This document shows positions 1 through 64,000 of a stretch of DNA of 64,000 nt, piece after piece (the first letter of the stretch is position 1; the number at the start of each line of letters is the position of its first letter). The stretch lies in the NCBI GenBank assembly GCA_004764695.1, contig SMSO01000014.1:2041648-2105647 (forward strand), read 5' to 3'. The DNA is from Schizochytrium sp. TIO01. Its lineage: Eukaryota; Protista; Bigyra: Labyrinthulomycetes. The position numbers were made by a program, and so were the translations under genes. Below the pieces are notes generated by a model. The model ran no database searches. It was not told where the DNA came from and saw only the letters and a list, made by a program, of their open reading frames with translations.

Positions 1-621
1 GGTCAAGCTCTTAGTCATGGACCATCCTAGCAAAGGAGTTGTATCGTTGCATCCATCGCCATATCTTTCGTAGACAATTTGCCCATCCTTGATTAGGATT
101 ACAGCCCGTGTATGAAGGCGTTCGTCGGCAAAATGTTCGTCAAGAGCATTTTCCAGAGCACCCATATCAATTGTGGAGCGAACTTGATTTGCATGAATTT
201 CGTCGATTGCATCTCCAATTGGAAATAGTGCTGACGCATTCCGGTGATGTTCGATAGGATCTACAGGAGTAAAGTTTGACGCGTTGTGAAGTAATGCGCA
301 TCCTAGACGCTCGGAACGCCAACACGCGGTTCTGGTGAGCTGTGGAAAGAATCTCGAACGAGCCAAAACACATTTTTCTTCGGGCTGCACCTCAAGAATC
401 GAAAAGAGACGAATAGGCGGGAAGATAAACTCTGCCTCCAGCGCACTCTTAAGATCACGTCCTGCTACGAACACAATAGAACAACCTACTTTGGCGCCAT
501 ACCCATTACTCATTTGCATTCCTTGATATATCTCTTTGTCATATTTGCTAAAGAATGCTGCAACTCCAAAGGCTACACAGACAACCACGAGTGCGAGGAA
601 CTGTACACAACAACTCTTCAT
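1..621 (-). CDS. Beta-lactamase/AmpC-family serine hydrolase, secreted or membrane-anchored; 3' part lies outside the window
   Basis: Not in the ORF track. Hand translation from ATG 621 is open to position 1 (207 codons): MKSCCVQFLALVVVCVAFGVAAFF (signal/TM)...GYGAKVGCSIVFVAGR...RLGCALL...HTRAVILIKDGQIVYERYG...PLLGWSMTKSLT. It contains the catalytic SxxK (SMTK) in the typical context. Confidence 0.88.
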   Translation of the reverse strand, partial: MKSCCVQFLALVVVCVAFGVAAFFSKYDKEIYQGMQMSNGYGAKVGCSIVFVAGRDLKSALEAEFIFPPIRLFSILEVQPEEKCVLARSRFFPQLTRTACWRSERLGCALLHNASNFTPVDPIEHHRNASALFPIGDAIDEIHANQVRSTIDMGALENALDEHFADERLHTRAVILIKDGQIVYERYGDGCNDTTPLLGWSMTKSLT

Positions 622-1675
622 CCTATTTAAGGAAAAAGATAACGCAACTTAAGATCGATAGCTTTCCCAATGTACAAAGGCACTGTCGCGTAGCGTGCAG
701 CCTGCCTTGGCCTCAACAGACTTCGTAAAATGTTGCTCAAGACTCTGAAATGTGACGGCTACGGGTGATTGCTCTTGATTGGCCCAACGAGCTGTAAAAA
801 GGGAGAGCGAAGTGAAGTACAATCAGTTTCCCATCAAAGATTTACCACACACACGAATTAATGTTGATGATCTGCAGCTTCCTCTCCTCGAGAACGTAAG
901 TTGCAAGCCGCAACGACTGGTACCTACTGCTGCTTAAGCCGAATGGGCTAAACATTCAATTTTTCTTTGGCGCAGAAGTTCAAGCCCTTTTCTTCAAGAT
1001 CTTAGTGTCGGTCTTCCTTCTGTCCAATCACAATTATAAAAGAGAACAATAAGTGAATTATGGACTGCACAACCCATGTATCCGTTGATACGGACATGTT
1101 GCCACTTTTCTTTGCTTCAGTTTATTAGAGGATAAGAGAAAGACGTTCATATCAAGGCTGCTGGTAAGGCTTTTGCGAGGTCATCAGCAGCTACAAAAAG
1201 TTAAGGAACAGAAAAACTTAATGTTGTAGGAGTGTTCTGTAGCAATAGTAGTGTTCTTGAGAGAACAGTTTGCTACTTAAAACTCGTCTAAACGAAAGGA
1301 TAGGAAAGTGACTAGACATCAATCTACGCTCAAGACGCAAAAAGGAAGTGGGTGAATTGAACAGATTATTTTAAACAGAAAGATAAGAAGTACTTCTCAC
1401 ACGCCCCACGTTTACTCATACAGCTTTTTATTCATCAGCGTTCCTTCTTTTTAGTGTTCTGTCTCATCTTCTTGGTTCCTGAGGAGCAAGGGTAAAAGTG
1501 AACGTTGAAGGCCTCTACGCAGGACCTTTCAGCGTGCGAAGCCTTGCAAATTGAAATCGTACGGCAAAGAGAGAGGTGAAGGCCGGCAAACTGGAGCTGA
1601 AGCCGCGGAGCTGTTCGGCTCCAACGTTGCTGCCTGATCTTCTTGCTTAGCCGAGATCGAAGTCATTGAAATAGT

Positions 1676-4600
1676 ATGGGAAGCACAGTGGTGCCTTTTG
1701 AAGTTGTCATTGCATCGGATGATGCATTGGTGCAGAGAGATGGCAGCGTAGACACTACACATGACAATGGCGTTGCTAGTTCGGGTACATCTGGAGCTGA
1801 GTACGGCGAGACTGAGGTTGCGCAAGTACAAAAGAACTCATCGCAACCTTTCATGGTACAACATGCGGGATCGACGCCAGCTGTTCAACTATCACATGGG
1901 GAAACAAGGCCAACTGTGAATGATGGTCCTGCCCCCCCCCAGAGAATGTTGGGGGGTGCGTTCAATGGTAGAATCCACCCAACACCTCTTGAACCTGCAC
2001 GGCGCGATTGGCTCGGGCCTGCGCGAACCCAAGTCCATTTGCCATTTGCTAAGAAAGGTACAAATTCATCTCCAAGTGTGCTATCAGATACCACTCAGAT
2101 TGAAGAAGTGCGAGAAGAGAAGGATGAAAATGCTTCCTTACAATCATCATCATCGTTGGCCTTTGATCCTGCAGCTAAACAACACTACGCAACACCACCC
2201 CAACCTCCTACTGGACCCGTGTTCATAACATGTGAGCCTCCAGAAATGCCAATCTATACTCAACCTAAGAACTTAGAATCATCGAATGATTCATTTCAGG
2301 AGCATTCCCAGTCTGTACCGATGAATATTTTCGTTGAAAGAAATCAAATTCAGCATGAGCCAGAGGCCATGCCAATTCTCTCTATTCCAGCTCCCAAACT
2401 TCAACCCATGCCACGTGATGAACAGCTGACCGCTGCAGAGCTATTATTACGAGGAGGTATTCTGTGGAAAATTGCCTTCAATCCATCAATTCATGGCGGA
2501 GCGGGGAAACGCCGCTGGTTTAAGATTGTGGTTCCTCGTGGTGCACCAAATAGCGAGGCAGTTATTGAATGGCATGATCCAGAGCGTTCAAGCAGAAGGC
2601 CTCGTTCGATCCCAATGAACCGAGTGATGAAAATTCTAACCGGGCATCAAACAAAGCCGTTTTTTACAATGCCACAAGCAGAGCTCCCACCCGTGCATCT
2701 TTCATTCTCGTTACTTTTACCTGAACGTACAGTAGATCTTGCGGCAATGAGTGCAAGTGATTTAAATATTTGGTTAGATGGATTAAGCTATTATGCTGTG
2801 AATGCAAGTGTAAAGCCACCTTGCTCAAATTTTAATGTGGGAGAACTCACGAAGCCGCAGCCTTCATTCGAGGATGAAGATATTGAAAATGCTATACTTG
2901 ATTTATTTGATGCGTGCTATGACAATCATGTGAGCACGTTTGCAGATGTATTAAACAATTACTCGATTACCATCGATACATTAGAGCCGGGGGTTGCCTA
3001 CGGAGAAACGTGTCTAATTATTGCAAGCCAGCGAGGGTATGCTCAAATTGCCGAGATTTGCTTGCGATATGGTGCTGTAAATGACCCTCATCCAGATTAT
3101 GGCCAGACAGCTTTGCAGGCTGCTGTGAGCCAGGGTAAGCTTGTGTGTGTCAGACTATTGCTCGAAACTGCTGCTCCAAGTAAAATGGACACTGAAATTG
3201 TAAACGAGCCAGATCAAAAAGGTGTCCCACCACTGCATATGGCATGCTCGCAAAAGGACCTACCTTTGATTGAGTTGTTGCTAAAACACGGTGCTGATGT
3301 TGCTCTTGTGGACTCGAAGGGAAGAACCGTCCTGCACTGTACTGTATTGACTCGAAGTGCTGCTCAGCAGGGCCGATTGCAAGACATTCTTTCTTGCTTG
3401 CGCCTTATCATAGATCATGGCGCTGATGATTTCATTAATGCTCAAGATGATGCAGGAAATACAGCTTTGCATTTCGCGGTGCAGAGTGGCAATGCAGACG
3501 TAGTCCGGGTGCTGCTAGAATCAGCTGGGAATCCTCTTATAGTAAACAAAGAGGGCTTCTTACCTTACCATTTTGCAATGTCAAGAAAGGCCACAGATTG
3601 CTTGGCTCTACTCCGTGAATACGAGTCATGGTTTTCTGGTCATGAAAAGCGTCAATACCTTTCCCGGGATTCTGCAGCCCAGGTACCACACAAGTATGGA
3701 GACGAGCAAATCTATCCGCATCAGAATTATCAGCGGCCAATTTCCTCCAGTACGGGTACCAATTCGTCAACAGGAAACTTTTCAGGGAACGCCGGACCTA
3801 TTTCTTCAGAATTAAGTCATAGTCAAAATACACCGTCGTGGACCGAATACTTTACAGAAGATGGTTATGCTTATTACATCAATGATTGGACTGGAGAATC
3901 GCAATGGGAGGATCCGCAACTGGCATCGCCATCATGCACTGTACATCGCACGGCATCTACATCTACTTCGTCTTCAAAGAATTGGTCAGGTTATATCGAA
4001 AGTGCCAATTTAGCTGCTGCTGCTGCTCGCCAGCGTAGCTCTACTGCTGATACTGAGGCCTTTCATGAAGCGATTCACCACGTCGCTTCTAAATCTACTT
4101 CAAGTAGTGGAATCACGGAAAGCAAACCCGAGCTGCGTCCCCTTCCTTCTTCAGGTACACCGCGCGGAGTCAGCAACATGTTTCGCCAGCAACTATATCG
4201 TGCGCGTCAAGCACAGCGCCAAGACTCTTCTCTCACTGCTGAATTCTCAGCATCAAATATACAGAGCAATCGCCAATCGCAAAGAAGATATCATGGGAGG
4301 ACTCACGGCAAAAGCTGTCGTATTGGCAACGTAGAGAATGGGCAATATTCTGAAAGTGGCTCTTGCCAAGAAGAGTACAGCGGCGAGGATTTTAGCAATG
4401 ACGAAGGTTCCCAAAGCAGTGCTGGGTCTTACAATAGCAACGAAGACAGTGTGGCAGAAAACACCCATCGTAGGAAGTCCATATCAAATAGTCAACGACA
4501 AGGACAACTCAAAACTGCAAGTAGATCTAGAAGACTTGGGTCACGTTATGGTTCTCAGCAACGAAAGAACCGAAATGAAGATCTTGGTGATAGATCCTAC

Positions 4601-6943
4601 GAAAAGTTTACTAGCTCGGACGGTGAATATCAGAGTGACGACGAGGGTTCACAAAGTCGAGCAGCAACATGCTTCAATAATGCCAGTAATGATGGAAAAA
4701 GTGGCCGAAGGAGTACACGCAATTCTTTACCACGAAAGTTTGAAGATCCTGAGAACTCTAAGGAGCCATTTGATAACGAATCTGAAAGTCCAAATAGCAT
4801 GGGTAGAACCCATGTAGATTTCAAGCCCGTGCCTGAAGGGGCTCGCATGGAAGGCAGCGTGGTGGAAGCATTGGATCACAAAACAAGTGAGACAAAGCAG
4901 GAATCGAAAATTATAGTCGAGAAGAACGAGGATACACCTTCGTTCCTTGAAGAATTAAAGCGCCGAAATCAATCTAAATTACCAGAAGAGCCCAAGTGTG
5001 GCTCTACTAGTGATCAGAAGAAAACAGACGAGCCTCTGGATATGGAAAAGTATGGCAAATATGTGCAGATGCGAAAGTTTGGCATTGGTGAGGCTGCTGT
5101 GCGTCAAAAAATGCTTATGGACGGTATTGACGACGAAATTACTATTGCGCAAGTTCTGAAAGTTCAAGCGAACAAAGTTTCAAGTAACGAAAGTGAAATA
5201 TCAAAGTCAACAGAAGTGAAACCGGAAGCTACCACAGACTCTAATGCCATTGCGAATAAACTTACTTCAGAAGCTGCAGCAGCTGCCAATGCAGCGAATG
5301 TCGCGGAGGCCATGACTAAGCTGGAGTCTCTAGAAATATTTGCGAAGTATAAAAAAATGGGCAAGTTAGGAATTCCTGCAGCCGCTGTAAAGCAAAAAAT
5401 GATGAAAGATGGTGTAGAAGATGGTGTGATTAAGCTCTTTGAAATTGCTTTCAAATTAGTTGCACCTCCGCCACCCCCTAGTGGTCCATCTCCCGATGAA
5501 GCGATGGCAGAACTGGAAATGATGGAATGCTTTGCAAAGTATAAGAAGATGAACAAGATGGGCATTCCACCCCCGGCAGTGAAACAAAAAATGTTGAAGG
5601 ACGAAATTGATGAGAATACCATCAAACTGTTTGAGATTGCCTATCGCCTGGTCGCTCCTCCTCCCCCATCAGGACAACGAAAGTCCTCGCGTCGAGGTCG
5701 ATCCGTTCTGAAGCTGCATTGGAACACGCTTCAGGTTAACTCAGTTGAAAATACAGTATGGGCTTCACAATCCTCAATCGAGACATTACCAGCGGAGGAA
5801 CTTAAAGATTTGGAAGAGCTTTTTGCTGCTAAGCAAGCAAAAAAAACAGTGGCATCCAGCTTGGGCAAGACCGCTGAAAAACCAAAGCGCAAAAGTGTGG
5901 TGTCGTCAAAGCGTGAAAACAATGTTGGCATCGGCCTGGCGCAATTCCGTAAATCGTTTCCAAGTATTGAAGACATTGGAACTGCTATAGATGCTGCTGA
6001 TGCTGAGCGTCTTGGGGGGAACAAAGCACAGCTTTTACTTAATCTTCTTCCTGATGCAGAAGAAACTAGGGGTGTTGAAAGAGAGGTACAGCGTATAACG
6101 GAAGAAAAATTCCTTGAAGATGCAACGCCTGTGGAAAAGTTTTTTGTGTCTATTCTCAAGGTAAGGGATGTTCAGCGAAAGGTACAAGGCATTGTTTTTG
6201 GACAGCTCTTTGAAGATCAGAAGCAAGAGCTCGATGAAAAAATAAGTATTATCTTACGAGGGTGTGAAGAGATTCAGTCCAGTGAAAGGCTAAAGCGTGT
6301 TTTTAAACTGATCTTGGACATTGGTAACTTTATGAATGATGGTGACGAGGCAGGGTTCACTTTAGATTCGTTGTTGAAGCTTGGGGAAACTCGTGCAGCG
6401 GATCGAAAGACCACCGTTATGGATTATCTATGCAAACTTGCACATCGTCAAGATGGAGATGAATTACTGCACTTTGATGATGACCTCAAATCCATTGAAG
6501 CGGCTAGTAAATTGCATCCAGGAGACCTTTCACAGCGTGCGCGTAAGCTACTGACCTCAATGGAGAGTCTTGAGCGTACTGTAGATGCGCACAAGGGAAG
6601 TGCATACGCAATTGAGATGCAGTCCCGTTTAGAGCAAATCAAACCAAATGTGGGTAAACTTGTGGAGCAAGCTGACGCAATGATTGCAGCAACGCGGGAG
6701 GCAGTGTCCTACTTTGGCGAATCTCCTGATGGATGTACCCCACAGCACATGTTACGAGTTTTGCAAAAGTTTCTCGTTCTTTTTATTGATTCTCGACGAA
6801 AATTTTTCCACAAACTCAAACTTGAGCGGCGCCGGCAGAGCCAATTAGATGCTAAGGCAGCCTCCAGCAAAGGAAATCAAAAAGCAAAGGTCGATAGTGG
6901 AAAAAACAAGGGAGAATCCAAAGAAAGAGAAAGTAAAGAATAA
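1676..6943 (+). CDS. Multidomain formin: PH, ankyrin repeats, WW, three WASHC3/CCDC53-like motifs, short poly-Pro tracts, FH2
   Basis: 1755-aa ORF. PH: LLRGGILWKI...RRWF...LSFSL...RTVDLAA...WLDGL. Ankyrin repeats: GETCLIIA, GQTALQAA, GVPPLHMA, GRTVLH, GNTALHFA. WW: WTEYFTEDGYAYYINDWTGESQWEDP. FH2: KLHWNTL...NTVW...RENNVGIGL...ILDIGNFMN...GFTLDSLLKL...YFGE. Confidence 0.92.
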   Translation: MGSTVVPFEVVIASDDALVQRDGSVDTTHDNGVASSGTSGAEYGETEVAQVQKNSSQPFMVQHAGSTPAVQLSHGETRPTVNDGPAPPQRMLGGAFNGRIHPTPLEPARRDWLGPARTQVHLPFAKKGTNSSPSVLSDTTQIEEVREEKDENASLQSSSSLAFDPAAKQHYATPPQPPTGPVFITCEPPEMPIYTQPKNLESSNDSFQEHSQSVPMNIFVERNQIQHEPEAMPILSIPAPKLQPMPRDEQLTAAELLLRGGILWKIAFNPSIHGGAGKRRWFKIVVPRGAPNSEAVIEWHDPERSSRRPRSIPMNRVMKILTGHQTKPFFTMPQAELPPVHLSFSLLLPERTVDLAAMSASDLNIWLDGLSYYAVNASVKPPCSNFNVGELTKPQPSFEDEDIENAILDLFDACYDNHVSTFADVLNNYSITIDTLEPGVAYGETCLIIASQRGYAQIAEICLRYGAVNDPHPDYGQTALQAAVSQGKLVCVRLLLETAAPSKMDTEIVNEPDQKGVPPLHMACSQKDLPLIELLLKHGADVALVDSKGRTVLHCTVLTRSAAQQGRLQDILSCLRLIIDHGADDFINAQDDAGNTALHFAVQSGNADVVRVLLESAGNPLIVNKEGFLPYHFAMSRKATDCLALLREYESWFSGHEKRQYLSRDSAAQVPHKYGDEQIYPHQNYQRPISSSTGTNSSTGNFSGNAGPISSELSHSQNTPSWTEYFTEDGYAYYINDWTGESQWEDPQLASPSCTVHRTASTSTSSSKNWSGYIESANLAAAAARQRSSTADTEAFHEAIHHVASKSTSSSGITESKPELRPLPSSGTPRGVSNMFRQQLYRARQAQRQDSSLTAEFSASNIQSNRQSQRRYHGRTHGKSCRIGNVENGQYSESGSCQEEYSGEDFSNDEGSQSSAGSYNSNEDSVAENTHRRKSISNSQRQGQLKTASRSRRLGSRYGSQQRKNRNEDLGDRSYEKFTSSDGEYQSDDEGSQSRAATCFNNASNDGKSGRRSTRNSLPRKFEDPENSKEPFDNESESPNSMGRTHVDFKPVPEGARMEGSVVEALDHKTSETKQESKIIVEKNEDTPSFLEELKRRNQSKLPEEPKCGSTSDQKKTDEPLDMEKYGKYVQMRKFGIGEAAVRQKMLMDGIDDEITIAQVLKVQANKVSSNESEISKSTEVKPEATTDSNAIANKLTSEAAAAANAANVAEAMTKLESLEIFAKYKKMGKLGIPAAAVKQKMMKDGVEDGVIKLFEIAFKLVAPPPPPSGPSPDEAMAELEMMECFAKYKKMNKMGIPPPAVKQKMLKDEIDENTIKLFEIAYRLVAPPPPSGQRKSSRRGRSVLKLHWNTLQVNSVENTVWASQSSIETLPAEELKDLEELFAAKQAKKTVASSLGKTAEKPKRKSVVSSKRENNVGIGLAQFRKSFPSIEDIGTAIDAADAERLGGNKAQLLLNLLPDAEETRGVEREVQRITEEKFLEDATPVEKFFVSILKVRDVQRKVQGIVFGQLFEDQKQELDEKISIILRGCEEIQSSERLKRVFKLILDIGNFMNDGDEAGFTLDSLLKLGETRAADRKTTVMDYLCKLAHRQDGDELLHFDDDLKSIEAASKLHPGDLSQRARKLLTSMESLERTVDAHKGSAYAIEMQSRLEQIKPNVGKLVEQADAMIAATREAVSYFGESPDGCTPQHMLRVLQKFLVLFIDSRRKFFHKLKLERRRQSQLDAKAASSKGNQKAKVDSGKNKGESKERESKE

Positions 6944-7297
6944 GAGAGCGAAGAATGATGCGGAGAAATATAAGCACTTGAGGTTAAGAAGGTTGTTCAT
7001 TATAAAAAGTAAACTCGCGTTTGATAGCTTTGGTTTTCTTGATGAATTTATAAAAAACAAGAGCGGATCCTATGAACTAAGTAGACTTCAGGAGAGACGT
7101 AACGAATGAGCGTCCATGGGACGATAAAAATAACAAATTTTTAAAACACCAACAAGCATGAAATGCCTGACCTAGTGCGATACTGTAGCGAGCATCTCTA
7201 AATGTGCCGCTCTTTAAAAAAGGAATAGAACTTTGTTAGCTCCAGCGAACCAAATACGCTTGCTGGACCATGCAGAGCTTGCTCGGCTATACATGCT

Positions 7298-8161
7298 TTA
7301 CTTTTCGATTTCAGTATCATCCTCCTTTCCAGAAAATGCAGTTTGAAGACCCAGGTCCTCGCTGGTCTCGAGGTGCTCCGTGGATGCCATGACGAGACTC
7401 TGGAAAGCCTTGGCGCCAGGACCGTTCGGGTTACCCTCATCCAGGGTTTGGGAGTTCTCAGCAGCTTGGAGGATGGAAACGGCCGTGAAGCCCAAAGGCC
7501 GGCAGCGTTCGCCGGTGAGGTAATTGAAGAGCGAAACCAAAGGTCCACCGTGCGAGCAGATGATAACGGTCTCATTCGGGAATGCGGCCGCTACTGCAGC
7601 TGCAAAGCGGCCAATGCGGGCGCGCATGGCATCATGATCTTCAGGATGCTCAATAGTAAATCCGGGCTGAAAAACACTCACATGCGCATCTTCAAGACCA
7701 AAAGATTTGTCAAAGTCACCAACTTGGTTCAGGAGCTGGGCTGCTGGAACATGGGCCTGAGCACGCAACTTGACATTTTCGTATCCAGATCCAGTGGTGA
7801 ATCCAGGAGGACCACCCCACGTTGAGTCAGACTTGCCAGAAAGAGCCCAGGACCTGTAAAAGTCCTCGGAAATGGCCTCACAGACCGCATTTTCAATGCA
7901 GATCTTGGGTTTCGTGCCAAGAGCCTTGCCCATAGCCACGGAGGTTTCTACACATCTCGTGAATGGGCTTGAGAAGATGCGAGTTGCCTTTGGGAGTCCC
8001 AGCTCTTCAAGTTTTGTTTTGATGAATTCTCCAGCCTTTTCTGCCTGTTCCTTACCATGACTTGTCAGTGGTGTATCCCAGGGCTTTTTAGCGCTGTCGA
8101 TCCACTCCTTCTTCTTCAAGTAGTCTTCGCGTTCGCCGTGACGTACAAGAACCAGCACCAT
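7298..8161 (-). CDS. Histidine phosphatase (phosphoglycerate mutase-like) family protein
   Basis: Motifs LVRHGER, DTPLT..G..QA, IFSSPFTRCVET and IICSHGG. First ATG is at 8161; the ORF track starts at an upstream TTG. Confidence 0.9.
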   Translation of the reverse strand: MVLVLVRHGEREDYLKKKEWIDSAKKPWDTPLTSHGKEQAEKAGEFIKTKLEELGLPKATRIFSSPFTRCVETSVAMGKALGTKPKICIENAVCEAISEDFYRSWALSGKSDSTWGGPPGFTTGSGYENVKLRAQAHVPAAQLLNQVGDFDKSFGLEDAHVSVFQPGFTIEHPEDHDAMRARIGRFAAAVAAAFPNETVIICSHGGPLVSLFNYLTGERCRPLGFTAVSILQAAENSQTLDEGNPNGPGAKAFQSLVMASTEHLETSEDLGLQTAFSGKEDDTEIEK

Positions 8162-8832
8162 CTTGCTCTTCAAGCTGTTCCGAGTAACTTCTCGCGACTT
8201 CTACCTCTGCACAAATACAAGCAGGCCAGTTTAATCCTCGTCTTTTAGCCAATCTCGCGGCGATTCTGTTCTGCTGCTACTTTTTATGCTTCGCATTCCG
8301 GATAATTTGCCACCGATCGCATTGCATTTCCATAGCGCATAATTAAAACCAAGTAACATAAAAAAACAAACAAAAATAAAAACAAACACACAAAACATAA
8401 AACCCCATAAACATTGAATTAAAAAAATACACAAAAAAAACTTTCAAGATCTTCATTCTGATCGTCAGGTAATACTATTAATAGTCTAGGTATCTTTGAC
8501 TGTTCTCGTCACTTTCCTCTTCTGTCTCCTCTCTGCCTCGCCAAAACCGGGCTTTCAGACCGATTAGTTGAGAAGGTCAGTATCGTGACCGTCAAACTTG
8601 TAACTTCTTCGGCTCTCGTTTATCATTTCATTAAAAAAACCTCGAAAATAATAATAATAATTAAAGTGGTTCATTTCATTTCCCAGGAAATCCAGAAAAC
8701 ACTCGGCGCTCATCCGAAAAGGTTCGGCAGGCAAAGCCGTGGCTTCAGAAGAAGCATGAAAGAACTACTCTTGAAGAGGCCAAACTCGCGAGAAAACCCA
8801 CTCTTCGACAATGGTCAGAACGAGGAGCCCAG

Positions 8833-8887
8833 TCATTCGTTCATTCATTCATTCATTCACTCATTCACTCATTCACTCATTCACTCA
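8833..8887. repeat. (TCAT/TCAC)n microsatellite
   Basis: tcattcgttcattcattcattcattcactcattcactc... Confidence 0.9.
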
Positions 8888-10597
8888 AAGATCAGATTGA
8901 AAGAAAGAGTGGCAGAAAAAGATTTCTTGGGCTGCAGAGACTCACTCAGCTTCGAGTCTAATCTCTAGAACGATGACGGTGATAGAAAGCGTCGCGGGTG
9001 GGCCCATCGGGGGGTCTTGAGAGGCGGTGCCGGCGTGAAAGCCCGCCTTCAGCTGAGGGTCGTGTTGACGCCTCGCCTTTGAAGACCCGCCGCAGAAGTG
9101 ACGCGCTTGCGGCCCTGGAACTCGTCGCGAATCTCCACAGAATTGGATAAAAGTATAGCGACGGTGTGTTTTTGTAATGGAGAATGCCATAAAAATGCCA
9201 TAAAGCCTTCAGGTCGAAACTGTAAATGTAGTTGGCGAACCACTGACGATCATGGGCTCTCATTGGAGGAGGGTCCTTGGAGGTAGGGGGGAACCATTCC
9301 CAAGGCCGCGAAGTCATCAGGATGTCTTCGTTGTTGAATGTATTGTATTATTCGCAGATTTATGTTCATTTATGCAGCGAGAATGCCGCACACAAAACAA
9401 ATTGAACATCGTTCATAGCTTTGCTTCAAGACCATGCTTCGAAGCCAGCCTTGAGCTGCCCCCTGCACACTCAAGATTGTTGCAAACTCGCCGATCAAAG
9501 ACATACCTTCATTCCCATCAGAGCAAGCAGCTAACTCGGCCATCTCGAGGCACTCAGATTCATTCATACGCGCCACGAAACACGGGTCTCGCGAAACCTG
9601 TCTTGACCTACTGACGCTGCGATTTGGCTGCGCAATCTTTGCTCTTGATTGTAAGACTTCGCCGCGTGCATCGTTCGGACCCCGCCTGAGACTTAACCAA
9701 AACAAGGGCTGACAGGGACTACAAATGCAAGTGTAACTGTGAATGCAGTGAGGATTACATTTTACAATGCCGCCCACCTATCAAGCCCCTCAGTCGGGGA
9801 CATGGGCAGTGAAACCGCGCTTGTGGCGCAGGGAAGCAAGTGCAGCTGCAGAGGAGATCCTGTGCTGCCTCGGTCTTCCGATACCCTCGGACGCTTGCGA
9901 TTATAATTTCGAAGTAGGCGCTGCCTAGCTCATGGTAGCTCTTCGAGAGATGTAGATAATATACGCCGCTTGAGCAATCCTGAGGGGATCAAGGGGACAC
10001 GCCCGATGGTCTGGTCTTGCTTTGGGGGGGGGGGCGTATCTAGGTACTGCAAAGAACGCTTTCCTGGCGAAACATCGTCGTTGGTGCGATAGTTTTGGCT
10101 TTGGGACGATCAAGTTGATAATGTTCTTCATGATGTAAACGACGCCGTGTGTACTTGCTGCCAAGGTTGGGCCAGTATAGCCCAGGAGAAGGGGGTCGGG
10201 TCGCAGCCTAACAAGCCCATAGTGGAACCAACATTGGGGCAGTACTAGCATGGTGGGCTGAAGAAGAATACAGTGGATTTGCCACATCAGCAAAAGACAA
10301 GACAAGACAAAAAATACAACAATGGATAGCAAGATGTGTAAACAGTAACAACATATTTCGGCACAATGAGTTATCTGGATATATGACGCAGTAAACTTGT
10401 CTCCAATTAGAGAGCTCCTTTTCCATGTTTCTCTTCGAAATGGATTAAATTTTTGAACAAAGCGCGATTGTTTCAGCACAGCTGGTCACACATGCTTTGA
10501 TCTCACTTGGGATCGACACAAATCTAGGGCACCAAGACTTAGCCGCGTTGTAAAGTTTGATGATCTCAAGTTAAGGTAAGAGAAAACAAACTTAACT

Positions 10598-11413
10598 TCA
10601 GGGTGATGGTGTAAAGGAGGCGGCAAGCTTCTTAATGAGGGAGTTGCCAGTGAAAATGGATGGTTCTTCAGGGGTAGAAGGCGGCGGGGTTGTCTCTGCA
10701 TCGTTTACCATAGCCTTGGCAAGCAAGCCTACATCAAGGCTGCTCATAATGTAGGCAAGGGCCTTTTCAGCAGCACGATCAGAGCCCTCACGAGCAAGGA
10801 GACCAGGGCGAAAAATTGAAACCCGTGAAAATCCTTGTTGCGTAATCGCACGCTCCTTGAGGCCCAAGCACTTGGTGTACCATAGCGGGTGAAACCATTT
10901 AGGTGCAAAACTGATGTCAGGGTTAGCTCCTCCAGCAGACACCACGGAGGCGTGTGAGATACCTGCTTCTTTGCTTGCCTTGGCGATATTCTCAGGAATG
11001 CCTACCTCAATGTCACGAAAAGCATCGGCACTTCCTGCAGCATCTCGGGTGGTTCCTGTAGCCACGAAAAGATGATCAAGACCTCGGATCTTGTCAACGT
11101 CGATTGCATCATTCTTCATGTCCTTGACGATAATAGTCTCGACTTTCTCGCTTTGAACACCAGGGTCGCGACGTGAGATCACAACGACACGGCTCCAGTC
11201 GCCGCGGTTGATCAGTTCTTGAAGAATCTTTGACCCTGTGGCACCTGTCGCGCCAACAAGCAGAGCAGATCTCCCCTGCCGCTGCACATGCTCTCTGAAC
11301 GAGGTCATCTTGCTCTCCTTCAAGCCTAGGGCGATCTCAAAGTCTTCCAACCTGCCCAACAACAACGCAAAGCACACCACCAAGGCAGCAGCCAGCACTA
11401 TGCCGCAGCGCAT
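10598..11413 (-). CDS. HTATIP2/TIP30(CC3)-like NAD(P)-binding atypical SDR oxidoreductase
   Basis: Rossmann motif ALLVGATGATG, then VISRR, TGTTR..AGS...F, VSAGGAN, Y...KE and RVSIFRPGLL.R. In-frame ATGs at 11413 (hydrophobic leader) and 11308. Confidence 0.88.
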   Translation of the reverse strand: MRCGIVLAAALVVCFALLLGRLEDFEIALGLKESKMTSFREHVQRQGRSALLVGATGATGSKILQELINRGDWSRVVVISRRDPGVQSEKVETIIVKDMKNDAIDVDKIRGLDHLFVATGTTRDAAGSADAFRDIEVGIPENIAKASKEAGISHASVVSAGGANPDISFAPKWFHPLWYTKCLGLKERAITQQGFSRVSIFRPGLLAREGSDRAAEKALAYIMSSLDVGLLAKAMVNDAETTPPPSTPEEPSIFTGNSLIKKLAASFTPSP

Positions 11414-13379
11414 TAAATCCAGGATTGCTTTGATACCTCTCTCCACACCAGCGTCAACACGGAACTTGCATTTCAGGTAGTAAGTAGTAAATAGTTCTAC
11501 TTACTATCTAGTAGTACAATCGCGAACAAGGAATAGAGAACAGAAATTTAGTGAAACAGAGGAAATGAGTTACGTAAGCATAGTATTTAACTACTAACGA
11601 GTGATATCAGCTTTTCATACAGAAGAATGTACGCCATTCACATGCATTTCGCACAGGTACATTGTAGTGTGGAGAGGCCTTCACAACGGATTGTGAAGAT
11701 TTCTCGTCATATTTGGGTGTTTCCGTATGTTGTTTGATGGGGTAAATACCAACCACATACACATTTGCACATTTCTAATTCTTTCGCCTCGCGTAAGCAA
11801 GAAAGTAACATGCCTACCACCATTTACGATTACCTTCTTTGGAGAAACCTGGACACCATGTTCTCTGGCAAAATCGCGGATATTTAAACACGTTGCCGGT
11901 GCCTAGAAAATTTTGAGCAACCAGTACAATCGTGTTTCTCATCATGGGCTGGTGTTCACTGCAGACTGTTACTTCTTGAAAACGGGAATATAAGATGTAA
12001 GAACAAAAGCTACCTAGGCTCGGAAAGATAAACCTTGCAACAGTCAACTTCAGAACGTTTCTTGAACTTTTGCATACGTGTCAGCATGATTTTTTTTCGT
12101 CGAAGTTTTAGTTCTCTATGTGTAGTATTTATTTCCGTACTTCAAGGGGTTGTCGCGATACCTAAGCGGAGGCTCACAAATTCGTACCATATCCATCTTA
12201 TCCCAAGAACACTATGGCGAAGTTTAACCCTGTAAGACCTAGAGAGATCAAGGCACCAAGCTTGCTGTTTTAATTTCGGAAATGAAGGTTATATCGAAAG
12301 AACCCAATATCTATTGATGCATCCAGGCTCTGAGTGGTGAAAATATTAAGAAGTTAACCTTTTTTCTGTTCTTGTTTACCCTCCACAAGCGTGCGAGAAG
12401 CTGACAGTATTCGCGTAAAGTCTTCAGTCGGCACGTGAAAGCAATAGGCTATCCGAATCTACATGCCTAAGACTTAGCAATAGGCCTCCAAGTACCAACT
12501 GGGTAATAAAATACAGGTGCGTCCGAAAAGGGAGTCAGCCTGGAAGTGAGGAAGGTGCAGTACTAAATTTCGATATTATAGACTTATGTACTACCTAACT
12601 ACTAGTAGTAGATCTACTACTACTCAGCGAATTGAATGAATTATAGTAATACAAAATAGCGAAAGCACTACTAGGTACTAGTAGGTGGTAGGTGCTTACT
12701 AATAAAGAGAATGGCTAATGAATGAAAGAAGAGACATCTTCTGCAGACCAGAATCACAGAATAATCGAGAGCACCAGGACGATGGCCAGTCAAGACGTAG
12801 TACGTGCGCTCCAGCAGCGCGTTGTAGAGATTGAGAGACAGTCTCTCGATAAGGATATGAACATTAAGCATCCTCTGCGCTAGGTATGCCGAACGCTCCC
12901 AGCCAAAGATTGTCACCAGGCCTGCCTGCCTGCTATGGCGGTTGGCTCCGGCTCGGAGCACCATCTATATGTCTCGGAAGGCCTCTGAAGGCGGCTATGC
13001 AACGATGCAAATGAGGATCTTCGCGGATGCGCATTACTTGGAGGGTCTTCAAGTAGTTGCAATCTGCAAGGAAACTCGCCATGAATGCCTCACATTGTTT
13101 GTACACCCAGAGACTCGGGAGAGTAAAACTGCTCCTGTCGGAGCTCCATTAAATTAATATGTGGACCGAGAAATCATGTACCGAGCTGATTAAGGGACTA
13201 TGGAGGAGCATTTTGTAAAGAGATATATCCGGCAATTAGGGGAGCTTGTCAAGGATGAGATTGCAATGAAGACTAACAGACGTTGTCACTGCTGCTGACT
13301 TTATTTTGTGACACATTTTGTAACGATGGGATGTTGATGATTTGGGGCGCTCTTATAATTTTGACGGCAACATTGTTTG

Positions 13380-14651
13380 ATGGGCTCACAGAAACATGTT
13401 AACTTAACCTCAGACAAACGTGAGGCTCTTACTAAGGAGCGCGCTGAGGAGCTCTTGAAGGATGCCGACCGTGAAGCTGTGGCCATCACACTAGGCACCA
13501 AGAGTTTTGGAAAGGATGCCTCCGCAGTTGCTGCCGAGATCTTGCGTGAGATGAAGCAGCTTGTGCACGCTGATATGGCTGATATTATTGCCGGCCGTCC
13601 AGAAGCTGAGGCCCTTGAGGTCCTGAAAGAGATGTGTGGCGCCTTGCCAGCTACTCAGATCCGCACTCTTGACTTGTCAGAGAACGCTCTTGGCGAGAAG
13701 GGTATTCGTGCCTTGAGTGATGTGCTGAAGGCCATGGAGTCCTTGGAAGAGATTAAGTTTATGAACGATGGTCTCTCTGAACTCTCCATTGAGTTGCTCC
13801 GCGATTGCCTTCCCACCAAGAATCTGCGTACTCTTCAATTTCACAACAACATGTCCGGCCCGGGTGGCGCTCGCGCAGCTAGCGAGATCATCTCCGCGTG
13901 CCCTGTTCTCGAAGACTTTAGGATGTCATCGAGCCGTGTTCGCCCTGATGGTGGTCTTCCGCTCATCAAGGCTCTCGTCGCTCTCGGCCCCCAGCTGAAG
14001 CGTGTGAACCTTTCTGATTCCATGTTTGATAGCGACTGCACTGAAGCTCTTGTTGAGGGTCTTCCGACTATGAACGAGGTCACAGATCTTATTCTTCGTG
14101 ATACTGGTATTGACAAGGACGCTCTTTTGGATGCTCTGGAAGACCCCGAGGTGCTTCCTAAGTTGGCAGTTCTTGACATTAGTGGTTTGGAATTGGACGC
14201 GGAGAGTGCAGAGAAGGTTGCCACCATTGTGAAGTCCCGCACTGGTCTGCGTATGCTGTGGATGGATGACAATGAGCTGGAGTCCGAGGGCGCTGAGGTC
14301 TTTGCTGAGAACGCTTCTCCGTGTATGTTGGAGATGCTTTCCGTGCAGACCAACCAGATTGGACAACGTGGAGCTGTGGCTCTCGCCCGTTTTGCGCTTC
14401 GCACATCAACCCTGAAGAAGCTCGAGCTTAATGATAACACGATCTCCGAGGTTGGTGTCTCCAAGGTAGAGTCCATGCTCGAGAAGAAGGGACGTAGCTC
14501 CGTGCTTGGAAGCCTTGACGAAAACGTGGACGACGCTGATGAAGACGAGCCCCTCGATGACGAGGAGGAAGAGGAGCTCGAGGATGCCGAGGATGCGGCA
14601 GAGGTTGACGACCTTGCTGATGCTATGGGCAAGGGATTGTCATTGAACTAA
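13380..14651 (+). CDS. RANGAP1: Ran GTPase-activating protein (LRR repeats plus acidic tail)
   Basis: DIIAGRPEAEALEVL, LDLSENALGEKG, LQFHNNMSGPGGA and further RNI-type LRRs, followed by a D/E-rich tail and an NES-like C-terminus LADAMGKGLSL. Confidence 0.93.
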   Translation: MGSQKHVNLTSDKREALTKERAEELLKDADREAVAITLGTKSFGKDASAVAAEILREMKQLVHADMADIIAGRPEAEALEVLKEMCGALPATQIRTLDLSENALGEKGIRALSDVLKAMESLEEIKFMNDGLSELSIELLRDCLPTKNLRTLQFHNNMSGPGGARAASEIISACPVLEDFRMSSSRVRPDGGLPLIKALVALGPQLKRVNLSDSMFDSDCTEALVEGLPTMNEVTDLILRDTGIDKDALLDALEDPEVLPKLAVLDISGLELDAESAEKVATIVKSRTGLRMLWMDDNELESEGAEVFAENASPCMLEMLSVQTNQIGQRGAVALARFALRTSTLKKLELNDNTISEVGVSKVESMLEKKGRSSVLGSLDENVDDADEDEPLDDEEEEELEDAEDAAEVDDLADAMGKGLSLN

Positions 14652-15079
14652 AATAAACACAGAGAAACCAAATTAATCAATATGAAATGCACGAATACTA
14701 CTTAAGCTCTTTCTTTATTTGTTGCCCAAAGAAGTGTCGTTTTGCCATTTAAGAGATGGATGTGTCGTCGATTCTTTATCTCTTTATCTTACTGTGTTTT
14801 TATCCCACTCTGTTATGGCTAGTAAGTTGAAGATTGTTGTGTGTGAAGGTTTGGAAGTGACTTCTTCTAATTTGCGCATACAAATAAGCGTTTTCCCTTG
14901 TACATAATATTGAAAGTCATACACGGCGCATTCAAATCAAATTTTAACTTCCTCCCGTCAACCAAAACCAATTGCTCTGTATTGCAACATTTCTGTAACT
15001 ATTGAAAACACGCATTCCGAATAAAAGTGCAGATGCGCGAAAGAGAGCATCATAATGGCATCATCACCTGCAAAAGCAA

Positions 15080-15531
15080 TCAGCATTTATAGCATAAACA
15101 AGACACATTCTGGTAGTGCACATGTATGAGCTGTCTTGCCTGATGAACAACATCAAAGCCAAAGCCTTCACCAATAATCACATGCCAGGGTCCACCAAAT
15201 TTTTTGTCCATGTTTGCTTTGATCAGAGATGCTGCAGACTGTATTCGATAGATCACATCCGAGGTAAATTGTGAAAATTAGTTTGCTGTCATTGGCCTCT
15301 TCCGGCCGTGTCTGATGGCTATTTAAGAGTTGGTTGAATTGAAAAACTTACTTCATATTCGTGAGAGGAAAGGTATTTATCAAGAGCCATCACAATGACA
15401 TCTCTGGACTCAGTTTCCATCTCTAGAACCATATCACAAGACTTGATTTGTGGAGTTTGCCTAAACTTCGACCAGCCCTCCATCTTGTACACTGGTTTAT
15501 CAAGAATCGCATTCGCTGGTGCAGCCGCCAT
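15080..15531 (-). CDS. DNAL4: Dynein light chain 4-like (LC8 family), two exons: 15531-15352 and 15238-15080, 112 aa
   Basis: Exon 1 ends ...SHEYE at a GTAAGT donor (15351). A 113-nt phase-0 intron ends TACAG (15239). Exon 2 reads SAASLIKANMDKKFGGPWHVIIGEGFGFDVVHQARQLIHVHYQNVSCLCYKC*, carrying the MDKKFG..WHV..GEGFGF signature. Confidence 0.88.
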
Positions 15532-16076
15532 GGTTCTTAGTCGCTTTTTTCTTCTTCGCGTTTGTCGATCAACTAATCTATATTCTCTCCAAACAGGCCA
15601 AACTACTGCCTACTTGCTCCAGAACTCCCGGTTATATGTGAATTGTACAATAGATACAGCCCTCGTCAGTTTCGACGCTGAAGAGTGATTTTACCGCGCA
15701 AGCTCACTCGTGTAGGCCTCTTGAAGTTCAAGGTTCTGGCCTCACCCATCTGGGCTCAACGGCCTCTTGATTGTTATTGTAAACATGTTTGTTTACAATG
15801 TAAATGGGTTGTGCAAACTAAAAATTAAAAAAAGGAAAAGATCTATAATGGATAGATAGCCTGAGATACAATGGGAGGAAAAAGGCTCCGACAAGGGCGC
15901 GAAAAAGATGAGTGAAGCGCTCAGGAAGGTCTTCGGCAGACCGGATTAAGCTCTAGACTGCAGATACCAGTTGGTGTTTGGGACGGAGCTGTAATACACT
16001 AGACGCGAGATTAGACTTTGCGAAGCCTCAATAGCGCAGGCGTGACAGTGGTAAAGGTCGGCGTTTCAGTCTGTGG

Positions 16077-16979
16077 ATGCGAGGGATAGGAATTGCGTGG
16101 TGGCTCGTGGTGTTCTTTGTTGCAAGTTTGATTTCTATTACTCAAAGCGAAACTACAGAAGTTTGCGTGGAAGAAAAGGCCCAAGGATCTTTGGAGGATA
16201 ACACTCAAACAAAGGCTAAAATGACAAGCAACATTCTCAAATTCTCTAACAAGGACGACCTTAGCGCTGCTGTCGGAGAGCACGTTCTTCGCGTTGTCAA
16301 GGAGAGCGCTGACAAGGATAAATTTCTTGTGGCGCTTTCAGGTGGTTCTTTGCCCACTCTTCTCGCTGCTGGTCTCCTTGAGCACCAAGACGAGATTGAC
16401 TTCTCCAAGTGGCACATCTTCTTTGCCGATGAGCGTCTTGTGCCTCACGATGACCCCGAAAGTAACCTGTTGGCTTGCAAGAACGAATTCCTGGCCAAGA
16501 TCCCGGGTGTCAATGCTGACCAGGTTTATGGCATTGATTACGAAGTTTCGGTTGAGGAGGCTGCTAAGAAGTACCAGACTGTTCTTGAGACCGTCTCTGG
16601 CGTAAGTGCTGCTTCTGGTGCCCCTCCCCCGAGCTTCGACCTGATTCTCCTTGGTATGGGTCCTGATGGCCACACATGCAGTCTCTTCCCTGGTCACCCT
16701 CTCCTTCAGGAGACCGAGTCGTGGGTTGCCCCCATTGAGGACTCCCCTAAGCCGCCCCCTAAGCGCATCACCCTGACTTACCCGGTCCTAAATGTTGCTG
16801 AGAACGTATTCTTCTTGGCTGCTGGCAAGAGTAAGGAGGACGTTATTCCTCTTACTGCTGGTCTCACCTCCGAGGGTCTTGTCGAACTAGGCGAGGCAGC
16901 CTTGCCTGCTGCGCGTGTTCGTCCTACCTCTGGCAAACTTCTCTGGTTCATTGACGACGAGGCTGGCGCTAAGCTGTAA
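16077..16979 (+). CDS. PGLS: 6-phosphogluconolactonase
   Basis: VALSGGSLP, WHIFFADERLVP.DDPESN, FDLILLGMGPDGHTCSLFPGH, DSPKPPPKRITLT. In-frame ATGs at 16077 and 16221. Confidence 0.96.
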   Translation: MRGIGIAWWLVVFFVASLISITQSETTEVCVEEKAQGSLEDNTQTKAKMTSNILKFSNKDDLSAAVGEHVLRVVKESADKDKFLVALSGGSLPTLLAAGLLEHQDEIDFSKWHIFFADERLVPHDDPESNLLACKNEFLAKIPGVNADQVYGIDYEVSVEEAAKKYQTVLETVSGVSAASGAPPPSFDLILLGMGPDGHTCSLFPGHPLLQETESWVAPIEDSPKPPPKRITLTYPVLNVAENVFFLAAGKSKEDVIPLTAGLTSEGLVELGEAALPAARVRPTSGKLLWFIDDEAGAKL

Positions 16980-18285
16980 TAAAAATAATTTAGATTTAAA
17001 GAAGATATTTCTTTCGTATTTCCCATCTATAGCAATCGCAATAGAGTTTTAAAGGTGCTATACACTAGCCCATCCCGATTGGCCCAGTCAAACGAGTGTT
17101 AATATAACCTCGATTTGAAAATCAAGAACTCACTCCAAGGTTTGAAGAAACATCTATTTTATTTTATGAACCTGTAGTTAAGTTTGTTTTTCGCAAACAT
17201 TGAGACAAAAAAGTCAAGTGCGAGATTCCCTTGCTAAAGGTAGAATCATATTTTGATTCATGACTGTTTTCGACACAAAGACTAACAAGTTGCAAATCAT
17301 GATGCTGAGGATAGCCAATGAGTCAATGGATGTTGCCAACAGTGAAAAAACGGGTATGAAAGCAAGGCCATGACTTGCCTCCAAGATGAAACTCGCAGGT
17401 CATGCAATTTGAATCCATAATATTAAAGTCCTTTTAAAGAGCTGAACCACCAAAAATTCAATAATTGATACCTTTGTTCTCTTCTTGAAAAACTTAGCAG
17501 ACCTGCTATGCATACTGTGCGACATCTTCTCATGGTTACAAGTATTTCTAAAAATCTAAATGGATGCCAACATTGCTTCCTTTGTGATCAATTGCCAATG
17601 TATACCTACCTACTTACCTGCCTACCTCTCTACTAGTAGTTTTACATAGCGCATGCATTACAAAAGACAGTGCAAGAAATAAAAAAAATGAAGTCCACAG
17701 GGTCAAGCGTGCTGTTCTCCGTGCAGTCTATACATGCATTGTGGAGACAGATGATTAGCAGCAAACAGCACTGCAACGTAAACTTAAATGGCGAGCTTGC
17801 TCAGGGCCGCCGACGGGTCAGGAGTTGGACTTGAGAGTACACACCCCCGTGCACCTGTCGTTCTTCATTTACTGCACGTGCTCATAGTAATAGATAGGGT
17901 TTTTTGGGGCAATAGGGATGTGTTTAAACAGCTGCGTGAAGAATGGAACTCGCCTGTAATTTGGGGGATCTGTACATGGGAAGTTGTAAAGAGTCAGAAA
18001 ATTGTTGTGAATAAATATAAAATGCAATTTGTAACGTGTGCGCGTGTTGGACGAGACGAAAACTGCTCGGTTAGGCTCGACGATAAGCGCGCATATCAGA
18101 GGGACGGTATTGGTGATCAGTCAGTCAGTGCGTTGATGAGAGTCTTCTTGTTCGTCTTCGCGAATGTGATCATGAGAGGCTACTTGAAGCTTGTTGGTTT
18201 GGTTGCTAGGTTTGTGTGTTCTATGCGATAAATTGGCGAGGGAAAACAAATGTTTGTTTTGCCATCTGCATGTGGTGCTATGAAA

Positions 18286-18675
18286 TTATCGCAAGAAGCC
18301 GAAGCGTTTGCACTCTGCCAAGATCATACGGGTGCTCACTTCCCCTTTCATAAGGTTGTGATAAATTGATCGAACCAGCGCGAGCCGGGTCCTACCTTCA
18401 GATTCAGGTTTACCTTCCCGCACGCAAGCGCGAATAATGGCCTCAGTACTCTGCATCGGGTTGGAATCCTTTTCCTTCTCCTCTTCTTCCTCTTCATCCT
18501 CCTCGCCCTTCTTGATGAGGCTCTTCTTGGGAATCATTAGGATACGCTTTCCATCGTGCACAAGGGCATCGCCCCGCTTGTTCACATGGATGACCGAGAC
18601 GGACTTCCGCAGACTACCCTGAATGAGGGTTGCACGCTTCTCGTCTTCCTCGAGTTGCAAGGCAAAGACAGCCAT
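18286..18675 (-). CDS. Small hypothetical protein (129 aa) with an acidic linker
   Basis: ATG in an accatcATGg context like other genes here, GC3-biased codons, a beta-like N half, a poly-Glu linker and a helical C half. No family recognised. Confidence 0.55.
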   Translation of the reverse strand: MAVFALQLEEDEKRATLIQGSLRKSVSVIHVNKRGDALVHDGKRILMIPKKSLIKKGEEDEEEEEEKEKDSNPMQSTEAIIRACVREGKPESEGRTRLALVRSIYHNLMKGEVSTRMILAECKRFGFLR

Positions 18676-20188
18676 GATGGTTGTGTATTTGTTGTACTTG
18701 AATCACAAGAAACCTAGTTTCAGATTTGCTTGCTTGCTTGAATCAAAGACGGTACTGTACTGACCGCCACAGAGAAGGTCTATCTGTACAGCTAGGTATC
18801 CAGCTAATACAGTGCACGCACTTTCAATTACCCGCCTTTTGGTGTGTATGGGAGGTCCTCTAGGTGCGTGTTTACACCTCTGGCTCAAGAGATCTTCTAT
18901 AAGGTGCCTGCGATGAGCGAGGCGATTGAGTTCTATAGATGATTGATTTAGAATTGTACTGTGGAAGTACAATTTGCAGGTATGTACGGCAGAGGGGAGC
19001 GAGTGTGTGTGTGCTCACTACTTTTCCTTAATACTCCACGAAGTTCTGAAGACTATGTCCTAGCGAAGTAGGTGAGACGCGACAGATGTCGCTGCTGTTG
19101 CCCTGGTCGAGTCTGCCTGACCGCCTTAGCTTGTTTGCTTGGGATGCGCAGTCAGGAAGAGGCGCGATAAAGCTAGAAGTAAACGAAGAGAAAAGAAAGA
19201 AGATGATGGCGCCACGCCTCCTTCAATCTCAAGTCTAGCTGAGTGTTTCTTTCGAGCGAGGGAGCCGCTGTTATTCACGAACTGCTGCTGCTGCTGCTGC
19301 GGATGCTTCCTGTCTTAGCGATAGTTTCTCTGCTGTGATGCTTTGATGCCGCTGTGCAAGCAGACGTGCTCTAGGTCCTTTGGGGACGAGGGTTACCGCT
19401 TTGCCTGCGACGTCGAGGCGGTCTCTTCTTCATTCATTTATTTGGCTTGTTCTTTTACTTTTATTTTCATCATTTGTCAATTCATTCAGAGATTCATTCT
19501 CTCTTCCTTTTCCTTTCAATTCATTTTTTAATTTACTTTTTTCGGGAAGTAGGAGGCAGACGTAGTAGGTTCTCCTATGCAAGTAGACTAAGAGAAGGCT
19601 TGAAAAGAAAAAGAGCGGCTGAACAAGTTCCTTCTCTACTCTCACCTCCTCCGTCTCTTTTAGGTGCCTGCTTATACTCGTATTAAAACCTGAGATGCAC
19701 ACCGTAGGAAGCGAAAAGAAAATTGATATAATTAAAAAAACTAATTTGGAAAAAGAAGACCTCTACGTACCATTTAGGTAGAACAGAGAATTTCTGCACG
19801 GGACGGTTTCATACGGGATAGAGCAGCGGGTCTCTTTCTCCCTTTCACACTATCGTTCCATACCTACTACTTACTTACTGGGCATGACCTTTGATTAATT
19901 GGCCGCCAGGCTAGCTTTTCTTTTCCTTTATTCTTTATTATTTTTTATTTACTATAAAAATATAATAAAACGATTTTCAAAACAGCCTAATCGTATGATA
20001 AAAAGCAAACAGAAAAATAAGCTATGGGTTTCTTGTCTTATGAGCTTTCAAGAAAGAAATAGCCTGTCAGTGAGAAAAGATCATCTCAGAGATCTCTCTC
20101 TGTCTGTCAGTCTGTCTGTCTCTGTCTGTCAGCTGTCTGTCTGTTTTTTTTAAATAATAGGCGCTGCTTGCCCCAAAAAAGAAAAGAG

Positions 20189-20192
<4 letters not shown>

Positions 20193-20220
<28 letters not shown>
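20193..20220. repeat. (AG)14 microsatellite, next to (TCTG)n at about 20098-20143
   Basis: Read directly from the sequence. Confidence 0.95.
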
Positions 20221-20226
<6 letters not shown>

Positions 20227-23200
20227 GGAGCAAAAGAGTTTGTTTTTATTAAAGTCATACAAGTTCGTCTCACGCAATAGTTCCTCTTCGCCTCTAGCTA
20301 GAGAAAGACCCAACACGTGCCAACAAGCACTAGATATTGGTTTGTTATAGCAGAAACCATGTTATAGAACAGGTATCTTGCCAGTGGGTGTACGTAGATA
20401 CCGAAGTTGCAGCAGAAGCCAAGTTTAAGCTTACTTCTCTCCTCTCCTCTCCTCTTCTCTTCTCTTCTCTTCATGGTTGGTTGTTCCAGGGACCTGCTGC
20501 CTCGAAGAAGTTCATCGCCGCCGTTGATTCTCTCGTTTCGGTTCCCGAAGGCGGCATGTATGTAGGTACGTACACCCACGGGTTCTTCGACATGAATATA
20601 TATGGTCGAAAACAGCGCATCTTGAATTGCACAGCTTGAATTGCAAAGCAAGCATGCGATCTTTCGAAGGCCGGCGAAGAGATCGCTCGCGATTCCTTGG
20701 CGCTTCAAAGATGTCGCATGGGCAGTGCTTGACTCCTTCTTCTTCTTCTTCTTCTTCAACGTCCTCGATTATGAATTCATGAACGAGCGAACGAATGAAT
20801 GAATGCACAACCAACTAACTCCAATGCGGAAAAGCGAAAATCGCAACGGCAGAGGCTCGGGGTGCTCTTCTCTAGCTAGAAAGATACCGCTCCTCCACCG
20901 CCTTTGTGGTGCCCTTCCCTCTCTCTTAAAGAGCCTTCGGTCGCTCTGACCGTCGCTTAGAAACGAAGCTCAAACCTTCGAGGGAGCAAACGAATAGCAC
21001 ACCCTTTAGATAGAAAGAAGTTCGCCAACTCACTTTACTCTGCGCTTTTTTTAAAAAATAAATATTTGTGTAGTAGTTAGACTAGAAAGTAAGTACGAAG
21101 AGGCCTACTTTACTGCTAGGGTGGAGGGTAGGGAGGTGTTTACTTGCTTGCTTGCCTAACCAACTTTCTTAGAGAATCTTTTAAAAGAAAATGAACTCAA
21201 TCATGCTAGTGCGTACACAATTAATAAAGGACTTCTAAAAGAGGTCCATGCATAAGTTGTCTTCTTCAGAGGACAGAAACGTTGGCTAAAGATTTAAGTG
21301 AGGTTGAGATAGCTGCCGCTGATCGCTGATATCTTGCAGTGAGGTCTCAGGGTGACTGTACCTATGCACCGCAGAGAGCCCAACAGACGCGGCAGACCCA
21401 AACGGACGCATGTGTGAAGACAGGCATAAACGCATAGTACCTGAAGGTGGTCCGAGTCAGTCTGTCTCGTTCTCTACTCTCTTCTGTCTGTCTGACTGAC
21501 TGACTGACGCCTCTTCGAGCGTCAGCCCGCGACGTCGATATGGCCAAAGAGGGCGGTCAGGTGCGTTCCCTTGCGTCGTCGCTAGCGTCGCCGATGCGGG
21601 TACCCCTCACGACCCTGCTTCCCCACATGCTATGCGTTGTGGAAGCATGTGGGTCAGAGTTGTGGGGCTCGCGCTGCTCAACCTGCCCCCTATGCGCCGG
21701 AATTTTGTTATGGCATCTGGGGGTATATTGAATAGTCCTGGCGAAAGGCCAGCACCACAGTGGGGTAGTTGGGAACGAGAGATTGTGCTGAAACAAGCTA
21801 AAGGAAGAAGCAGGGCGGTCGGTCTTTGCGGGGCAGAGGTAGCTACGAGTTTAAGCAAGCGGCTTAGTGCGAGTCCCTCTTGATCTTCTATCTCCACTTC
21901 AGCCTTCGTGGATGATCGTGATCATGCTGAAAAGGCGCACAAGACGCTCATCGAGTCAGCGTCGCTCGCTAAGAAAGTCTGCACAGCTCTTACTTTATTC
22001 TGCAACGGGTAGTAATGCAGGGGGGAGAGGATAAGGCATGTCATGCCATGCCATGTTGGCAGTGACTCGGAGGTTTTCAAGATGGTTCATTGGTTGGCTG
22101 ATTGATTGCTTGCCGCTGATTCGCCTTCTCTTTAAACAAAGTGTATAGGTAGGTACCCTAGCTAGGTAGCTAGGTCTGTTCTACTGCCTACACCCAAATT
22201 TGGATCTTTGAGGAGAGATTAGCACGTCTTCAAGTTCGTCCAAGGCGGGTGAACAGCGGCGACTTGTAATGGAGTGGCCTCAAGGACCTTTCGAAGTGGG
22301 ATTTGTCGTGCACAAAGAAAGTGAGCCCTTTCCAGCGAGTTCATGTTATTTTCTAAGGTCATAAGATCAAACGAAAAGAGTGATTTATTAGTTTGCTGAT
22401 TTGTTTGTTGGCTTGTACATTAATCATGGCTTAGGCGGGAGACGGGAAATTGTAAGACCGCCTTGCTCAAGAGTGACGGTCATGATGCTAAGGATCAGTA
22501 TTCGCGCAGCTTCTGAAAAGATTCCCAGTGCCTCCTGGGTTCTGGGCGACGCATGGTGGTTTTCTGAGTTCGACATGCAGTGTAAATCTTCGACGATACA
22601 GGCTGGCAGGGTGGGGCGTTAGGGAGGTAGCGGGAGGTATAGTTAATTTCTCGCCTTGGGAAATAGCCCAAATCCACCGCCACTCGTCGTTTGCCGTTCC
22701 GAATTCGCATCTAACTGAAGGCTATTTTACAATTTTCATTTATGGTATCGCAGTTCTTCTTTCAATCTGAAAGAGTTTCACTCAGCCAGGCTGGTGCAAG
22801 AACCACGGCTCACGATGTACTTCTGAGAAACATGAGCGCCAAAATTGCGCGGCGGCCTCGTCAAATTCTATCCCAGAATCAAATTCGTTGAGTCGCGATT
22901 TTTCTAGTCAATCGAGGCTTTGAGCGTGAAGAACCTGGAGACGATCGAAGTAGTACTACAGGTAAGTAGGCGAAGTGGACAATTTCCAAAAAGGCTCACT
23001 CACCTCCAAGAGCATGCTGCACGAGCTAGCAGACTGCTACGCAGAAACTTGTCGCCTGGATGAGGCTCGTCCAATTCGCCGTTTTTATTCCATCTCGCTG
23101 CAAATCTACCATCTTCACGAATCGTCCGTCAGTCCCTTCTTCGCCGAGCACGCCAACCACCCACTCACTCTCGCTCACTCACGCTTAGTGGCATGACGAC

Positions 23201-25737
23201 ACTGACCTTCAAGTCCACTATGGACCTGCCTACCGGCCTTCATTTCGATTTGCAAGCCGTGCTACTTCGAGGTACGTAGGTACTTACCTAGCTACCCAGA
23301 TACTGCTGCCTCACATGCTAGATTCACACGAACTAACCTATCGAAACCAATCGATGAGATCGCCTAAGACTGAAAACAATCTACTGCACGGCTAGCAGAG
23401 GTCTCGAACGGACTCCAGAGTCCGGTTTTGAAGTCGATTGGGATACGGATAATTGTGACCACGATTCTTCGCTATTGCCTCTGTGATCCCGACGGTGGTG
23501 GTGCTTGAGAGCCTAAGTTCTGGATCCGCAAAAGCCCTCACTAGCTCGCTCGTTCGCTGGGCGCACGCTAGAACTTGAAGCATCTCCGGACTAAAAGGTC
23601 GCTCGCCTGGGTTCGCGACGGCGCTCCTCGCCAAGATCTTGGAGAATCCATTGCATTTGTTTGTTCATGCTCAAAGTGCGGTGCAATTCCTTCTCAGATC
23701 TACGCTGAGCAACGGCAAGCAAGACGATCGCTTGGTGAAGTAGACAGCTTGTCAACCAACACACGCGTAGACAGACATCTTTGGCCAAGATTTGGTCGTG
23801 CTGCAAATTGCAGGTTGGTTGTAGTCCCTCGGCGCTCGAATCCTGCCACCAATGGGCTCCCTGGCGGAGTGTAGACCACCGTCTGCTGTCGCTCTGGGAC
23901 AGCTCCAAGCTGCTCGCAGCGGAGTCCGCCACGGACGCCGCTGCTCTTGGCTGCCTGTGATGAGCGTCGCTTGCCTCGCGCAAACTGACCCCAGCACGTC
24001 ATTCGATGATTGCATTGTATTCAAAACATGCGTCATGTCACGAGCCATAATTTGAGCCATGTATGTTGTATGTATGAGTGCATGTGTAAGGCAAATTCAA
24101 GATATTTTGCCATGACTTATGGATCGTGGAGGGCTCAAATGGGACGACCTTGGCGGCAGGCGCACTCGGGACACATGCGCCTCTGCGTCAGTCTAAGGAA
24201 TGAGGGAGCTGCCGCAATCGAGCAGCGGCGGCGGCAGAATTGCAGAATGTGAGTTGTTTTCCTCGCATTTTCTCTCTTCTGTTTATTTTATTAATGTTTT
24301 TTGTTTTTTCCAAGATATCAAAATATCGTCAACAACTAACTGACTGCTTGCTGCCTACCCCCACAAAACTCAAAATCCATCGTCTTAAATCAGCCAGTCA
24401 ATGAGCCGATGGAGCATCATCGCTTCATCGAAGCAGCCTTCTCGAGCTCTTGAATAGCCGGTCGTTTTCTGGATAAACCGCCGATGCTAACTTTCTGGGT
24501 CCAAGCCAAGTCCGTTGAGGAGACGGAGCGGACTTGATTGATTCGAGCAGACAACGTTGTGATTATCCTATTTATTTGTAATTTGCTTTTTAAATTATTA
24601 TTTTTAAAGGTTGACTAAAATTTTAATTCAAAACTTGCACTTCCAAAGCTCTCTGCAGAAAGAGATTCATTCTCCTTCTCTTCTTCAAGTTGTTTTTGGT
24701 TTTCTTCTTTCTCTTTTTTCAACTTTTTTCAAAGTTTTCTTGCTCCTATCATCATTCTTTTATTATTCATTCTTTTAGTAGTTGAAAACTGAATATAATC
24801 TCTTTCATCATGGAAAGGGGACTGACTGATATAAAAGGAGAGAAGCAGGAGTCGCCGCTGTCGCAGGAGATGGCCAAGACCCGCTCAAAACCTGTTCAAA
24901 ACCTGTTCCGTTCCACGTCCATTCTTAGCCGGGCACGTAGGCTTGCCTGCTTCTGCTCTGCTATCGATGACGGCGCTTCTCTCTCACAGTTGTTCCTTTC
25001 CTCTCAGGAAAAGAAAGAGAGGATCAAGTCCAGACTCCTTTTTCATTAAGTCTGGGCACGCAGGCAACTAGATAGCACTACTTAGCGCCGGCTAGCTCCA
25101 CTAACTGTCTGAGGAGGCGTCGCACGATGACGCGGCGTCTCTTCTCTACTCCGTCTTTCCCGCTTTTAAAAGTTAAAAGGAATTAGGAATGTTTTCTCCT
25201 CTCTTCCCCTCTTTGCTATTATCTGCCAGTGCTTCAGGATTCTTCTTTTCAGACTGTTGTAAAGAACTGAATGGACAAAAGAAAGAAAGAAAGAAAGAAA
25301 ACAAAAGAAAGGAAAGAGAAAAACTTTAAAAACTTGCGGACCATAAACTTTGCGAGAACAAAAAGACAAAACACGAAACTTTCACTCGAGGGGTAGCGCC
25401 CAGATAGACGAAACCATAGGGATCAGGCCGATGAAAACTTTGGGTTCCAAGCGCGGAGAGGAAGGTGAACATGATGGAGAAAGGGACTCGCACGCAGACA
25501 AAAAGGGCTCATTCTGATGAACTGTGAATCAATTCTTGAGGCCAACGCGCTCAAGTACGCCCAGAAACGGCTGACTCGAGGCCAAGGGCACCTCAGCCGG
25601 TCGCCAGTGGCCTCCCCCTCCTCAGCCTTTGCAGCGATGAAGGCGGCCGGAGCGAGCTTTTTATCTTTCAACTGTAATCTAAAAAGCGATCGAGGCGGTT
25701 CCTCAGCGGATCTGCCGCGGTTCCGACCCCTTAGTTT

Positions 25738-26451
25738 TCAAATTCGCTTCTCATTCTGTCTGCGTGAGAAGGCTGCAGAAACTTGTAAATCGTGAACGAA
25801 TTGGCGGACTTCTTCACCGTCGAAGAGCATCACCGCCGCAACGTGGGCTGATTGACGACTGCGGTGCGAGCTGTCGTCATATGGGGAATCACGAAAGGCA
25901 CCGTCCGCGATGACGATGAAAGGAGCTCGAGACGAGGTCCATCCCTTTAGGCCCATTGTCGGCGGCGGCGAAGGCGCTCTTGAAATGAGCCCGAGGCACC
26001 CCTCGTCGCCGTTTGTCAACTGAAGCGGATGCGTTGAGGTCAGAAACGCAAGGTGCTGCGTTATGGATATCTCCGGAGCGTAGACTCCTCGCTGGCTGGT
26101 TTGGTTCGACTTGAAGAATGCCATGCGTAGTTCTCTGAGAAGAGCTCTTCGCTTCAGGATATGGCCTTCTTGAGACCAGCAAGTATCCTAATGCAGATGA
26201 ACGGAGGAGATGAACGTAAAAGCTCTCTGGCTGCACCTGCACCCAATGATGCAAAGGCTCGTGCGAATTGAGACGGAACGAACGATGATGTCTGCAGAGC
26301 ACCAGAAGTCCTGACGTAGAGTTTCAGGCGTAATGAATCGCGCATCAGGCCCCGACGATCTTGTTGCATACTTTTTGCCCATGCGTGGAATTGGGGTTGC
26401 GCAGGACTCTTTAATCCTGTCGCTCTGTAATTTTTGGACGAGAGAGGGCAT
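25738..26451 (-). pseudogene. Possible decayed coding sequence of unknown family
   Basis: ORFs 26188-26451 and 25738-26124 are in the same frame and separated by a single stop, giving about 237 codons. GC-rich island with protein-like segments (ILKRRALLRELRMAFFK, PFIVIADGAF, VMLFDGEEVRQFVHDL). Confidence 0.3.
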
Positions 26452-28119
26452 TTTTCACGATCACGATAGCTGGTTGAAGGATGCAGGCTGAGGGAGTATT
26501 GATTGATGGGAACCGTTCGATGAGGATCGCGAGAAGAGCTCTGGGGATGGTACTTTGCGGAGCTGCTTGTGCGTGGGAAGACGATAGCTGTTCTCCCCCT
26601 TTTCCGCGGCTGCGAAGACCCTTCTTCACTTCCAAAGTTGCCGTGATCGATCAAACAATAAGCAAATAGGCCTAACTAAACAGACAATTGAATCCAAGAA
26701 TACTTGGTACCTACGTACCCGTCAAATTGGACACTGGACAGTGCAGCCCCGAGAACTTCTTCGAGTCCGTAAACTACCGGTCGAGCGGCCAGTCCGTGAC
26801 AGTGAAGTGCAACAGCTTATCCGTACCTCGTGGGACACCTACGGTAATCATCAAGCCCAGCAATTGGATTGGTTTCTTTCGTGGCGCTGCACGCGCTACT
26901 CGGATTCGCATTTCGCGACAGTCTCGAAAAATCTGCGTTCTAGGCCCACCCCCAAAAGAACAACAAAGGAACGCAGGTTGCAGGTGACCAGAACGGGAAG
27001 GAAAACACAAGCGTGCTTCAAAGCGGCGGCGGGACTAGGAAAGCGGAAAACAGTCGTCGCTGTACAAAACTCCGCGGCTGAGTGTGTGATGCAGGGTGCT
27101 CCCAAGGATACGGCTGATCATCTCCAAGGTCTTGAGCACAGCCTCGAGCAGGGATCGCGTTATGAAACCTCGCGACAGTACACAGGTTATAATCTCTTCA
27201 AGAAATAAACAAAAACAATAATAAAGAAAATAAAAATTCTAAAGGAATAGTATATCGCAGATTATCTTAGACTCTTTTCTTTTTTTTAACTTTCTTTTTA
27301 AAGTGTGGAAACCATTTTCAGATTAAAGAAGAACGCAGTAACATTCTATATTACGCAGTTAGGTATGTATCAGCTGATTTTAGCAATCTTCGACAAATTT
27401 TATTTTAAAAATAATTCTTTATTTGTTTTAAGATTGGGTAAATGGAAAAGCCAGCAGCAAAGCGAGGTTTCTGAATGAGCGAGCATCCTATGATCCACAC
27501 CGATCAGGCAGACAGTCTCGACAACGCCAGTATCGATGCTGAGCCCAGCGTCGATGCTGCAGACCACACGGGTCGCAACTCTCTGCACGGAGAGGCCGGC
27601 CGCGATGCCGAGATGAATTTTGCGAAGATAGCAAACCAGAGCCACTGGGCAACTGTCGGAGCCGGGTGGCAATCTTGCTCAGCAGGCGTGGAGGGAGAGC
27701 GCCAGGGTTGGTCTATTCAGGGAGTTTGAAGGAACTCGGGGACCCCGATGGTCGCGGCATTTCTTCGGTTTCTTTCATGCCAGGATGGGTGTTGAGGTTC
27801 TCCAGCCAGCAGTTCAGGCCGCTCCGGAGCGTTCCCAAGGGGTCGATCTCTTCACTGACAGCATGCTACGTAAGAGGCCCACCGCCACTTCGTCGTGTTC
27901 TTAGGAGTGCAGTACATCTCTCGAATTTGCACGAGCTGGCACCCCAAAACCCATCAAGATGCTGGCTGGTAGCTTCAAGCTTTGCAAACCATGAATTTGC
28001 AAACGACCGGAGATTGAGACTTGTTGCCAACATGGCAAGCTGTGACTGAAGTAAGAAAGCTGGCAACGAACATCTTCTTTCAGGCCGCGGCTCAAGATAT
28101 ACATAGACACAAACCTACG

Positions 28120-28362
28120 TAGATAACATACATACATACATAGATGACATACATACATAGATAACATACATACATACATAGATGACATACATACATAGAT
28201 GACATACATACATAGATAACATACATACATAGATAACATACATACATACATAATATACATATATAGATAACATACATACATAGATAACATACATACATAG
28301 ATAACATACATACATAGATAACATACATACACAGATTACATACATACATAGATAACATACAT
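28120..28362. repeat. Compound minisatellite, unit TAGAT(A/G)ACATACATACA (17 bp, some 21 bp), about 13 copies plus one degenerate unit
   Basis: Units counted by hand. This repeat produces the spurious MYVC-repeat ORFs. Confidence 0.95.
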
Positions 28363-28972
28363 CTATCCACTTGAAACGAAACGATGCCAATTAATTGCAT
28401 TCTCACTGCCGCCAAGATCGATGTTCTCTGAGCTCGCTCACTAAACAACCTCTTCGCAAACTCCACAACACTGACTGTCTCAGATTAACCCACCTCTGAG
28501 TCTGCCATTTGCCCTTTCTAATAGGTTTATTTATTTATCACCCGGTACATGCATCATTAACAATCAGCAAAATCCGATGCTTCATGATGAGGATCTTAAG
28601 CACCGAGATTGAAGTATTCTGTCAGCCGCTCGCAAACCATTATCAGAACTTGCATGCATGATGCAAGTTATGTCAGCTAGGTACCTTCGTGGCCATTTGT
28701 TATCTCCGACTGCGATCAAATGATTGTCTCAGAGCTAAGCACAGCTATCACTAACTTTTGCAGCTCGAAATAATAGTTCCTACTTGGAGTTGATAGTTTA
28801 AGAGCTATATGTGACAGCGTTACGCTTGCTCGTGGTAGTAGTAAAGAGAGACGATGATAACGAGGAGAAGCTGGTTGCAGCTCTTCGGTTGAGGTTGCAA
28901 ATCTTGGGACAGAAGGCTCTGCTCCATAATCCCAGCTGCGCTACACGGTTCGAGCGCGGGGGGCGGGGAAGA

Positions 28973-30700
28973 ATGTCTGAAACTGCAATCAAACCTTCAG
29001 GCGCAAGCTCTACTCGAGGAGGCATGTCGTCACGGGTTGGCCAACCTGAAGGTTCATCCTGCTCGTTGACATCAGTATCTTCCCGTTCGGCTCCAGCTCG
29101 AACAGCCCTGAGACATGTGTATGCTTGTGTTACTGCTGTTGTAGTTCTTCTACTCACTGTAAACTCGGCATACGGAGAGCTGCCTCCGGCCAAAAAGGCG
29201 CATTGGAATGATGAAAATATAGTGCACGACGGCAAGAACTGGGTCCACATCCCAGAAGAGGTTTATGGACACCCACATGCCCCGTACGATGACAGGTGGA
29301 AACAGAACTCAAGTACAATTATGGTTCTAGTAGCTGCACTTCGCGAAACACGTCTACCACTTACTTTGAAAAGTGCATTTGATAATGCAGATTTTCCCGA
29401 GCGAATTCGGTTTGGTGTTGTGCAACAAAACAAACCCACAGATGAAGATTCATTGGCCAAGTTGTGTGAATTGCGGGATAAACCTTTGATCAAAACTGAA
29501 AATGGTGAATACGAAAATCCAAATGGGTGCGTAGAGTTTGACAAAGTAAGGCTGCTTAGACTAGACGCAAGTGAGGCAGCTGGCCCTGTATATGCTCGAG
29601 GTTTGCAACCTGAGCTTGTACAAGATGAAGACTTCTGCTTGCAAATTGATGCCCATACCATATTTAAAAAGGGCTGGGACCGAGATCTTTTACGCGAGTG
29701 GGGTTTGACGAACAATGAGTTTGCTGTTCTGTCAACCTACCCGACCAATTACAAGGATCTTGGCAAGAATAGTAACAAGCATTGGGAGATGCCCCACATT
29801 TGCGGTGCCAAGATCGGAGGCGGCGGCTACATCAGTAACAAACAGGCTGGCGCAGCAGCCAACCTGAAAAAACCATTGCTTGCCCCTCTTTGGGCCGCAG
29901 GCTTCTCGTTCAGCCGCTGTCATGCTGAGCGGTGGGTTCCAAATGATAAGCACTTACGACATGTTTTTTCCGGAGAAGAATTCCACCGTGCAGCTCGACT
30001 ATGGACAAATGGCTATGACTTTTATAGCATCACCCGACCTACGATTGGAGTTTACTATGGCTCAGAAAAGGGTGGTAGTGGAGGCTGGCACTCAAACAAG
30101 GCAGAATACAAAAAGTCAATTCAGCGCCTCATGACCGCTATAGAGTTTAAAGATAGTGACCAGAGCCTTGAAGCTCGAGCGGAGCTAGGCGAATATGTTC
30201 TTGGTACACGCCGTACGATAGATCAGTATATAGCCTTTTCTGGTGTTGATGTGCGTAATGTTGTTGCTAAAGACCGATGCCTCGTTGAGTACGTACCTTG
30301 GGATGATAGTGGATTGAAAGAGAAGATTGAGCAAGAAGAGCGCGAGCTGAAAGAAAAGTACAAACAGAGTTCATTAGGCTCCTCTTCACAATCTGAGGCT
30401 GATGTCGAGACAGCCAAAAGCTATACTGCAAGTAAAATTAGCGCAACTGGTGGACTGTTACGTTCTAAGCCATTTGATCTTCCACCATTTGAAAGAGAAA
30501 CTGGCGGTATCGCAGCTGCAATTCCCCTTACTGGTATCCAGGCGAGCTCTGCTCTTCCACCAAAACCCGGTACATCTTCTCTTGCTCGATTAAGCCTAGC
30601 TGGGATTTTCATCTTCTTTTGCGGCTTGAGGGGTCTTTTTGAGCTTCGTCGTCGTGGCATGCTCCGTGATTGGCGTTTCAAGGGACGACGTGCTCAATAA
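28973..30700 (+). CDS. GT60-family polypeptide alpha-GlcNAc transferase (Gnt1/Gnt2-like), membrane-anchored
   Basis: PERIRFGVVQQN, AGPVYAR, FCLQIDAH..F..GWD, VLSTYP, WAAGFSFS, VFSGEEF..AARLWTNGYDFY, LGTRRT...Y..F.GVD. First ATG at 28973. Hydrophobic segments near both termini. Confidence 0.88.
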   Translation: MSETAIKPSGASSTRGGMSSRVGQPEGSSCSLTSVSSRSAPARTALRHVYACVTAVVVLLLTVNSAYGELPPAKKAHWNDENIVHDGKNWVHIPEEVYGHPHAPYDDRWKQNSSTIMVLVAALRETRLPLTLKSAFDNADFPERIRFGVVQQNKPTDEDSLAKLCELRDKPLIKTENGEYENPNGCVEFDKVRLLRLDASEAAGPVYARGLQPELVQDEDFCLQIDAHTIFKKGWDRDLLREWGLTNNEFAVLSTYPTNYKDLGKNSNKHWEMPHICGAKIGGGGYISNKQAGAAANLKKPLLAPLWAAGFSFSRCHAERWVPNDKHLRHVFSGEEFHRAARLWTNGYDFYSITRPTIGVYYGSEKGGSGGWHSNKAEYKKSIQRLMTAIEFKDSDQSLEARAELGEYVLGTRRTIDQYIAFSGVDVRNVVAKDRCLVEYVPWDDSGLKEKIEQEERELKEKYKQSSLGSSSQSEADVETAKSYTASKISATGGLLRSKPFDLPPFERETGGIAAAIPLTGIQASSALPPKPGTSSLARLSLAGIFIFFCGLRGLFELRRRGMLRDWRFKGRRAQ

Positions 30701-31591
30701 GTAGCGACAATAAGTTTCACAAGCTTTATTGAATGCAAATTTTGCCAGAGTCATAGCGAATCAGTAACCTGAGATATATAGTTTTAAAGAATTAATCATA
30801 CTATCCAGAGTATAGATAGATGGAATGTCAACTGTCTTGATGTGGAGAATCAATATCGAAAGAATAGAAAAAATTCAGTGAAGTTTTCTTGAAATAGTTA
30901 AAACTCACGAACACTAGGCAATCCACAGGAAGGAAGTCGCCAGTTTTATAAAAGAGTTTTTTCATTACCTAGTCTCGTTCATGTCAGGAATACAACTGCA
31001 TTCGTTGATACAGTGTTGCTACTAAGGTCTTTCTATGACAAGATGTTTGGACAAGAATGCAACAGGATTCAAGAGTTTGAAAAAAAAAAAGACATAAAGA
31101 ACAAAAAAAGTCGATCAATCCTTGGCTTACTACAAACATAATCACACGAGCTCATGACTTGGCGTGCCGCAAATCAGAAAAAAAAAGTAGTCTTGCAGAA
31201 CGCCATGAGCTCATACGGAGCCACTGTTCCCATACGTCGAACTTCCAGCAGCAACAACTCGTAGTAAATTAGCAAAGGGAGGAATAGGGCCCACGCTCAA
31301 AGATTAGAAAGCTCTCGTGCACACAATCAAGTCAACCAGATCTCAGAGGTTCTATAAGCCACTTGACAGAAGACAGAAGGTGAATCCCACTGATAAGTAG
31401 CAAACCTAAGAAGATGGCAAACTCAATTCAGTGATCTCGAGTTGTCATTCCCATGTGAACAATGGTCAAAGTCTCAGCAGACACAAGCAGTACTAAACAT
31501 CGTCAATTTTGGCGAGTAAATAGCAGCTTCAAGATGAGTGCAGTCTGGCGAGAACGAGCTGAGCTGAGGCTGCAGAAGACAAGGCTTTTAT

Positions 31592-32035
31592 TTAGCAAGC
31601 ATACTTCTGTGTCATCTTCTTGGCCTCCTCAGTGAAGGCATCAGGGTCGTCCTGGAGCTGCTGCGCAATTTCAGGCTCAAGAGGGCTGTCGGTGCTGGGT
31701 TGCGCCAGGAGCTGCTGAAGAATGGATAGTACCCACTTGACGTTGTGCGAAGGCTTCCAGGCTTCCTTAATGATGTCAGCGCAAATCTCACCAGAGTCCT
31801 TCTTGATAGACGGATGGTAGACCTTCGTGGTGAAGATGACACTGGGCGGCGTGAAAGGATACTCCGGACCGAAGTTCATCTTGAGGTTGAAAAGACCACC
31901 CTCATAAGGAGATCCTTCGGGGCCCGCGAGGGAGCAGTCCCACTCAAAAAGGTCACCCTCGACAGGCTCAGCACTGGCCCAGTCCAGGTCCTCGTTGGCC
32001 AGCTGCTCGGCTTCCTTAGTCAGACGCTTCGCCAT
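31592..32035 (-). CDS. Ubiquitin-conjugating enzyme E2
   Basis: KRLTKE, GPEGSPYEGGLF, YPFTPP.V.F.TKVYHPS, catalytic Cys in GEICADII, WKP, P..DSPL. Confidence 0.95.
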   Translation of the reverse strand: MAKRLTKEAEQLANEDLDWASAEPVEGDLFEWDCSLAGPEGSPYEGGLFNLKMNFGPEYPFTPPSVIFTTKVYHPSIKKDSGEICADIIKEAWKPSHNVKWVLSILQQLLAQPSTDSPLEPEIAQQLQDDPDAFTEEAKKMTQKYAC

Positions 32036-33562
32036 CTTGTTGTTGTGCTTTGACTTATTCCTTCTTTGTTTCTCTCTTTTTGTCGATTTGGTGATAAATG
32101 TTTATTCTCAAACAAACAGGCAATTCAGAAAACCTTGCTTTTCCAAGAAACCGCGCTAGCGAAGACCTGTTTAGTTCTTGTAGAATAAGAATACTGTCTC
32201 GACTAAGTCCGGAGGCCACTATATAAGCAACTCTCGCGACGTGGTGGACGAATGACGTGTTTATTGAAGCCACTAGGTACTAGTAGTTCTTCATTTCTAA
32301 AACCTCGAAGCGCGTTCGCGCCGCCTCCTTCTCTACGACCAACCTTTAGGACCACTTACACGAGTGCTAGTGATATCTCTCAGCTTCTTCTATTTCTCCT
32401 CTTTCTTCTCCTACCTACCCGCTAGTTTATAATTTCTCTTTACAGGTAATTTATACCAGTCTGCAAATACAGTTTAGCGAAATATCCCATTGTAAGATAG
32501 AAAATAGTTTACTTACAATGCCAGATAGTTCACTTACGGGTCGACCAGCACAGTCGCCGACGAGCGGACGCGGAAACCAAGGCTGCGAATCCGAAATCAT
32601 GAAATCTCTGGCGAATCTGTGAAAGATATGGCGTAACGATACAAAACGAGCGCATGTTGCAACGGGGTACCCTAAAACTTGGTTTTGAGGCGGCGACAAA
32701 AACCACAAGGCGACTGCAGAAAGGATTTGGCGAATTGGTAACCTCGGAGTGGAAGTTGTATGGCGTGAGCGAGTGAAAGCGTGAAGGTGTGAGCGGATGT
32801 GTGTGCGAAAAATAAATAAAGTTAAAATTAAAGTTAAAGTTAAATTAAAAAATAAAACTCTGGCAGGCTGCTGCACAAATTTTGGAACCAGAAATCACGG
32901 CGATGTCCTCGCAGAGCCAACTCCAATCAATGCTTTACTTCTTAAAAGTAAATGTATATCAACCTGGGCAAACACCTAAGTCAAAGCATGTTAGAGTATA
33001 CGATGGTGGAGTTAGTTAGTACACACTCATAGTTTCTTACTTCATAGATGAAATTCTGGTACCCGTTAATTAGAGTTTGGGTCACATCCTGAATAAACCA
33101 CCAAAGAGACAAAGAAAAAGATCAGCATGCAGTTAAGCACGTTGTGACCGCCAGACGGAACCAAATGTCTATTTCGAAAACAATCTCTTTGCTGCAAGAT
33201 GACAACATCCAAAGGGCCGCATTTTATTTTAACATGTTAATCGTTTGGTGTAAGGATTCGTTTCAGACTAGAACTAGCTACAACCGCACGAGTAGTATGA
33301 TTATGTGTAGAAAGCAAGACACTGCTACTGCAACCGGCAAAGAGCCCAGGATAGAACTTCATTCAGGTGACTCTTGCAAAAGATCCACGCACCCATGATG
33401 GAGTACGTGTTTAGCTACTTTTGAAAATGTATGAAAATGTATTTATCGATGTATGTATAGATCTACATGGTTGACTTGTTGCATTGTTCCACAGAAGCGA
33501 GAAAAGAACAAATCAAAATGAGGAAAGCCTGTCTATGTACGTAAGTTGTTGTTTTTTCTGGC

Positions 33563-35041
33563 TTACGGAAGAACAGCAATCTCAAACTCGCTGCCAGTCT
33601 TCAAGAGGCGCTCACCAAGGACGCTACCAAGGGCTGTGGCCGGGGTGAAAATGCCACCTTGTTTGCCAGATGGCAATTCTGCGCGGTTAAGGACCATGCA
33701 GAGACCAGACTCAACAATCATGCGTGCAGTGTCGCGGTATCCAGGGTCCTTCGGGAAGTAGAACTGGGATTTCACCTTTGTACCCTTGGAGCCAATACCA
33801 TAACCAGTGACGACAAGGAATCCATCTTCCTGCATTTGAAGGCTAGGTCCCTCACCAGGGCTCGGCAGAAGACCAGTTGCCAAGGCAAACTTGCGTAAAA
33901 GAGGGTTGCCAAGAAGCAAGCCGCCAAGAATGCTGCTAATCAACCACGTGATGGTTGCAGAAAACCCAGGCAAAACCTGCTGCTCCTTGTAGCTGACGTT
34001 GGATCCGTAACCGTTGAGGGCGTTTGAGCGGCGAACACAGGCCTGGTTCACAGAGCTCATCAAGAAGTACGAGTACCAGGTTTTGTTCAACTCACTGTAA
34101 CCGAGCTTCTTCATGTTGATTGAAGTGTGGCAGTTGCTCTCCGAGCCGTCGGCCTTCATGTCCAGCGCGTTAAACTTGAGAGAAGTCTTAGGCTTCATGG
34201 GGTTATCCATGTGGTGGATGATAGTTGCAACGGTGCCACCAGACATTGTGCCAGCCACATCATCGTAGAACTCGACAGCTGAGAGCTCTTCGCCTGCATC
34301 GACTTCCTTGATCTTCTTAGCGAGGGCCTGAGTTGACAAGTCCCATGGAATGCAATCATGACCGCACATGTGCACAATCTTGGCGCCAGTGGACCGTGCA
34401 GTGGATTCGAAGGCCTCGATCGTCTCGCGCATCCAAGAAACCTCACCGGTCAAGTCACAGTAGTCTGTACCATAACGAACACAGGAAGCCACCAGAGGAG
34501 TACCAAACTTGGCGTAGGGACCGACGGTTGTGATCACAACACGGGTGCTGTTAACCATGAGATCAATGCTCATTTCATCACTTGTGTCGGCCACAATGAG
34601 GTCAATGTCGGCAAGGCCAGCGTCAATCTCCACTATCTCGTCACGAACCTTCTTCAGTTTAGAAAGGCTGCGTCCAGCAAGTGCCCAAGTAAACTCGCTC
34701 TTCGATCCATACTGCTTCGCAAGGTACTTTGCGGCGAGAGCGCCTGCAAATGAAGTGGCTCCCATAAGAACAAGGTCATACTTGCGGTCAGCACGAGGAG
34801 AACGATCCTTCGCGGATTCTACAGGCTGGATCTCGAGGTCGGAAGCCTCGATTTTGCGAGAGATCAACGGAAGTTTACCGACAATTGAGGAGAGTATGGC
34901 AATAGGAGTAACGAGTGCCAAAACAGGAAGCTTGATGGCAACAGCAGTGAACAACTTCATTACGCCGGCACTGCCATCGTACGGACCCTTTTTGCCATCG
35001 CGCTTCTTGAAGTCCGTGAACCGTTCCACGTCGCGAATCAT
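33563..35041 (-). CDS. Saccharopine dehydrogenase-like oxidoreductase (SCCPDH/trans-acting enoyl reductase family), copy A
   Basis: YDLVLMGATSFAG, WALAGRS, VITTVGPYAKFG, YCDLTGE, GHDCIPWD, SGGT, PSPGEGP, DPGYRDTARM..ESGLC, GGIFTPA. Confidence 0.92.
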   Translation of the reverse strand: MIRDVERFTDFKKRDGKKGPYDGSAGVMKLFTAVAIKLPVLALVTPIAILSSIVGKLPLISRKIEASDLEIQPVESAKDRSPRADRKYDLVLMGATSFAGALAAKYLAKQYGSKSEFTWALAGRSLSKLKKVRDEIVEIDAGLADIDLIVADTSDEMSIDLMVNSTRVVITTVGPYAKFGTPLVASCVRYGTDYCDLTGEVSWMRETIEAFESTARSTGAKIVHMCGHDCIPWDLSTQALAKKIKEVDAGEELSAVEFYDDVAGTMSGGTVATIIHHMDNPMKPKTSLKFNALDMKADGSESNCHTSINMKKLGYSELNKTWYSYFLMSSVNQACVRRSNALNGYGSNVSYKEQQVLPGFSATITWLISSILGGLLLGNPLLRKFALATGLLPSPGEGPSLQMQEDGFLVVTGYGIGSKGTKVKSQFYFPKDPGYRDTARMIVESGLCMVLNRAELPSGKQGGIFTPATALGSVLGERLLKTGSEFEIAVLP

Positions 35042-38000
35042 CGTGTCTTTCTTGACGTATCTAAACTGTCAAGAATAATCTTATCCAAGCTCTACAGTTA
35101 CCCAATAAATCGAAACCAGACAACAGCGCAAATGTTTTCAAATCACGTCAGTCTCCAACGCCAGACAAGAACGTCGCTGCGCCCCTCCCTCAACAAGTCT
35201 GAGGCACGGCGGCACAGGGTCAATCCAGATATTTCTAGATACAACAGACAGATAGAGTAAACTATCTTCTATGTGCGTCGACTTCGGCAGCGGCTCGTTG
35301 CGGTTTTGCTCGCAGCGCGCTAACTCACTGTATCCCAAGCTTACTTGATTTCAAGCGTCTTCGCCAACTCCGTCTGGTCCGCGGCTACCGCAAACCAAGA
35401 GTCTCTCGCAGTTGAGCTGGCCCGATCTTTTCCGGTTTGCTTGCCTCTGCTCCTTCTGCAATCTCCAAATATCAATTCCACGTACCCATTCGCAGTTCTT
35501 GGACTCGGACATGCGCCTCAGCTCATGTAATATTCAACCCACATGTTTTTTATTACAAGACTATTCATTTAACCAAGGATATCCTGGCCCTACAATCACT
35601 GAAACGAGATCGGAAGGGCATATGGACTACAAATACAACATCATATTCTGAGTACATATCTGCTTGTATTATAGATGAAGGTGGCATGGGGGCAACGTGC
35701 CGAGAGGGTGGTTTTACGAGAAACGGGAAAGTAAAGGATCGAGAAGACTGGACTTTGGGTTGGTGGTTCGTGGCATTTGGAGGCTCGGGAGTACCTAAGG
35801 ATATGGTCGAAGCCCCGAACCGCACGAATGAATGTCAGACGTCGTCTTTGAAGGCTTCGGTCAGCGCATACACGCCCTGAAATGGAGCTCGACGTTGATT
35901 ACATATCCGGGTGACCTCGATTGCGAGAGGGTTTTAGGATAGAGTTACGTATCTGGCGGTTTCGTAGTCTGATGACGCTGAATGTGAGAAGAAATATGCG
36001 GCGGTGCTTGTGATAATGATAACCTTCTAGACTTCGTTTGGCTTCTGGCTCCATCAGCATAGTTGGTAAATCAACAAGAAAGTCGAAATATTTGCGGGAA
36101 AGTTGGAGCATTCAGCGGTCCAGAAACCTCATCTGTTTCGCTTCTACATTTTTGGCGACCATGGATATCTAGATGTAACTCATGGTCAGTTATTGGAGTT
36201 GTTTGTCCTCTGTGGTACCCAGCCAAAAAGAGGTACCATTTAATACTGTACCACTTTGGTACAGCTTGACGTCATGAAGGGACCCTTAGGTTTGCTTACC
36301 TGCCTGGTTAGTACCTAAAGAGTCACCCTCCCAAGGCTGAACCTTTCTACGTACGGACCTGCGTAGGAGAAGTCAAGTTAAAGGTGTTCTCACGAAGTTG
36401 AAGGCGAACTTGATTTTCAGGGTTTGTGCCTTCCTTTGGTACTTTCTAGCCTCGTCGTCCCTGTGCAACTTGGATTTCATGAACGAAAACCAGAATCCCT
36501 CGTATACATACTTTCAAGGCGGTGTGTCTTCCAAGACATCATTTCACAACGAGCTTAACTAAAGGTAATCTCGCAAACACTCGTAAGTCAAGGTGCCAAC
36601 CTAAGCATGGCACCCAGGGCAAAGGGACGAAAGCCTTTCTTCGTGCTTGTGCTGATAAGTAGGTAGGTATGTAATTACCTGATATTCTTTGACTCGAGTC
36701 CATACCCACGCCCCAGGGCTACTAATAACATCCTGTGACTAGCGAGAGTGTTGAAGGCATCTGAAGATCGTGTAAACCGAGTCACCACAACCACTTAAAT
36801 TTCAAGGTGCTGTCATTTGGGTGTGTGCTCTCCAGTTATTTCCTTAATGAAATTGCAACAAGAACACTCGGTTCCCATCGAACTGAAGCTGCAATAGAAT
36901 AACAGTCATCAAAGTGGGTAGTACGCCACAAAATTGCGATTAGGCTTCGTTTAGATGAAGACCTGCACGCTTTTTTTCGTAGATAAGACAAAGAGTGCGT
37001 GCTTCAAGATACTTTATGATACGCACCTTCAGGAAATAAGATCTGACAGCGCGTGAAAGCTACTGCGATAAGTTAAACCATGATCTTTTTATTCTTTTCT
37101 GTTCTTTTCTTGAAATAGCCTTTTTTTTTGGAAGGCTTAGGAGTGCGTAGCTGGAGCAGCACGAGCGGCTGCTAACAGGTATGGTCTTTTGGTAGCCTTC
37201 CTCGGCAAACGGGAACCGGAGAACTGTCGTCATCGCGAAATTGCAGACATTAAAAACGCTATGAAATACCTAAGGTTGCTGGGCCTAATATCGTGCCAGC
37301 CAACCCGCATTTTCTCATGACATTGATGGCTGATTCTAGGCCTCCTACGCCGTCTGAGTGCTCTGCCTAGTAGGAGTGTAAAAGTAGAAGAAGTAAAATG
37401 ATTGCTTCGTTTAAGTGTGTGGACCTGGTAGCTGCTCCTTAAATCAATTTTGTTTTCACATGCTGATATTGGAAAGTAGGCAAACACGACAAAGACTTTA
37501 AACCTCCACGTAGTATGGCGTTAACGAGCAAGGCTCGTTCGTGAATGCAACCATGATGCGTAAAGTTTTCAAAACCTACTACTATCACTATGCACTCAGA
37601 TGTTGAGTTGCAATTTGTGTGTGCTCCATCCGATATTCACCAACAAAAACGCATTGATCATAATTCTCGTCAAGACTCCTCTCGAAAATCTGACCGAGCC
37701 CAGGGCTCAGGCGTCCAGGCGTCTAGGCATCTGAATCGATGAACCCGATATCATCATATTCATTCACTTGCTGCCTTTTTTGTTTAGTCACAGACGGTGA
37801 TTGATGGATCTATGGTTGTTCCGTGTTGGTTCTGTCGACGCGCGTGTGCATCAGGTCTTAAGGTATTTGCTGAGATCTGCCTAAGGTTTATGATTTATCT
37901 TGCTTCAGCGTCAGGGGTTACCAGAAGTCACACGAAATGCTGCCACTCCTTTGCTAATTTCAAGCCGCAGGATTACCACTCGCCCAGCCTGAGGATTTCA

Positions 38001-39073
38001 ACTTGCATTGCGGAGGTTGATGTTGTCAGGAGCAGGAACTTACTTAGCGGGGAATGCAGCTTCTGGTAGCGTCATTGAGCTGCTTTTCTTCAAGCCCAAA
38101 AGATTTAGTAAGGCAGCTAGCTTTCTCAGGGTTGTTGGATTGATCTTCTTTGTTCGAATACACACATTTTTTCATCTATTAAAAAGAATGTGTTTGACTT
38201 TTATTCTCTGTTTTGTGCACGTCAGAAATCGTAATTTCAGGCCTATCACGTCGTCTTTAGCGGCTGCAACTCACACGCACGAGACGATGAAGACAGTCCT
38301 TGCGAAAGATTGCAGAATGCTGAGCTTGCACGCACAGGCAGCTTGCTGGACTCAACTATAGATGTATGTTGTTTTGGCTGCTGCACGTGCGCAAGTCGTA
38401 CCTGAAATTGGGGTTCATCAAACAAAGTGAAGTCTGCAACTTTGTGGAAGAGAACCACCAGTTCGGGCCCTATCCGTATGATTCCGAGCGTTGAACCATT
38501 GCCGTGTACACAATCCTAGCGGTGATTTCGCGGAGTAGCGAGCGAGGGATGAATGGGAAATCCCTCAAGATAAGTAAACCCCAAATTGCTGACGGGTCTG
38601 CGGCTCCGGGCTCATTTCGTTCGTGCCAGAATAAATATTGGCTTCTCAACATACTTTAGGTAGTCGTCTTGCTGAGGCGAGCCTTGGAAAGAGAAGGAAC
38701 TGGATTGAGGCAAACGAAGTCGAAAGCACACAAAACGCGATTGCACGAGAAAGGGAAGAGAAGTACTAGTAGGAGAAACCGAGTTACTCCTGAAGTAATT
38801 TTTGGGTCCTCCTCTCATTTGCCGCGCGCCATAAGGATTTGTGTATACGTACGCCTTGGGTAAGTACTCGCGAGACCAGGCCCCTGACAGAGGTCTAGAC
38901 TTTAAGTTGCCCGTCCTGATTGCACTGTAGTTGTCTTGTCGAAGGGGGTCAAAGGAAGAGGGAAAACATAACGATAGTGGAACTGTTATTCTAGACTGAG
39001 ATTAGCCAGGAAGACACAAGGCGCTGTCTGGTAGACCCAAAACTCGAGATTATTCACATAAGAGGACCACAGG

Positions 39074-40672
39074 ATGCACGATAATGTGGAGAAGTTCACA
39101 GACTTCAAGGCCCGCGATAGCAAAGAGTCACCGTATGATTCCACTTCTTATGTAGTTATCACTTTACTCCTCAAGTTACCCACGTTGATTTTCGTTGTGG
39201 TTCCCATTGTGATTATCACCAACATTATTGAGGTATGTGTGGGTCTTTGCATTTCTGCTTCTGATGATGCAGAAGTTCATGATAGCGAGGATCATAATGG
39301 CGCGCGAGATGATGATGCAGAACCTATGAATCTTGAACTTCGAAGATTCGATATTGTCATTGTCGGCGCTTATGGATACACAGGGACAAAGGCAGCCATC
39401 TATATGGCTAGAAACTACTCAAAGACCGTGAAGTGGGCGATCGCAGGGCGTGACATTCAAAAACTTGAGCAGCTTCGTGGTGAACTCACTCAGTACGACA
39501 CTAGCTTAGCAAACATGCCAACTTTAATCGTTGACGTGACAGATCGCAGTAGCTGTGCTGCACTTTGTAATCAAACCCGTGTTCTAGCCAATGCTGCTGG
39601 ACCGTACGCAAAGTATGGTCAGACTATTGTCAGTCAGGCTGTGGTTTACGGCTGTTCATATGTCGATATTACGAGCGAGGCATCTTGGGCACGAGAAATG
39701 TCGCGAGAGTACGCTGCATTGGCAGCAAACACCGGTGCTCGCATCGTCAATTTTGCAGGGCACGATTGTGTCCCAGTCGACCTTTGTGTCCTTCAGCTTT
39801 TTGAAACCCTCAAGGACGTCAATCCAGAGACAACAATTGACCGTATTGAGTTGTATGAGGAAGGTCGTGCAAAGGTCTCGGGAGGCACGATAGATACCTA
39901 CCTCTACCACAAGAAAAATTATCATCCTGAGCGCAGCAAGATTGATCCTTTTGATGTTTACCAGGATGGCGAACGATCATGGAACCGAATCACAAATAGT
40001 TCTGACTCTTACTTTGGGTACTCCGGCCTTCAGGAATCATGGTATGTATCGTCATATGTTGCCGCAGCCAACTATGCAACTATCCGTCGATCTAACGTTT
40101 TGAAAAATTACGGAGCCATCATACGTTACAAGGACCAGCTTTTGCTTCCATCTTTCTCTGCTGTTTGTGCATGGTATGTAGACGCTGGATTATTTGCCTG
40201 CATGGCACTTAATAGTACTTTTCGCACATGTGCACGTGGGCTTGGACTGATGCCTTCCCCTGGCGAGGGTCCATCTGATGAAGAAATGGATGAAGGCTAC
40301 TTTTTGCAGCATGGGCACTGCATTGGCATGGATGGTTCATACGTTGCTGCGCAGCTTTACTTCAAAACTGACACACTTTACCGTCTTACGGCGGCCATGT
40401 TTATAGAGTCAGCCTTATGCTTTGTTATCCACAACGAAGAAATCGAAAGCCAGGGCGGGTTTTATACTCCCGCTGGTTGCTTTGATTCCTTCCTTCGTGA
40501 CCGTCTTCTCCGTGCTAATCTTTGCGAAATTGAAACTAGAATCATTCGTTCTTCATTAGACCATGTAGATGAAGAACAAAATGACGGCGGTGCTGGAGAT
40601 GAAGGAGAGGTGCAGCTCACCGTCAAAGACCCTACATCTCGAACCCCAGCATCAGATGAGGATGAAGACTAA
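39074..40672 (+). CDS. Saccharopine dehydrogenase-like oxidoreductase, copy B
   Basis: FDIVIVGAYGYTG, WAIAGRD, AGPYAKYG, YVDITSE, GHDCVPVD, SGGT, PSPGEGP, ESALC, GGFYTPA. Colinear with copy A. Confidence 0.9.
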   Translation: MHDNVEKFTDFKARDSKESPYDSTSYVVITLLLKLPTLIFVVVPIVIITNIIEVCVGLCISASDDAEVHDSEDHNGARDDDAEPMNLELRRFDIVIVGAYGYTGTKAAIYMARNYSKTVKWAIAGRDIQKLEQLRGELTQYDTSLANMPTLIVDVTDRSSCAALCNQTRVLANAAGPYAKYGQTIVSQAVVYGCSYVDITSEASWAREMSREYAALAANTGARIVNFAGHDCVPVDLCVLQLFETLKDVNPETTIDRIELYEEGRAKVSGGTIDTYLYHKKNYHPERSKIDPFDVYQDGERSWNRITNSSDSYFGYSGLQESWYVSSYVAAANYATIRRSNVLKNYGAIIRYKDQLLLPSFSAVCAWYVDAGLFACMALNSTFRTCARGLGLMPSPGEGPSDEEMDEGYFLQHGHCIGMDGSYVAAQLYFKTDTLYRLTAAMFIESALCFVIHNEEIESQGGFYTPAGCFDSFLRDRLLRANLCEIETRIIRSSLDHVDEEQNDGGAGDEGEVQLTVKDPTSRTPASDEDED

Positions 40673-41066
40673 GCTATTCAGGAATCCTCCCTGCGATGAT
40701 TTGCGCATTGCAATTTATAACCTTTGTTTCAGCAGCCTTCTTCGTAATCCTCTAGCGTACTGGAACTCTTCTCCCCTTGTATTTTGATTCTTGCACATTT
40801 CTCTTACATGTGTGAGTACCTATACGACATCTGATCATTATAACAATTTAAGAAACGCTTTACTACCATCATTTTGAATATTTTTTGAGATGTTAATCAT
40901 AGTCTTCTTCTTCAATGTTGGTAAAGAAAAGACCATCTCCAGGTCCACTTATTGCACTAGATACTAGATTCTACTTTCCAGAATAGTACAACAATACCAA
41001 AAGACAAACCAAAGAAAGAATACATGTATAGATAGATTTTATTTTCTATGAATGGGCGTCAGAGTT

Positions 41067-43028
41067 TTAGAGCGCCTTCGGAGATGGTATTAGTTTATCT
41101 AAAGCCTTGGAGATAATTTTGTATTCACCTAGCAATGCCCGCACTTCTTGAATAGTTAGATCATCCAGATCACGGTTTTGAAACCTGCACCGCTCTTCCT
41201 TCCAAGCCTGGATAGATGCAGGCTGAGGTTCTATTCCAGCAAATTCGGCAAGAACATGAGCAGCGCTATCTAAATTTGATGATAGGGAATCCTCTAGAGT
41301 ATTTCGTACTGCACAATGGCGTGGCAAGATTGCATCTGCTCCCTGCGGACGCCCTTCAGCCTCGGCGATCACGATTGCTTCGCTTTCAAACGATATGCCT
41401 TCCCAACCATAGGAGAAATTCGGTTCCTTTTCAATTTCGCGCTTGCAGTGCTCCACGAAAATGTCAAACCTCTCTGCAGTCATTCCAGAAAGCATGGTAC
41501 TGTCTAACGTTTGCAAAAAGGCTGCGGCACTTGCTAATTGCGTGAAGAAGTATCCAGCCTCGCCTTTGAGACGAGCAGGGTTACGAAATGCAGCAATATA
41601 CTCTATGTTCATGTGAATGTCCTGTGGGTTTTCTTTCAGTAGTACAAAGATCAGAGCAGGAAGCAAATCATCAGCACCAAAAAGTTTCCCGTCTGCTCCT
41701 AGCAGACTGATAACAAGGCGACAAGCATTCAACAGGCATACAAGCTTGTCTCGAGGACTTTTAAACTCGTTCATTTTCGAAAGTTCAGATCCAGCTTGTT
41801 GCCACTGAGACAAATTATTCAGACCAAAGTTCCGCACTTCGAGATTTTCAGGCCTTAAAAAGCTTAACTGTCTTATTTTCTCGCTCAGCTCACGGCTCAA
41901 GAGTTTAGACCTATTCATACAGCCGAACAACACGCCATGTAGTTTGGAGAGGACGAACTTTTCAAGAGCTTCACACGTGTTGTTCCAATTCTCCTCTTTT
42001 GCATATTTCCACAAAGAATGAACCTTCATTTTTGCTTCAAGCTTGCGCATGGCCGCATGGAAATCGCGAGAAAGCTCGACCAGGGGACCCTCGGCGAGAT
42101 CCCCCCCATTATTGATGCTTGTTGACGAGAAGCTAATTGCATTCCAGCTAGAGAATAGATTTCCAACAGAAGACTCGCCCTCTGATAAATTTCCTGCTTC
42201 TGCGGAAAACCGTGTCACTAAAGCTTTGATGGAGGCTACAATATCAGATGCCTGAGGATCTTTTAAAGACTGAATAAAGCTTGCATAGCCTGTTTTATTT
42301 TGTGAATGTGAAGGCTGCCGAGTTGATTGTACAGAGATATTTCCCGAATTTGATTTCACAAATGAATTATCGTCTACATCCTCATCAGTCTCAATGTTGC
42401 TCTGCCCAAGTGTCTTTGAGGTAGTTGACGAAAAGGATGCGCTCGCCTCGTTATTGCCAACAGAGGTAATTGTCGAACTGCTTCCAAAACTTCGCATTGA
42501 CGAACCAATTGGCACAGGCCCAGTTTGCGTAGAGATCTTATTAAGAAACTGCATTATCTGTTTAGTCACAGGAAATGCAAAACCGGGAGGCACATCGTTT
42601 GCTGCCTCCAGATCTCCGGCCTCTGTAGTACTCGAGCTGGAAGGTGACTTAACGAGGTCAATCTCTATTTTTTCATCTATCATACTATGTTCATTGACAC
42701 CTTCTTCTCCTTTGTCCTCCACAAAAGCAGTTTGCACAGCTCGTGCAGACTCTAGCAATTCTTCGCGCCTTTGCTGAAAACTTGCAGGTCGAACAGACTT
42801 TGAAGCCGCACCAGTCGTACCAACCCCAAAAGGATTCGTATTGCCTTTTATCGAGCTTGGAAAAGCCTGCAATGCCGTGAAGGGGTCAAAAGAAGTCTCC
42901 GTGCCCTCAGACTGGTCCTGCCGGGCCTCGCCCCCTGCAAGATCGTCTGGAACTGTCGAAGAGGCTGAGCTTTCTTGTGTGGAGGCAAAAGCATCAGCAT
43001 CGTGCTCTTCACCTTCGGTACTACCCAT
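41067..43028 (-). CDS. VPS9-domain Rab5-type guanine nucleotide exchange factor
   Basis: LEKFVLSKLH, ELSKMNEFKSPRDKLVCLLNAC, GADDLLPALIFVLLKENP, GEAGYFFTQL. First ATG at 43028. An acceptor-like ttgtctctctttccAG at about 43054 suggests an upstream intron. Confidence 0.92.
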   Translation of the reverse strand: MGSTEGEEHDADAFASTQESSASSTVPDDLAGGEARQDQSEGTETSFDPFTALQAFPSSIKGNTNPFGVGTTGAASKSVRPASFQQRREELLESARAVQTAFVEDKGEEGVNEHSMIDEKIEIDLVKSPSSSSTTEAGDLEAANDVPPGFAFPVTKQIMQFLNKISTQTGPVPIGSSMRSFGSSSTITSVGNNEASASFSSTTSKTLGQSNIETDEDVDDNSFVKSNSGNISVQSTRQPSHSQNKTGYASFIQSLKDPQASDIVASIKALVTRFSAEAGNLSEGESSVGNLFSSWNAISFSSTSINNGGDLAEGPLVELSRDFHAAMRKLEAKMKVHSLWKYAKEENWNNTCEALEKFVLSKLHGVLFGCMNRSKLLSRELSEKIRQLSFLRPENLEVRNFGLNNLSQWQQAGSELSKMNEFKSPRDKLVCLLNACRLVISLLGADGKLFGADDLLPALIFVLLKENPQDIHMNIEYIAAFRNPARLKGEAGYFFTQLASAAAFLQTLDSTMLSGMTAERFDIFVEHCKREIEKEPNFSYGWEGISFESEAIVIAEAEGRPQGADAILPRHCAVRNTLEDSLSSNLDSAAHVLAEFAGIEPQPASIQAWKEERCRFQNRDLDDLTIQEVRALLGEYKIISKALDKLIPSPKAL

Positions 43029-43557
43029 GACACGAAACGAGACGCCTCTACACCTGGAAAGAGAGACAAAATGAGAACAACAGACTGACGCACTCGTATT
43101 AACTCTGCCCAATATCTGTAGGACAAAATCTTCTCAAGACAACGTTGAGAAATAGATATTTGTTGACCTGGGTTGCTTTACTGAGCCTTTTCACCGAAAA
43201 GCCATGCTACTCTGACCTTAATCATTTTACTAAATTTTATTTTTTGGTAAAAACATATCTCTACTAATGGTTTATAATGTAGTTTGGCCAAATAACAAAA
43301 TTATTGTGTGGCAAAATTTGTGTGGCAAAATCAGATGAGTGCACGGGGGCACAGGTTTACTCTATTTGAAATAGGATTAAATCAATAATTGATGTAAAGT
43401 CAGAAACCATAATATCACTTTTGACATTTATTTTTATCATACCGATGGTATCTTTTCTTTCTGAAGAAGAAGAAGAAAAAAAAAACGAGCTACCTCTGTG
43501 ATTGTCACAATTGTACCATGCTTCACTCATGAAAAGAGGCTTTCAACCTGCTTTATA

Positions 43558-44577
43558 TCACTTTGGCTTTTTATTTGATTTTGCGAAATCTTCATCAACG
43601 GAATTTGACGTTGGTTTAAGATGTTCTTGTGAGTCTATTAAAGAAGCAGAAAGTTTGCGCTTACATCTCCAGTTTCGCATACGTTCATTTATAAACCAAG
43701 TTGAAATTTGTGCTGGTTCCAGACCTGTCTCTTCTATTAAAGCATCTTTCTCTGAATTTGACGGATATGGGGTTTCCTCGTGCTCTGCAAACCATTTCTT
43801 CAGAGCTTTCTTCGCATGTTTTGGAAAATTTGCACGAGAACGATATATGCCTTTTGATTTTGCAACAAGTGTCTGATGTGTACTTGGGGACATAGTGCCT
43901 CTGTGATCCTCGAATGATGAGATTTCATCATTTGCTTTCTTTCTATTTCTCAGACCGCCATTTTGTTCGGAGAGTATCCTCAGAAAAGATCTTTTGAAAT
44001 TTAAGCGAAGCAACCCCCATTTAATATAGCTATTGAATATCGCATTTTCTAGCGCTCCAAAATTGCCTGGACATTTACAGTACAGATCCAAACAATAACT
44101 CTGTCTTGTTAATAACCAGCTGTGGTTAGAATTGAATGTTTGCGTCAAATCTTGAAATTCTGCACATTTCGCTCTATCTCTCTCTATTTCTGATGTTATA
44201 GTATTAATTTTAGAGTCGAGTAAAGCTTCTTGACTCCGAAGAGAGTTCAATTTAGCCCGTGGTTCGTCGCTCTTATTAGTTTCATCAACCGCAATTATAC
44301 TTTCAATACTTTGAATAAATTTAATTTTGTGATGGTAACTAGAACCAACAGAACCAGTGAGACACTTGTCTAAATGGTGTCTGGCTTCTTCGCATGATTT
44401 CGGAGCAGAAATATGGAATGGAATATCAAGCTCGAGGCTTTTCAACTCTTGACTGCACTCTGAATGTTTATCCAAAGTGGAGCTGCCCCATCTATCTGAT
44501 CCAGAGAAGTCAGAAAAAACTGATTGCTCATCAGCACAAGCTCCCGGGCTGCATATGGGATCTAGGAGCTTGTTCAT
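43558..44577 (-). CDS. TALE-class homeodomain transcription factor
   Basis: RSRANFPKHAKKALKKWFAEHEETPYPSNSEKDALIEETGLEPAQISTWFINERMRNW: three-residue loop extension before PYP and helix-3 WFIN. A coiled-coil-like segment lies upstream. Confidence 0.9.
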   Translation of the reverse strand: MNKLLDPICSPGACADEQSVFSDFSGSDRWGSSTLDKHSECSQELKSLELDIPFHISAPKSCEEARHHLDKCLTGSVGSSYHHKIKFIQSIESIIAVDETNKSDEPRAKLNSLRSQEALLDSKINTITSEIERDRAKCAEFQDLTQTFNSNHSWLLTRQSYCLDLYCKCPGNFGALENAIFNSYIKWGLLRLNFKRSFLRILSEQNGGLRNRKKANDEISSFEDHRGTMSPSTHQTLVAKSKGIYRSRANFPKHAKKALKKWFAEHEETPYPSNSEKDALIEETGLEPAQISTWFINERMRNWRCKRKLSASLIDSQEHLKPTSNSVDEDFAKSNKKPK

Positions 44578-46487
44578 TTCTCAAATCAATTTACTATTGT
44601 CTTGGTAAATTCGTGATTGATAGGTACAGTAGTACTTCTGAAAACAAATAGATTATGACCATAAGACTCCTTGTACTCAGTCTTGAACCAAGGAAGAAGA
44701 TTTAGGAATTGCTTTTTATTGGTATCGTTATTGTCAGTTTCTTGCAACTCACATTAATTCATTAACTGCTGTTTAGGTGTACCATTGGTACCATTCAACC
44801 ATTAATGACTTTTAAAAACTTCCTTAATGACAAGGGGCACAATGACTGTTCAATAAGCAATTACATGTTTGAAATGAAAACATTCAAAGCAAAGAATGCA
44901 TCTGATTGGCCAGGACGTTTTTTTTCGTTTTTCTTTTTCAGTTGTTTTCAATTTTTCTTTTCTTAAATAATAAAAATAAATAAAAATAAATAAAAATACT
45001 TGATTATTATTACTAATATTTCTAATTTTCTTTTTCAATATATATATGACTCGGGTCCTTACCGTAGAAACTAAAAGCAACTGTTATAGAGTCACAGCCG
45101 AACCTGTGCAGGCCTCTTGAATATCCGCACTCAACTGATTTTCTAGCATGAAAATGTCCAGTTGTTCGTTGTTTAAAACTTATAACCTCACGCTAGGATC
45201 TAAAGTAAACCCCACTTTATGGATTTGATGCGCTGAATAGGAAAGATACATAATCATGAACACTATACATTTCAGATCATTAATCTTTTTTTCCTAATTG
45301 CATTTAAATTATAAACTGCGGAGGTTATAGTTGTGGATAGGTTTTGAGTCTGAAGACTATTTAGAACGCTAGTTTCACTTCTCCCATAATCAGTACTTTA
45401 TAAAAAAGAGGCCAAAGTACTTCTTCCTTTTCCTTTATATAACATTAAAAAAATGTTTGTAACAGTGCAGTTTTATTTTATTTTACTTTCAACTTGAATC
45501 AGATCATACTCTGAGTCATCCAGGAGTAGTCCCTCAGTTTCAACGATTCTCATGTTTGGCCCTCTCGCTAAAGCTACCACAATTCCACAACAGAAAGACC
45601 TATTGCTAATTATATTTTAGTATTAAATAAGTATAACCCGTTAGACTATAAAAGTGTGGAAACTCTCACGATACCCCAAAACTCAGCTTACAAACTCTTT
45701 TATCAGCAAATAGCCTAAGGAGCTAATTAGCCCATTTCCAAAACCCGTCATAACGGACGCACCTGTTGAATTCACTCCCAACGCTCAACGCTCGCTCCGG
45801 AGTCAACATTCTAACTCCGTGTATGGTTCTCCTTTGTCTTAAATATTATAAAAGGTACCTTGTCTTCCAAGATAAAAAGGAAATGAATGAGTCCTCTTGA
45901 GCGCCCTCTCCATGGCACGTGCTCATGGAATTCTTCAAGAGACTTACAAGTGAAACCAACGTAGTCGCCGTTGGTGCAAACGGCAGTTGCTGCTAGCTGC
46001 CATACGCTGCACAGTGCAGGCAGCAAGGTTGCTAGCTGTACCTGCGGTAGCTCTCATAGTCAAGTCCGAGGTCAGGTCAGGTCTTTCGCACTGTTCTGGT
46101 AACAGCGCTGTTCTGATCTTGGAACGAGGTGAGGATCTCCATAATATCAGAACTAAGTATGAAGGCACCACTGGAAGGAGGAGCACAAGCGCCGTGTGAA
46201 GTAGCCCCGTATCTTTGGATGAGTAATTATGCGGAAGACGACTGTATCGCTCTTCATGGGAGTGGACAAGGGTAGGGTAAGTAGGTAAGATAAACCACCA
46301 ACTATTGGTGCTGCGGTGTAATGCAGACTACTTATTAGTGCCTACATGCCTAGGTTTGGGGTTAGCTAGCACTCACTACATGCTTAGTGTAATTCATTGC
46401 AGAAGGATGTAATGCGAAGCGTGGAATGGAAGCCAGAACTGTAATACAGACACTGGAGACAGAACTCTGACAAGAACAGCAGCCAGG

Positions 46488-46874
46488 ATGCCTCTCGAAG
46501 ATCGTCAGCACGCTACCTCCGGCGGTTCCTGGGAGGCCATGCTGGGCTACAGCCGCGCAATCCGCGTAGGAAACGTGGTGCACGTGTCTGGCACCACCGC
46601 TGATGGCGCCACTGCTGGTGAGCAGGCTAGCAAGATTTTTGATATTATTGAGAAGGCGCTCAAGGACCTCGACAGCTCACTTGAGCACGTTGTGCGCACC
46701 CGCATGTATGTCACCGACATCGACAACGACTGGGAGGCTATTGGAAAGGTCCATGCTGAACGTGTAGGTGCTGCCAAGCCGGCCTGCACAATGTTGCAGA
46801 TTGCCAAATTCATCGCCCCGGAGGTGAAGGTGGAGATTGAGGTTGAGGCAATCGTGCCCCAGAGTAGCCTCTAA
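46488..46874 (+). CDS. Rid (YjgF/YER057c/UK114) family protein, Rid7-like
   Basis: SGGSWEAMLGYSRAIRVGNVVHVSGTTA, LEHVVRTRMYVTDI, KPACTM, VEIEVEA. Confidence 0.9.
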   Translation: MPLEDRQHATSGGSWEAMLGYSRAIRVGNVVHVSGTTADGATAGEQASKIFDIIEKALKDLDSSLEHVVRTRMYVTDIDNDWEAIGKVHAERVGAAKPACTMLQIAKFIAPEVKVEIEVEAIVPQSSL

Positions 46875-47150
46875 ATATGATGAAGAAGAAAAACAAGGGA
46901 TGCACTGAGATTCTGTGAGCTTTTCCACAACCTTGGTTTGGATTCAACAGGATACATTACTGAATTGCCAGTCTGAAAGTAAAAATGAAAAAAATGATTC
47001 TTCTTGTATTTGTAATTCATTGTATTTCTCGCATGGATAGCTTGCTGAAGATTAACTGTTGAGGGAGCAGTAAAACTTGAAATTTTAAGAAAATAGTGAA
47101 TGTGGAGAGAGAGAGTTTGAAACATAAAAGATTGTAATGATGCATACTGT

Positions 47151-48368
47151 TTACGAGTAGAATTGGAATTCCGTGTCAGACTTTTTAGTGTGAGCCTTGT
47201 AGCCTTCTTCAAAGTCCTTGGGCATGATAACGTAACGGTTGTTACGGACGGCTTGCATACCGGCTTCAAGGCAAATGGCGCTGATTTCGGCAGCAGAGAT
47301 CTTTTCTGGACGGTTGACATAGTCTTCCAGGTCAACATCATCTGACAGGTTCATCTTGCTAGTACAGGCCTGGAAAATGAGACGCTTTTGTCTGCGATCC
47401 GGGTTAGGGAATTCGATCTTACGATCAAGACGACCTGGTCGAAGAAGAGCAGGATCGAGGGTGTCGGCACGGTTGGTGGCCATGATTACCTTAACATCAG
47501 TGGTTTGGTCGAAACCATCCATCTGATTCAAAAGCTCAAGTAGAATACGCTGGACTTCGCGGTCGGCACCGGTCTGACTATCAAAACGCTTAGTACCAAT
47601 GGCGTCGATCTCATCGATAAACACAATGCTGGGGGCATTTTCACGTGCAAGACGGAATACGTCACGGACCATGCGAGGACCTTCACCAAGGTACTTTTGC
47701 ACAAACTCTGAGCCGACCATCTTAATAAAGGTCGCATCAGTAGCACTGGCCACAGCCTTGGCCATCATAGTCTTTCCAGTACCTGGAGGACCGTACAAGA
47801 GAACACCACGAGGGGGGTCGATACCAATTTGCCTGTACAAGTCACCCTGTTGGAGCGGGAGTTCCACAGCTTCGCGAACCTCTTGTTTCTGCTGATCCAT
47901 GCCACCGATATCTTCGTAGCGAACGTCGGGCTTCTCTGTCGCCATCATACTCTGGATGGAGCTGTCAGCTTCAGGCGGGAGTGCCTCGACAACGGCATGG
48001 CTGTGACGGTGCAGTGCCGTGGACGAGTTTGGCTTCAGCTCCTCGCGGTCAAGTGTAGACAAGATCCGCACATAGTAAGTAGATCCAGCGGTACTCGTAA
48101 CAATGCCATGGTGCTCATCAATTAGCTCAATGAACTGTCCAATCACGAGAGGTACGGACTGAATGCGTCGGACCTCCTCCTTGGCACGAAGCATCTCGCG
48201 CTTAAGGTTTTTCATTTCATCCTTAATGTACGACTCCTGGATATCCGTGAACTCCAAAAGCTGCTCGAGCTTCTTCATGCGTTTGTAAAGGTCTTCTTGA
48301 TCCTCCTGTTCATCATGTTTGCCCAAAACACCAACGTTTGAGCGTTGATCTACCTCCATGGCGGCCAT
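47151..48368 (-). CDS. PSMC4: 26S proteasome AAA-ATPase subunit RPT3 (6B)
   Basis: [11 protein letters not shown], Walker [27 protein letters not shown], Walker B FIDEID, SRH region and a C-terminal HbYX motif (FYS). First ATG at 48368. Confidence 0.98.
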
Positions 48369-49525
48369 TTTGATTGAACTTTGATGCAAAGGATAATATC
48401 AACTGAAGAAAATCCACCTTTGATCGAATTCTATATACGAACCGAAGAACTCTATTCAACAAAAATTTATCCACTATTGTTTAGTAAACGGTCTCACCAA
48501 GGCCGTACAGAAAACCACGCTAAATGCACAGAGCCTCGTGACGGCAAGCCTAGACGATGTCAACAAAGACACAGCTATCTCGATCTCGCTGGCGAATCCG
48601 TGCTTCGGCTGCGAGGCTCGGACGAGCCGGCACCCAACGGCCGCACGAGAAAATATGGACCTGCGGGGAAGTCCTCCGCAAGCTCCACGCACAACAATCT
48701 CTCTCTCGAAAAGCGACGCGAGGCACCGCAATCGGAGTCTGAGACGTGCCTGGCAACCGCCTCTTTCCTTTGCTTTCTCTTCTTCTTTCTCTTTTCTCTC
48801 TCTTTTCTTCGCTCTCTTTCTCTCGCAGAAGCTTCGCTGCTGTTCCACACGTTCCTTTTCAAATTTAGAACGCCGTTTCAGAAGTTCTGCTCTATTGGGA
48901 ATAGTGCGTCGAGGAAGAAAATCTTGCGATTTAGCAGTGATACGAGGTACTTAATCCTAACTAGTATATAAGGGACAATGGGTTCCAGAGGACCATACAC
49001 GAGAATGATGCTTCATGTTTTATTTCTCCCATTTAAGATATTGGAACATGGGAGATTTGGACGATGCAGAGAATCGCTGGAGTCTGAAAGCAGACACTCT
49101 GGAACTCAGTCGGAAGAAACAAAACAGCAAACATCAAGTAGATTTGATAACTACATCTACCAGTGCATTGAAGGTAAGAAAAAATTTAGAATATAGATAA
49201 AATCTTGTTATCAAAAAGGTTGGTGCCAAGCAAAGCGTGGCAAGAGCGTCATATGTAATGTGTCGTGGAAATCCAGCGTGGAAATGCAGCATCAATATTG
49301 ATAACTTCACATTATAGAATAATAAGCAATCAGAAGTAGACAACTTTCTTTGAGCATGTTCGTAGGCTTTGCCTCTGCAGCGGGTGAAGTCAGACGTCCA
49401 ATGAGTTTAAAAACTGAGAAGCACTATCAATAATCGCATCTTGTTTCAATAAAAAACTTTACACGGTAGAGGCGTCAGGAATGCACTGGGGGTAAAGAAT
49501 AAAATGTTGAATCAATGTCAGCCAT

Positions 49526-52500
49526 TTACAAGGCAGCAGAGCTAGAGTCTGGCAACATGGCTAGGGCGCAGCCACGTGTGTGAAACCAGTGGTCATCATA
49601 GAACTTTGCAAGATTCTCAAGAGTCTCGCGGCTATTCTTTGCGAAATGAGCAGTATCAGCCATAGCGAAGACGTTTGCGTCGACCCATGCAGCAGAATCT
49701 CTTGAAGATGAAGGGTGAATGTCCGCCAAGCAGCGCTTCCATGCATCGAGAATCCAGAATAACCAGTAGGAGTTATTTGCAACAGCCTTGCGGTGCCACT
49801 CGGCCAGCTCGCTATGCACAAGGTCTGCGCCAGCAGAGTTTGGTGCTTCAGTTTCTGTAAGTCCTTCGAGCTCTTTGAACACCAACTCCACAACCTCGTC
49901 AGCCACATTGGAGTCACAGGTAAGGCTGACGAACGCAATTCCAAATGGGGAGAGTGAGTTACGTGAATGCTCCACAGCCACAGAGTAAATGAGCTGGCGC
50001 TCCATGCGCAGCACAGTCAAGAGGCGACGCTGAGCAACCTTGCAAGCACATTTAAGGGCTAGATCTTGGCGAACTTCATCCCGCAAATTATTAAAAGGAA
50101 CTTTAAACCCAAAGAGAATCTGTGCTTTGGCCTCCTCTTGGTGGCTCGAGTGGGATCCAACATGTTGAATCCTGTGCACAATACGATCAGTCGGGAATCC
50201 AAGCTTAACCGGGCGGGGAAGTCCAACCTTAGACCATCGCTTACTCGGAGTTCCTGTACGAGACAAAAGTCCACCGAGGTAATATTCCAGCATGGAATTG
50301 CAACGCTTTTCTCTAATCATGGAAAAATCACCGCAGAAAACAAAAGTGAATTCCTTTGCGGGGTCGCGTGTGAATGCATCAGCGAAAAGATCCTCTACCA
50401 TATGGATTTGAGCTGCTTCAAGTGCCTCGGCAGAGAGAGGACGGAGCAGCGGATCTTCATCGCCAAGCATCAACGCGCGGGTAGCCTCACTAAATTTGTA
50501 CTCGGGGCTTGTGCGAGCTGCTGAGGCATGTACACTTTGCAAGGCTAGTTCCTTATAGCGCTCAAATGAACGATCATCCAGAGCAGCCTGACGCGGCGAC
50601 AACCAAGCCACAATCATTTGTAGTAAAAGTTCAAGCTGCTCAGATGTGCATGATCCGCCTAAACCGCGGTGAAACCAATGATGCTGAAAACGGACGGAGC
50701 ATCGGTGCTCAGTCTCCACTTTGCGTAAGCTAAGTTCATCAAGAGAACCAACGCCACTGCTTTCTACAACGGAGCTCAACAACGAATATGCTGCGTCCTC
50801 TTCTTCAGAAATATCAGCAGAGCCACCAAGGGCAAAGGCTTGGAATGAGATGCGACCTGCATTAGCTTCAGGAAAACTCTTGAGACAAATTCGCAGTCCA
50901 TTACTAAGAACTACAGTTCTTGCTTTGGATAGAGGCATATCCACAACCTCAGCGGGCTGAAAAGAATCCACGTCAACGTCGGGATTCCACCTCTCTCCCA
51001 GAAGAGCACGTCCCAGGTCCTCTGCGCTCTCCAAAGGTGGCTTAAAGTTCCATGCTTGTAAGGTGTCATCATTCTGGGCGATTTCGATAGCGCGGTGGAC
51101 AAAGTCTGCAAGCTCAGATTCTGCAAGAAGCTCTCCAACCTGAGGTCCCTGTAGTACCATGACAGCGTAGTGACCTTCCACGGGTGCACCTTCGACCAAA
51201 GCTTTTAAGGTGCGACTAGCAAAAGTTTCCAAATCTTTGCATGTCATGCCCTGTGCGCTAAGCAAGTCAAGAGCAAAATTGGCCTCGTATGTAGGCCTCG
51301 GCTTAGGTGTGCGTTCGCGAAGAGCCATGTACTGTTCAAGTTCATCACTCAGTTGTGAGACAAGGGAGTCACTAGATTGCGGCTTGAGGCGCTCGAGAAA
51401 AACGCGAGCCCACTTGCGCTTGGCGAACTCGAGCTCCTCCACAGAAACACCAAATTTTAGGAGGCGTACAATCTCGCGCAAGAGCCGTGTGATCAGTGTG
51501 GTCAAAGCGCTGCGCCGAGCGCTGGTATCTTCAAGGTTAATATGGTGAATTTGCGCAGAGAGTGATGTACAAGTTGTTGGCGTGTCATGAAGCGCCATTC
51601 GGGTAGCCACGCCTGCGGTCTTCCATGGCCCGCTACTAGAATCGCTCTTCTTGTGCTCGGAGTCGGTAGGCTCGGCCTCGTGCTCCTCGGGTCGAGCACA
51701 TACCTCTCGGAGGCGAGCTTCGAGCACGCTCGTGAAGACTCGCTTGATGACTTCGTTGGAGAGGAAGAATTCCTCGTCAGCCATCTCTTCGTCCTTCATC
51801 TCTTCATACATTTCCGCTGTGAAGACAGTCTCGAGCAGCTCAGCATCGTCAAGGATCAGTGGCAAAGGACGACGCATTGGGAGTCGATGAGGTTCACGTA
51901 CGGCGAGGGGCAAGCTATCGTCGCGAGGTCCGAAAAGTCCTTTGGTCTCGATCTCTTGAAGAAGTCCGTCGGGACCTCCAAGCGCACCGAGGTTTCCGGC
52001 AACCACAAGGCCAAAGTTTTCCGGCCTATAATGCCGACGATAGAATTGGGCCAGCCCCTCTGCTGTGAGGCTTCGAATGGACTTTACAGTGCCAATCGGA
52101 ATGCGGGACCCCACACGGGGCATTGCACGCTCCCAATAATTCTGCTTAATGCGAGCTCCGGACCCTCTCTTCATGCGGTATTCCTCCAAGATTACCTTGC
52201 GCTCCGCCTCAACATCCGCTTCTGAAAAGCGAATGTGCCGAGCCCACTCGTCGAGCACATGCAGCGCGGATCGCAAAGTGTTGGCATCCTTGGCGGCAGT
52301 CTCGGGATCATTTTCTAAGCCTTCAGATACTGGAACATTTAAGATCCACACAGTCTCTGTGAGACCAGTACGAGCGTTGAGATCTGCTCCAAAGGATGAT
52401 CCAAGAGACGCAATGAACTCGTGGAGCTCCTCGTTTTCGAAGGACCTCGTGCCTCGAAATCCGCAGTGCTCCACGAAATGAGCGGCGCCAACCTCATCAT

Positions 52501-52639
52501 CAGTCTCGTCAAGAGAACCAACACGAACTACAAGCCTCAACAGTACGCTCTTTGCGCCGGGATCATCGACATAAGCGACGCTAGCACCGCCCGAGAGGGC
52601 CGCCGTCGCCATGGCTGACGCCGTCGGGTCCTGCTGCAT
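49526..52639 (-). CDS. M16B zinc metallopeptidase, PqqL-like
   Basis: LVVRVGSLDE....GAAHFVEHCGFRGT (inverted HxxEH zincin), FGADLNART...T, ERKVILEE, R.PIG, FYRRHYRPEN. The second half has LSNGLRI, FALGG and FTFVFCGDF. Confidence 0.9.
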   Translation of the reverse strand: MQQDPTASAMATAALSGGASVAYVDDPGAKSVLLRLVVRVGSLDETDDEVGAAHFVEHCGFRGTRSFENEELHEFIASLGSSFGADLNARTGLTETVWILNVPVSEGLENDPETAAKDANTLRSALHVLDEWARHIRFSEADVEAERKVILEEYRMKRGSGARIKQNYWERAMPRVGSRIPIGTVKSIRSLTAEGLAQFYRRHYRPENFGLVVAGNLGALGGPDGLLQEIETKGLFGPRDDSLPLAVREPHRLPMRRPLPLILDDAELLETVFTAEMYEEMKDEEMADEEFFLSNEVIKRVFTSVLEARLREVCARPEEHEAEPTDSEHKKSDSSSGPWKTAGVATRMALHDTPTTCTSLSAQIHHINLEDTSARRSALTTLITRLLREIVRLLKFGVSVEELEFAKRKWARVFLERLKPQSSDSLVSQLSDELEQYMALRERTPKPRPTYEANFALDLLSAQGMTCKDLETFASRTLKALVEGAPVEGHYAVMVLQGPQVGELLAESELADFVHRAIEIAQNDDTLQAWNFKPPLESAEDLGRALLGERWNPDVDVDSFQPAEVVDMPLSKARTVVLSNGLRICLKSFPEANAGRISFQAFALGGSADISEEEDAAYSLLSSVVESSGVGSLDELSLRKVETEHRCSVRFQHHWFHRGLGGSCTSEQLELLLQMIVAWLSPRQAALDDRSFERYKELALQSVHASAARTSPEYKFSEATRALMLGDEDPLLRPLSAEALEAAQIHMVEDLFADAFTRDPAKEFTFVFCGDFSMIREKRCNSMLEYYLGGLLSRTGTPSKRWSKVGLPRPVKLGFPTDRIVHRIQHVGSHSSHQEEAKAQILFGFKVPFNNLRDEVRQDLALKCACKVAQRRLLTVLRMERQLIYSVAVEHSRNSLSPFGIAFVSLTCDSNVADEVVELVFKELEGLTETEAPNSAGADLVHSELAEWHRKAVANNSYWLFWILDAWKRCLADIHPSSSRDSAAWVDANVFAMADTAHFAKNSRETLENLAKFYDDHWFHTRGCALAMLPDSSSAAL

Positions 52640-55600
52640 GGCTAAGGCAGTGATTGACGCAGAGAAACGTCAGGAACAACGTTCAAAGCGCACAATCAAA
52701 TCAAAGTCCAACCGGACTTACCGGGGGTTGTACTAATCGAGCAGAAAGAACTCCACTCGCTGTCGCAGGACGACCTCGCGCCCGCGCAGCAGATGGCTGG
52801 CTTTGCCGCGCGGAAATGTCCTGCAATGCTTACGCTGCTATAACTCACTTGTGATGATCTATAACTCACTTACAAAAATATATGTATCACTTATGATGAC
52901 CTATACCTCACTTGCAAAAAGCTTGGGAAGTGCTTTTTCTTGGGAACAGGAAATTGATTCTTTTCTGCTCCTATTTCTTGTTTTAGTGCTTCCTTTGCTC
53001 TTAGTTTCTGTGAGTCTGCTTTTCTTTTCATAGTCTACCCTATGAGTATCAGTTAGGGGGCACTAGCATTGCTTTATGAGAAAAAGAAGGTTGGCTGAAA
53101 ATATTCTTTCTTGGTTTTTGTTTTTCTCTGTGGATTGTTGATTCGCTTGGAGTTGCAATGAATTGGATAATACCTACACTGATACTAGATTGTTCATTTG
53201 ACTTTGGAGAGAAGATGTAGGCCTGCTGCCGTGAGATGCTCTCGGCAACGAGCTATTGCTTAAGGTGTCGCGAAGACCTTGCTGGCATCGAACGCCCAGA
53301 AATGAAATTCGAGGGGCCTGGTTACTAGCCACCCAATTTCTACCTTAAGGGAGAAGCAGAATTTTGCTTCAGTGAAAGTCCACTTGTTACCAACTAGACT
53401 ACTCAGCGATAATACGCCATGGTAATTATCTGCATTACGATCGCAATCGTCATTACTATCATGATAATACTCTGCCTACCTCATCGTGGCAAAAACCATT
53501 TTCATTTTCTTGGCATCAAGCAGTAAACCTATAAAACTGATGAAACCAGCAGCATAAAATGAGCTCCAAAAGACCATTGAAATTACAGCAGGTGTAACGT
53601 TGAGTTCTAATTGAAAGTGTTTGATTCATATTGTGTGGAGCTATATATTTCTCATGTCCATAGATGGTGGCCTTCACAAATCTAAGTCAATCGAGACAGC
53701 ATCGCAGGAATCAATGGATGACATTGCGTCACCCTAGTGTATAGGGCTACTTAGTGAATTCCTTAGGAAACCCTGGCACATCGCTTCGTCTCCCAAATGG
53801 GATATCGTGTGCCACTGTAAGCGATAAATGTACCAATGCAGTACTTTCAATCGGGCCGAGCTTCATTGACGAACATAACTTTGGGCAGGTAGGTAGGTAG
53901 GTTAGTAGGTAGGTACCTAGCTACCTACCTAGCACAACATGGAAAGACGCTTGACGAGCTATTTTGCATCATCACATCAAGATGGATTTTAAATTCGAGC
54001 TCAGATGTTCTGGTTTTGTTCGTTATGAGCACGTAGGCGCCTAGCACTGTAGACTAGAAAGCCTTTATAGTGAATGCAAAAAGGGGAAATCTATGCGTAC
54101 TTCCTATCGAATTGGCCATGGAAAATATACGCCATATCTAAGAGCAATCGAATAATTTACGTTGGAAATTGCTACCAAGATCAGTTGCCTTGGCTTTTTT
54201 TAAAGATTGACTACTATTTGGGAATGTCAACACAAATAAAATGTACGGTTGACAAGACTGGGGAGCAGGCAATTTAAGAAGTTGCAATTACCTTTGTCCA
54301 TAAAATCAAAGACTCAAAGCAGCCAAGAGGTTCGAGGGAAATGGCCAATTTTGCAGCCCAAAATAAGGTATGGTGAGGAAACAAACACTGCAGTTCTATT
54401 CTCATGATCAAAGTTTCGGACGGGCTCTTTGACACTATAAATCTTATATTGGAGTTCGATTACTATAGTCGCAATTATGTACACTCATGCTAACTGCAAG
54501 CAGCTTTATACAAACGAGTCCCGTATTACTAATGTCTCAACTCCAAACATTTTTTGAACCTTTCTTTAAGACTCGAGCTAAACTAATCACGTTTGCCCTC
54601 CTTCAAGTATTATAGAATTGCGTTTTGTAGTGATACAGAAGTTCTTCTCATTTGAAAAGGCACAAAACCAAAAAGAATGTTGTGCTAGCACATGTTATCT
54701 TGAGTGGAGTTGCAATGTGTGTCGTCAAACGCAAGTTGAACAGGCTCTATGTCATATCGATACTTCACGATTTAACCCTTGCCCACTGATGAAGAAATTT
54801 ATTCGTCGTCGTCAGGAGCTCTCGTGCTGTTTCAATCTCTTAAATACAGAAATCTCAACCTTCTTCACGCATCGCAGCTGCTCCATTTCACGCCTTGCGT
54901 GGTGTCTCACCTTCGAATCTTCTTCTATAATTCATGGTCTTTATCAGCTTCCCAATTTATGAAGCGACAGCTTGTCTCAACCTCTTCCTCAATTTGTACT
55001 TCTACATCACTGGAAGAAAATCTTCCCCCCTTTCCGAGCAATTCCCTTAAGAGCATAGTGCTATCTGCACAGCCCAAAGTAGAACTTTTGCGGCCCGGGC
55101 CTCTACTACTTCCTGGCTACCACCTCGCCGAAAGCACGGCACGAGCGTGCTACTTTGCTGGCGTGTTCTTCGACTGCTGCTTCTTCTTGAAGTCTCGCTC
55201 ATCATGCAAGATCATTTACATTTGGAAGGAAAGGTAGCCACGGTACCATGTAAGTACTAGAGTAATGCTGGCTAGTTTCAATAAATAGATCCTTAGGAAG
55301 GTAGCCCTAATTCTGCTCGCCGTGGCGCACAACGACTCGAACGAAGTTCACCGCGCGAGAGGCGTTGCGGACTGCAACCATTGGACCTCTTCTTCATCCC
55401 TTGCACAGCAAGTTCCCAGCAGGTCGAGCTTGCCTGTGTCGAGGGCGTACCAAGCGAATTTCCGAGCAGAAAGGGTCGTCGTCATCAGCGCTCCGAGCAT
55501 CTCCACACAGACAAAAGTTCAAGGCCTGGCCTTGGAGCCTTGACCTGCCTGCTTAAGCGAACGAAGTTAAGCCATGTATGTGCGCCTTGAGGAGCAAGCT

Positions 55601-55717
55601 TCGAAGCCATGGTCATGGCTGCATGCTGCCGCAGATTAGCATACCTTTTCGCAAATGGGCAAGTTTGCAAATTTGCAATTTTGCAAACCAGCAAGCCAGC
55701 AGTCACCAGTCAGGAAC

Positions 55718-55761
55718 CCATCGAGGAAGCTATCGACGGAGCCATCGACGGAGCTATCGAC
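55718..55761. repeat. 12-bp tandem repeat C(C/T)ATCGACGGAG, about 3.7 copies
   Basis: ccatcgaggaag ctatcgacggag ccatcgacggag ctatcgac. Confidence 0.85.
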
Positions 55762-56366
55762 CGCTCGCTGCTGCGCCCAGCGATGCGAGGTATCGCGAGT
55801 TCTGGGTGTTTGGATCCTCCACCCTTTGCGCACACGTGGCGATGCCGAGAACCACCGGTTCTTCTCCCCTTGGACCTTTGGAGGGTCCTCTCGCGCGAAG
55901 GACGCAGCTAGACGATCGGCGACTGAGGCTGGCTGCATGTGAAGAAGCGCGCTCGAGCACTCCAGAATATCCCAACTCTCTCGCGCCCGTTGCCGATTCG
56001 AGCGCGCTTTGTATCCTCATTCAAGTTGCTTCATGCGCCATTGAGGTATACAACAAAGAAGCGCCTTGAAATCTATTTTCATTTAATTGAGTTGTTCAGG
56101 TAAAACGTGTCTTCTTCTTCTTCTTCACAATCGTCATTCCCTCACCACCACAAAGTGCTTCGGGCGACTGTTCTGAGCCGCAGAATACAGGCTCCAACGC
56201 AGACTGTCTGTCTCTCGAGGCCAGCTTTAAAGTTGATTCCAGTCAGGACTAAGATCAAGATCGAGATTGGGATTGACCCAACTCAAAGTTTAGCGCTTTT
56301 GGCTTTTTGCAATTCCTCTGTCTATCTTTAAACATGCAACGCTTTTGTAAACCATTTTAATTTTCA

Positions 56367-56438
56367 ATAATAATAATAATAATAATAATAATTTTATTGT
56401 TTTTAATAATGATAACAATAATAGTGATAATAACAATG
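56367..56438. repeat. (AAT)n microsatellite and AT-rich tract
   Basis: Read directly from the sequence. Confidence 0.85.
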
Positions 56439-57577
56439 TTAGATACGTACGTACGACTGATCATGACTCTTAATGTTCCTTTTACGAAACCATTTTTTTA
56501 CTCTGCAAAAGAAAAGAAAGAGAATTAATTGCTTTTATCCCAAGCACTGCTACGCGTGCTTAGGGTTATTCTCTACCAGTCAGTCAGTCAGTCCCCTTCG
56601 TTATTATGAACTCGCTCCTTTCCGCTACCTTAGCTAGCTTGCTTGCTTTCTCTCTCTACATTCTCTCCATTCCCTCTCTCCGCAGACCTTCAGGCAGAGA
56701 AAAGCGCTCTGCTCAGCCGAGGCCTCCGCAAACAAAGATGGGCCGTGCGCGCTCTCGCTACAGAGGCGCGCGCCAGCGGCTCGAACGGACTGCTTTCTCC
56801 CGTTATTGATCCTACTGCTTCTGCCTTTCTTTCTTCTTCACTTGTGCCGTGCTAGTCGCAGTAGTAGTGGTTAGTAGTACGTTTAGAAGGCGTTTCCCAA
56901 AGAAATGCATTTCAAATTGTGTAGTGTAGTGTAGTTCAAGCACAGTTCTCGTTTCCAATTAAACTAAAAAAACTAATCAACCTCAAATCGCTTTTATTTT
57001 ATTTTATTTTATTCCACCTTTTATCATGACGATGAATAAATAAATAATAAAATAATAATAACCAATAATAATAATTATATATATATGTAGAGAGAGAGAA
57101 TCATTTCGATGAAGGATTTTATGTTTTCATCGTTTTATTTTGATCGTTCCCTTCCTTTTTGCTACCTACTCGTAGGCGCAAGTAGCTGGGACCTAAGGGG
57201 AGACTCCCATCGTCATCGCAGGTCCAGGTTTCCCTCGAGCTATTCCAGCCTCGCTCTCGAGACTGTGGCGCTCCGGCGAAGGCCTGCTTACCTGGAAAAA
57301 CTGGCGCAAGTGCAGTCGAGACCTTGGCCTCCTTTTTAGAGGTTCTCGCACCTCCGTTCGACGGCTTCTCCAGCTCGAGTCCTGAGTCTTGATGCTGGAT
57401 CGCGCCGGTTTTAGCGCACTAGAGCTCGCGAGCCTCTGCGCTTGGTCTTATAACACGTAAAAGTACCTTATTTTCTGAAAGATATCGCGGATCACGGTAC
57501 TGCGAATACTAAGAGACTGCGCGGTGCACGTCTCTCAAGGACCACTTATTTTTCCTTCCATTTCACAGTTCAAGTTA

Positions 57578-57617
57578 TTTGTTTGTTTGTTTGTTTGTTT
57601 GTTTGTTTGTTTGTTTG
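57578..57617. repeat. (TTTG)10 microsatellite
   Basis: Read directly from the sequence. Confidence 0.95.
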
Positions 57618-58276
57618 TTCGTTCGATTGATCGATTGACTGATTTAGACTAACTTCGATTCGTTTGTTGCGGCAATTCGAAGACCGCATTGACTGCAGTA
57701 GACAAGCAAGGGCTCTCTTGATGATCAAGCACGTTTCCACACCTACTTTGAAGAATCCATCGCGTGTATCGATTGATGGGCTCTTCGCAAGCAAGCAAGC
57801 TAGAAGTACCCTATCCTCTACATTAGTAGTCGGGAAAGAAATGAAATGCTGATTGAATGAACGAATAAATGAATGAGTGTCGCAGGTACCGCCTATGCAT
57901 TTTTATATGTAAAGAAATACCCGCAGAAACGTGGACCACGAGTCAGTGAGCCGTTCTCTTGGAGGCCTTTGCTAATCTTGTCGATGAGCTATGCATAGAG
58001 TCTTGCGAAACCAAATCGTCTAGCGGGATAGATCGTGCGTGCTTTCTATTGCTTACTAATTTGTCAATTGTCCAGGTCTATGCATGCATGCATGCATGCA
58101 TTCATTCATTCATTCATTTATTCATTTATTCATTTCTTTCGACCATTTCTTTCTTACTTGGTTTCTCTCTTTTCTTCAAGGCAATTCAATTTTGTCTTCT
58201 TTTTATGATTTAAAAAATAATAAGAAATTAAAGTAATTAAAGTTTCTCTCTCTCATGATGATGTTTTGGGATAGCT

Positions 58277-58423
58277 ATGGTAATTACAATTCACGAGAAG
58301 AAACATCAGAACCACGTGCGGTCGCAGCACGAGCTCCTCATCGCACGCACGCAAGAGGCCCACGCCGCGACCGCCGCCGCCAAGGAGCTGATACGTGCGA
58401 GGAAGAAACCTTGGGGACGCTGA
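58277..58423 (+). other. Candidate upstream ORF or microprotein, 48 aa
   Basis: ATG GTA ATT...GGA CGC TGA = MVITIHEKKHQNHVRSQHELLIARTQEAHAATAAAKELIRARKKPWGR. GC3-rich codons in AT-rich surroundings, ending about 280 bp upstream of the 58703 gene. Confidence 0.35.
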
Positions 58424-58702
58424 GATCCCTCTGAGCAGCCTCCAAAGCTCTTTGTGACCGGATCGGGCAACAGCAGCAGCAGCAGCAGCATTGGCGTATA
58501 ACTCATTGTTGCTACGAACGAAAGTAAGGACAGACAAACGATCGAACCTCCTTAGGCATCCAACTTTTTATAGCGAGACGAGCTTACGCCGGCTGAGCGC
58601 ACATAGTTTTGGGACGTGGAGTTAACACGACTTTTGCAATCCTCTCAAGAAGATTACGAGCATAGAACTTGATTGCTTGTCTTAATCAAAATAAACTTGA
58701 AA

Positions 58703-61009
58703 ATGCAGGTACAATACGTCACCCCATTTAAGGATAAGTACCAGCGCAATAATAAGCAGACTGGACGCAAGAACTTGCGATGCTTTCCCCTATGCCACGC
58801 ATCACGACACATTGCCTCTGGATTTTGTGGGCAGCAAGTGAAGATAATTGTGCGGAATTGCGAGGTGGAACCCTCACGCCTTAGGGTGTGGGCGCAATTT
58901 GAGGGTGCTACTGATCCTCCTGTAGTGCAAATCGGGGACTTGTACAAAGAATCAGATGCTGTCAAGCAAGAACGATCGCGACAATACCCGGTGCTTCCAT
59001 GGATGCGTGGTAATGTTTATCAAGGCGAAGTTGAATTTGATGAACATGGCTTCGAACAGGCTGGCTCAAAGCGGCTGAACCTTTATTCGGGTAGCGTCAC
59101 GATTGTTGTCAACTCTGAACGCATGGGTTGGCACTACCAATGGGCAAGTAACAAGCACACCTGTAATAATTTTCATGTGATGCGCACATACCTGTACGAA
59201 ACATTGGATGATGGAGAAACAATGCGAAATGTCGGCGCATTCGACTCGCCCTCATTTCAGATTTTCTGTCGTCGTCGTCAACGCAAACCTACTGCTAATC
59301 TCCAACCTATGGCTCCTGCAACGACGCCACCCAATGCTCGTGCCCCCGCGGTAGAATTACAACAACAACAACAAAATGATCAAGACGAGCTCCACATAGA
59401 CTCCTCAAGCGGTTGCGCCCCAGCATCCTCGTCCTCCTCCTCTTCTTTCTCACCTCTATCGCCTGCAACAACAACAACAACAACAACTCCCGGAGTCACA
59501 AGTCCATTAACGTCGTATATACCTACAAACCTAAGCCCGCAACCATCTCTATCGTCGATAGACCTAGAAAGGCCAACGTACATGGATGGCCGCAAGCGTA
59601 AGACATCCACAGGGCCACAATCGCCATCTAGCGCTTCCATATCCTCTCCAGATGCAGCAGCCTTTGAGTCCATGGATAACGATGACCTCATCGAATTCCG
59701 TGCGAAGATGCGACGTCGGCTCTCTGTCATCTCAGATCCTTCCACTGGTCAACCTGTTCTTCCGCAAAGCGCATTTCTAAAGCTAATGGAGATTAGTTGC
59801 TTCCGTGGTAAACCTGATCAAATCGAAGAAGAGGAAGGCACTAAGATTCGTGATGGCGGCGTCCTTGTCGGCACCTCTGACTCTGCCATCGAGGATTTTT
59901 CCTCTAACCTACTTGGTGGTATTGTCTGTGGTTTTGACATGAACACCCTCATGGATGAAAATGACATATATGGTGAGGGTTCAAACTATGGCGGTCTTCT
60001 CGACGGAGAATTTGCAGCATTTACGGAAGCACAACCTACACCACCAAAGTCAACTTATCTGGCTGTGCGAAGCGTAGCGGCTGATCTTGCTGGATATTTG
60101 CAAGAAGAAGAGTCCTTTACACAAGCCATCAGTGACTTCTTCCAGGGCAATGCCCTTATTGATATGACAGAGGATAACATATCTGGCCTTTTTCGGCAGT
60201 TTGTTGCTGTTGTGCAAATGCACGTTGAAGGTTATCTTTGCTCACGTGGAATCTCCATGGAAAACTTTTTGAGGGATCTTGAAAAGGAATCTAGTATTGT
60301 TCATCAAGCAGGAGTTTTCACACCCAAAGAAAGTGAGGCAGAACCTACACAACGCTACGCAGCCTTTAAGTTGAATTTTTTGCGCCGTCTCCGCAGTGAG
60401 ACACGACCGTCGTCCTTCCCGCCGAACCAACAGCCAGCAACACCTGATTTTGATGTGAGTGGAAGCTGGGTCAATACAGGTCAAGATGAGGATGACAGCC
60501 AAACCGTGCACAAAATTCTTCAAGCCCACGGTTACCCTGTCTTTATCTTTCAAACTGTGCGCAGTATGCTTTCCCGCTTCCGAGTAACTATGTCCCGCGA
60601 TTGGGTTCTTATCCAAGGTGTGAAGAAACTCATGAGCAATGCTGAGTTTCTTTTCCAATTTGACGGTAGGGACCACTCCTTCGAAATCCCCTATGTTGTT
60701 CCACTAGGCATGCCCTCCATTCCATGCATGTACCGCTGCTCCAAATTTATTCGCGAAGGCCATCGCATCTTGCAGTGTGTCGTGCATGGTGACTTTCCTC
60801 GCTCCGAGGGAGGCCGCTTCGAAATTGTTCGTGAGATTTTTGTACTTTCCAACAAAGAAATGCTCCAGTCTCATGTATCCTTTGATATTGTCCGCGAAGA
60901 TGGCTTCCGCGAGACAATCGCAGAAATTTCCCAGCGATTTATCCGCGTCTGCGGTCAAGACGAATACCATGAACTCCTTGACATCGCTGATGATCTTCTC
61001 GCCATGTAA
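58703..61009 (+). CDS. Uncharacterised protein; putative transcription factor with a Cys/His N-terminal domain and a FABP/calycin-like C-terminal domain
   Basis: 768-codon ORF from ATG 58703. N-terminal NLRCFPLC....H.....FCG, basic RRRQRK and RKRK, Q/S/T/P-rich linker, C-terminal DVSGSW...EIVREI...QRFIRV. Confidence refers to the gene being real; the function is inferred. Confidence 0.85.
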   Translation: MQVQYVTPFKDKYQRNNKQTGRKNLRCFPLCHASRHIASGFCGQQVKIIVRNCEVEPSRLRVWAQFEGATDPPVVQIGDLYKESDAVKQERSRQYPVLPWMRGNVYQGEVEFDEHGFEQAGSKRLNLYSGSVTIVVNSERMGWHYQWASNKHTCNNFHVMRTYLYETLDDGETMRNVGAFDSPSFQIFCRRRQRKPTANLQPMAPATTPPNARAPAVELQQQQQNDQDELHIDSSSGCAPASSSSSSSFSPLSPATTTTTTTPGVTSPLTSYIPTNLSPQPSLSSIDLERPTYMDGRKRKTSTGPQSPSSASISSPDAAAFESMDNDDLIEFRAKMRRRLSVISDPSTGQPVLPQSAFLKLMEISCFRGKPDQIEEEEGTKIRDGGVLVGTSDSAIEDFSSNLLGGIVCGFDMNTLMDENDIYGEGSNYGGLLDGEFAAFTEAQPTPPKSTYLAVRSVAADLAGYLQEEESFTQAISDFFQGNALIDMTEDNISGLFRQFVAVVQMHVEGYLCSRGISMENFLRDLEKESSIVHQAGVFTPKESEAEPTQRYAAFKLNFLRRLRSETRPSSFPPNQQPATPDFDVSGSWVNTGQDEDDSQTVHKILQAHGYPVFIFQTVRSMLSRFRVTMSRDWVLIQGVKKLMSNAEFLFQFDGRDHSFEIPYVVPLGMPSIPCMYRCSKFIREGHRILQCVVHGDFPRSEGGRFEIVREIFVLSNKEMLQSHVSFDIVREDGFRETIAEISQRFIRVCGQDEYHELLDIADDLLAM

Positions 61010-62202
61010 CCAATATCCCTTTGATGAATGAATTGAAATATTCCCGCTTCTACTACTAATAATTACGAATAGATTTACTGCCATGACCCATTTTGCCCTT
61101 GATCTACCAACTCTAACCATATCCTTTTCATTTCAATTTTCTTTGTATGCTATTCCTCTTCTTCGGATCACTTCTACCTTCAAATATTTGCCTCTATTTT
61201 CCCACTAAACGATATTTTTATAGAAGCAATCTTCATCATAGGTTTACGTATGATTGTTGGCATGGGCTAAGTTTCACATGATACATTTGTACCTCCGTCT
61301 TTAGGGTCTGAGGTACTTGGCCATTCCCCCACAGATTCTCTCTGATCCTTTGCCACAACACGATACCTGAGAAAATCCAAGGCAGAATGTATATAGCGAG
61401 TTCCTGGTCACTCTCTCATGAAATAATTCAACTACTTGCAAGCAACTCAATCTCCCCTTGAAACAGATAACCCTCCATCCCCATAAATCTGAAAATGGCC
61501 CATACTTCAAGTCGGAATGTGTAAATTGACCTGCTGCTGTACATAATGAAACTAGTTAACACGCGCCTCAGCTGTCATCCGTTGAAACAAAGAGTGCACC
61601 GATAATGGAGTACATGGGGAATCTCTCAGACGCGCAACGGAAGAAATCCATCAACCAGAAACGTTGCTGTAGGGATTCCAAAACCAGAACCATGAAGTTC
61701 AACATAAAGCTGCCTGAGAATAGCCAAATTCAAGATGATTCTTTCGGGCGTTTCGAAGACGACATTGAACATACCAAGAATAAGAATCATTCATTTATAA
61801 GTGAGAAACCGGACGGTACGGAGAAACAGTTCGGGAAAACATTAGAGGTTATGTTTTGCCGATACGTTAGTTTATTTCGTGAAACAGCGCACCAACAGCA
61901 GCAATCAAGAAACTCGCGGTAGCGAAAGCTTCGGAAGGTTCCTGTTTGCCTCGTATCGAGCATACTCTACCTGTTTGGGCGAGCTTCTCACCAAAATCGT
62001 GAATATACTCACGGTTTTCGGTGACACCTACGAAGTTTTAGATTAATCTTAGAGTTTCGTTCGTGAATAACTGCTCCTTCGTTTTGTGGAGCCCAAAGAC
62101 TCTGAGCAAATCGCAACGACAACAACTTAGTTTATTAACTACAACCTGCGCACTCGTCGTGAAGATCTTGTCTTAGGAAACTTCAACAGAAGCTAGACAG
62201 GA

Positions 62203-63048
62203 ATGCCTCTCCCTCAGGGTCAGCTGCTTGGCAGCGAAGAAGTTCAACAGAATGTTTCCACACGCTTCGAGCAAGCTTGTATGGAGCTTAAGGCAAAGGG
62301 CGAGCGCCAGCGTGCCGAAAAAGCCCTTAAGGATGAGGAAGAACGCCGCGAGCAGGCTCGTGAGGAGGCTTCTCGCCCCTTGAAGGAGCGTCTTGCCTTT
62401 ATGAAGGACTCAGATGACGTGATGACTGCTGCCATGTACAAGCAGCAGCAAAACCAGGATGAGGAAGACCGCGATGCTGTTCTTGATGACGATGCTGAGC
62501 TTGACGCTCTTCGTCAAGCACGATTGGACAAGATGAAGAAATCAAAAGCACAGATGCAGGAGAACCTTTCTAAGGGTCACGGTCAGTATGAAGAGGTCTT
62601 TGAGGAGGATTTCCTGAAGACTGTCCTCGCTAGCAAATTTTGTGTCGCGCACTTTTATCACAATGACTTTGAGCGTTGCAAGCTCATGGACAAGCACTTG
62701 AAGCTCATGGCTGTCAACCATGTGGAGGCCCGCTTTTTCAAGATTGATGCTGAAAAGGCACTGTTCTTTGTGGAGAAACTCAACATCCGTACTTTGCCTA
62801 CATTGATCTTTTTCCAGGATGGCAAGGCTATTGACCGCCTCATGGGTTTCCAAGACCTTCCCAATGGCGATGACTTCACAACTCGTGATCTTGAAGAGCG
62901 TATCGGCATCACTGGTGCTATTAAGATGGAGCGTGCCTTTTATGAAGAGCGTTCTGATGTGGGTGCCGTCAAGAAGCCTGTCAAATCAACAATTACCAGG
63001 GGATTTACACAACGTACTGAGGATTTTGAGGACCCTTTCGATGACTAA
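62203..63048 (+). CDS. TXNDC9: Phosducin-like thioredoxin-domain protein (PhLP3/TXNDC9)
   Basis: ELDALRQARL..MKK, KGHGQYEEV, VAHFYHNDFERCKLMDKHL, FFKIDAEKA.FFVEKLNIRTLPT, DRLMGFQDL. Confidence 0.92.
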   Translation: MPLPQGQLLGSEEVQQNVSTRFEQACMELKAKGERQRAEKALKDEEERREQAREEASRPLKERLAFMKDSDDVMTAAMYKQQQNQDEEDRDAVLDDDAELDALRQARLDKMKKSKAQMQENLSKGHGQYEEVFEEDFLKTVLASKFCVAHFYHNDFERCKLMDKHLKLMAVNHVEARFFKIDAEKALFFVEKLNIRTLPTLIFFQDGKAIDRLMGFQDLPNGDDFTTRDLEERIGITGAIKMERAFYEERSDVGAVKKPVKSTITRGFTQRTEDFEDPFDD

Positions 63049-63286
63049 TCTGAGTAGCACTAGTATATACAATTCTCACCACACCAAGTCATATAAACAT
63101 CCGTAACCACACACATCTGCACGGTTCTTTCTCTCACTAAGGGAAGACAAGATAAAAAATAACCAGCCTTTTAATGCCTTTGTTGTTGATGAAAATGTAT
63201 TTACGTTTTTTTCTCCTTGTCTCTATTCTGAATTTAAAAGAGAAAAATGAAAAGCTATCAGCTTCCTTATTCCTTTACAAAAAAAA

Positions 63287-64000
63287 TTACACTCGCTTAC
63301 TTCGTTTGCTGTCATTTATGTTTCCACTTTGAGAAGAGACTTGCTTTCGTTTCTTCAAAAATTTAGAAAGCCAGGCTTTACGTTTCTCTGAATTCGAGGG
63401 ATCAGCATCTGCAGTAGACAGCGAGTTTTCATTGTTTGAGTTTGAGGCATCAGAAGGAATAGCAGATGAACCCTTTCTCTTTTTGGTGCTTTCGGAGCTA
63501 ATCGGAGGGGGCGATACTAGTATCTCGCTAGAATTTGAGGAACCGACTGGCCCAGTTCGTTCCTTTCCCTCAAGAGGTCTCTTCAAGTTCATAAAAGGGA
63601 AGGTTTCTGCTTGCCGTCCTAATTCTTTCGACTCGACAAAACTATGTTGTTGTTCTTGTGAGGTTCTGGTCACCGCCAGAGCCGTCGCTGTACTGTCCAC
63701 CGCTGTAATGTCTTCAACAGAGTGATATTCTGGTGAGTGCAAAGAGCCCTTTGTAATCACAGATTTAGCTTTCCTGGTTACAGATATGACATGCGAGTTA
63801 GAAGGAATTCCGCCAGGTATAGGATTTTGCTGAAGGTCAGATGTTGAGTTCGTCTCTTTCGAAATTAATAGCTCTTCTTTGCCCCTTCTTTTGTTATTCA
63901 TTGAACTGCTAGGTTCTCCGTTTTCCCTTTCAGAATGATTCATTCTAGCTTGAGCTGAGTTGGCAGCGTCTAAGCTTACTACACTCTTTGAAATCGTTTT
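63287..64000 (-). CDS. 3' end of a Ser/Asn-rich low-complexity protein with NLS-like motifs; 5' part probably outside the window
   Basis: The frame stays open upstream of ATG 63943 to the window edge (KTISKSVVSLDAANSAQAR). Basic clusters KRRGK, KKRK and KKRK...KRSKRV. Confidence 0.65.
   Translation of the reverse strand, partial: KTISKSVVSLDAANSAQARMNHSERENGEPSSSMNNKRRGKEELLISKETNSTSDLQQNPIPGGIPSNSHVISVTRKAKSVITKGSLHSPEYHSVEDITAVDSTATALAVTRTSQEQQHSFVESKELGRQAETFPFMNLKRPLEGKERTGPVGSSNSSEILVSPPPISSESTKKRKGSSAIPSDASNSNNENSLSTADADPSNSEKRKAWLSKFLKKRKQVSSQSGNINDSKRSKRV

What the first reader, a model, noticed from the sequence alone, without database searches (positions are those of the whole stretch)
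58703..61009. Candidate lipid-sensing transcription factor: unassigned Cys/His domain fused to a FABP-like beta-barrel
Seen: (1) an N-terminal domain of about 195 aa with YQRNNKQTGRKNLRCFPLCHASRHIASGFCG (C-x3-C-x4-H-x5-C, a plausible Zn site), alternating beta-strand patterns, GWHYQWASNKH, and the ending SPSFQIFCRRRQRK; (2) a Gln/Ser/Thr/Pro-rich linker with RKRK and an acidic-hydrophobic stretch; (3) a helical segment; (4) a C-terminal domain that tracks the FABP order of elements: FDVSGSW (GxW on strand A), two helices VHKILQAHGYPVFIFQTVRSM (compare FDDYMKSLGVGFATRQV), strands RFRVTM/WVLIQ/AEFLFQFDG, EIVREI (compare TLVREL) and ISQRFIRV (compare CTRTYEK). Known: Ig-fold DNA-binding domains of the p53/Ndt80/Rel group end in a similar S-x-P-hydrophobic strand followed by basic residues, and FABP barrels bind fatty acids. 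Inference: a single-chain ligand-regulated transcription factor analogous to nuclear receptors but built from unrelated parts, attractive in a presumed oleaginous protist. I know of no named family with this architecture.
Basis: partly seen in the sequence, partly recalled or inferred. Interest (0 to 1): 0.88.

Follow-up and report, generated by a model that had tools for sequence, protein, structure and literature searches.

The report
Rel-like DNA-binding domain fused to FABP barrel
This thraustochytrid gene joins a predicted NF-kB/velvet-like, zinc-holding DNA-binding domain to a predicted fatty-acid-binding-protein barrel. It belongs to a large unnamed stramenopile family, so it is a good but unproven candidate for a gene regulator that senses a small lipid-like molecule directly.

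Summary

**N-terminal domain (aa 1-195).** It models confidently (pLDDT 86) as an Ig-type beta-sandwich. Its best structural matches are NF-kB p52 (Z 7.2), the velvet protein VosA (Z 7.0), TonEBP, RBPJ, T-box, Runt and STAT. These Z values are middling, but the top ranks are almost all transcription factors. The domain is basic (pI 9.3). In 155 family members C27, H36, C42 and H158 are invariant, and position 31 is Cys in 145 and His in 10.

**C-terminal domain (aa 579-751).** It models (pLDDT 86) as beta-alpha-alpha-beta9. The top 11 structural matches are all FABP-fold proteins (LBP-8, Z 11.7), clearly separated from other calycins (Z 7.6 or less). A family profile also touches FABP5 by sequence (E 0.047).

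**Family.** No Pfam model in the local copy covers any part of the protein. The N-domain family has at least 1355 clusters, in oomycetes and labyrinthulomycetes. This genome has 19 such genes. Eight of them carry the barrel, and no stand-alone barrel was found.

**Not shown.** DNA binding, ligand binding and ligand identity are all inferred.

The scan reached the same reading earlier on a paralogue pair in this genome (s1-825071).

Verdict: the folds are supported and the function is untested. This is a new variant of a known kind.

The parts
58300..58702 (+). 5' untranslated region (approximate; contigs start at 58300, 58357 and 58414)
   Evidence: Contig pieces, table 8. No coverage upstream of about 58300 in three of the four runs.
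58703..61009 (+). Intronless coding sequence, 768 codons plus stop
   Evidence: ORF. MMETSP transcript ORF 99% identical. Colinear contigs without joints.
58703..59287 (+). N-terminal basic Ig-fold domain (aa 1-195), the putative DNA-binding domain, Rel/velvet-like
   Evidence: Model pLDDT 86, pTM 0.83. VIA matches: NF-kB p52 Z 7.2 with 137 residues aligned, VosA Z 7.0, TonEBP 6.6, RBPJ 6.2, TBX5 and RUNX1 5.6. pI 9.28, and 8.7-9.9 in 16 paralogues. 1355 homologous clusters.
58739..58831 (+). Signature loop YQRNNKxxGxKNLRCFPxC...H...GFCG with candidate Zn ligands C27, C31, H36, C42
   Evidence: In 155 domains: C27, H36 and C42 155/155; position 31 is Cys in 145 and His in 10; R15 150, K23 152, R26 155, P29 155. 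Zinc binding itself is inferred.
59126..59176 (+). Second conserved block GWHYxW..NKHTC...H (W143, Y145, H158 invariant or nearly so)
   Evidence: W143 153/155, Y145 155/155, H158 155/155.
59246..59287 (+). Last strand SPxFxIF followed by the basic run CRRRQRK (NLS-like)
   Evidence: S182 145/155, F185 139/155, R191 126/155 with Lys in 20 more. The nuclear-localisation role is inferred.
59288..59692 (+). Low-complexity acidic linker rich in Q/S/T/P, with GRKRK (59588-59602) and DNDDLIEF (59675-59698)
   Evidence: pI 4.26. Only 30% identical to the Hondaea orthologue, against 79-87% in the domains.
59693..60379 (+). Middle module (aa 331-559), presumably helical. Its core (about aa 392-545, 59876-60337) is shared by many family members.
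   Evidence: Local jackhmmer finds it in about 45 of 159 fetched family proteins and in 4 own-genome paralogues. Weak, below-cut-off ARL2_Bind_BART matches. It was not folded here.
60437..60955 (+). C-terminal FABP-type beta-barrel (aa 579-751): strand A, helix-turn-helix, nine more strands
   Evidence: Model pLDDT 86, pTM 0.80. Foldseek: 53 PDB hits at E<=1e-3; all 50 listed are CRABP, myelin P2 or CRBP. VIA: LBP-8 Z 11.7 (135 aligned, 3.1 A), the top 11 all FABP fold, the next group at Z 7.6 or less. Family profile against PDB sequences: FABP5 E 0.047.
60962..61003 (+). C-terminal amphipathic helix after the barrel (aa 754-767)
   Evidence: Model helix at residues 195-208. Conserved in the orthologues.

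Best explanation
The gene encodes a member of a large, so far unnamed stramenopile family of probable transcription factors.

**Shown by models and comparisons.** There is a basic N-terminal Ig-type beta-sandwich whose nearest solved relatives are the DNA-binding domains of NF-kB/Rel, fungal velvet proteins, CSL, T-box, Runt and STAT. It carries an essentially invariant Cys-Cys/His-His-Cys cluster next to an invariant, Arg/Lys-rich N-terminal loop. An acidic low-complexity linker with two basic NLS-like runs follows, then a conserved middle module. The protein ends in an FABP-type (iLBP) ten-stranded barrel with a helix-turn-helix cap.

**Inferred.**
- The N-domain binds DNA through its N-terminal loop, as the Rel L1 loop and the velvet loop do. 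The Cys/His cluster holds a structural zinc that shapes that loop.
- The barrel binds a small hydrophobic molecule. A fatty acid or another lipid is the leading candidate but is not established.
- Occupancy of the barrel changes the factor's activity, by localisation, partner binding or DNA binding.
- The eight barrel-bearing paralogues, whose barrels diverge most in the second half, would then sense different ligands.
For: - **Real, expressed, intronless gene**.
- **N-domain fold.** pLDDT 86. Eight of the nine highest-scoring entries among 48,161 chains are Rel, velvet or CSL DNA-binding domains, aligning 107-137 residues, while generic Ig domains align 82-104. Foldseek's weak hits are also p53, velvet and STAT.
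- **Charge.** The N-domain has pI 8.7-9.9 in all 16 paralogues and the rest of the protein is acidic.
- **Conserved residues.** R15, K23, R26, C27, C/H31, H36, C42, Y145 and H158 are invariant or nearly invariant in 155 domains.
- **Family expansion with variable tails, as is typical of transcription factors.** 19 genes in this genome and 1355 clusters overall.
- **Barrel.** pLDDT 86 with FABP topology. All 50 listed Foldseek hits are iLBPs, of 53 at E<=1e-3, each with probability 1.00. VIA gives Z 8.8-11.7 for 11 FABP-fold chains, against 7.6 or less for other calycins. The family profile touches FABP5 and FABP4 by sequence over strand A, both helices and strand B (E 0.047 and 0.7). The G-x-W of strand A is kept in 98% and 89% of members.
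- **Conservation.** The barrel is the best-conserved part between orthologues: 87% identity, against 79% for the N-domain and 30% for the linker.
- **Linkage.** All 8 barrels in this genome sit in genes of this family, and none stands alone.
Against: - No experiment or tool here shows DNA binding, zinc binding, ligand binding or nuclear localisation.
- The N-domain Z values (7.2 at best) lie in the range the tool calls common, and Foldseek E-values are all above 1e-3.
- Neither domain matches any Pfam model, and Pfam Lipocalin (PF00061) and Lipocalin_7 (PF14651) find nothing in the whole genome.
- The conserved positions of the barrel lie mostly in its first half. No Arg/Arg/Tyr carboxylate triad is conserved family-wide.
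- The homodimer test gave no answer.
- FABP folds can also carry non-lipid ligands or none, as UnaG, nanoKAZ and SAHS show.
Confidence: 0.5

Rival explanations
1. It is a transcription factor of this new Rel/velvet-like family, but the FABP-fold barrel is not a small-molecule sensor. It would serve instead as a protein-protein, dimerisation or scaffold domain, as the IPT/TIG domain does behind the Rel N-domain, or as ligand-free FABP-fold proteins such as SAHS do.
For: - The family-wide conserved barrel residues cluster in strand A, the two helices and the strand D-E turn, not in a recognisable ligand triad.
- 11 of the 19 paralogues do without the barrel.
- Oomycete members show the N-domain only.
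- FABP-fold matches include proteins without lipid ligands.
Against: - The helix-turn-helix portal and ten-strand barrel are kept intact, and the barrel is the most conserved part between orthologues at 87%.
- Divergence concentrated in the second half of the barrel among paralogues is what ligand diversification would give.
- Most solved FABP-fold proteins enclose a ligand (established knowledge).
Confidence: 0.27
2. It is not a DNA-binding transcription factor. The N-terminal Ig-type Zn domain would bind protein, RNA or a membrane component, and the protein would be a cytosolic lipid-handling or signalling scaffold that uses the FABP barrel to carry a lipid.
For: - Ig-type sandwiches are common, and Z of about 7 is within the range the tool calls unspecific.
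- There is no sequence match to any known DNA-binding family.
- The middle module has weak, below-cut-off resemblance to the Arl2-binding BART domain.
Against: - The top structural ranks are almost exclusively transcription-factor DNA-binding domains and have the longest alignments.
- The N-domain is uniformly basic next to acidic, low-complexity, Q/S/T/P-rich regions and two basic NLS-like runs.
- The family is large and paralogous, with one constant domain and variable tails.
Confidence: 0.15
3. The ORF is not a real gene, or the fusion is an assembly or annotation artefact that joins two genes.
For: None found.
Against: - A single uninterrupted ORF.
- The same full-length protein in an independent transcriptome and in Hondaea.
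- Single contigs from separate studies span both domains.
- The same architecture in 8 paralogues and in Mucochytrium and Aplanochytrium.
Confidence: 0.01

Closest known systems
Rel homology domain, N-terminal part (NF-kB p52/p65/c-Rel, NFAT5/TonEBP), and the fungal velvet domain (VosA, VelB, VeA)
   Same: An s-type Ig beta-sandwich of about 180-200 residues. These are the best structural matches (Z 7.2, 7.0, 6.6, 6.3; 123-137 residues aligned). A conserved basic loop sits near the N-terminus, and a basic run follows directly after the last strand, where Rel proteins carry their NLS (established knowledge).
   Different: No detectable sequence similarity. The signature is different: YQRNNKxxGxKNLRCFPxC instead of RxxRYxCEG. 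There is an invariant Cys/His cluster that Rel and velvet domains lack, and no IPT/TIG domain behind. Dimerisation is not shown.
Intracellular lipid-binding proteins (FABP, CRABP, CRBP, C. elegans LBP-8)
   Same: The same topology: strand A, helix-turn-helix, then nine strands. Z 8.8-11.7 with nearly whole-chain alignments and Foldseek probability 1.00. The G-x-W in strand A is kept, and there is marginal profile similarity to FABP5 and FABP4. From established knowledge, CRABP2, FABP4/5 and LBP-8 carry ligands to nuclear receptors, so a link from barrel to transcription has precedent in trans.
   Different: Here the barrel is a domain of a 768-aa protein, fused in cis to a putative DNA-binding domain. 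It is longer, with a 14-residue loop between strands E and F and an extra C-terminal helix. It is below every Pfam threshold. The Arg/Arg/Tyr triad is not conserved family-wide. It occurs in a stramenopile, whereas to my knowledge iLBPs are described as an animal family.
THAP4 (THAP zinc-finger DNA-binding domain plus C-terminal nitrobindin haem-binding barrel)
   Same: A DNA-binding domain at the N-terminus and a ten-stranded calycin barrel at the C-terminus of one chain. The nitrobindin domain of THAP4 appears among the weaker matches (3ia8, Z 7.3).
   Different: The DNA-binding fold is different: a THAP zinc finger rather than an Ig sandwich. The barrel here is clearly nearer to FABPs than to nitrobindin (Z 11.7 against 7.3) and has the helix-turn-helix cap that, to my knowledge, nitrobindin lacks.
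Nuclear receptors
   Same: Only the proposed logic: one chain with a DNA-binding domain, a hydrophobic-ligand pocket, and a paralogous family with diverging pockets.
   Different: Both domains have unrelated folds: no C4 zinc-finger DNA-binding domain and no helical-sandwich ligand-binding domain. There are no Pfam hits. Ligand regulation is unproven here.
Pfam 38.1 PF28397 (DG1062_N)
   Same: The protein atlas puts the N-domain at cosine 0.89, sharing 182 of 256 features, next to a cluster in which half the members carry this family.
   Different: The family is not in the local Pfam copy, so membership could not be tested. Nothing on its function turned up in the paper library.

Membership tests
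iLBP / FABP family (calycin superfamily) | Ten-stranded antiparallel beta-barrel with a helix-turn-helix between strands A and B | tested here: met
   The model has E28-32, H37-49 and H54-63, then nine strands. The top 11 VIA matches are all FABP fold, Z 8.8-11.7. All 50 listed Foldseek hits are iLBPs, of 53 at E<=1e-3.
iLBP / FABP family (calycin superfamily) | Sequence match to Pfam PF00061 (Lipocalin / cytosolic FABP) or PF14651 (Lipocalin_7) above the cut-off | tested here: not met
   No hit at E<=10 for 8 paralogous barrels. None in 48 family members. None in the whole genome.
iLBP / FABP family (calycin superfamily) | Detectable sequence homology to solved FABPs | tested here: inconclusive
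   The 48-member profile gives FABP5 E 0.047 and FABP4 E 0.69-0.79 over strand A to strand B. The 8-member profile and a single paralogue give nothing. G-x-W is conserved at 98% and 89%.
iLBP / FABP family (calycin superfamily) | Carboxylate-binding Arg/Arg/Tyr (or equivalent) inside the barrel, and an internal cavity | tested here: inconclusive
   The window protein has Arg in the eighth strand (EIVREI) and the tenth strand (SQRFIRV), but these are not conserved family-wide. No coordinates were available to check side-chain orientation or the cavity.
iLBP / FABP family (calycin superfamily) | Binds a fatty acid or other hydrophobic ligand | not testable with these tools
   Needs binding assays or a structure.
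Rel / velvet / p53-like Ig-fold DNA-binding domains | s-type Ig beta-sandwich whose closest structural relatives are these DNA-binding domains | tested here: met
   NF-kB p52 Z 7.2 (137 aligned), VosA 7.0, RelA/c-Rel 7.0, TonEBP 6.6, VeA 6.3, RBPJ 6.2, TBX5 5.6, RUNX1 5.6, STAT 5.3, Ndt80 4.7. The Z values are middling, so this holds at fold level only.
Rel / velvet / p53-like Ig-fold DNA-binding domains | Sequence match to RHD_DNA_bind, Velvet, P53, NDT80_PhoG, T-box, Runt or LAG1 models, or to solved members | tested here: not met
   No such Pfam hit at E<=10 or in 48 members at E<=0.1. The N-domain profile against PDB sequences gives only two chance-level hits.
Rel / velvet / p53-like Ig-fold DNA-binding domains | Sequence-specific DNA binding, usually as a dimer | not testable with these tools
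   The homodimer prediction gave 'no answer'. DNA binding needs an experiment.
Structural zinc site (Cys/His) | Four conserved Cys/His ligands in a compact stretch | tested here: met
   C27, H36 and C42 are 155/155. Position 31 is Cys in 145 and His in 10. H158 is also 155/155. Geometry and metal content were not testable here.
Nuclear receptor superfamily | C4 zinc-finger DNA-binding domain and helical ligand-binding domain | tested here: not met
   No Pfam match. Both domains model as beta folds.
Pfam 38.1 PF28397 DG1062_N | Match to the family model above its cut-off | not testable with these tools
   The atlas gives a lead only. The accession is absent from the local library.

The most novel reading that the evidence does not exclude
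Labyrinthulomycetes may possess a nuclear-receptor-like system of their own, built from unrelated parts. It would be a paralogous set of one-chain transcription factors, eight of them in this genome. In each, an FABP-type barrel binds a distinct lipid or other hydrophobic metabolite and directly controls a Rel/velvet-like zinc-containing DNA-binding domain. If so, these would be iLBP-type domains outside animals, used in cis as transcriptional sensors. They would give direct handles on how DHA-producing thraustochytrids regulate lipid metabolism.
Probability: 0.3. Interest if true: 0.9.

Novelty: new variant of a known kind. Interest (0 to 1): 0.72.

Why it matters
- **A missing transcription-factor family.** If the N-domain binds DNA, a family of at least 1355 sequence clusters in oomycetes (which include major crop pathogens) and labyrinthulomycetes is absent from current transcription-factor catalogues. 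Those catalogues are built on Pfam domains.
- **A direct lipid sensor.** If the barrel is a ligand sensor, this would be a direct link between a lipid-type ligand and transcription in one polypeptide, outside the nuclear-receptor family. It would sit in organisms grown industrially for DHA and squalene, whose lipid regulation is poorly understood.
- **Origin of the FABP fold.** It would also bear on where the FABP/iLBP fold arose, since to my knowledge it is usually treated as an animal invention.
- **Testability.** All of this can be tested with standard methods in Aurantiochytrium, which can be transformed.

Tried and rejected
**Searches that found nothing**
- Pfam scans found nothing above cut-off for the whole protein, for 48 family members and for 8 paralogous barrels. 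There were only weak ARL2_Bind_BART matches in the middle module.
- PDB sequence searches were blank with the whole protein, the N-domain profile, the 8-member barrel profile and a single paralogous barrel.
- Pfam Lipocalin (PF00061) and Lipocalin_7 (PF14651) find nothing in the genome. The Lipocalin_7 control rang nowhere, so that blank is weak.
- Word-indexed homologue searches returned only orthologues and a few others. The exhaustive profile search was needed to see the family.

**Tests without an answer**
- The N-domain homodimer prediction returned 'no answer', with score 0.00 and my alignment not used. It is no evidence either way.

**Tools and leads that failed**
- The first try of the look-up of sequencing runs failed and the second worked.
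- Model coordinates are not exposed. Zn-site geometry, barrel cavity and residue-level superposition on FABP or Rel could not be done.
- PF28397 is not in the local library, and the 'DG1062' paper hits were all unrelated (instruments or reagents).
- From memory, I tried to read the Dictyostelium CudA paper on a 'new family of transcription factors' as a possible relative. It is not held, so the lead is untested.
- Literature searches for a described family were blank.

**Readings I considered and dropped**
- A WRKY/GCM-type zinc domain, because the model is a roughly 190-residue Ig sandwich.
- An intron at ATGCAG|GT at the start codon, because transcript and orthologues begin at the same Met.

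Full report
**1. The gene is real.**
- Window 58673-61009 (+) is one open frame. The first ATG is at 58703 and gives 768 aa.
- A transcriptome ORF of 766 aa from MMETSP, flagged complete, is 99% identical over its whole length. Hondaea fermentalgiana has a 766-aa orthologue that starts at the same Met.
- The organism is therefore a thraustochytrid close to Aurantiochytrium and Hondaea. The assembly has 64 Mb in 37 contigs.
- Contigs of four public runs from four studies were laid on 57900-61900. In three of them coverage starts at 58300-58508, ends at 61047-61123, and is absent on both flanks. No run shows a joint.
- The tool only guesses that these runs are RNA, but the picture is that of an unspliced mRNA with a 5' UTR of about 300-400 nt.
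- The neighbours are ordinary: an M16 peptidase at 49526-52639 (-) and a thioredoxin-domain protein at 62203-63048 (+).

**2.
- Pfam gives nothing above cut-off, and the PDB sequence search is blank.

**3. The N-terminal domain (aa 1-195).**
- *Family size in this genome.* A six-frame search of the organism's own genome found 23 matches in about 18 further genes. After fetching the complete ORFs I count 19 genes with the domain.
- *Model.* An alignment of 16 paralogous domains (A2) gave an AlphaFold model with mean pLDDT 86 and pTM 0.83. It is almost all beta.
- *Foldseek.* Only weak hits against the PDB (best E 4e-3), but they are p53, VosA-VelB and STAT.
- *Foldseek-independent scan of 48,161 chains.* The ranking was:
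  - NF-kB p52: Z 7.2, 137 aligned, rmsd 4.2
  - VosA: Z 7.0
  - RelA/c-Rel: Z 7.0
  - p65: Z 6.8
  - TonEBP: Z 6.6
  - VeA: Z 6.3
  - RBPJ: Z 6.2
  - a further NF-kB entry (2o61): Z 6.2
  - then, after a phage tail protein at Z 6.0: NF-kB1 (5.7), TBX5, RUNX1, STAT, Ndt80 and MYRF
- *How far to trust this.* The tool warns that Z below 8 is common. What counts here is that the top ranks are almost only transcription-factor Ig folds, and that they align more residues (107-137) than generic Ig domains do (82-104).
- *Charge.* The domain is basic in all 16 paralogues (pI 8.7-9.9), whereas the linker, middle and C-terminal parts are acidic (pI 4.3-5.3).
- *Conserved residues.* In 155 domains taken from the best hits of the profile search, R26, C27, P29, H36, C42, Y145 and H158 are invariant. 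Position 31 is Cys in 145 and His in 10. R15 and K23 are conserved in 150 and 152.
It is embedded in an invariant basic loop at the position where Rel and velvet proteins carry their DNA-contacting loop. That equivalence is my inference from the fold match, not a residue-level superposition.
- *End of the domain.* It ends in S-P-x-F-x-I-F followed by CRRRQRK.

**4. Family breadth.**
- The A2 profile, scored against 1.84 billion representatives, found 1355 proteins at E<=1e-3, 916 at 1e-10 and 268 at 1e-30.
- The named members are all 'hypothetical'. They come from oomycetes (Thraustotheca, Pythium, Phytophthora) and labyrinthulomycetes (Hondaea, Mucochytrium, Aplanochytrium, MMETSP thraustochytrids).
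- A Pfam scan of 48 full-length members returned no family for any of the three conserved modules.
- Paper searches for such a family in oomycetes, stramenopiles or Aurantiochytrium were blank.
- The protein atlas gives one lead. After two unnamed oomycete clusters (0.92, 0.90), it lists a cluster in which half the members carry Pfam 38.1 PF28397 'DG1062_N' (0.89, 182 of 256 shared features), and further down LAG1-DNAbind (0.79).
- PF28397 is not in the local Pfam copy. The domain may therefore already have a recent Pfam entry, but I could not test it or find anything on its function.

**5. The C-terminal domain.**
- *Occurrence in the family.* A local jackhmmer over the 159 fetched family proteins showed that about 75 also carry a homologue of the last 200 residues and about 45 carry the middle module. 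The three-part architecture is therefore family-wide, not a one-off.
- *Occurrence in this genome.* Eight of the 19 genes have the C-terminal domain. A profile of those eight finds exactly those eight and no stand-alone copy.
- *Model.* With a 48-row alignment (A5) the model has pLDDT 86 and pTM 0.80. The order of elements is strand, helix, helix, nine strands, then a terminal helix.
- *Foldseek.* 53 PDB hits at E<=1e-3. All 50 listed are CRABP2, myelin P2/FABP8 or CRBP, each with probability 1.00 and target-normalised TM 0.52-0.66.
- *Wide scan.* The ranking was:
  - C. elegans LBP-8: Z 11.7, 135 of 138 residues, 3.1 A
  - SAHS: Z 11.0
  - CRBP4: Z 10.9
  - UnaG: Z 10.8
  - nanoKAZ: Z 10.6
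  - several FABPs and a bile-acid-binding protein: Z 9.5-10.5
  - a helix-less FABP variant: Z 8.8
  - then a step down to other calycins, Z 7.6 or less (BFA1, DUF3598, nitrobindin/THAP4, bilin lyases)
- *Sequence level.* The 48-row profile's only matches to beta-rich domains in the whole PDB are FABP5 (E 0.047) and FABP4 (E 0.7). They align over strand A, both helices and strand B: the family consensus GtW...se..leelre.lgvpwvlrkm against GKW...S.GFEEYMKELGVGLALRKM. That is suggestive of homology but not proof.
- *Negative results.* Single sequences and the shallow profile find nothing. The Pfam Lipocalin and Lipocalin_7 models find nothing in the protein or the genome.
- *Atlas.* The embedding search had independently listed FABP/Lipocalin_7, nanoluciferase and DUF3598 clusters, all below 0.9.
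- *Conserved positions.* G587 (98%), W589 (89%), the helix II block G-x-P-W-x-L-R-K-M, K-L-L-S, the L-D-G turn, P-x-P, and Y-x-A-W. The second half of the barrel is variable, and some paralogues carry insertions there.
They are not conserved across the family, and I could not check whether they point inward.

**6. Selection.** Against the Hondaea orthologue the barrel is 87% identical, the N-domain 79%, the middle module 70% and the linker 30%. Both end domains are under strong constraint, the barrel most of all.

**7. Mechanism.**

What is shown:
- an expressed gene
- two confidently modelled domains with the stated nearest folds
- an invariant Cys/His cluster and basic loop
- a basic N-domain next to an acidic remainder
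- strict linkage of the barrel to this family in this genome

What is inferred:
- The N-domain binds DNA, and the Cys/His cluster holds zinc.
- The basic runs (aa 190-195 and 296-300) act as nuclear-localisation signals.
- The barrel holds a hydrophobic ligand whose presence changes the factor's activity.

From established knowledge there is precedent for a barrel-to-transcription link in trans: CRABP2, FABP4/5 and LBP-8 deliver ligands to nuclear receptors. There is also precedent for a DNA-binding domain fused to a calycin barrel in THAP4. The fatty-acid identity of the ligand is the weakest step.

My odds:
- folds as stated: about 0.9
- transcription factor: about 0.7
- barrel is a small-molecule sensor, given a transcription factor: about 0.6
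- fatty acid specifically: about 0.25

**8. Tests that gave nothing.** Coordinates of the models are not exposed.

**9. Earlier notes of this scan.**
- A follow-up on a neighbouring paralogue pair in the same genome (s1-825071) reached the same reading, a 'Rel-like DNA-binding domain fused to FABP barrel'.
- Several first-reader notes describe further paralogues.
- I found these after my own fold searches. They agree with my results but are not independent evidence.
- One note (s1-824521) speaks of an iLBP-type domain in this genome. My searches with Pfam Lipocalin models found no canonical copy.

**10. Verdict.** The parts are known folds. What is new is the combination, the family of the DNA-binding domain, and the occurrence of an FABP-type barrel in a stramenopile. 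I class it as a new variant of a known kind, with interest 0.72.

Noticed in passing
G000 contig C36, 1335766-1362097 (loci L030, L034, L038): Three family paralogues lie within 27 kb: two convergent neighbours and a third 18 kb further on, all with the FABP-like barrel. In the middle one (minus strand) the N-domain sits in a 266-aa ORF and the barrel in a separate 677-aa ORF on the same strand, so there is an intron, a frameshift or an assembly error between them.
   Followed up: partly
G000 contig C13, 2239872-2240411 (L014/L041), about 135 kb downstream of the window: Another paralogue on the same contig has a low-complexity S/T-rich insertion of about 130 residues inside the N-domain, between the HxxxxY strand and the final SPxF strand. 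The loop there evidently tolerates large inserts.
   Followed up: no
P0005 (Thraustotheca clavata, 1471 aa) and P0139 (Pythium oligandrum, 1155 aa): Oomycete members show three matched stretches of the N-domain profile in one protein, possibly tandem domains. No FABP-like barrel was detected in them, although P0139 has weak matches to the middle module.
   Followed up: partly
P0011 (NCBI CAK8998408.1, 1869 aa): This family member has the N-domain, middle module and barrel but is annotated as 'X-ray repair cross-complementing protein 5 (Ku80)'. It is probably a fused gene model or a transferred name.
   Followed up: no
window 59876-60337 (aa 392-545): The conserved middle module gives weak, below-cut-off matches to Pfam ARL2_Bind_BART (E 0.053 here; best 7.7e-5 among 3 of 48 members).
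   Followed up: partly
window 58357-61900 and beyond, run X1: One 6560-nt contig starts at 58357 like the others but runs on past the 3' end of the gene through 61900, with depth 384. This could be read-through into the next gene, DNA in the run, or an assembly join.
   Followed up: no
window 58385-59978: Ten single-base differences between the window and contigs of other strains or studies lie within the 5' UTR and coding region, several of them shared by three runs (58507 T>C, 59399 G>A, 59566 A>G, 59758 T>C). This indicates strain-level polymorphism. Their coding effect was not examined.
   Followed up: no
window 49526-52639 (-) and 62203-63048 (+): The neighbouring genes are an M16 (insulinase-type) peptidase and a 281-aa thioredoxin-domain protein with an acidic, coiled N-terminal half. 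Neither has an evident functional link to the finding.
   Followed up: partly
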